The position numbers and the translations under genes are program-made. DNA of 33,555 nucleotides from Clostridia bacterium (lineage in GTDB: Bacteria; Bacillota; Clostridia; Christensenellales; CAG-1252): assembly GCA_017615495.1 (NCBI GenBank), contig JAGAAA010000058.1, positions 1-33,555 on the forward strand, in the 5' to 3' direction. Under the pieces are notes generated by a model. That model was given only the letters and a program-made list of their open reading frames with translations. It did no database searches and had not been told where the DNA came from. Each line of letters opens with the position of its first letter. The stretch's first letter is position 1. Below are positions 1-33,555 of the stretch, one piece after another.

Positions 1-330
1 CGTGACGGCGCGATCGGGACGTTTGCCGAACTCTCCGCCCTCGCTATATACGTCGGAAGTGCGACGGATCTTGGCGACGGTGTAATTGTTGACCATGCTG
101 TCCACCCCCCCGCCCGAAACGAGAAAAGCAACGTTTGGCGCGCCAAACCTCTTATAATCGGCGTCCGACTGCGGTTGCGCGATGATCCCCACGGAAAAAC
201 CTTCCGCCTCGATCAAACGGGAAACGATCGCATGACCGAAAGAGGGATGGTCAACGTAGGCATCCGCCGTAACGATGATAAAGTCAAGACTGCCGTCGAC
301 TTCTTCGGGTGAAATGGGTAAAAAAGGCAT
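1..330 (-). CDS. YgiQ-family (UPF0313) radical SAM protein, 5' portion only; the gene runs off the left window edge
   Basis: The reverse-strand ATG at 328-330 opens a frame that stays open to position 1. It translates as [53 protein letters not shown]...GKRPDRAV. This closely parallels the N-terminal domain of E. coli YgiQ (..[32 protein letters not shown]). The ORF track misses it because it is truncated. Confidence 0.85.
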
Positions 331-388
331 AGTTTCTCCTGTTATCATTATAGCGGCAAGCGCGCTTTTTCGCAAGAAAAACCTTTTG

Positions 389-417
389 ATAAAAAACGCC
401 CGACTTATGGTCGGGCT
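389..417 (-). terminator. Rho-independent terminator downstream of the 418-762 CDS
   Basis: The stem GCCCGAC (398-404) / GTCGGGC (410-416) has a 5-nt loop. On the minus strand it is followed by a T6 run (plus-strand A-run 391-396). It sits immediately after the stop at 418-420. Confidence 0.6.
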
Positions 418-762
418 TTACGCAACGTAACAGTACGATCTTATTTTTGGCAAGCGCGAAGCCAAGTTCCGTCTTTCGTAGTCGCTTGCGCCGCGTTTTT
501 TCATCCTTGAAAGGATCAAATAGGTGAGCATATCGTCGGTCAAAAACACGTCTTTTCCGAGGGTTTTTCCGACGCTTTCCGCCGCTTGACGCAAGGTTTG
601 AGCCTTTTGCTCGTACCCGAAGCAAGGGTCGGGGATCACCGCAACGAGCACCTGATCCTCAACGATGACGGCGTAGCCGTCCTTGACGCCCGCTGTGGCG
701 GGAAGGGTTATGGGACAAAGCGCGGAGATCATCACCGCCGATAGAAGCGAAAGCACGTTCAT
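418..762 (-). CDS. Small secreted or membrane-anchored protein, possibly YhcN/YlaJ-like (sporulation lipoprotein family); product uncertain
   Basis: 114-aa ORF with a hydrophobic N-terminus (MNVLSLLSAVMISALC). The pattern GYAVIVEDQVLVAVIP...KDVFLTDD resembles YhcN/YlaJ-type proteins. The lipobox is non-canonical and no clear SD is present. Confidence 0.45.
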   Translation of the reverse strand: MNVLSLLSAVMISALCPITLPATAGVKDGYAVIVEDQVLVAVIPDPCFGYEQKAQTLRQAAESVGKTLGKDVFLTDDMLTYLILSRMKKRGASDYERRNLASRLPKIRSYCYVA

Positions 763-790
763 ACCGGCAGTATGCGCAGATCAAAAACTT

Positions 791-1147
791 TTATTCCTCG
801 TCGTAACGGGTGACGTTTTTGCCGTCGGCGTCCGACCACAGTTTTTCAAACTGGTAAAGGTCGCGCATGGTGGTATGGAAAATGTGGACGATAACTTTGC
901 CGTAGTCCATCACGATCCATTTGCCCTCACGCAAGCCGTCCACACCCGCGGTGTAAACGTCCTCCGCCTCCAGCTGGGCGCAAAGCTCTTCATACGCCGC
1001 TTTTGCCGCGGGCGAATTCTTCGCGGAGCAAACCACGTAAGCTTCGGTGACGTCGGTCTTTTCCGCAACGTCGATGGACAAAACGTTTTTGCACTTTTTG
1101 TCCAAGAGGATGGTGGTTATCTTTTTGATCAAGAGTTCTTTTTCCAT
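791..1147 (-). CDS. rsfS: Ribosome silencing factor RsfS (Iojap/YqeL family)
   Basis: Translation from the internal ATG at 1145-1147 (MEKELLIKKITTILLDKKCKNVLSIDV...VVCSA...WIVMDYGKVIVHIFH...YQFEKLW) is typical RsfS. The upstream part of ORF 791-1246 overlaps nadD and is discarded. The gene lies at the end of the yhbY-nadD-yqeK-rsfS cluster. Confidence 0.9.
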   Translation of the reverse strand: MEKELLIKKITTILLDKKCKNVLSIDVAEKTDVTEAYVVCSAKNSPAAKAAYEELCAQLEAEDVYTAGVDGLREGKWIVMDYGKVIVHIFHTTMRDLYQFEKLWSDADGKNVTRYDEE

Positions 1148-1149
1148 AT

Positions 1150-2259
1150 TTACTCCTTTTTGCAATATTGCTCGAAGCAATCCAAAGTCAAATAATAGAT
1201 GGGAATGCCGCGCTGGATCAAAGAATCGTAGCAAACCTTGAAACAACGCACAAAGCCGTCGTCCAAATCACGGTACGCCGCGGCGCGAAGCTCCTCCACG
1301 CCCTCAAAATCCCGCGTGAGTTCCTCCACCATATCGGCGGTGTAAACGAGCTTATCCAAAGCAGTCATCCCAGCCCTGCCCGTGGTGTGGTAGCGGATGG
1401 CGTCCAATATCTCGGGGTCGGTGATGCCAAAGCCCAACTTTGCTTCTTCCGCCCCGTTAAAAGCGTGCAAGACCTTTGTGCCGACAACGTCCTCGGGCAC
1501 ACCGGGGTTCACGCGATCCACCTGCTTCATGCAATCGTGGAGCAAGCAGCCGAGAAACACCTTTTCAAAAGGCAAGCCGACGCGCTCGTTGATCTTCAAG
1601 CCGGCAAGCACCACGCCGCAGGTGTGACGCCAACGTTTTTCGCGGAGCATCGACTTGACCTTTTGAACGTAGCGCTCGTACGAGCGATACAGCCCGTTTG
1701 CCGAAATGATCTTTAAGACCTCTTCCGTAACGTCGTCAAGCGGCATACCAAGCGCGCATTTGGCTCGGATCGCCGTGGAAGAAACGTCCTCCCCCCTGAC
1801 CGTTTGCGAAATCAAGATCTTGCCGCCCCAACGGCGCATATACCCTTCCGCCGCGGCGGAAAGTTCCTTTAAGTCATCTTCCCCGCGAGGGATCACGAGG
1901 ATGGGGCAAATTTTGACGATCTCTTCGGGGCAACGCCACTTGTCAAAGGCAAGCAGGCTGTCCCCGCCGATGATGAAGGCGATCTCCCCGTACTTCTCGC
2001 GCAGCAAGGGCAAAACCTTGTACGAATATGCGCGTCCGGGGAACTCGTTTTCCGTTTGGTCGATAGGAAAAGCGCCGCCAAGCGCCGCTTGCAACATTTT
2101 CAAACGCAAAGAAAAGGGAGTTTGCAAGGTTTTGTGAGGAGAATTGCCGGACGGTAAAAATACCACTTCGTCGAGTGAAAACTCTTTTTTGATCTCCGAT
2201 GCGATTCTAACGTGTTCCTTGTGCGGAGGGTCGAACGCTCCGCCAAAAATGCCTATCAT
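1150..2259 (-). CDS. nadD: Fusion protein: nicotinate-nucleotide adenylyltransferase NadD (N-terminal, about 1690-2259) plus YqeK HD-domain hydrolase (C-terminal, about 1150-1680)
   Basis: The protein starts MIGIFGGAFDPPHKEHV (NadD HxGH-type motif), with SSTAIR near the end of the NadD part. It continues without a stop into RWRHTCGV...LLHDCMK...RYHTTGR...YTADMVE (YqeK HD motifs). I chose the start at ATG 2257-2259; the ORF-track start at 2328 is a TTG extension. Confidence 0.9.
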   Translation of the reverse strand: MIGIFGGAFDPPHKEHVRIASEIKKEFSLDEVVFLPSGNSPHKTLQTPFSLRLKMLQAALGGAFPIDQTENEFPGRAYSYKVLPLLREKYGEIAFIIGGDSLLAFDKWRCPEEIVKICPILVIPRGEDDLKELSAAAEGYMRRWGGKILISQTVRGEDVSSTAIRAKCALGMPLDDVTEEVLKIISANGLYRSYERYVQKVKSMLREKRWRHTCGVVLAGLKINERVGLPFEKVFLGCLLHDCMKQVDRVNPGVPEDVVGTKVLHAFNGAEEAKLGFGITDPEILDAIRYHTTGRAGMTALDKLVYTADMVEELTRDFEGVEELRAAAYRDLDDGFVRCFKVCYDSLIQRGIPIYYLTLDCFEQYCKKE

Positions 2260-2265
2260 AGGTAT

Positions 2266-2294
2266 AGTATAATACTTTTCAAGCGGAAATTCAA
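2266..2294 (-). promoter_or_regulatory. Candidate sigma-A promoter for nadD, giving a leaderless mRNA
   Basis: The minus strand reads TTGAAT (2289-2294) - 17 nt - TATACT (2266-2271) - ATACCT - ATG (2257-2259). The A of the ATG is the 7th nt after the -10 box. No SD precedes the ATG. Confidence 0.35.
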
Positions 2295-2338
2295 TTACAA
2301 AGCGGACTAAAAACGCGCGTGTAGGCAAAAATCACGGT

Positions 2339-3109
2339 ATGGGAAAAACTTTTGACAAGGCGGGAACCTCCCTTTTGTTCCTGCTGCTTTGTTTTTTGTT
2401 CTTTTTTCACGTGACGAAATCACCGTTTGTCAGCACGGTCGCCGCCTTTCTTCTGCTTGCCACCCTGCTCTTGTTTTTGCGGCTGATACGCCCCCGTTCC
2501 CCCAAAGATCTTTTGTCAAAACGCAACTTTATCCGCTACGTTTTGCTAAACGGCAACGGCGTGCTCAAAGCCACTGTGGAAAACTCTCTTTCGGACAAAG
2601 CAGAAGCGGATAGCGTCGGCGAGCACACACTCCTTTCTTACGGTGACAAAAAGATACTCGTATACTACGCGTACAAGTTCGGCAGTCTTTCGGAAGAGGA
2701 CGTCGCCAAGAGTTTTCGCATAGCGAAAAAATGCGGCGCGGAGAAAATTTACGCCTTGACCAACCATTTGGACCGGAAGGCGATGGCGGTGGCGGAATAT
2801 ATCCCGCAAAGTTTCAGCGTGATCAACGCGACGACGCTATATAAGTTTTTGCTCAAAAAGGGGCTTATTCCAAAAAAAGAAGCCTTGCGGAGAAAAAGCG
2901 GCAAGGCGTTTGACTTTTTAAAAACCGTTTTGAAATCGGAAAACGCAAAATATTACGTTTGGGCGGGGCTCACCACTGCCCTGCTTGCGCTGTTTACGCC
3001 CATCACTACGTATTACGTGGCGTTTGCCTTCCTCAACCTCGCTCTTGCCGTCGCCACCATCTTTTTGAGTGAGCGCGGCGACGGAGAAAACGGGCTGTTC
3101 AGAGAGTGA
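2339..3109 (+). CDS. Hypothetical 4-TM membrane protein with a central soluble domain, possibly a degenerate Mrr/PD-(D/E)xK-like fold
   Basis: 256-aa ORF. Two N-terminal hydrophobic segments are LLFLLLCFLFFFHV and VAAFLLLATLLLFLRLI. Two C-terminal ones are YYVWAGLTTALLALFTPI and YYVAFAFLNLALAVATIFL. The central stretch GDKKILVYYAYKFGSLSEEDVAKSFRIAKKCGAEKIYALTNHLDRKA matches the Mrr_cat spacing pattern only loosely. Confidence 0.65.
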   Translation: MGKTFDKAGTSLLFLLLCFLFFFHVTKSPFVSTVAAFLLLATLLLFLRLIRPRSPKDLLSKRNFIRYVLLNGNGVLKATVENSLSDKAEADSVGEHTLLSYGDKKILVYYAYKFGSLSEEDVAKSFRIAKKCGAEKIYALTNHLDRKAMAVAEYIPQSFSVINATTLYKFLLKKGLIPKKEALRRKSGKAFDFLKTVLKSENAKYYVWAGLTTALLALFTPITTYYVAFAFLNLALAVATIFLSERGDGENGLFRE

Positions 3110-3403
3110 TCAGTCCAATTTGATATGCTCGACGCCATCTTTTTGAGAACGGCGATAGAGGACGATCTTGTTACCGATCGCCTGCACGGGCTCCGCGCCA
3201 AGCGCTTCGGCAACTTCAGCGATCACGCCCTTCGCGGTGACGTCAGCGGTCTTCAAAACGCCTATCTTCACGAGTTCGTGATCCTCAAGAGAGGTGCTTA
3301 TCTGTTCCACGACGCTTTCGGTCAAACCGTTCTTTCCGATTTGCACCGTCGCGGAAATATTCATTGCGAGAGAGATCAATTTGCTTCTTTGTTTACTGGT
3401 CAT
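3110..3403 (-). CDS. yhbY: YhbY/CRM-domain ribosome-assembly RNA-binding protein
   Basis: 97-aa protein KQRSKLISLAMNISATVQIGKNGLTESVVEQI...HELVKIGVL...IGNKIVLYR is typical YhbY. It is located directly downstream of obg. Confidence 0.9.
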   Translation of the reverse strand: MTSKQRSKLISLAMNISATVQIGKNGLTESVVEQISTSLEDHELVKIGVLKTADVTAKGVIAEVAEALGAEPVQAIGNKIVLYRRSQKDGVEHIKLD

Positions 3404-3412
3404 ATTTTGCTC

Positions 3413-4672
3413 CTAATTCCATAATTCAAACTCAACGTCGCCGACGATGATGGTATCGCCGTCCTTGGCGCCAAGTTCCTTCAATTTGTTGATAACGCCC
3501 TTTTCCTTCAAAACGTTTTGGAAATAGCGGTTGCTTTCGTGATCGCTCAAAACCACTTTACGGATCAACAGTTCCACCAAGCCGCCCGTCACTTCGTAGG
3601 TGCCGTCTTCCAACTTTTCCACCTCAAATTGATCGGGATCGCTCTTTGCGTACTCAAAGGGCTCGAAAGCAAGCGGCTCTGCCGGCGGCAGTTCGTTCAA
3701 GACCGAGAAGATGTTTTTGACGAGTTCGTCGATGTTTTCATACGCCGCGGCGGAAATGGGGATGACTTTCACCCCGGTTTTTTCCTCAAAGCGCTCGACA
3801 GCGTTTTCTTCCGTTACGAGGTCGGTTTTGTTTGCGACGACGATCTCGGGCAAAAGCGAAAGGCGCTCGTTGTACTGCTTGAGTTCCTCACGGATGGCGC
3901 GATAATCGTCCACCGGATCCCTGCCCTCGATGCCGGAGATATCCACCACGTGCACGATCAGGCGCACGCGCTCCACATGACGGAGGAAGGTGTGACCGAG
4001 GCCCAAGCCGTTTGCCGCGCCTTCGATCAAGCCGGGGATATCGGCGATCACGTAACTTTTGTCAAACGCTTTGATCACGCCTAGGTTTGGCGAAAGAGTT
4101 GTGAAATGATAATTTGCAATCTTGGGTTTGGCGTTGGTCAAAACCGAAAGCAAGGTGGACTTGCCCACGTTAGGGAAGCCTACTAAGCCCACGTCCGCGA
4201 TGGTTTTGAGCTCCAAAGTAAGCGTTCTTTCAATGGTGACCTCGCCAAGTTCGGCAAAACTCGGCGTCCTGCGCGTGGGGGTTGCGAAACGGGCGTTTCC
4301 TCTGCCGCCTTTGCCGCCGCGCAAGATGACTTTTCTTTCGCCGTCGACAAACATATCGGCGATGATGCCGCCGCTTTCCTTATCGCGGATGATGGTGCCC
4401 GTGGGCACTTTGACCACGAGGTCTTGTCCGTTTTTGCCAAAGCAATTCCCGCCCTCTCCGGGCGCGCCGTTTTCCGCGCGGAAATGCTTTTTGAACTTGA
4501 AGTCGATCAGGCTTGTCAGCGAAGAATCCGCAACGAAAATTACGCTGCCGCCCTTGCCGCCGTCACCGCCGTCGGGGCCGCCGCACATCACGTACTTTTC
4601 GCGGTGGAAGCTTACTTTGCCATCGCCGCCGTTGCCCGCCTTAGCATAAATGTTTACAATATCCAAAAACAT
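3413..4672 (-). CDS. obg: GTPase Obg/CgtA
   Basis: MFLDIVNIYAKAGNGGDGKVSFHREKYV is the Obg fold with its glycine-rich repeats. The G1 motif is GFPNVGKSTLL and G3 is DIPGLIEGA. The C-terminal OCT domain ends ...DGDTIIVGDVEFELW. Confidence 0.97.
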   Translation of the reverse strand: MFLDIVNIYAKAGNGGDGKVSFHREKYVMCGGPDGGDGGKGGSVIFVADSSLTSLIDFKFKKHFRAENGAPGEGGNCFGKNGQDLVVKVPTGTIIRDKESGGIIADMFVDGERKVILRGGKGGRGNARFATPTRRTPSFAELGEVTIERTLTLELKTIADVGLVGFPNVGKSTLLSVLTNAKPKIANYHFTTLSPNLGVIKAFDKSYVIADIPGLIEGAANGLGLGHTFLRHVERVRLIVHVVDISGIEGRDPVDDYRAIREELKQYNERLSLLPEIVVANKTDLVTEENAVERFEEKTGVKVIPISAAAYENIDELVKNIFSVLNELPPAEPLAFEPFEYAKSDPDQFEVEKLEDGTYEVTGGLVELLIRKVVLSDHESNRYFQNVLKEKGVINKLKELGAKDGDTIIVGDVEFELWN

Positions 4673-4676
4673 AGTT

Positions 4677-5321
4677 TTATTTTGAGCGTTTGCTCTCTCC
4701 GTTATGATTCTTATAGTATAAGCATGCCCCCGTCAAAAGGCATTCGTAGCACTTTGGCGACTGCGCTTTGCAAAGGTACCTGCCGTGATGGATCAACAAA
4801 TGATGCAAGTCCGACCAATCCTTCTCCAGGAAGCGCGCCGACAAGTCCTTCTCCACCCCGTAAGGCTCCTTTGCGTCAGAAAGTCCCAAGCGATGGCTCA
4901 AGCGAAAAACGTGCGTATCGACCGCGATGGCGTTACCGCCAAAGGCGACGGCGTAAACTACGTTTGCCGTCTTTCTGCCCACGCCGGGCAACCGTTCCAA
5001 CAGCGCGCGATCCGCCGGCACGACGCCGCCGTACTCACGAAGAAGCATTTCAGTCGCCGCAAGGATGTTTTTCGCTTTGTTGTGGTAGAAACCGCAGCTT
5101 TTGATCTCTTGTTCCAATTCCTCTTGCGAAAGCGAAAGGATCGTTTCGGGAGTGCCCCACTTTGCAAAAAGGTCTTTGGTGATCATATTCACGCGTTTGT
5201 CGGTGCATTGCGCGGACAAAATGACCGCCACCAAAAGTTGATACGGGGTTTGGAAATTAAGCTCGCATTCCGCCTGCGGATGCATTTTCTTTAAAAGATC
5301 CAACATTTCGCGTTCTTTCAC
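4677..5321 (-). CDS. nth: Endonuclease III (DNA-(apurinic/apyrimidinic site) lyase)
   Basis: LLVAVILSAQCTDKRVN; HhH-GPD element LPGVGRKTANVV; C-terminal 4Fe-4S cysteines CKAQSPKCYECLLTGAC. The start is ambiguous between GTG at 5319-5321 and ATG at 5304-5306. Confidence 0.92.
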   Translation of the reverse strand: MKEREMLDLLKKMHPQAECELNFQTPYQLLVAVILSAQCTDKRVNMITKDLFAKWGTPETILSLSQEELEQEIKSCGFYHNKAKNILAATEMLLREYGGVVPADRALLERLPGVGRKTANVVYAVAFGGNAIAVDTHVFRLSHRLGLSDAKEPYGVEKDLSARFLEKDWSDLHHLLIHHGRYLCKAQSPKCYECLLTGACLYYKNHNGESKRSK

Positions 5322-5401
5322 ATAACAAATATATCATAATTACGATATCTTTCTCAATGATTTCGCGCAAAAAACTCTTCGGAATGCGAGATAACCCCCT
5401 T

Positions 5402-5620
5402 TTATTGTTTAAAAAACCCAAGAAAAGTGCCGTACTCCCCGTAGGAAAGCACCCGCTCGGCAATGCGGATGGCGCCGCTACGAAATTTGACGGACAACCC
5501 GCAACTCGAACCGACGACGGAGGGTGTGGAAACTGCTTTGACAGGGACGCCGGCGCGAGTCATCGCCTCGGCATAGGAAAGCGCGTCCCTTCTTGACTTA
5601 AACGCCGCAATCGTAAACAT
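5402..5620 (-). CDS. DUF3343-family small protein (putative Se/S carrier-like)
   Basis: 72-aa product MFTIAAFKSRRDALSYAEAMTRAGVPVKAVSTPSVVGSSCGLSVKF fits the DUF3343 pattern (..A...e..l...G.pv.l..tP....CGl...f). ATG 5618-5620 is preceded by GGAGAAAG. The longer ORF-track start at 5713 is discarded. Confidence 0.7.
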   Translation of the reverse strand: MFTIAAFKSRRDALSYAEAMTRAGVPVKAVSTPSVVGSSCGLSVKFRSGAIRIAERVLSYGEYGTFLGFFKQ

Positions 5621-5696
5621 ATTCTTTCTCCTTTGTAAGAACGCTACTTCTCCGCGCTCAATATAATATATTAAACGCGCAAAAGGAGATGTGAAC

Positions 5697-6821
5697 ATGA
5701 TCAATTTTGACAACGCCGCAACCTCCCGCTACAAGCCGTCCGTCGTAAAAAAGGCGGTCCTTGACGCTTTGCGTCACAGCGCCAATCCCGGACGAGGCAG
5801 TCACGACGAAGCCATCCGCGCCGCAATGACCGTGGGACGGACGAGGGACGCCGTTTTGCGCTTCGCGGACGCAAAACACGCCAACGTGGTTTTCACAAAA
5901 AACTGCACCGAAGCACTCAATCTTGCCATCCTCGGAACGGTGCGCCCGGGCGACCACGTTGTGACCACGGTTTTGGAGCACAATTCCGTCCTTCGCCCGC
6001 TGCATATGTTACAAAAAGAAGGGCTGATCACCCTTACTATTGCGGACGGAACAGACGGGATCGTCACCGCCGACGATATCGAAGGCGCCGTCACCGAAAA
6101 AACGAGCCTCGTCGCCGTCACGGCAATGAGTAACGTGATCGGCTACGCCCCGCCCCTTCGAGAAATAGGCGAAATATGCGCCAAAAAAGGCGTAAAACTT
6201 CTGGTGGACGGCGCGCAAGCGTTGGGGCACATCCCCTTCTCCTTTGACAAAATCGGGGCGGATATGCTGTGCGGCGCGGCGCACAAAGGGCTTCACGGCG
6301 TGATGGGATGCGGCTTTTTGGTGTTTTCCAAAAGGATCTTCGTCAATCCATTGATGTACGGCGGGACGGGGACGGAAAGCGACTTTCTTTACCAGCCCAA
6401 GGACCCGCCCGAAAGTTTGGAAGCGGGAACGCTGAACCTCCCCGGCATTGCGGCGCTCGGCGCGGGGATCGAATGGACGAAAAAGCACTTTGGCAAAATA
6501 GAAAAACGCATTGCGGAACTCTCCTTTTACCTGCACGAAAAACTTTCCGAAACAAGTTACCGAGTGTACTCCGTTGCGGGGAGCCCCATCCTTTCTTTTT
6601 CCCTTGAAGCGGCGGACAGTCAAACGGTGGGAGACGTATTGAACCAAGAATTCAGCATTGCCGTCCGTTCCGGCTTGCATTGCGCCCCTCTGCTTCATAA
6701 AACGCTAAAAACGAACCGCGAAGGCTTGGTGCGCGCAAGCTTCGGCTATGAGAACGATCTAAACGACGCAAAGAAATTTCTCTTTGCCTTAAAGGAGATA
6801 GAAAAGCGTTTGACAAAGTAA
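5697..6821 (+). CDS. Class V aminotransferase-fold PLP enzyme, cysteine desulfurase family
   Basis: INFDNAATS...FTKNCTEALNL...GDHVVTTVLEHNSV...AHKGLHG (PLP lysine)...RSGLHCAP. ATG at 5697 lies 8 nt after AAAGGAG; the GTG at 5691 is too close to the SD. Confidence 0.85.
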   Translation: MINFDNAATSRYKPSVVKKAVLDALRHSANPGRGSHDEAIRAAMTVGRTRDAVLRFADAKHANVVFTKNCTEALNLAILGTVRPGDHVVTTVLEHNSVLRPLHMLQKEGLITLTIADGTDGIVTADDIEGAVTEKTSLVAVTAMSNVIGYAPPLREIGEICAKKGVKLLVDGAQALGHIPFSFDKIGADMLCGAAHKGLHGVMGCGFLVFSKRIFVNPLMYGGTGTESDFLYQPKDPPESLEAGTLNLPGIAALGAGIEWTKKHFGKIEKRIAELSFYLHEKLSETSYRVYSVAGSPILSFSLEAADSQTVGDVLNQEFSIAVRSGLHCAPLLHKTLKTNREGLVRASFGYENDLNDAKKFLFALKEIEKRLTK

Positions 6822-6900
6822 GACAAAAAGCCCGATCTTTGCGTTTTCTTCCCTCTTCTTTTCCCCTTCAAGCGTCGTAAACTGAACGCGAGGTAAATGT

Positions 6901-7485
6901 ATGGGAAAATTTAAAACGGCAATCAGGGGCTACGACAAAAAAGAAGTGGACGCCTACCTTCACAAAACGACGGAATACAACGAAAGCAAGTTGCGCGAAC
7001 TCGAAGACCACATCAATCGGCTCAAAGAGGAAAACGACTATCTTTACGCCAAAAACGGCGAATATCACCGCAACGAAGAACGAGTCTCCGGCGCCATTCT
7101 CAAGGCGATGCAGGTCAAAAACGAACTGGAAAGCGAACTCAAAAAGAAGATCCAACTGGAAGAAGACCGCCTTATGATCTTCAAATCCAAATGGATCGCC
7201 TATTTTAAGGGATTGCACAACCCAAACGCCGACCGCGTTTTGGAAGACGTCAACGACTACGTCGAAACCTTTCGACGGGACTTTGTAAAAAAGGCAAACA
7301 GAGAGCTTGATCTGCCAGAAGGAGAACTCTCGCAAGCGGAGCGAAGTTACCTTGCGGAACAGGCGCGTGTAAACGAGGTTAAAACCGACTTTTCGGGTGA
7401 AAAAATGAGTGCCGCTTCCCTCCTGCGCAACGCGCAATCAAAAAGCGGCAAAAATGACGGAAAAATCGAGTTTTTTGACGATTGA
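6901..7485 (+). CDS. DivIVA-domain protein (coiled-coil cell-division/morphogenesis family)
   Basis: The N-terminus FKTAIRGYDKKEVDAYL is the DivIVA signature, followed by heptad-rich coiled coil. A GAGG SD lies 7 nt upstream of the ATG. Confidence 0.75.
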   Translation: MGKFKTAIRGYDKKEVDAYLHKTTEYNESKLRELEDHINRLKEENDYLYAKNGEYHRNEERVSGAILKAMQVKNELESELKKKIQLEEDRLMIFKSKWIAYFKGLHNPNADRVLEDVNDYVETFRRDFVKKANRELDLPEGELSQAERSYLAEQARVNEVKTDFSGEKMSAASLLRNAQSKSGKNDGKIEFFDD

Positions 7486-8910
7486 TCAACCCTTGTTTTC
7501 GGCAAGCAATTTTTGCTTGGTTTCGTAAAGTTTTTCAGAAAGGTCGACCTTGAAAATTTCGGGAAGAGTGACCCTCTTGTACTGCTCCCAGAAGGACGCC
7601 GAAGAACGCTTGTGATAGGCGGCGATCTCCTTGATCTCGGGGGAGAAATACACCTGTTCGCCACGGTCGAAAACCTTGACCAAAAGTTCTTCTACATAGT
7701 AGTTTTCAATGGTCATTTTCTTCCACGGATTTTCGGGGTCGAAGATCATGTACGGCGAGCCGTCGGGATTGGGCTCGTCGATCAAAAGCATCAAGTCGGC
7801 GATCGCCATCTTGGTCTTTTTGTCGTAGAAGCGGACCACCTTTTTAAGACCGGGATTGGTGACTTTTTCGATGGTGTTGCTGATCTTGATCTTGGGCACG
7901 AGCACCCCGTCCTTTTCAATTGCCGCGAGCTTGTAAACGCCGCCCAGACTCGGGTTGGAAAAACTCGTGATCAGTTTGGTGCCGATACCGTAGGTATCGA
8001 TCTTTGCGTTTTGCGAGTTCAAAGCGATCAAAACGTTTTCGTCTATGTCGCCCGAAGCGCAAATTTTTGCGTTGGGATAACCCGCTTCGTCAAGCATCTT
8101 TCTCGCCTGATTGGAAAGGTACGCCAAGTCACCGCTGTCGATGCGGATACCCACCGGCTCGTGACCTTTGGCGCGAAGCTCGTCAAACACCTTGATCGCG
8201 TTGGGAACGCCGCTCTTTAAGGTGTTGTACGTATCCACCAAAAGCAAGCAATTATCGGGATAAAGCTCGGCGTATTTGCGGAACGCCGTGATCTCGTCTT
8301 CAAAGCTCATCACCCAGCTGTGCGCGTGGGTACCGGAAACCTTGATGTCAAACATCTTGCCCGCAATGACGTTGGAGGTTGCCGCGCAACCGCCGATGAT
8401 CGCCGCCCTCGCGCCGTAAATACCGGCGTCCGGACCTTGCGCGCGACGCAAACCGAACTCCAATACCGCCGCTTTGGTGTTGTTTGCGATCTTGGACGCC
8501 TTGGTTGCGATCAAGGTTTGATGATTGATCAAGGTCAACAACGCGGTCTCTACGAATTGCGCTTGGAAAATGGGCGCTTTGACGATCAAAATGGGCTCGT
8601 ACGGGAAGATGATCGTACCTTCCTTGACCGCGTAAATATCGCCGGTGAACTTGAATTTACGCAGTTCCGAAAGAAACTCTTCGTCAAAGCAATTCAAACC
8701 GCGAAGATACGCTATGTCATCCTCGCTGAAGCTAATGTTTTTGATATAGTCGATCGCTTGTTCCAAGCCCGCCGCAACGGCGTAGGAAAGCTCTTCCCTG
8801 CCTCTGAAAAAGAGGTCGAAAACGGCTTCTTTGTCCTTTTGACCGCACTTCATATAGCCGTACATCATGGTCAGCTCGTAAAAGTCCGTGAGCAACGTCA
8901 GATTTCTCAT
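7486..8910 (-). CDS. pncB: Nicotinate phosphoribosyltransferase
   Basis: MRNLTLLTDFYELTMMYGY...GTHAHSWVMSF...VGIRIDSGDLAYLS is typical PncB. An AAGGAG SD lies 7 nt upstream. The start overlaps the lgt stop (ATGA). Confidence 0.93.
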   Translation of the reverse strand: MRNLTLLTDFYELTMMYGYMKCGQKDKEAVFDLFFRGREELSYAVAAGLEQAIDYIKNISFSEDDIAYLRGLNCFDEEFLSELRKFKFTGDIYAVKEGTIIFPYEPILIVKAPIFQAQFVETALLTLINHQTLIATKASKIANNTKAAVLEFGLRRAQGPDAGIYGARAAIIGGCAATSNVIAGKMFDIKVSGTHAHSWVMSFEDEITAFRKYAELYPDNCLLLVDTYNTLKSGVPNAIKVFDELRAKGHEPVGIRIDSGDLAYLSNQARKMLDEAGYPNAKICASGDIDENVLIALNSQNAKIDTYGIGTKLITSFSNPSLGGVYKLAAIEKDGVLVPKIKISNTIEKVTNPGLKKVVRFYDKKTKMAIADLMLLIDEPNPDGSPYMIFDPENPWKKMTIENYYVEELLVKVFDRGEQVYFSPEIKEIAAYHKRSSASFWEQYKRVTLPEIFKVDLSEKLYETKQKLLAENKG

Positions 8911-9743
8911 TTTATTTCTCCTTTTTCTTCGCTTTTCACTTCCGGCAAAGTGACCTTACCGGTATGTATTTTGTTTACGTAGATCAAAATGGTCAAGATC
9001 ATCGCAAGACCCGCCGCAATGGAACAGCCGAGCACGCCGATGCGGACGCTGCCCACTATGACCGCGTCGGAACGGAAAACCTCCATGATCGCGCGGACCA
9101 CCATATACCAAACGAGATAGGTCATAAAAGTCATCAGGTTCTTTTTGGAGCGGTAAAAAACGCACATCAGGATCGCAAACCCGATGAGGTTCAAAACCAT
9201 CTCGTAAAAGAACGTCGCTTGGAACCATCCGTTTTCCGCGTCAATAAAGACGGCAAACGGAAACTTTTGATAAGCTGGGTTTGTCACCGCCATTCCGTAA
9301 AGTTCCTGATTGGCAAAGTTGCCCCACCTGCCGAGCGCCTGTCCGAGCACCAATCCCGGAGCAATGACGTCCAAAACGGTGGAAACGCGCACTTTGTTGC
9401 GTTTGCAGGCAATAAAGGCGCCAAGCGCGCCGCCGGGAATGGCGCCGAGGATGGTGATGCCGCCTTCCCATATCGCAAAGATCTGACCGATGTCCTTAGC
9501 GCTATGCACGGCAAAATCCGCCGGATGGAACAAAACGTAAGCCAAACGGGCAAACACGATGGCAAAGGGAACCACCCAAAGGAACAGTTCCAACATAAAA
9601 TCCATCGAAAGCCCTCTCTTTTTTGCGTTTAGGCACGCAACGCCGTACCCGATCAAAATGGCGAGGGTAATAAAAATTCCATACCACCGCACGGACAATG
9701 AGCCCACTTCGAATGCGATCGGGTCGATATTTTTAATGCACAT
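8907..9743 (-). CDS. lgt: Prolipoprotein diacylglyceryl transferase
   Basis: Multi-TM protein with VRWYGIFI and the Lgt signature GRWGNFANQELYG. An AAGGAG SD lies upstream of the ATG at 9741-9743. Confidence 0.93.
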   Translation of the reverse strand: MCIKNIDPIAFEVGSLSVRWYGIFITLAILIGYGVACLNAKKRGLSMDFMLELFLWVVPFAIVFARLAYVLFHPADFAVHSAKDIGQIFAIWEGGITILGAIPGGALGAFIACKRNKVRVSTVLDVIAPGLVLGQALGRWGNFANQELYGMAVTNPAYQKFPFAVFIDAENGWFQATFFYEMVLNLIGFAILMCVFYRSKKNLMTFMTYLVWYMVVRAIMEVFRSDAVIVGSVRIGVLGCSIAAGLAMILTILIYVNKIHTGKVTLPEVKSEEKGEIK

Positions 9744-10827
9744 TTTTTTCTCCTTGATCAGAAGGTCCGTCCTCGGACGCTTCCGTTACGTTATTTGACA
9801 AAGCCGACGTTTCGGCAAGCGCAGTTGCGCCCTCTTCCGTCTCCGCGGCTTGCTCCGTTTTCTTTTTGTTGGCGCGGCCGAAGGTGAGTTTATCGATGAT
9901 CTTCATAATGAAGTTTTCGATTTTTTCGCTGTACTTTATCGTAAGGATAAACAGCACCACCACCGCCACGATGATCACCGCCCATAACAGCAGCCACCAC
10001 CCGTAAAAGGGGATGGAAACCACGCCTTTTGCGATCAATATCGTCGTCAGCACCCCGATCGTACGGCTAAACACCTGCAAAAGGAAGAAGCCCACGTACG
10101 TGTAATCGGTCATACCGGCGAGAATGCAGAGGAAATCATCCGGGAAAAACGGGAACAAAAACATATAAAACAGCACGATCTTGTCGCGCCCTTTGGTCAT
10201 GTTCTTGTACTTTTTGATCGTTTTCTCCCCCACCAGCCAATTGGCGAAACGCACGCCGAACACTCTGCCGAGAAAAAACGCGAACATTGAGCCCGCAACC
10301 AGCCCGATGACCGTCAGATACAGCGGTTTCCATATCCCATCAAAGAGGATAGCGCCCGCCGTCGTGGTAATGGTGCTGGGGATGGGAATGACGGTAACTT
10401 GCAAAAAGTTTGCCGCCACGAAGATCACTTCCGCCACGCCGCCCGAATTGTTTATGTAATTTACGACGTCGTCCGCCGAATTGATGGAGGACATAAACCC
10501 GCTGCGATGCAGAGCGAAGTAAACCACGAGGAAGATCGCGCCGATGTAAAAGGTGGTGACGGAAAGCTTAAACGCCGTTTCCCACCCTTTAAACAAAGCG
10601 GTAAAAGCAAGAGCCGCAACCCCTACGATGGCGACGAAGACGATGGAAAGCACCATAATGGACAAATACGGGTAAGAAAGTGCAAGGAAAGTTGTGGTGA
10701 CCAGCACCGCAAACACGCAAACGAGAAAGCGTATTACTCTCTTTTTGTTCCAAACAGACTTTTTCTTGCCCGACTCCGGAATGGCGCCCTGCTCTTCCGC
10801 CCGGGTACGTAATTCCTTTTCTTCCAT
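9733..10827 (-). CDS. TVP38/TMEM64 (DedA-related, SNARE-associated) family membrane protein with extra N-terminal TM segments and an acidic C-terminal tail
   Basis: FLQVTVIPIPSTITTTAGAILFD...VAGSMFAFFLGRVFG...FPFFPDDFLCILAGMT matches the TVP38/YdjX-type core. The start codon shares one nt with the upstream stop (TAATG at 10825-10829). Confidence 0.8.
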   Translation of the reverse strand: MEEKELRTRAEEQGAIPESGKKKSVWNKKRVIRFLVCVFAVLVTTTFLALSYPYLSIMVLSIVFVAIVGVAALAFTALFKGWETAFKLSVTTFYIGAIFLVVYFALHRSGFMSSINSADDVVNYINNSGGVAEVIFVAANFLQVTVIPIPSTITTTAGAILFDGIWKPLYLTVIGLVAGSMFAFFLGRVFGVRFANWLVGEKTIKKYKNMTKGRDKIVLFYMFLFPFFPDDFLCILAGMTDYTYVGFFLLQVFSRTIGVLTTILIAKGVVSIPFYGWWLLLWAVIIVAVVVLFILTIKYSEKIENFIMKIIDKLTFGRANKKKTEQAAETEEGATALAETSALSNNVTEASEDGPSDQGEKNVH

Positions 10828-12059
10828 TATTTCTCCGCGCGACTTTGCGACTCTTTACGAGCGATCTCGTCGCAACGATTGTTCATTTCGTCGTCCGAAT
10901 GACCTTTCACCTTGATAAAGCGAACGTCGTGCGCCGCAAGCAAGTTGACAAGTTTTTTCCACAAATCGACGTTTTTGACGTCCGCCCAACGACGCGCCTG
11001 CCAGTTTTTGAGCCAATCGTTGTTGACGGCGTTGACCACGTAGGCGGAATCGCTGTGTACTTCAATGACGCAACGCGGCTTTTTGATGGATTCCAAACCA
11101 CTGATGACCGCCATCAGTTCCATACGGTTGTTTGTGGTGCTGTCCTCACCGCCGCTGACCACCTTTTCCACATCGCCGAAGGTCAGGATGGCGCAGTATC
11201 CGCCCGGACCGGGGTTGCCGCTGCAAGCGCCGTCCGTATACATCTTTACGGCGGTTTGCGAACCGGGATTGCTCATCTCCACCGAACGCGCGCGACAACG
11301 GTCAACGCCTTCCGCGATGGTCTCCTCCAAGCCCGCCAATCTGTAATATGCCACGGCTTGAATGGTGGTGCCGCCCTTACTGCAAACGGCGTCGATCAAA
11401 TCGTCTATCTTCTTATCGGAATTGCCTATCATGCGAGCGCCGCCGATCAAGGTCGCCAGCGTAAGCTTTTTTGCTTCCTCAAAGTTCAAGCCGCCGTTCA
11501 TTCCGCCTTTGATCATGCCCTGCGCGAACATATACGCATAGGCGGGACCGCTGCCGCTGACCGAGGTCACGGCGTCAAACTTCTTTTCCTCAAGCTCAAT
11601 GATCTCGCCCAAAGCGGAAAATACCGCAAGCGGAAACTCCTTTTCTTCCTCGTCGTAGCCGCAAAAGCAAAGCGCGCTCATACCGCTGCCGATCATACAC
11701 GGGGTGTTGGGCATAACGCGACAGATCTTTTTCGCGCCGAGTTTTTCCTTCAACGTGGCGACGGTAACGCCAGCCATAATGGAGATCACTTTGGGCGCAA
11801 AACCTTGCTTAAGTTCCGCCGCGATATCGGGGAAACTTTGCGGTTTTACGGCAAAAAGCAAGTACTCAACGCTCTTTGACAAAAGCACGTTGTCCTTCGT
11901 TACGGCAACGCCAAGTTCCTTTGCCTGCGCGAGTTTTTCATCCGACAGATCACTGACGATGATCTCCTGCGGCTCCAGGACGCCGTTTGTCAAAATTCCT
12001 TTTGTGATGGCGGAGGACATGTTCCCCGCGCCGACGATGCCAAGTTTGTATTTATCCAT
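10827..12059 (-). CDS. proC: In-frame fusion: pyrroline-5-carboxylate reductase ProC (about 11270-12059) plus RNase HI (about 10827-11243)
   Basis: ProC part: MDKYKLGIVGAGNMSSAI...RVMPNTPCMIGSG...SGSGPAYAYMF...VCSKGGTTI...RSVEMS. An 8-10 aa linker follows. RNase HI part: VKMYTDGACSGNPGPGGY...TNNRMELMA...VHSDSAYV...VKGHSDDEMNNRCDEIA, with all DEDD/H catalytic positions present. No stop codon lies between the two parts. Confidence 0.85.
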   Translation of the reverse strand: MDKYKLGIVGAGNMSSAITKGILTNGVLEPQEIIVSDLSDEKLAQAKELGVAVTKDNVLLSKSVEYLLFAVKPQSFPDIAAELKQGFAPKVISIMAGVTVATLKEKLGAKKICRVMPNTPCMIGSGMSALCFCGYDEEEKEFPLAVFSALGEIIELEEKKFDAVTSVSGSGPAYAYMFAQGMIKGGMNGGLNFEEAKKLTLATLIGGARMIGNSDKKIDDLIDAVCSKGGTTIQAVAYYRLAGLEETIAEGVDRCRARSVEMSNPGSQTAVKMYTDGACSGNPGPGGYCAILTFGDVEKVVSGGEDSTTNNRMELMAVISGLESIKKPRCVIEVHSDSAYVVNAVNNDWLKNWQARRWADVKNVDLWKKLVNLLAAHDVRFIKVKGHSDDEMNNRCDEIARKESQSRAEK

Positions 12060-12068
12060 AAAAATCGA

Positions 12069-12097
12069 TTGACTTAGCTCCTTATATATTTTATAAT
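12069..12097 (+). promoter_or_regulatory. Consensus sigma-A promoter for tRNA-Trp
   Basis: TTGACT (12069-12074) - 17 nt - TATAAT (12092-12097). It ends 15 nt upstream of the mature tRNA 5' end. Confidence 0.6.
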
Positions 12098-12112
12098 AAC
12101 TATTGTTTTCTT

Positions 12113-12187
12113 AGGGGAGTGGCTCAATGGTAGAGCAGCGGTCTCCAAAACCGCTGGTTGCGTGTTCGAATCGCGTCTCCCCTGCCA
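12113..12187 (+). tRNA. trnW: tRNA-Trp (anticodon CCA), with encoded 3' CCA
   Basis: Cloverleaf read by eye. Acceptor AGGGGAG/CTCCCCT. D arm GCTC-AATGGTA-GAGC. Anticodon arm GCGGT-CTCCAAA-ACCGC (anticodon CCA). T arm GCGTG-TTCGAAT-CGCGT. Discriminator G, then CCA. Confidence 0.95.
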
Positions 12188-12191
12188 AGTT

Positions 12192-12219
12192 GCCTTGCTT
12201 TCGCAAGGCTTCTTTTTTT
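12192..12219 (+). terminator. Rho-independent terminator of tRNA-Trp
   Basis: GCCTTGC (12192-12198) - TTTC - GCAAGGC (12203-12209), followed by TTCTTTTTTT. Confidence 0.8.
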
Positions 12220-12336
12220 GCTTTTACGCGATTCTCCACGCAACCTTGTGTCTCCTTACGGATCCACGTTGCATGTGACGTTCGCAAATCGAATGCAAGC
12301 ATTCTTGCTCACTATTCCGTCGCTTCGCTCCTCGCG

Positions 12337-12410
12337 ATCACGTCTCCCCTGCCAAGTTGCCTTGCTTTCGCAAGGCTTCTTTTTTTTGTTATACGCGATT
12401 CTCCACGCAA
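12337..12410 (+). repeat. Second copy of a 74-bp direct repeat (first copy 12170-12243): last 18 nt of tRNA-Trp, its terminator and 24 nt downstream
   Basis: Ungapped comparison of 12170-12243 with 12337-12410 gives 70/74 identical positions at a period of 167 bp. Copy 2 carries ATCACGTCTCCCCTGCCA but has no matching 5' tRNA half upstream, so it is a tRNA 3' fragment and not a gene. Confidence 0.85.
12359..12387 (+). terminator. Duplicated terminator hairpin (tandem second terminator on the plus strand)
   Basis: Same GCCTTGC-TTTC-GCAAGGC hairpin (12359-12376), followed by TTC plus T8. Confidence 0.6.
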
Positions 12411-12514
12411 TTCATTGCGTCTTCCTCAAAATCCCGTTATGCGCCAGCATAAGTCACAAAGTTTTTCACTCTGGCGACGACGAAGAAAGGGGTAGAGACG
12501 AGCGCGCTCCGAGC

Positions 12515-12555
12515 CGCCAAGTAGGCGCGTACTAAGTGTACGTAACTGCTTGGCG
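12515..12555. repeat. Conserved hairpin element, copy 1 (in the rny 3' region)
   Basis: CGCCAAGTAG-GC-G-CGTAC-TAAGT-GTACG-T-AA-CTGCTTGGCG. The core 12523-12549 is 24/27 identical to 23261-23287. There is no adjacent U-run on either strand. Confidence 0.6.
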
Positions 12556-12598
12556 ACGAGGTCGTTAGCGAAGTATATGCCCTTTTATACGTCGACGC

Positions 12599-14188
12599 CT
12601 ACTTGGCGTATTCTACGCTGCGAAGCTCGCGTATAACGCTGACTTTGATTTGACCGGGATACTCAAGCTCGTTTTCAAGCGTCTTGGCGATCTCCTTAGC
12701 GATGAAGTAGGTCTTGCTGTCGTCCACCTTTTCGGGCTTGACCATAACTCTGATCTCACGGCCTGCCTGGATGGCGAAGGACTGTTCAACGCCCTCAAAG
12801 GAATTGGCGATCTTTTCAATGTTTTCAAGCCTCTTGACGTAGTTTTCAAGCGACTCTCTGCGTGCGCCGGGACGCGCGCCGCTGATGGCGTCCGCCGCTT
12901 GCACGATGACCGCTTCCACCGTCTTGGCTTCCACGTCGCCGTGGTGCGCCGCAATGGCGTGGATGACCGCTTCGCTTTCTTTGAACTTCTTGGCGAGCTC
13001 CACACCGATGGCAACGTGCGTACCCTCTACTTCGTGGTCTACCGCCTTACCGATATCGTGAAGCAAGCCCGCGCGCTTTGCGATCTTGACGTCCGCGCCG
13101 ATCTCCGCCGCAAGGATGCCCGCAAGGTGCGAAACCTCAATGGAATGCTTCAACACGTTTTGACCGTAACTCGTTCTGAACTTCAAACGACCGAGGATCT
13201 TAACAAGTTCGGGATGTAAGCCGTAAACCGCAACTTCGAAGGCGGCTTCTTCGCCGGCGTCCTTCATCTGGTTGTCGATCTCGTTTTTGACCTTCTCCAC
13301 GGTCTCTTCGATACGGGCGGGATGGATCCTGCCGTCGCTCATAAGCTTTTCAAGCGCTACGCGACCGATCTCCCTTCTGACCGGATCGAACGCGGAGATG
13401 GTGACCACGTCCGGGGTGTCGTCGATAATGACGTCAACGCCGGTGGCGTTTTCAAAGGCGCGGATGTTACGACCCACACGTCCGATGATCCTGCCCTTCA
13501 TTTCATCGTTGGGAAGGGGTACCACGGAAACCGCGATCTCACTTGCGTGATCGGTGGCGCATCTTTGCACCGCCATCGTAACGAGCTCACGCGCTTTTGC
13601 CTCGGCGTTTTCCTTGGCTTCCGCCTCGATCTCCTTTGCCATTTGCACGGCGTCGCGCTTGGCGTCGTCGAGCATGTTTTCAAGGAGCTCGTTTTTGGCT
13701 TCGTCGCGCGACATACCGGAAACCTTTTCAAGTTCCACAAGCATTTTGTTGTGCGATTCCGCAACTTCGTTTTCTTTGCGGACGATGTCCTGCTCCCTGA
13801 CGTTCAAAGCCGCTTGGGCGTTTTCCACGTCGGTCAAGCGCCTATCAAGGGTGTCTTCTTTTCTGGTAAGAGCTTCTTCTCTTGCCGCGACGCGTTGCTC
13901 GAGTTTTTGCACCTCGGCGCGTCTTTCGCGCACTTCCCTATCCACCTCCGTGCGAAGTCTGTGTTGTTCTTCCTTCGCCTCGATCAAGGCTTCTTTGCGC
14001 ATTGACTTAGCTTCTTGTCTGCTGTCCTCCAATATTCTTGCCGCTTCCGCTTGAGCGTTGCCTAATTTCTTGTCGATCACGAATTTGTATACGACGATGC
14101 CGACCGCCGCGCCGATGATCAGCGCGACCACACCGGAAATTACGCCAACAACTGCGGAAGAAACACTCAATAAATTGCCAAATATCAT
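12599..14188 (-). CDS. rny: Ribonuclease Y
   Basis: N-terminal TM anchor, long coiled coil, KH domain ([15 protein letters not shown]) and HD domain (LLHDIGKA...AAHHGD). An AGGAGG SD lies 9 nt upstream of the ATG at 14186-14188. Confidence 0.97.
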
Positions 14189-14214
14189 GTGTTGTTTCCT
14201 CCTAAAATATATTT

Positions 14215-14239
14215 GTAACGGGATCTATCCCGCTGTTAC
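14215..14239 (-). other. Small bulged hairpin between recA and rny (possible weak terminator or processing site)
   Basis: GTAAC/GTTAC and GGGA/TCCC stems with a 3-nt bulge. There is no clean U-run, so function is uncertain. Confidence 0.25.
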
Positions 14240-14240
14240 C

Positions 14241-15278
14241 TTAATTTGCGCTGTCAAGCTTTTCCTTGACGAGCGTTTCGATCTCGTTATAAAGATCGGG
14301 ATTGCTCTTCAACAGAGCGATGACTTTTTCTCTGCCCTGACCGATCTTCTCGTCGTTGTAGCTGATCCAAGAACCGCTTTTGACGAGGACGCCCTTCTCG
14401 ATGGCGAGGTCAACCAAGCTGCCTTCTTTGGAAATGCCCTGACCGAAGATGATCTCAAATTCCGCCGTACGGAACGGAGGCGCAAGCTTGTTCTTCACAA
14501 CTTTGACCGCCGTCTTGTTACCGATGATCACGCCGCCGTCTTTGACAGCATCCTTCTTGCGGACGTCCAAACGCACGCTGGAATAGAACTTAAGCGCCTT
14601 GCCGCCCGTGGTGGTCTCAGGGTTGCCAAACATCACGCCCACCTTCTCACGAAGCTGGTTGATGAAGATCACGCAAGTTTTGCTCTTGTTGATGATGGCA
14701 GTCAACTTACGGAGCGCCTTGGACATCAACCTTGCTTGCACGCCAACGTTTTGCTGTTCCATATCCCCTTCGATCTCCGACTTGGGAGTAAGCGCCGCCA
14801 CGCTGTCGATGACGATGATATCCACCGCGTTACTTCTGACGAGGTAATCGGCGATGTCGAGCGCTTGCTCGCCGTTGTCCGGCTGAGAGATATAGAGGTC
14901 CTCGGTGTTAACGCCAAGCTTCTTTGCGTACTCGGGGTCGAGCGCGTGCTCCGCGTCAATGAAAGCCGCGGTGCCGCCAAGCTTTTGCGCTTCCGCAACG
15001 ACGTGCAAAGAAACGGTGGTTTTACCGCTGGATTCCGGTCCGTAGATCTCCACGATCCTGCCGCGCGGCAAGCCGCCTATTCCGAGAGCGTTATCCAAAG
15101 CAAGGCACCCGGTGGGGATCACGTCCACTTTGACGCTGTAGCCGTCGCCGAGTTTCATAATGGAACCTTTGCCGTGTACTTTTTCAATTTGTTGGATCGC
15201 TTGTTCCAAAGCTTTGCGCTTTTCTTCAAGCTTCTTTTCGTCGATATGAGTTCCGTTCGTTTTTTCGTTTTCGTTCAT
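14241..15278 (-). CDS. recA: Recombinase RecA
   Basis: Walker [10 protein letters not shown], then ...[10 protein letters not shown]...IVIDSVAAL...[23 protein letters not shown] chose the start at ATG 15276-15278 with an AGGAGA SD; the ORF-track start at 15314 is discarded. Confidence 0.98.
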
Positions 15279-15331
15279 AATCGTTCTCCTAAAAATATAT
15301 TTATAATAAAGCAACGAGCCCGAAGGACAAG

Positions 15332-16036
15332 TTACTCTATGACCATAGAATCGAAGTCAATAGGCTTAACGAGTCTTTTCCACAACAGGAAAAGCGCGGT
15401 GTTTGCCGAAAGCCTTCTGATCTCCTCGCGCGAGCCCTCGAACCTGCATTCGGTCGCCGAGCACTTTACCTCGTCCGCAACGCCGATGTAGACGAGCCCG
15501 ACAGGTTTTTCCTCACTGCCGCCGCCCGGCCCCGCAATGCCCGTGGTGGAAACCGCGTAGTTTACGCCCTCTCTTAAAAGCCCACTTGCCATTTGGCAGG
15601 CAACTTGTTTGGATACGGCGCCGAAGGTGTTGAGGGTGGCTCTGTTTACGCCAAGACGCGAGATCTTGGCTTGATTGGAATAACTGACGATCCCTTCCAT
15701 AAAGCATTCGCTGCAACCGGGCACGTCCACGAGCGCGCTTGCGATCATGCCGCCCGTCAAGCTTTCCGCCACGGAAAGGGTCTGATCGTAAAGGCGCAAG
15801 CGTTCCAGCACCGTTTCGGCAAGAGTGCCCTCCCCTTCGCGGTAAACGCAACCGGGGAAAACGCCGTAAATGCGGACTGCAAGGTCGTCCTTTTGCCTAT
15901 CTTCGCAAGTGACCACGATCTTGGCGTCGAGGCAATCCACCTCCACGAGAAGCGGTGTGATCCCCGCGTCCGAAAGGGCTTTGCGAACTTCCTGCTCGGT
16001 GGAACCGAACACTTTGAAGATCATTTTTTCAAGCAT
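15332..16036 (-). CDS. cinA: CinA-family protein (KH-like plus PncC/NMN-amidohydrolase domain), lacking the N-terminal MoCF domain
   Basis: [14 protein letters not shown]...VSYSNQAK...GAVS...MA...[23 protein letters not shown] is the CinA C-terminal (PncC) domain. At only 234 aa it lacks the MoCF-biosynthesis domain. It occupies the canonical position between pgsA and recA. Confidence 0.85.
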
Positions 16037-16610
16037 CCTTTTCCTCCTTTTGGGCTTGTTGCGAAAGCACCTTACGGTTTTTGATAAGATAATTTGCGCC
16101 CGATATCACGGTAAACACAAACGCCGCTGCAAAAACGACGTTGCCCACGATCTTGACCACGACGTGAAACTCCGAGATCATCATAAGGGGTATCGCCGTG
16201 TTGAGAAGCGCGGTTTTTACCTTGCCGAACTTATCCGCCGCAAGGATCATCCCTTTGCTTGCCGCAATGGTGCGGAAGGCGCCGATCAAAACTTCCCTGC
16301 CAACGATGACAGCGGTAAAGATCACGCCCACGGGCGGATTGAAAAACATCATTGCGTCGCCGTTTGCCGCTTCCATAATGAGCACGGTGCAGGCGAGCAC
16401 CTTATCCGCGATGGGGTCGAGAAGCTTGCCGAGATCGGTCACTTGGCAACGCTTTCTGGCGATCTTGCCGTCGATCATATCGGTAAGCGCCGCGGCGACG
16501 AACAAAAGCCCCGCCACAAGATAATGATAAGGAAATACGACGTAAAAGAGAGCTACGATCACCGGGATCGCCGCAATTCTCGATAACGTCAGTTTAGTAG
16601 GCAAATTCAT
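16029..16610 (-). CDS. pgsA: CDP-diacylglycerol--glycerol-3-phosphate 3-phosphatidyltransferase
   Basis: NLPTKLTLSRI...DMIDGKIARKRCQVTDLGKLLDPIADK is the CDP-alcohol phosphatidyltransferase motif. It overlaps cinA by 8 nt and rimO by 4 nt. Confidence 0.93.
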   Translation of the reverse strand: MNLPTKLTLSRIAAIPVIVALFYVVFPYHYLVAGLLFVAAALTDMIDGKIARKRCQVTDLGKLLDPIADKVLACTVLIMEAANGDAMMFFNPPVGVIFTAVIVGREVLIGAFRTIAASKGMILAADKFGKVKTALLNTAIPLMMISEFHVVVKIVGNVVFAAAFVFTVISGANYLIKNRKVLSQQAQKEEKDA

Positions 16611-17929
16611 TGTTTGCTCCTTACGGTTTGTCCGTACAAGTCAAGTTTTTTGGTCTTTTTTACGAGGACGGGATAGCTTTCGCCGATCTCGATGGGCTCA
16701 TCCGACGTAAAGTAGACTTTTGCGTCCACGTCGGGGCAAAGCCTTTCCGTATGCCCGTAAAAACATTGTTTGTCGTAATCGATGCCGTCGTACGTGACGT
16801 AAAGCACCGTTCCGACCTTTTCTTTTGCTTTTTGCTCCGCAATGGCGGATTGCAAGGCTTCCGCTTTTTTGAGCCTTTGCTTCTTCACGCTTTGCGGTAC
16901 CTGTCCTTTCATGCGAGCGGCGGGCGTGCCCTCCTCTTTGGAATAAGCGAAGAAGCCCACGTTGTCCAAACGCGCCTCCTCCAAGAAGGAAAGCAAGTCT
17001 TCAAACTCTTCTTCCGTTTCCTGCGGGAAGCCCACCATAAAGGTCGAGCGGATGGCTATACCGCTTTTTTTGCCGCGAATGTAAGCGATCCTATCCAAAA
17101 GCGAACGACGGTTGTCGCGGCGGTTCATCCTCTTAAGCACGCCGTCCGACGCGTGTTGCATCGGCATATCTAAGTACTTGGCGATCTTGGGTTCGCTGTC
17201 GATGAAATCGATCAGTTCGTCCGTGCACATATCCGGATAGCAATACAGCAAGCGGATCTTTTCCACCGGAAGTGCGATGAGCGCGCGCAATAGATCGATA
17301 AGCTTTGGCTCCCCGTAAAGGTCGGAGCCGTAACGCGTTACGTCCTGCGCGACGAGGATCAACTCTTTGACGCCTTGACCGACAAGCCCGTCCGCCTCTT
17401 TTACCAGGCTTTCGATGGGCGTGCTTGCGTACGCGCCGCGTATGCCCGGGATTGCGCAGAAGGTGCACTTGTTGTCGCACCCGTCCGAAACCTTGAGGTA
17501 AGCGTAATGGTACGGGGTGGTGACCACGCGGCTTTCCACGCGCTCGCGCCCGCCGGCGTTGGTCATGACGACCTTTTCGCCTTTTTCAAGTTTCGTAAGA
17601 ACCTCCCCGATGCGGTCGTAACAGGAATTGTCAAGGAGCGCATCCGCTTCCTTGAGCCCGTCAGCCGCGGTCAGTTCCGAAAGATAACGCATCGGCAAGC
17701 AACCCGCCACGATCAAATACTTGACGTTTTTGTGCGAGCGCGCTTCAAAGACGGTGTCCAAACTCTCCTTGACCGCGCTTTGCAAAAAGGCGCAAGTGTT
17801 GACGATGACGGCGTCCGCTTCGTCAACGTCGTTTACGATCCGGTGCCCCGCTTGAAGCACGAAGCCGAGCAATCGCTCGGTATCCACGCGGTTTTTATCG
17901 CATCCGAGGGAAATGGCGCCTACTTTCAT
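16607..17929 (-). CDS. rimO: Ribosomal protein S12 methylthiotransferase RimO
   Basis: MTTase N-domain MKVGAISLGCDKNRVDTE; radical SAM CDNKCTFCAIP; C-terminal TRAM-like domain. Confidence 0.92.
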   Translation of the reverse strand: MKVGAISLGCDKNRVDTERLLGFVLQAGHRIVNDVDEADAVIVNTCAFLQSAVKESLDTVFEARSHKNVKYLIVAGCLPMRYLSELTAADGLKEADALLDNSCYDRIGEVLTKLEKGEKVVMTNAGGRERVESRVVTTPYHYAYLKVSDGCDNKCTFCAIPGIRGAYASTPIESLVKEADGLVGQGVKELILVAQDVTRYGSDLYGEPKLIDLLRALIALPVEKIRLLYCYPDMCTDELIDFIDSEPKIAKYLDMPMQHASDGVLKRMNRRDNRRSLLDRIAYIRGKKSGIAIRSTFMVGFPQETEEEFEDLLSFLEEARLDNVGFFAYSKEEGTPAARMKGQVPQSVKKQRLKKAEALQSAIAEQKAKEKVGTVLYVTYDGIDYDKQCFYGHTERLCPDVDAKVYFTSDEPIEIGESYPVLVKKTKKLDLYGQTVRSKQ

Positions 17930-20900
17930 CTTGCTTCGTCCCCGTCGATGCCGTCTTCGCCGTACAGCTGGTAATACTCGTCAAGGGTGATGATCACCTG
18001 ACGTGATTTATTGCCCGCTTCGGCGGGACCGAGATACCCTCTTTCCGCCATCGTTTCCACGATCCTCGCCGCCCTGCCGTACCCGATGTGGTACTTGATC
18101 TGTAACTTGGAAATGGAAGCTTGACCGTTGTTGATAAAATACAAAAGCGCCGAGCCGAACAACGGGTCTTCGCCGTCGTCCTCGCTTTCAGGATCCTGCC
18201 CCTTGGTGTTTTCCGCCGGGACTTCCTTATCCGCTTGGATCACCTTTTCCGCCGCGGAATCGTAACGCGCGTCGTTGTGCTCCTTGATGAAAGAAACGAT
18301 GGGCCCGATCTCGTCGTTGATGTACGGACCTTGCAAACGGATGGGATCGCCGCCTTCTGGCGCCATATAAAGCATATCGCCGTTGCCGAACAAGGATTCC
18401 GCGCCGCCGCGATCCAAAATGGTCTTGGAATCGGTAAAGGAAGTTACCTTAAACGCAATTCTCGAAGGAATGTTGTTTTTGATCGTACCCGTGATGACGT
18501 CCACGGAGGGGCGTTGCGTTGCAATAACGAGGTGGATGCCCGCCGCGCGCGCTTTGGCGGTGATGCGGCTGATCTTTTCTTCCACTTCACGCTTTGCCGC
18601 AAGCATCAAGTCCGCCATTTCGTCCACGATGAAGACGATGTAGTACAGGCCCTTTTCGCCCTTCTTCTTTTGCATGGCGTTATATTCACCGAGGTTGCGG
18701 CAACCGTTTTCACCCAAAAGTTGATAACGGCGCTCCATCTCGTTGACCGCCCAATTCAAAGCGTTGACCGCCTTATCGGTTTCGGTAACGGTGCTGGGCA
18801 TCAACATATGCGGCATGTCCTTATACACCGAAAGTTCCACCTTCTTGGGGTCGACCATAATAAAGCGAACGAATTCAGGCGAATAATGGTACATAATGCT
18901 GGTGATCATCACGTTTAAGGCGACGCTCTTACCGCTGCCGGTGGAGCCTGCCACCAAAAGGTGCGGCATTTTCAACAGATCGCCGTAGATCGCTTGCCCG
19001 CTGACGTTGACGCCGATAACAAAGTACAACTTGCCTTCCTTGGCAAAATTGGGCGAATTGATGATGGAACGCAGCCCGACCATCGAAGTCTTGGCGTTGG
19101 GCACCTCGATACCGACGGCGTCCAGCCCCGGCACCGAGGAAATGATTCTGATGTTTTTATCCACCTTGAGTTTGCGCTTGATATCCTTTTCCAGCGGGGT
19201 CAACTTGTTGACCGACATATTGTCCGGCAAGGTGACGGCAAACTGCGTGAAGGTCGGACCGGTCTTGTGGTCGATGACTTCGGAATTGATATGGAAGGAA
19301 GCAAGCGCCTGCACAAGGCTTCTGCCCCGCTCTTCAACGTCCTCGTCGTCCTGAATGGTGGGATATTCGGTAAGAAGGCTAACGGGCGGGGGCGTATAGG
19401 GACGCGCGGGCGGAAGTTGCTCTTCCTCCTGCGCGATTTGGTCGATGTTCATCTGTTGCACCTTTTTGGGGTCAATGTAACCGGACTCATCGTGCGTGTG
19501 ATGCGTGCCGCCGATATCGGAACGCGGTTTGCGCGTCGGACGTGCGATGGGGGTATCCGCCTCAAACATATCCGAAGGACGCGCGGCGGGCGCGGGTTTC
19601 GCTTCAAAGGCAGAAGTGAACTTGCTTTCCGCTACGCGGGGCTCCTCAACGGCAGGCTCCGATTTCATGGGCTGCTGTTCAACGGGCGAAGGCTCTTCCT
19701 CTACCGGATGGAGATAGGAAGACTCGCGCGGCGTGATGGTGGGCTTGGCGGGCGCCACAGGCGGACGGAAATCGATGGAAGAAGGACGCTCCGCCGGTTT
19801 TACCGGCTCAACGGAAGCGCGGAAGGATGCGGTCGGCTCGGGCGGAAGTTCCGTCTTAACGGGGGCTTCTTCCTTTTGTTCAACGACCGGCTCATTCGCA
19901 ATGGGCTCTTCGCCGATGAAGCGGGTGCGCTTGGGGGCGTTGTTTTCCTTTTCGCGCAAACGCTGCAAGTCGGACATGTTCTCAATAATGCCGTCCAAAC
20001 GCGGCGTGGGCTTGCCCTGACGTTCCCTCAACTTGGAGATAGGCGGCTCCGTCGGAGCTGCTTTGGGCTGCTCGGCGGGGGCTTCTTCCTTTTTGGGCGC
20101 ATCGAAACGCGGCTCCTCGGGAATGCCGGACAAAGCGTCGTCACCGTAAAGGGTGCGATTTGCCTGCGCGCGGTCGCTTGCATAGCGCCTAACGAAGGCG
20201 GGCATATCGTCCGCGCCGTTATCTTCCTCATCATCAAAGAGGGGCGAACGCGTCTTATCGGCGCGAGGCGCGGAATAATAATCGTCGTAATCTTCCCCAT
20301 CGTCGTTTGCCTTCCTGCCGCCGTAAACGTCAAACTGGGTAGGTTGCGGCTCGGGGATCACCCCTTCCGAAGCGGTCAAAGGACGGTTGTCGCTGTAATC
20401 GAAAAACTCGGGTTCCGGGCCCTTTTTCGCAAAAAGGCCTTTCGTCTTGATCTTTTGCGCGTCCTTTTGTCCGGGACGGACCTTGTCCACAAAGAGCGAA
20501 AGCTTCTTTGCTTCGGGACGGGCGGCTTCTTGCTTGGGTTGCTTTTGCGCCTTTTCGGGACGAGCGCCACCGGTAATTTTGGCGCCGCGCATAAAGGGGA
20601 ACAACGCGAAGAACAAAATGATGACGAACAAGACGGCCACCACGATGGCGGAATACTTGCCCATCAAAGAAAGCAACGGATAAGCGGGAATGGCAAAGAG
20701 CCAACCGCCGCCGGTGCCGACGCCGGCGTGGAAACAGGTGCTTAAATAAGCGGAAAAGCTTTCGGTCTCAAGCTCGCTGAATTCCGCATGCGAAGTGATG
20801 ATCTGCAAATATACGAACGCAACGACGGAAAGAACGACTATGTAAGCGACCGTCCTCACCTTAACGCCTTTTTTGAAAACGCGCAAGGTTTTGAAGATAA

Positions 20901-21096
20901 AAAGGAGGATGGCAGCGGATGCGATCGCATAGCCGCCAAAACCGAAAACGCCGAGGAAGAAACCCTTCAGCGTGCTTCCGAACAAACCGATCATCGAAAG
21001 CAAAACGAAAAGGAGCGCCAAAAAGACAAAGAGCGGAAGCAGGAAGCTTACGCGTCTATCTCTCGCATTGTGTTTTTGTGGTCTTCTTTCAGTCAT
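17926..21096 (-). CDS. ftsK: DNA translocase FtsK/SpoIIIE with a very long P/E/A/K-rich linker
   Basis: N-terminal TM segments. Low-complexity linker (about 19400-20590). Motor domain with Walker A VAGSTGSGKSV and Walker B FIVDEMADL. C-terminal gamma wHTH (QASISKLQIKYHIGYGRAARIVETMAERGYL). Confidence 0.95.
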   Translation of the reverse strand: MTERRPQKHNARDRRVSFLLPLFVFLALLFVLLSMIGLFGSTLKGFFLGVFGFGGYAIASAAILLFIFKTLRVFKKGVKVRTVAYIVVLSVVAFVYLQIITSHAEFSELETESFSAYLSTCFHAGVGTGGGWLFAIPAYPLLSLMGKYSAIVVAVLFVIILFFALFPFMRGAKITGGARPEKAQKQPKQEAARPEAKKLSLFVDKVRPGQKDAQKIKTKGLFAKKGPEPEFFDYSDNRPLTASEGVIPEPQPTQFDVYGGRKANDDGEDYDDYYSAPRADKTRSPLFDDEEDNGADDMPAFVRRYASDRAQANRTLYGDDALSGIPEEPRFDAPKKEEAPAEQPKAAPTEPPISKLRERQGKPTPRLDGIIENMSDLQRLREKENNAPKRTRFIGEEPIANEPVVEQKEEAPVKTELPPEPTASFRASVEPVKPAERPSSIDFRPPVAPAKPTITPRESSYLHPVEEEPSPVEQQPMKSEPAVEEPRVAESKFTSAFEAKPAPAARPSDMFEADTPIARPTRKPRSDIGGTHHTHDESGYIDPKKVQQMNIDQIAQEEEQLPPARPYTPPPVSLLTEYPTIQDDEDVEERGRSLVQALASFHINSEVIDHKTGPTFTQFAVTLPDNMSVNKLTPLEKDIKRKLKVDKNIRIISSVPGLDAVGIEVPNAKTSMVGLRSIINSPNFAKEGKLYFVIGVNVSGQAIYGDLLKMPHLLVAGSTGSGKSVALNVMITSIMYHYSPEFVRFIMVDPKKVELSVYKDMPHMLMPSTVTETDKAVNALNWAVNEMERRYQLLGENGCRNLGEYNAMQKKKGEKGLYYIVFIVDEMADLMLAAKREVEEKISRITAKARAAGIHLVIATQRPSVDVITGTIKNNIPSRIAFKVTSFTDSKTILDRGGAESLFGNGDMLYMAPEGGDPIRLQGPYINDEIGPIVSFIKEHNDARYDSAAEKVIQADKEVPAENTKGQDPESEDDGEDPLFGSALLYFINNGQASISKLQIKYHIGYGRAARIVETMAERGYLGPAEAGNKSRQVIITLDEYYQLYGEDGIDGDEAR

Positions 21097-22361
21097 TTGT
21101 AAATCTCCGTTAAGTCAAAACTCGTTCGTTTGCCGACGTACCCTACGCCGACTTCGTTGGTTTTAAAGAAGGCGGGGATCATTGCGTTGACCTCTTCCCT
21201 ATCCAACTTTTCCAAAATGGCAAGACGCTCGTCCACGTCAAACGGACGGTTAAGGAAAAGCGCGGACTTGCCGTTTGTGCGCATCAAAGACATACTGCTC
21301 TCCCCGCCGAGGGTCAAGCTGCCTTTGACCTGTTGTTTGGCGCGATGGAAGGACTCCTCATCCATCCCGCTTTTGCAAAAACCGTCAATACACTTTTTGA
21401 CCGCGTCAACGGCTTTTTTGAGATTTTTCGGATTGGTACCGAGGTAGATGCATTGCGCGCCCGTGTCCTCGTAGGTGGAAAGATAATTGTACACCGAGTA
21501 AACCAAACCGAGCTTCTCACGCACTTCTTGGAAAAGGATGCTGCTCATCCCACCGCCGAGAGCGCAAGACAAAACCGACACCCCGAGAAGACGAGGGTCC
21601 GCATAAGAAAGCGAAGGGAACGCGATGGTGAGGTTTGCTTGCTCGATCTCTTTGAAGCAAGCTTCCACCTTGCCGCCGCGCGCCGCCGGAAATTCAAAGG
21701 AACGCTTTTGCACGGGGCGGGAAGGAAAGTTGAAATATTTCAAAACCACTTCCACCGCTCTTTCGCGCGAAATGTTGCCGCAAACGGATACGACGATGTT
21801 TTCCGCTACGTAATGGGAAGAAACGAAGGAGATCACGTCGTCACGGGTGAAGCGCTCAACGTTCTCCCTCGTGCCGAGAATGTTTTTGCCAAGAGGATGC
21901 TCCTTCCAAAAAGAGGCGGAGCAAAGCTCCTGCGAAAGATCGTCCGGGATGTCGTAAACCATATCGATCTCTTCCAGCACGACGCCGCGCTCCTTCTCCA
22001 CCTCTTCGGCAGGGAAAGTGGAATGCAAAAGAAGATCGGACAAGACGTCCGCGCATTCGTCAACGGTGTCGTCGATGCATTGGAAGTAAAAACCGGTAAG
22101 TTCCTTGGAAGTAAAGGCGTTCATATTGGCGCCCAAAGAATCCATCTCCTTAACGAGATCAAAAGCGGAACGCTTTTCCGTCCCTTTGAAAAGCACGTGT
22201 TCTGTAAAATGGGCAATGCCGTTATCGGTGGAAAGCTCGTTTCTGCTGCCGATCTTTACGAAAACGCCGAGGGAAACGGAATGAATATACGGAATATTTT
22301 GATAAGCCAAGCGGATGCCGTTTGGCAAAGCGATTATTTCGTTCATAAGACTATTATACAT
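21093..22361 (-). CDS. M16-family zinc peptidase (MlpA/YmxG-like)
   Basis: Inverted zinc motif HFTEH (HxxEH) within GIAHFTEHVLFKG, and a two-domain M16 length. The start could alternatively be ATG at 22344-22346. No clear SD is present. Confidence 0.88.
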   Translation of the reverse strand: MYNSLMNEIIALPNGIRLAYQNIPYIHSVSLGVFVKIGSRNELSTDNGIAHFTEHVLFKGTEKRSAFDLVKEMDSLGANMNAFTSKELTGFYFQCIDDTVDECADVLSDLLLHSTFPAEEVEKERGVVLEEIDMVYDIPDDLSQELCSASFWKEHPLGKNILGTRENVERFTRDDVISFVSSHYVAENIVVSVCGNISRERAVEVVLKYFNFPSRPVQKRSFEFPAARGGKVEACFKEIEQANLTIAFPSLSYADPRLLGVSVLSCALGGGMSSILFQEVREKLGLVYSVYNYLSTYEDTGAQCIYLGTNPKNLKKAVDAVKKCIDGFCKSGMDEESFHRAKQQVKGSLTLGGESSMSLMRTNGKSALFLNRPFDVDERLAILEKLDREEVNAMIPAFFKTNEVGVGYVGKRTSFDLTEIYK

Positions 22362-22434
22362 AATTATTTAAATTATGTAAAGACGTACCGAAGTTTTTTA
22401 CAAACTTTTTTCGCTTTGAGCATATATTTCAAGC

Positions 22435-23178
22435 ATGAAAAAAGTATTGCCGAAAACCCTCTTTTCGAAACCCCTTCCGCGAAAGGTTGCGGACGTCCTT
22501 TCCGCCATCGTGCTGCTGTTCACGGTCACCGCCCTGTTTTTTGCCACAAAACTGACATATCCGCAAGACACAAAGAGCGTGGACGCGGGCAACTTTGCCA
22601 TCTACAAAGGCAGCGAACAAAGAGAGGCTGCCGCCCTCACCTTCAACGTGTACGAAGGGGCGGACGTCGTGCGGGAGATCCTGACTATTCTTCGTAAATA
22701 TGCGGCAAAAGCAACTTTCTTCATCGGCGGCATATGGGCAGAAGACAACGCGGAAACCATCCTGGAGATCGTCGAAGGCGGGCACGAGATAGGCTCGCAC
22801 GGGTACAGCCACAAAGACCACGCAAAACTGTCATTAGAACAAAACAAAGAGGAAATGGCAAAAACCAACCGACTATTGCGAAAAATCACGGGGAATCCCG
22901 TCCTTTTGTTCGCCCCGCCCTCTGGTTCTTTTGGTGAAAACACCGTGGCGGCGTGCCGCGCTTTGGGGCAAAAAATGATCCTGTGGACAAAGGACACCAT
23001 CGATTGGCGAGACAAGGACGTCCCGCTCCTTGTAAAACGCGCGACAAAAAACATCAAAAACGGCGACCTGATCCTAATGCACCCCAAGACGCAAACCGTC
23101 ACCGCCCTTCCCCAAATCATCGAAGCCTACATCGCAAAAGGACTCTCTCTTCTAACCGTATCCGAAGTTATAGCGTAG
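22435..23178 (+). CDS. Polysaccharide deacetylase (NodB-homology, YlxY/PdaB-like) with an N-terminal signal anchor
   Basis: LTFNVYEGADVV...ATFFIGGIWAE...GHEIGSHGYSHKDH...LFAPPSGSF...ILWTKDTIDWRD...GDLILMH. The N-terminus is MKKVLPK followed by a hydrophobic helix. Confidence 0.85.
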   Translation: MKKVLPKTLFSKPLPRKVADVLSAIVLLFTVTALFFATKLTYPQDTKSVDAGNFAIYKGSEQREAAALTFNVYEGADVVREILTILRKYAAKATFFIGGIWAEDNAETILEIVEGGHEIGSHGYSHKDHAKLSLEQNKEEMAKTNRLLRKITGNPVLLFAPPSGSFGENTVAACRALGQKMILWTKDTIDWRDKDVPLLVKRATKNIKNGDLILMHPKTQTVTALPQIIEAYIAKGLSLLTVSEVIA

Positions 23179-23247
23179 CGTCGGCAAAGCCGAACGACGT
23201 TGCGCCCCCAGCGAGCGCGGAGAAGGGTTGCAGATGCGCGACTCTAC

Positions 23248-23298
23248 AAAAAAAATCCGCAGGCGCGTACTCCTTGTACGTAACTGCGGAATTTTTTT
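23248..23298. terminator. Bidirectional rho-independent terminator shared by the deacetylase gene (+) and pnp (-); carries conserved hairpin element copy 2
   Basis: A8 (23248-23255) - TCCGCAG-GC-G-CGTAC-TCCTT-GTACG-T-AA-CTGCGGA - A - T7 (23292-23298). A U-run follows the hairpin on both strands. Confidence 0.8.
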
Positions 23299-23336
23299 GT
23301 TAGTAACAAAGCAGATGCGCCCTTATACGCGCTCGC

Positions 23337-25433
23337 TTATTCGGCCTTCTCCAGAATCTCCATCAAACGCAAATCAATGCGCTTCTTCTCGTCGATCTTG
23401 ATAACCTTAACCCTGACAAGGTCGCCGATGTTGACAACGTCCTCGACCTTCTCCACTCTCTCGCTGGAAAGCTTGGAAATATGGATCATGCCGTCCTTGC
23501 CCGGAGCGATCTCAACAAACGCGCCGATGGGGATGATGCGAGCAACTCTACCTTCGTACACGTCGCCCTTTTCGGGGTCTTTGCAGATGGCGTCGATGAT
23601 CTTCTTAGCCTTATCCGCGCTTGCGCTATCCGGGCTGGCGATGAAGACGATGTTGTCGTCGCTGATGTCGATCTTTACGCCGGTATCTTCGATGATCTTG
23701 TTGATGGTCTTACCGCCGCTGCCGATGACTTCACGCACCTTATCGGGGTCGATCGGGAAGGAGATGATCTTGGGAGCGAACTTGGAAAGTTCCTTACGCG
23801 GTTCGGGAAGAACGGCGAGCATCTTGCCAAGAATGAATTCCCTGCCCTCTTTCGCCTGAGCGAGAGCGGTGCGGAGGATCTGCTCATCGATGCCCTTGAT
23901 CTTGATATCCATCTGAATAGCGGTGATACCTTCTCTGGTACCTGCCACTTTGAAGTCCATATCGCCGAGGAAGTCCTCAAGTCCCTGGATGTCGCTCATG
24001 ACTGCGACTTTGCCGCTTTCAACGTCCTTGATGAGGCCCATTGCAATACCGGCAACGGGTGCCTTGATGGGCACGCCCGCATCCATAAGAGCAAGGGTGC
24101 TACCGCAGATACTTGCCTGCGAAGTGGAGCCGTTGGAGCTCAAGATCTCGGAAACCGTGCGGATGGCGTAGGGGAAATCCTGCTCGCTGGGGAGCACAGG
24201 CTCCAAAGCCCTTTCCGCAAGAGCGCCGTGACCGATCTCACGTCTGCCCGGGCTCTTAAGCTGACGGGCTTCGCCCGTGCTGTACGGGGGCATGTTGTAG
24301 TGGTGCATATATCTCTTGAACACGTCGTCGTCCAAGCTCTCAAGCTTTTGCGCCTCGCTGATGGTGCCGAGGGTACAAGTGGTAAGAGCCTGCGTGGAAC
24401 CACGGGTGAAAACACCGGTGCCGTGCACGCGGGGCATCACGCCGACTTCGCACCAGATAGGACGGATCTCCTTAAGAGTTCTGCCATCGGGACGCACGCC
24501 GTCGTTGATGATCTTGGAACGAACTTTTTCCTTCTTCAAAGCGTACATCGCGTCGAAGATCTCCCTCTTGCAGTTGGGGAAGATCTCGGCAAAGTGCTCT
24601 TGCACGTCCTTGTCGAGGTCATCTTCCAAAGCTTGACGCTCGTACCTGTCAAAATGGGTAAGGACGGCGTCCATCTTCTCGGAAGCGTACTCTCTGACCG
24701 CCTGAGAGATCTCAGCGGGAACGGAATACATATCCACCTTGGTGGTCTTGGGCTTGCCGCAATCCGCAGCGATGCTTTCAATGAAAGCAACGATCTTTTT
24801 GATCTCCTCGTGACCGAAGAGGATCGCGCCGAGCATTTCTTCCTCGGTGATCTCGCTGGCGCCGGCTTCGACCATCATAATGGCGTCCTTGGTGCCGGAC
24901 AAGGAAAGGTGCAACTTGCTCTTTTCCCTCTCGGCGGAATTGGGGTTGATAACGTACTTGCCATCAACGTAGCCGACGACGACCGAGCCGGTCGGGCCGC
25001 CCCACGGGATATCGGAGATCGAAAGCGCGATAGAGCTACCGATCATTGCGTAGACCTCGGGCGGAATGTCCGTATCCACACTCATTGCGGTACAAACGAC
25101 AGCAACGTCATTGAAAAGGCCCTTGGGGAAAAGCGGACGGATAGGTCTGTCGATCAAGCGGCTCACGAGGATCGCTTTATCGGAAGGACGACCTTCCCTC
25201 TTTTTGAACCCGCCGGGGATCTTGCCTACGGCATACATCTTCTCTTCGAAGTCAACTCCGAGGGGGAAGAAATCGATGCCGTCACGGGGCTGAGCCGCCA
25301 TCGTCACGTTGGTCAACACGGCGGTATCGCCGCACCTGACCAAGCAGGAACCGTTTGCCTGCTCGCAGTACGCGCCGACCTCGACGGAAACCTCTCTGCC
25401 ACCAATCATTGTCTTGTAAATCTTTCTTTCCAT
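23337..25433 (-). CDS. pnp: Polyribonucleotide nucleotidyltransferase (PNPase)
   Basis: Two RNase PH domains, a KH domain (GSGGKTINKIIE) and an S1 domain (GDVYEGRVARIIPIGAFVEI). An AGGAGG SD lies upstream of the ATG at 25431-25433. Confidence 0.98.
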   Translation of the reverse strand: MERKIYKTMIGGREVSVEVGAYCEQANGSCLVRCGDTAVLTNVTMAAQPRDGIDFFPLGVDFEEKMYAVGKIPGGFKKREGRPSDKAILVSRLIDRPIRPLFPKGLFNDVAVVCTAMSVDTDIPPEVYAMIGSSIALSISDIPWGGPTGSVVVGYVDGKYVINPNSAEREKSKLHLSLSGTKDAIMMVEAGASEITEEEMLGAILFGHEEIKKIVAFIESIAADCGKPKTTKVDMYSVPAEISQAVREYASEKMDAVLTHFDRYERQALEDDLDKDVQEHFAEIFPNCKREIFDAMYALKKEKVRSKIINDGVRPDGRTLKEIRPIWCEVGVMPRVHGTGVFTRGSTQALTTCTLGTISEAQKLESLDDDVFKRYMHHYNMPPYSTGEARQLKSPGRREIGHGALAERALEPVLPSEQDFPYAIRTVSEILSSNGSTSQASICGSTLALMDAGVPIKAPVAGIAMGLIKDVESGKVAVMSDIQGLEDFLGDMDFKVAGTREGITAIQMDIKIKGIDEQILRTALAQAKEGREFILGKMLAVLPEPRKELSKFAPKIISFPIDPDKVREVIGSGGKTINKIIEDTGVKIDISDDNIVFIASPDSASADKAKKIIDAICKDPEKGDVYEGRVARIIPIGAFVEIAPGKDGMIHISKLSSERVEKVEDVVNIGDLVRVKVIKIDEKKRIDLRLMEILEKAE

Positions 25434-25501
25434 ATTACCTCCTAAAGAACGAAACCGTCTCTGGAATCGCTCTGTTTTTTCTGTTCACGATGCCACAGCG
25501 C

Positions 25502-25531
25502 AAATAAGAGCAGGTCTCCCCGCTCTTATTT
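25502..25531 (-). terminator. Intercistronic rpsO-pnp hairpin (partial terminator or processing stem)
   Basis: 10-bp stem AAATAAGAGC / GCTCTTATTT with a 10-nt loop. On the minus strand only TTTG follows it. It lies between the rpsO stop (25545) and the pnp start. Confidence 0.5.
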
Positions 25532-25544
25532 GACAGTAAACGCA

Positions 25545-25799
25545 TTACTTTCTCAGACCCAACGCCTCGATAAGCGCTCTGTAACGCTCGATGTCGTTGT
25601 TCTTCAGATAGTTCAGAAGCTTCTTTCTCGTGCTGACCATCTGCAAAAGACCGCGACGGCCATGGTTGTCCTTCTTGTGAACGGCAAGGTGCGCGTTGAG
25701 CGCTTCGATCCTTGCGGTCAAGAGCGCGATCTGAACCTCAGGGGAACCGGTATCGCCTTCACTGCGTGCATACTTTGCAATAATTTCGCTTTTATCCAT
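25545..25799 (-). CDS. rpsO: 30S ribosomal protein S15
   Basis: 84-aa protein [49 protein letters not shown] is canonical S15. A GGAGG SD lies 8 nt upstream. Confidence 0.97.
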
Positions 25800-25887
25800 A
25801 ATTAAACCTCCGTTTGGATAGAAATATTCGCCATGAGCGTAGTGATACGAAAGCGACTTGTAAGACCAAGCTCAAGGTACAGTAAAT

Positions 25888-25916
25888 ATAATAACATTAA
25901 AAAACTAAGTTGTAAA
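25888..25916 (-). promoter_or_regulatory. Candidate sigma-A promoter for rpsO, with a 5' UTR of about 80 nt
   Basis: The minus strand reads TTTACA (25911-25916) - 17 nt - TATTAT (25888-25893). It starts right after the hemZ stop. Confidence 0.45.
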
Positions 25917-25919
25917 GCA

Positions 25920-27317
25920 CTAATCTCGGAAAAATTCGATTTTCTTTTGTATCATTTCGTCGATGCGCTCAAGATAGCCTTTTATCTCCTTCACTTCGGC
26001 AAGGCGTTCGATCCTTCCGTTGCCGAAAATGCGCTTGGAAATGGCGCCCGCGCCCGACGCGTAAATGTCGTGCGTTTCCTCCATGATGTCTACGTTGTAC
26101 TTGCAAACTTTGCCCGGTTTTGCGTAGCCGACGTTTTCCAAACGTCCGGACGTGTTTTTCTGGCGATAAATGTAGTATGGGCGATATCCGGCTTTTTCAA
26201 GCGCGTTTCTGGCGTGATCGGACATACGTTCGGCAAGGCCGTCGCTGAAATTGTCGTACTTGTTTTCGGCAAAAATGCTACCGCGTTTGATTGAAAGAGA
26301 ATGGATGGTTACGTTTTCGGGCGAAAGATCGATCGCCACGTCCATCGAGTGCTTGAAATCCTCAAAACTTTCACCGGGAAGCATGGTGATAAAATCCATA
26401 TTGACGTCCAAACCGCCCGCGTCGCGTACCAAGCGGTATGCGTTGAAGATATCTTCCACCGTGTGACGGCGCCCGATGACGTCCAACGTTTCCTGTTTGA
26501 AGGTTTGCGGATTGACCGAAACGCGTGTGACGGCGCGCTGTTTTAAAACAGCGACCTTTTCTTCCGTCAAAGTTTCGGGGCGACCTGCCTCAACGGTGAA
26601 CTCTTCCCCGTTTGCTTTGATGGCGGCGAGCACGACGTCCAGTTGCTCTGCGGAAAGAGACGTGGGGGTACCACCGCCGACGTAAATGGCGCGGCGTGGC
26701 TTAGCGGGCGGCACGCACTCGATATCGCGCACCAGCGCATCCACGTAAGCGGGCAAATTGCTCTTTTTGGGTCGAATGACTTCGGAAAGAAAACTGCAAT
26801 AATGGCAACGCGACGGACAGAACGGAATATTGACAAACCAATCCGCCTTTTCCGTTTCGGCGCCGATGATCCCTTTTTGCGATTCGACGATCTCGGCAAG
26901 CAAACTTGTTTTGGAAGGAGAAACGCGGAAGTAATCGACGAGTTCCGTCATTGGGTCCTTTCCTTCGTCAATGAGTTCGTAAAAAAGTTTGGTGGGACGG
27001 ATGCCCGTCAGCGAACCGTACGAAAGCGAAACGCCTGCGACGGAGGAAAGAAAATCGTAAAGGTCACGCTTCAAAAAGCGCTTTAAGCAACGCTTGCGGT
27101 AAAGGTCGCTCCAATTTTCATCCACGGCGTACTCGCCGGAACGAGTGGGATACCCCTCGGCGGAAACGAGGGTTTTTGCCTTGCCGCCGTTAACCGTAAG
27201 ATCGGCAACGACGACGGCGCCGTCTTCCGCAAGCAAAAGGTACGGAGCAAACGCGCGTACCACCTCTTCCAGTTCGTTTTTAAAGCTTTCGCAGTTGGTT
27301 TTAACGGATATTTTCAT
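25920..27317 (-). CDS. hemZ: Radical SAM HemN-like protein, HemZ type (coproporphyrinogen dehydrogenase-like)
   Basis: The radical SAM motif is NIPFCPSRCHYCSF. It has a HemN-like core and the ~170-aa N-terminal extension typical of clostridial HemZ. Its start overlaps the upstream stop by 4 nt. Confidence 0.78.
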   Translation of the reverse strand: MKISVKTNCESFKNELEEVVRAFAPYLLLAEDGAVVVADLTVNGGKAKTLVSAEGYPTRSGEYAVDENWSDLYRKRCLKRFLKRDLYDFLSSVAGVSLSYGSLTGIRPTKLFYELIDEGKDPMTELVDYFRVSPSKTSLLAEIVESQKGIIGAETEKADWFVNIPFCPSRCHYCSFLSEVIRPKKSNLPAYVDALVRDIECVPPAKPRRAIYVGGGTPTSLSAEQLDVVLAAIKANGEEFTVEAGRPETLTEEKVAVLKQRAVTRVSVNPQTFKQETLDVIGRRHTVEDIFNAYRLVRDAGGLDVNMDFITMLPGESFEDFKHSMDVAIDLSPENVTIHSLSIKRGSIFAENKYDNFSDGLAERMSDHARNALEKAGYRPYYIYRQKNTSGRLENVGYAKPGKVCKYNVDIMEETHDIYASGAGAISKRIFGNGRIERLAEVKEIKGYLERIDEMIQKKIEFFRD

Positions 27318-27958
27318 AACAAGTTCAATATTGGATTAGTGGAATATTCCTCAGCGATGGTCGTTTGCGGCTCGCAAGGCGCGGCGAATTGAGAAGCAAA
27401 CCCGTGCCCGGCATACACCTTCGTTTCTGCGGGAAGCTCAAAAAGTTCGTTTGCAATGGAGCACAACAAATCTTGCTCGTCTCCCGTCGGAAAATCGGTG
27501 CGACCATACGAACCCGAGAAAAGGGTATCCCCCGTAAAAAGCGCATCCTCCATCAAATAACACACACCGCCCTGCGTATGCCCGGGCGTATGGATTACCT
27601 TGACAGAAAAAGGCTCCAAAAGGAGCGTTTCGCCGTCCGTTACCGTCACGTCGGGGGCAAATGTTTCCATCGAAAAGCCAAGCGCAACGGATAAGTTTGC
27701 CTTGCTGTTTATTACGCTGACTTCCTCTTTGTGCGCATACACTTTGACGCCCGCTCTTTGAAGCGCCGCGGCGCCAAGCGCGTGGTCGACGTGCCCGTGC
27801 GTCAACAAGACGGCGATAGGCTCAACGGAAAGACGCTCGCACTCCGCAAGCACCCTTTCGCCACTCGTACCGGGGTCGATAACGAGCGCTTTACCTTCCT
27901 CGCAGACGATATACGTAAGTTCGGACAGATAGTCCCCTTGCAGCGCGAAGACGGTCAT
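27314..27958 (-). CDS. MBL-fold metallo-hydrolase (glyoxalase II-like)
   Basis: LLTHGHVDHALGAA (HxHxDH), ...HTPGHTQGG...TGDTLF...GRTDF...GHG. Confidence 0.85.
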   Translation of the reverse strand: MTVFALQGDYLSELTYIVCEEGKALVIDPGTSGERVLAECERLSVEPIAVLLTHGHVDHALGAAALQRAGVKVYAHKEEVSVINSKANLSVALGFSMETFAPDVTVTDGETLLLEPFSVKVIHTPGHTQGGVCYLMEDALFTGDTLFSGSYGRTDFPTGDEQDLLCSIANELFELPAETKVYAGHGFASQFAAPCEPQTTIAEEYSTNPILNLL

Positions 27959-30285
27959 AGTATCTTTTTTAACGCCATCAGGCGCTTATACAGCACGGAT
28001 GCCGCAGGATCGCTCATTTGGCGGGCGTACAAGGCAAAGCCTTGCCCAACCGAGATTGCGCCCGCCTCAAAGAGGACGTAAAAATGAATTAAAAACTCTT
28101 CTTCACCGCCGGCGGAGATGCGTTTGGCAAGATCCACGGGGGAAGCAGCGCCCGCCCCGCTGAATATGAATTTGTTGATCTTTTGGTAAGTTGCCGTCAA
28201 AGCGTTCAAAGAAAGGTCGACCTTTTTGAAGACGTCGGCGTACGGATAGCGGTTTTTGACGACGGAGACCTCCGCCCCCGTCGATTTGACCAAGCGGGAA
28301 ACGTAACCCGTGGTCAGCGGAGTATCCAACAAGACGATCTTTCTGTAACCGATGGGGTCACCATCCGGCGCAAGCAAAACTTCGTTCCACGGGGCGTCGA
28401 AGGATTTGGCGTACTCGATGCGGGAACATCTTTGCTTATTTGCGTCGCTCGCACAAAAACGCGCGGCGCTCTCGGCGGAAAAGCTGACGAACAACGTGCA
28501 GAAGCGGTCGTCGTAAAAGGAATCCGAAAGCTCATCTTCCGTGACGACGGAATAATCGCATTTTTCCTCACGATAAAGGTTGCTACGCAAATAGCGATTA
28601 AACAGCGAAATATCTTTTGCGTCGCCCTGCGGCTCACCCACGACGAAGACGTCGTCCACGATCATTTGCGCTTTTACGACGTTTCTGAACTCGTTTTTGG
28701 AGCATTCGCACAAGAATTCGTACGAGAGCCCGAGTTGCAAGCCTTCCAAAAGATAACTCTTTCTGAAAGCGATGATCTCCCCGTCCGCGCCGAGCCTGCC
28801 CTTCACGGTTTCGCTACTGCCGAGGGGAGCAAGCGAAATATCCGCGGAAGAAAACTTAAAGATCGGTTTGGGATTGCCCACGCCAAAAGGTTCCAAAAGC
28901 GCCACGTTTTCGGCAAGGGACAAGGTAACGTCCTCGGGGCGGATGGCAAATTCATATTGATCACTGCGCGAATAGACTTCGTCCGGGTAGGTTTTTTCAA
29001 GAAAATCGTCCATCGCGTTTCTGGCGTCGATCAAGTTTTCGCGTTTTACGGTAAGGCCGGCGGCGCTTTTGTGTCCGCCGAACTTGACCAAAAAGCGCTC
29101 TGCGCTTTTGACCGTGGCGTGAATATCCACGCCTTCGCCCGCGCGCCCGCTGCCGACGAGCACGTCGTCACCCGAGAGAAGGATCACGGGACGGTTATAT
29201 TCGTTGCGCAACCTGCCGCAAACCAAGCCGACGATACCGCTAGACCAATCCTCTTTGTAAAGCAAAATGATCTTGTGCGTGGCGAGGTCGTACTCTTTCA
29301 AAAGCTCTTTGGCTTCAAGATAGGTTTTTTCAACGAGGCTTTTACGCAGTTCGTTTGCGCGGTTCATCTTTTCGACGATGCCCTGCAACTCCACGAATTC
29401 TTCGTCCACAAACAAGCGGACGCTTTCGGTGGTGTCGCCCAATCTGCCGAGAGAATTGATCCTCGGACCGATTTGGAAGCCGACGGCATGCGGATCGACG
29501 GGACCCTTCAAATCGATGGATTGTATCAAAAGACGCAAACCTTTGTTGATGGACTCGCGAGAATTGATCTTTTTGAGCCCCAACGAAACGATCAAGCGGT
29601 TTTCACCCGTGAGGGGCACGACGTCCGCCACGGTAGCCACCGCGGCAAGCTCAACGTAGCGCCACGCCGCTTCAAACCCGCCAAGCGCTTGCACAAGCTT
29701 AAACGCTACGCCCGCGCCGCAAAGGTCAACGCACGGAGATGCGGGATCTTGCTTGGGGTTGACGACGACGGCGCTCGGCAAAACTTCCGGCAAAACGTGG
29801 TGGTCGGTGACGATGAGGTCGATCGCCAGCACCTCTTCCAAATATTCCGCTTCCTCCTTAGAGGAAACGCCGCAGTCAACGGTGACGATCAAGTCGGGAT
29901 AATAGGTTTCCGCAATCGCTTCTAAGGCTTCTGTAGTGAGCCCGTAGCCCGTGTCAAAACGGTTGGGGATGTAGTAATCGACGTCCGCGCCAAGCGAGGA
30001 CAAATAACCGTACAAAATGGCGGTGGCCGTGATGCCGTCGCAGTCGTAATCGCCGTAAACGACGATCTTTTCACCGTCTGCGACCGCTTGGCGGATGCGT
30101 TCGACCGCCTTTGTCATGCCGGTCAAAAGAAAAGGATCTTGGAAGTCGTCCTTGGAGGGATACAAAAACTTCCTCGCCGCATCCGGCGTATTCACGCCGC
30201 GATTGACGAGCATTTCCGCAACGAGGGCGTCTACCGGCAGCGCGGAAGCAAGATTCTTAATAACTTCGGACTTCAAATTTTCCAT
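27955..30285 (-). CDS. recJ: Single-stranded-DNA-specific exonuclease RecJ (long form)
   Basis: DHH family motifs VVYGDYDCDGITA, TVDCG and LIVTDHH, a DHHA1 region (GGHKSAAG) and a ~300-aa C-terminal extension. Confidence 0.92.
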   Translation of the reverse strand: MENLKSEVIKNLASALPVDALVAEMLVNRGVNTPDAARKFLYPSKDDFQDPFLLTGMTKAVERIRQAVADGEKIVVYGDYDCDGITATAILYGYLSSLGADVDYYIPNRFDTGYGLTTEALEAIAETYYPDLIVTVDCGVSSKEEAEYLEEVLAIDLIVTDHHVLPEVLPSAVVVNPKQDPASPCVDLCGAGVAFKLVQALGGFEAAWRYVELAAVATVADVVPLTGENRLIVSLGLKKINSRESINKGLRLLIQSIDLKGPVDPHAVGFQIGPRINSLGRLGDTTESVRLFVDEEFVELQGIVEKMNRANELRKSLVEKTYLEAKELLKEYDLATHKIILLYKEDWSSGIVGLVCGRLRNEYNRPVILLSGDDVLVGSGRAGEGVDIHATVKSAERFLVKFGGHKSAAGLTVKRENLIDARNAMDDFLEKTYPDEVYSRSDQYEFAIRPEDVTLSLAENVALLEPFGVGNPKPIFKFSSADISLAPLGSSETVKGRLGADGEIIAFRKSYLLEGLQLGLSYEFLCECSKNEFRNVVKAQMIVDDVFVVGEPQGDAKDISLFNRYLRSNLYREEKCDYSVVTEDELSDSFYDDRFCTLFVSFSAESAARFCASDANKQRCSRIEYAKSFDAPWNEVLLAPDGDPIGYRKIVLLDTPLTTGYVSRLVKSTGAEVSVVKNRYPYADVFKKVDLSLNALTATYQKINKFIFSGAGAASPVDLAKRISAGGEEEFLIHFYVLFEAGAISVGQGFALYARQMSDPAASVLYKRLMALKKIL

Positions 30286-30290
30286 TTAAC

Positions 30291-30320
30291 ATAAAGAAAA
30301 GGGGCGATTTGCCGCCCCTT
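30291..30320 (-). terminator. Rho-independent terminator after secF
   Basis: 8-bp GC-rich stem AAGGGGCG (30299-30306) / CGCCCCTT (30313-30320). On the minus strand it is followed by TTCTTTAT. Confidence 0.7.
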
Positions 30321-30328
30321 AACAGTTT

Positions 30329-31384
30329 TTACGCTTTACGCTTTCTTTGACTCAACAGGTCGGAGGCGTCGCCTTTCTTTTGCGGTTGCTGACCTTTTTT
30401 GAGCTTCGCATTCATCACCGCGTTGCGGATCAAGTAATACACCGTCGGCGCGAGGATCAAGGACGAATAAGTACCGGCGATCAAACCGAACATGATCGGC
30501 CATGCGAATTGCTTCAAGGAAAGCACGCCGAAGCATCCGAGCAAGAAGACCGGGATCATCGTGGTGATGGTGGAAACGGCGGAACGGGTAAAGGTGTCGT
30601 TCACGGCTTCCTCAACGTACGCGTCAAGATTGATCTTGCCCACCTTCGGCGCCAAGCGCGTGGTCTCACGCACTCTGTCGAAGACGATGATCGTGTTGTT
30701 GATGCTGTACGCAACGATCGTGATGACCGCCGCGACGTAAGTGGTGTTGACCTCGATGTGGAAGATGATGGTAAACGCGATCATCATCAAAACGTCGTGG
30801 ATCAAACCGATCAAAGCGGAAATACCGCTCCAAAGCTCAAACCTGATGGCGATGTAAACCAGCATCACGGCGAAGATGACCACGAGGGAGATAAGCGCCT
30901 TTTGCAAAAGGTCTTTTGCGGAAGAAGCGCTGATGGACTCCAAAGAAATGTCGTCCGCCGGGATATCCGGATAGGTGGCGATGATCTTATCCTTCATCGC
31001 TTGGTTGCTGGTTTCAAGGTCGGCGTCCTTGTTTTGATACTTGAGCATCACGCCCGCTTCGGAACCGGTGCCCGTCTTTTGTACGTAGCTGACGTTGTAG
31101 CCCGCGTCTTCGACGATGGCGCGAAGATCCTTGCTGTAGGTGGCGAAGGAGCCCTCTTCGTCCAACTCGTTACCTACGGTAACGGTCATGACCGTGCCGC
31201 CGGTAAAGTCAATGCCGAGGTTCATACCTTCCTGCACGTCCTTGTTGACGACGGAGAAGATGGAGAACATAATTACCGCGATCAAGATGACCACGATGGG
31301 CACAGCGAACCAAATGCGATACTTGGAGAGGAAACGGACGTTGTAGGAGCTGAGGTCTAACTTTCTGATGCTGAACTTAGTCAT
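30329..31384 (-). CDS. secF: Protein translocase subunit SecF
   Basis: GIDFTGGTVMTV, followed by six TM segments with a SecD/SecF C-terminal-type core. It overlaps the secD 3' end by 8 nt. Confidence 0.93.
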   Translation of the reverse strand: MTKFSIRKLDLSSYNVRFLSKYRIWFAVPIVVILIAVIMFSIFSVVNKDVQEGMNLGIDFTGGTVMTVTVGNELDEEGSFATYSKDLRAIVEDAGYNVSYVQKTGTGSEAGVMLKYQNKDADLETSNQAMKDKIIATYPDIPADDISLESISASSAKDLLQKALISLVVIFAVMLVYIAIRFELWSGISALIGLIHDVLMMIAFTIIFHIEVNTTYVAAVITIVAYSINNTIIVFDRVRETTRLAPKVGKINLDAYVEEAVNDTFTRSAVSTITTMIPVFLLGCFGVLSLKQFAWPIMFGLIAGTYSSLILAPTVYYLIRNAVMNAKLKKGQQPQKKGDASDLLSQRKRKA

Positions 31385-32789
31385 TGTCGGTCACCTCCTC
31401 AACGGATTTTGCTGCGGCAATCGCGGCAGTTTCCGCCGCTTCCTTATTCTTGTTATAGAGGTTGTAAAGCTTCTCGTTCTCCCTGTTGAAGGCGAGGAAG
31501 CTGCTGACCAAAAGCCTGGTCACCACAAGCGCGGTGAAGATGCTGATCACGATACCGATGGCAAGGGTAAGAGCAAAGCTCTTAATTGCGGAAGTACCGA
31601 GGAGGTACATCACCAAGCAACCGAGAAGGGTCGTGATGTTACCGTCCATAATGGCGGAGATGGACTTTTTGAAGCCCGAGGTGACCGCCGTCTGAATGGA
31701 GATCTCACCCGTACCGATACGGTACTCGTCCTTGATACGCGAGAAGATAATAACGTTTGCGTCGACCGCCATACCGATACTGATGAGTACGCCGGCGATA
31801 CCCGCAAGAGTAAGCTGCACCCACGGGAACACCGAAAGGATGAAGACGTAGGTGATGATGTAGTAAAGGAGCGCAATGCCGGACGAAACGCCAAGCAAGC
31901 GGTACAAAACGATGAGAAGGATCAAGATCAAACCGATAGCGATCGCACCGATGACCAAGCTGGTGGAAAGAGCGTTTTCACCAAGGGTAGCGGAGATCTC
32001 ACGGCTTTCGACAAGCTTGAGTTCAACGTCGAAAGCGCCCGCGAGAAGCTGCGTAACGATGTTGTTTGCCGCAGTGTAATCGGTTGCCCATTCGGAACTG
32101 GTGATGATTGCCTTACCGTCCGAAATAACGGAGTTGACCGTCGGACCCATGACCCATTCGCCATTGATCCAAATGTTGAGCGCCTTGCCGTTAAGTTCGG
32201 TGGTGGCTTTGGCAAACTTGTCCGTGCCTTCGGCGTCGAACTTTAACGCAACGACGTATTGATTATCTTCGTTAACGGAAACGTAAGCGGTTTCGAGGTC
32301 CTTACCGGTGACCCACAGACCTTCGTCGGTGAAAGTCTCGCCCTTACCTTCCGTCCTGAATTCCAAACTCGAAGGCGTACCGATCAAGTTGAACAAGGTT
32401 TCGGGATCGGATACGTCAGGGACTTCGACCCTGATGCGGTCGTCGCCCACCTTGCTGACCGTGGCTTCGGTGTAACCTTTGTCATACAGCATATTGGACA
32501 ACTGATCTACCGTGCCGTCCATACGAGAACTGAGGTTGGAAGTGTCGGTCGTGTTAGCTTCGAAAACGGCGTAAACGCCGCCCTTCATATCAAGCCCGAG
32601 ACTGATCCTTCTCGGATAAGCCGTATAATCGTTGATGCCAAGCTCGCCGTTGTCAAGAGAAACGAAAGCGAAGACCGCGCCCATTATGATCAGGATACCC
32701 AAGACCACAAAAACCGCGATCGCCTTGCCCTTCGTCATTTTGGGCTTCGAGCTATTAGAGCTGTTTTCTTTCGAAAAAGTCCTACTCAC
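31377..32789 (-). CDS. secD: Protein translocase subunit SecD
   Basis: GLDMKGGVYAVFEA, a periplasmic-type head domain and a C-terminal 5-TM core (..GIAGVLISIGMAVDANVIIFSRIKDE). The GTG start at 32787-32789 lies 8 nt after GGAGG; an alternative ATG lies 17 codons downstream. Confidence 0.92.
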   Translation of the reverse strand: MSRTFSKENSSNSSKPKMTKGKAIAVFVVLGILIIMGAVFAFVSLDNGELGINDYTAYPRRISLGLDMKGGVYAVFEANTTDTSNLSSRMDGTVDQLSNMLYDKGYTEATVSKVGDDRIRVEVPDVSDPETLFNLIGTPSSLEFRTEGKGETFTDEGLWVTGKDLETAYVSVNEDNQYVVALKFDAEGTDKFAKATTELNGKALNIWINGEWVMGPTVNSVISDGKAIITSSEWATDYTAANNIVTQLLAGAFDVELKLVESREISATLGENALSTSLVIGAIAIGLILILLIVLYRLLGVSSGIALLYYIITYVFILSVFPWVQLTLAGIAGVLISIGMAVDANVIIFSRIKDEYRIGTGEISIQTAVTSGFKKSISAIMDGNITTLLGCLVMYLLGTSAIKSFALTLAIGIVISIFTALVVTRLLVSSFLAFNRENEKLYNLYNKNKEAAETAAIAAAKSVEEVTDND

Positions 32790-32827
32790 AGGTCATGCCT
32801 CCAAATTAAAGAATAAATACTTTATCT

Positions 32828-32856
32828 ATTATATATTTTATAATAGTGCAAGTCAA
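32828..32856 (-). promoter_or_regulatory. Consensus sigma-A promoter for secDF
   Basis: The minus strand reads TTGACT (32851-32856) - 17 nt - TATAAT (32828-32833). The -35 box contains the TGA stop of the upstream radical SAM gene. Confidence 0.55.
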
Positions 32857-33555
32857 CATTTTTCGCCGTATTTTTTCTCCGCGGCGTAAATCCCCAACGA
32901 ACATTCGAGACGTTTTTTCATCATCTCACACCCGGCTCCGTATGGGGTAAAAAGATCCTTTTCGTAGTAATGCGACGCCGCTACGCAACCGCCGCTACAA
33001 TAGTACTTTGCGAAGCAATTTTCGCATTTAGCCTTATTATTGACCGTGATCTCGGCAAATTTACTCGGAACGGCAGGATCGAACGTGCCGTCCAAAACGT
33101 TGCCGATGCGGTAATCCGTCTCACCGACGAATTGATGACAAGGATAGATGTCACCCACGGGCGAAATGGCAAGATAGCCGCACCCTGCTGAACAGCCGGA
33201 AAGCCTTTTCATAATGCAGGGGCCTTCGGTAAGGTCTATCATAAAGTGGAAAAAGTTGAACCACTTGCCGTTCAAGCGGCGGTCGATATACGCCTCGGCG
33301 AGCTTATCGTACTCACGGAGCACTTCCCCGACTTTGTCGGCGGTGATCGCCATCGGATTTTCAGGCGGAAGAACGACCGGCTCGACGGAAATTTGATCGA
33401 AACCCGCGTCCGCAAGAGCGAGAACGTCCTTGGAAAAATCAAGATTGTACGCGGTAAAGGTGCCGCGGATATAGTAGCGCTTATCACCGCGCACCGCACG
33501 GAACTTCTTTGCCGCTTCCAAAATGTGATCGTAAGCATCCACGCCGTTTTTTGTC
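32853..33555 (-). CDS. scfB: Radical SAM/SPASM-domain peptide maturase, C-terminal part (SCIFF maturase ScfB-like); the 5' end lies outside the window
   Basis: The frame stays open to the right window edge. SPASM cysteine clusters are CIMKRLSGCSAGCGYLAISPVGDIYPCHQF and CENCFAKYYCSGGCVAASH...GAGCEMMKK. Its position just upstream of secDF is as I recall for clostridial scfA-scfB. Confidence 0.65.
   Translation of the reverse strand, partial: TKNGVDAYDHILEAAKKFRAVRGDKRYYIRGTFTAYNLDFSKDVLALADAGFDQISVEPVVLPPENPMAITADKVGEVLREYDKLAEAYIDRRLNGKWFNFFHFMIDLTEGPCIMKRLSGCSAGCGYLAISPVGDIYPCHQFVGETDYRIGNVLDGTFDPAVPSKFAEITVNNKAKCENCFAKYYCSGGCVAASHYYEKDLFTPYGAGCEMMKKRLECSLGIYAAEKKYGEKC

Follow-up and report, generated by a model that had tools for sequence, protein, structure and literature searches.

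Does the DNA behind rny and pnp, where two similar structured segments directly follow the stop codons, carry a control element dedicated to RNase Y and PNPase, or a repeat of more general distribution? In the window (the whole stretch of 33,555 nt that was analysed), exactly two copies of an imperfect long hairpin of about 127 nt are present, at 12473-12599 and 23210-23337. Their homology and their placement directly after the two stop codons, as put forward in the original prediction, were confirmed by pattern search, folding and a covariance model (R1). The core on the + strand, AGGCGCGTACT-N3-TGTACGTAACTGC, lies at 12523-12549 and 23261-23287; these are the sole window matches at up to three mismatches, and the pattern had no match in any of 100 shuffles. 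As had been claimed, the core is identical at 24 of 27 positions: the 24 specified bases are the same in both copies and the three differences are confined to the loop (AAG in the rny copy versus CCT in the pnp copy). The closing stems differ yet pair in both copies through compensatory changes (CGCCAAGTAG/CTGCTTGGCG, with one T·G, versus TCCGCAG/CTGCGGA), and both flanks indeed contain ATACG followed by 7 nt and the complement of the stop codon. The segments had been delimited at 12497-12608 and 23205-23339; the location holds, but the limits do not, each being one larger long hairpin. Two GAGCGCG stretches that had been taken for matching distal ends are non-homologous in the alignment, with one in an outer-stem arm and the other in the interior.

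The rny copy (12473-12599, + strand, 127 nt; R1 match at 12465-12606) consists of an outer stem GGCGACGACG/CGTCGACGCC, a 3x3 loop AGA/AUA, a purine-rich helix, an inner stem and an apical module. This module, GGCGCGTAC-TAAGT-GTACGTAAC at 12524-12546 (+ strand), is an exact match to the pattern and comprises a 5-bp CGTAC/GTACG stem plus a G·U pair, a conserved GC/AA internal loop and a G-C closing pair; the columns of the apical module are invariant in an alignment of 28 sequences. The pnp copy (23210-23337, + strand, 128 nt; R1 match at 23202-23344) has an outer stem AGCGAGCGCG/CGCGCTCGCT, a helix GCAGAUGC/GCAGAUGC with tandem G·A, and a pattern-matching apical module, GGCGCGTAC-TCCTT-GTACGTAAC, at 23262-23284 (+ strand). 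Both hairpins share one base with a stop codon. The rny ORF (12599-14188, - strand; Pfam RNase_Y_N/KH/HD) ends in TAG at 12599-12601, and the final base of its hairpin is the complement of the G; the pnp ORF (23337-25433, - strand; Pfam RNase_PH/PNPase/KH/S1, the same protein, in locus L001) ends in TAA at 23337-23339, and the final base of its hairpin is the complement of the last A. The + strand of both copies is thus antisense to rny and pnp, and it folds better than the - strand: -65.5 kcal/mol (z -5.5) versus -52.9 kcal/mol for the rny copy, and -72.2 kcal/mol (z -7.5) versus -65.6 kcal/mol for the pnp copy. The R1 scores have the same polarity, with 122.7 bits on + and 29.7 on - for the rny copy, and 129 and 42.5 bits, respectively, for the pnp copy.

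The two copies belong to a large family. The exact 23-nt apical motif occurs in at least 127 copies at 118 or more loci in at least 68 genome assemblies, and it is common to at least five phyla, with sporadic carriers in Gammaproteobacteria, Myxococcota, Bdellovibrionota and Bacteroidota. R1 detects additional diverged copies, with up to four per 8 kb in some genomes, and at least 20 copies are situated at contig ends. The adjoining genes are mostly housekeeping genes, also in the carriers from other phyla; among the matches listed, 87 abutting proteins map to 177 Pfam families, none of which recurs in more than three proteins. The family is therefore generic, with no link to gene function. 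Rfam 15, run over the whole window at the gathering threshold, returned tRNA-Trp only; at E ≤ 10, both copies gave chance-level matches far under threshold, and no match overlapped an element in 18 other copy-bearing loci. This agrees with the earlier statement that no known RNA family is recognised, and searching the literature by motif sequence and keywords yielded no description of the motif. A phage or plasmid origin was ruled out, as no copies were found in IMG/VR viral contigs, INPHARED phage records or plasmids.

What the copies have in common is their position: the base of the hairpin sits on a stop codon. A long ORF ends 19-113 nt before the core in 94 of the 124 listed copies, with a mode of 50-57 nt that corresponds to the hairpin base. 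The element ends follow the form (stop)-(G)CGAGCGCG..., with TAA (57), TGA (21) and TAG (16) as stop codons among the matches listed. On the 3' side of the copy, the neighbouring gene is convergent in 86 cases versus 14 (again among the matches listed), and at loci with genes on both strands (L081, L022, L060, L020 and L098) the orientation tracks the gene. Element polarity thus follows the neighbouring gene and not the direction of replication. The stop-to-core distances are distributed over the three frames as 36/29/29. This absence of a frame preference, combined with the use of all three stops, led us to reject an ORF that extends the C-terminus by read-through (beyond its TAG, rny stays open for more than 50 codons), and stop-codon usage likewise rules out a hairpin for selenocysteine or pyrrolysine recoding. 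A small ORF on the + strand, which has the look of a ribosome-binding site and start (GGAGA...ATG), was discarded because the ATG belongs to the tandem-G·A helix and is not conserved.

In anatomy, the copies combine outer arms that are fairly constant per genome, conserved non-Watson-Crick internal loops (the AGA/AUA loop, the tandem G·A and the apical GC/AA loop), a freely covarying inner stem and a near-invariant apical hairpin, GGCGCGUAC-N5-GUACGUAAC. The outer arms are inverted repeats that covary between copies. In the alignment, 94.4% of the cells are paired, versus 74% after shuffling and 26-50% when the pairing is slid, and double changes occur at 29 of the 38 pairs. On the core strand, G·U cells outnumber A·C cells by 115 to 13, and this strand has the more stable fold in 96 of the 106 listed copies, by a mean of -12.6 kcal/mol. 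The strand under structural selection is hence the complement of the adjoining gene's mRNA. Known mutational biases of transcription and replication would favour the opposite strand and do not account for the G·U excess. A 13-nt inverted match at rny raised the option that the inner stem is copied from the target site; it applies to one of 42 copies and reflects no trend in the family.

Close relatives differ in which copies they have, through gain and loss as well as duplication and truncation. The synteny pnp...ftsK...recA-rny is conserved in relatives. The sister species L129 has an identical PNPase C-terminus but lacks the pnp copy, and a plain bidirectional terminator occupies the same place. 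The rny copy is kept in two related species but no longer found once RNase Y identity falls below about 89% (relatives at 87% or lower), and it has no counterpart in L131-L134. Where it is found across relatives, its architecture is kept while the stems are wholly replaced. Near-identical copies at separate loci inside one genome, half-copies, tandem units and clusters, breaks at contig ends and a nested second module together suggest a mosaic repeat. Nonetheless, the architecture retained after rny and the conserved non-canonical loops look like the mark of a functional RNA under host-level selection no less than of selfish spread. A 10.8-kb mobile element reaching from rny to pnp, with the two copies as its ends, was rejected because the copies are in direct rather than inverted orientation and the genes between them lie in conserved synteny.

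On balance, we regard the family as probably a high-copy mosaic family of intergenic repeats with long hairpins of about 100-145 nt, expanded in Christensenellales with scattered members in other phyla, and comparable to REP, BIME, REPIN and ERIC elements. This is essentially the REP/MITE-like palindromic repeat that the original prediction had named as its alternative, though not with the chance landing at two gene ends that it assumed, as abutment of the stop codon is a rule across the family. A generic repeat had been expected to be present in many copies without relation to gene function or gene ends; the first two points were found, the last was not.

REP sequences are palindromes of 20-40 nt that bear a conserved GTAG or CGTC tag on one side, a REPIN being two inverted REPs, and their genomes hold a cognate RAYT gene (a Y1 HUH transposase) that is typically flanked by repeats. 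As in those systems, the present family is high-copy and extragenic, sits for the most part behind ORFs, where neighbouring genes are unidirectional or convergent, and combines with other modules in mosaics. REPs too are mostly found downstream of ORFs, and their termini can supply the stop codon (PMC3733652). REPINs likewise form long hairpins, made of conserved parts and a spacer that stays paired by compensatory changes, occur in tandem clusters and are predicted to fold as single-stranded DNA or mRNA (PMC3116915). The differences are considerable. In the family alignment no GTAG/CGTC tag is conserved, each unit is one hairpin topped by a distinct apical module instead of a doublet of 20-40-nt REPs, and conservation is highest at the apex and not at the base. 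Moreover, orientation is strictly coupled to the neighbouring gene, one motif recurs in several phyla where REP sequences would be lineage-specific, and no RAYT/Y1 transposase was detected near the copies with approximate queries.

ERIC (IRU) and Correia/NEMIS elements are imperfect palindromes of about 100-155 nt in transcribed intergenic regions, where they are co-transcribed and can affect mRNA ends and stability. The present elements are of similar size, shape and setting, but their sequences are unrelated and their hosts are Clostridia and scattered phyla. Those elements also end in inverted repeats and duplicate a TA target, a duplication not seen here, and they occur in both orientations, whereas 86% of the family has one polarity. 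The DDE-type MITEs (Correia, ERIC, RUP) differ in the same respect, since no direct repeat was seen at the two ends of the family's boundaries, neither between near-identical copies within a genome nor in the comparison of filled and empty sites.

No transposase, reverse transcriptase or integrase recurs among the 660 ORFs of copy-bearing loci; tblastn of two Y1 seeds (RAYT and IS200 TnpA, both approximate queries) against 1.06 Mb of these loci gave no match; and a search for a partner protein via Pfam, among abutting genes, neighbours in distant phyla and recurrent ORF clusters, retrieved ordinary genes only. TnpA/TnpB-like ORFs were not found in the copy-bearing loci either, which sets the family apart from IS200/IS605 derivatives (PATE, TnpB omega/reRNA). 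Single-strand transposons of the IS200/IS605 type have their folded strand on the lagging-strand template. In the window, GC skew places the folded strand on the leading-strand template, which counts against known single-strand transposition, and across the family polarity follows the gene instead of replication. To our knowledge, no known transposition mechanism explains a folded strand that tracks gene polarity.

As a repeat, the element may spread or renew itself via a single-stranded form of the + (core) strand, which a putative trans-encoded factor would recognise at the apical hairpin. Once resident, a copy would be co-transcribed with the upstream gene, and its weaker-folding complement would form the hairpin at the 3' end. 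This hairpin would act as an intrinsic terminator with a U tail in about a quarter of the copies, among them the pnp copy. The inner part of that copy (23248-23298) is, from its letters, A8-TCCGCAG-apical module-CTGCGGA-A-T7 and reads as a bidirectional, intrinsic-terminator-like hairpin, which gives U8 and U7 tails to the transcripts of pnp and of the convergent polysaccharide deacetylase, respectively. Across the family, T runs of at least six follow the apical hairpin in 18 of 106 listed copies on the gene-sense strand, versus 3 of 106 on the other strand. In the case of rny and pnp, the outcome would be ordinary 3'-end formation or stabilisation rather than a shared feedback circuit.

Among the alternatives, the one that fares best, possible if doubtful, is that the + strand specifies a functional structured RNA maintained by the host (a cis-antisense RNA, a gene-end insulator or a protein-binding scaffold), the copies being paralogous RNA genes. 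It draws on the strong covariation with its 9:1 preference for G·U over A·C on the core strand, the conserved non-Watson-Crick motifs, the sharing of the apical motif by at least five phyla, the architecture after rny that outlasts its stems, and the polarity tied to the neighbour gene instead of replication. In addition, the core strand is the transcribed strand in L110 and L042. In the scaffold version, the 3' side runs into the adjacent ORF in antisense, so that a scaffold would be joined to an antisense 'guide'. Expression is where this explanation meets difficulty: upstream of the core strand no promoter is conserved at a fixed distance and no positional signal emerges, no promoter-like site precedes or flanks either window copy, two terminators stand between the tRNA-Trp promoter and the rny copy, and operon-internal copies would require an antisense promoter within the operon. 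Truncated, tandem, mosaic and near-identical copies within a genome also typify repeats, not genes.

It is rather improbable that the elements are elaborated intrinsic terminators evolved in situ, recurring by convergence or local duplication, with the conserved parts as accessory terminator or antiterminator signals. In its favour, the pnp copy with its A8-stem-T7 core stands where the sister species has its plain terminator, and the A tract, GC-rich stem and T tract of Rho-independent terminators are present in this copy and in about a quarter of the family. The location of copies at gene ends and convergent junctions fits as well, as does the excess of T runs on the gene-sense strand. However, a usable gene-sense U tract is found in just 18-26 of the 106 listed copies; many copies have none, including the rny copy, so a terminator role is not general. 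The family further differs from Rho-independent terminators by its conserved 23-nt loop insert and by about 40 nt of covarying, motif-bearing helix on each side. The outer two thirds of the hairpin would lie past the termination point and still covary, the structural asymmetry favours the wrong strand, and convergence cannot yield an identical 23-nt motif across phyla.

We consider it very unlikely that the elements are attC-like recombination sites, recognised as a folded single strand in antisense to the upstream ORF, that mark exchangeable gene ends. The resemblance is nevertheless real: attC sites lie after or overlapping the stop codon, are imperfect palindromes of 60-140 nt with structure conserved over sequence, and fold functionally in antisense to the ORF, and the family has all of these traits. 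Integron attC sites, however, bear R''/L''-L'/R' boxes (RYYYAAC...GTTRRRY) at their base and are accompanied by an intI integrase with cassette arrays. Here, the hairpin base lacks R/L boxes (GTTRRRY), the conserved part is apical and not basal, no integrase recurs in the loci, cassette arrays are missing and the neighbours are core housekeeping genes in conserved synteny.

Least credible, to the point of near dismissal, is the shared 3'-UTR module of the original prediction, coupling or feedback-controlling RNase Y and PNPase, or a gene-specific 3'-UTR sRNA: both copies in the 33.5-kb window do follow RNA-decay genes and two related species keep the rny copy, but no other convergent gene junctions in the window have any intergenic space, many copies adjoin unrelated genes (the 87 among the matches listed), relatives lose either copy as described, and the strand under structural selection is the complement of the rny and pnp mRNAs. 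The refuting conditions that the original prediction had set for itself thus came out against it. Copies that follow the stop codons of genes of every sort make the family a generic gene-end repeat and not an RNA-decay control module; nothing observed points to a control element common to RNase Y and PNPase, and the idea should be dropped.

We know of no described repeat or transposon mechanism that explains the stop-codon placement, the structure selected opposite to the mRNA and the apical motif in at least five phyla. More speculatively, and with little confidence, the family might be a cross-phylum class of gene-end elements that function as a single strand antisense to the upstream gene and are not junk DNA. 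Such a class could take the form of a structured antisense RNA, in which a conserved scaffold continues on its 3' side into the complement of the ORF end, or of a folded-DNA site read by a putative conserved protein at the GGCGCGUAC-N5-GUACGUAAC hairpin. Either form, if true, would imply a polarity-aware system at stop codons or operon ends. A partner protein or an expressed strand would separate a new mobilisation mechanism, a new class of antisense or terminator-associated RNA and a REPIN-like domesticated system in Firmicutes. For Christensenellales, a health-associated gut lineage, the finding adds an abundant and apparently undescribed element that breaks metagenome assemblies and shapes the 3' ends of many housekeeping genes.

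Exactly two matches to the core pattern AGGCGCGTACT-N3-TGTACGTAACTGC lie in the window, both on the + strand, at 12523-12549 and 23261-23287 (0 matches expected, 100 shuffles). When the flanks were read and folded, each match was found in a long imperfect + strand hairpin, of 127 nt (12473-12599) in the copy adjoining rny (RNase Y) and 128 nt (23210-23337) in that adjoining pnp (PNPase), with the final hairpin base overlapping the stop codon (rny TAG and pnp TAA). The two related structured segments noticed after these stops are confirmed. Each copy is larger than was proposed and forms one long hairpin, and two GAGCGCG strings taken as a matching flank are not homologous, as they lie in different parts of the structure. 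The 10-bp outer stem at the base differs in sequence between the copies and pairs in both. Above it, both copies have an AGA/AUA internal loop (3x3), then a purine-rich helix, which in the pnp copy is GCAGAUGC/GCAGAUGC with tandem G·A, then a variable inner stem and, at the tip, the apical module GGCGCGUAC-N5-GUACGUAAC. Fold energies on the + strand and the mRNA-sense strand are -65.5 versus -52.9 kcal/mol for the rny copy and -72.2 versus -65.6 kcal/mol for the pnp copy. The rny copy also holds a 13-nt perfect inverted repeat (12515-12527 versus 12596-12608), in which CGCCAAGTAGGCG (an inner-stem arm and the start of the apical module) is reverse-complementary to the final rny codons, TAG and the first outer-stem bases. 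An alternative pairing becomes possible in which the stop codon would be sequestered; the repeat was seen in this copy only (one of 42 tested).

At the gathering threshold, Rfam matched tRNA-Trp alone; permissive scans of both copies and 18 other copy-bearing loci returned nothing at the elements, and the core sequence was not found in the literature searched. Scanning species-representative genomes for GGCGCGTACNNNNNGTACGTAAC yielded at least 118 loci, with at least 127 copies across at least 68 assemblies. Among the matches listed, the main carriers are Christensenella, Christensenellaceae and 'Clostridia' gut and rumen MAGs, the richest MAG having at least 10 exact-core copies; named carriers include Ructibacterium, Scatosoma and Stercoripulliclostridium. 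The same flanking motifs accompany copies in Selenomonadales, Alistipes, Thiomicrospira/Francisella-like, Arenicella, Myxococcales, Bdellovibrionaceae and Rickettsiales MAGs. At least 20 of the copies are located at the end of a contig, the signature of an assembly-breaking repeat. A covariance model built from 28 copies matched just these two copies in the window, scoring 123 (rny copy) and 129 bits (pnp copy) on the + strand versus 30 and 42 bits on the - strand, and recovered many more diverged copies in 682 kb of fetched loci (up to four per 8 kb).

Selection acts on the hairpin structure, and on one strand of it. Across the 28 aligned sequences, double (compensatory) changes occur in 29 of the 38 pairs, and pairing holds in 94.4% of cells, against 74% after shuffling and 26-50% with slid partners. 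The alignment holds 115 G·U and 13 A·C cells, an excess owing to which the complementary strand would pair in only 84.7% of cells. The core strand, which bears the apical motif as written and is antisense to rny and pnp, folds more stably in 96 of 106 non-redundant copies (mean difference 12.6 kcal/mol, p = 3e-17). From known mutational strand biases one would expect G·U to be favoured on the sense or leading strand, and by GC skew the leading strand in the window carries the genes, not the core strand; mutational bias as the source of the excess was rejected, since it predicts the opposite strand.

Copy polarity tracks the gene, not replication. In core-strand orientation, the 3'-side gene is convergent in 86 versus 14 cases, and in about half of all copies its stop codon is no more than a few bases from the hairpin base; the gene on the other side is typically 100-800 nt away. 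Viewed in gene sense, a long ORF ends 19-113 nt before the core in 94 of 124 copies (mode 50-57 nt). Each of the three stop codons is represented and the stop-to-core distance shows no preferred frame, so the copies do not encode a read-through peptide; in some cases the element's conserved TATAA/TATAG loop supplies the ORF end. Three loci (L081, L022, L060) have opposite-strand genes each with an oppositely oriented copy, and in two others (L020, L098) successive genes of one operon carry one copy each. Exceptions are L042, with a sense-oriented copy inside an operon, and L110, a gammaproteobacterial MAG locus whose copy (753-883) is flanked by two tRNA genes within a 16S-23S spacer and has its core strand on the rRNA-sense strand. 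The latter copy is among the few certain to be transcribed in core-strand orientation. In the window, only two convergent junctions have any intergenic space, and copies occupy both. Two further convergent pairs (3109/3110 and 7485/7486) stand stop against stop with zero spacing, leaving no room for a terminator or element.

The originally proposed module specific to RNA decay is not supported. The 87 abutting proteins hit 177 Pfam families, none in more than three proteins, and include MetRS, CysRS, SecA, GyrB, phosphoglycerate mutase and YbaB. The genes flanking copies in distant phyla are ordinary too, as are the ORF clusters that recur most often. The element follows ybaB of the dnaX-ybaB operon at L046 5970-5992, L102 2142-2164 and L082 614-867, in both Thiomicrospira/Francisella-like Gammaproteobacteria and Scatosoma (Clostridia), which could reflect either chance or a recurrent site. 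Presence of the element after the two genes was compared in relatives fetched through RNase Y homologues. Full copies follow rny and pnp in the window species (RNase Y 100%). In L129 (92%), the rny copy has lost its outer stem and its core has diverged, and pnp, whose product has an identical C-terminus, ends in a plain bidirectional terminator 13 nt past TAA. In L130 (89%), the rny copy has all stems replaced and the loops kept; the post-rny intergenic region of this locus (noted at 11725-12580) is 990 nt long, with at least one further half-element-like fragment (…CGCTCGTCTCTGCACCACTCTCCGCTGTCGG). The element is absent after rny in L131 (87%) and in L132-L134 (73-67%), the latter having ordinary terminators or hairpins there, and absent after pnp in L132 and L134; the pnp ends of L130, L131 and L133 lie outside the fetched flanks.

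A functional + strand RNA, that is, of the strand on which the structure is selected, is the less likely reading beside a selfish, REPIN-like one. No promoter-like site was found before either copy on the + strand, and two terminators separate the rny copy from the promoter of tRNA-Trp (12113-12187, +; near-consensus promoter-like site 12069-12097, terminator 12192-12209), leaving + strand expression there unsupported. A duplicate of the last ~18 nt of this tRNA, its terminator and a further ~30 bases follows 167 nt downstream (12170-12243 versus 12337-12410, 95% identical, within 12069-12410) and resembles an att-site-like scar or the product of local duplication. A 410-aa ORF (10827-12059, -) joins pyrroline-5-carboxylate reductase domains to a C-terminal RNase H domain; in L134, a more distant relative, each part is encoded by its own gene, the two lying side by side. 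Judged from its sequence, the inner hairpin of the pnp copy, A8-TCCGCAG-(apical module)-CTGCGGA-A-T7, probably acts as a terminator in both directions, for pnp and for the convergent deacetylase gene. The rny copy lacks a U tract. Family-wide, 18 of 106 copies have a T run of at least six after the apical hairpin on the gene-sense strand, versus three on the other strand.

A selfish, REPIN-like reading is the one towards which we lean, if only slightly. Near-identical copies occupy separate loci of one genome in Stercoripulliclostridium, two Christensenellaceae sets, Ructibacterium and Myxococcales. Three Selenomonadales copies have outer arms and apical module in common, and their A7/T7-flanked inner stems are unrelated. 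The pnp-copy intergenic region is polymorphic in length between strains (235 nt in L001, the same species from another sample, versus 158 nt), with an extra ~80-nt segment in L001 (922-1010), distal to the copy, that contains a duplicated half-element (AGAGTCGCGCATCTGCAACCCTTCTCCGC). Solo 5' arms lie distal to an intact copy in many loci, and tandem units recur every 100-230 nt. Some copies have a second hairpin module (CACCCC...GGGGACCCCG, ~45 nt) nested within them directly behind GATGCGAGGC (L013 5299-5400; L117 1121-1680; also L051, L057, L091, L109 and L023), L117 carrying three such composite units in a tandem array with a 185-nt period. This mosaic, tandem, half-copy build resembles BIME/REPIN organisation; in published work, REPs are mostly found downstream of ORFs, sometimes supplying the stop codon (PMC3733652), and REPIN hairpins form tandem clusters and carry compensatory changes (PMC3116915). 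What usually accompanies such repeats was not seen: no target duplication was found at copies, no transposase, reverse transcriptase or integrase near them, and viral contigs, phage records and plasmids yielded no copies.

The element belongs to a dispersed family of structured repeats of REP/BIME/REPIN/ERIC type that appears to be undescribed so far. It is set apart from those classes because of its conserved apical module, gene-coupled polarity and structural selection on the strand opposite the mRNA. Candidates for the single-stranded form that matters are an ssDNA intermediate, an antisense RNA or a cDNA, with a putative protein that would read the apical hairpin.
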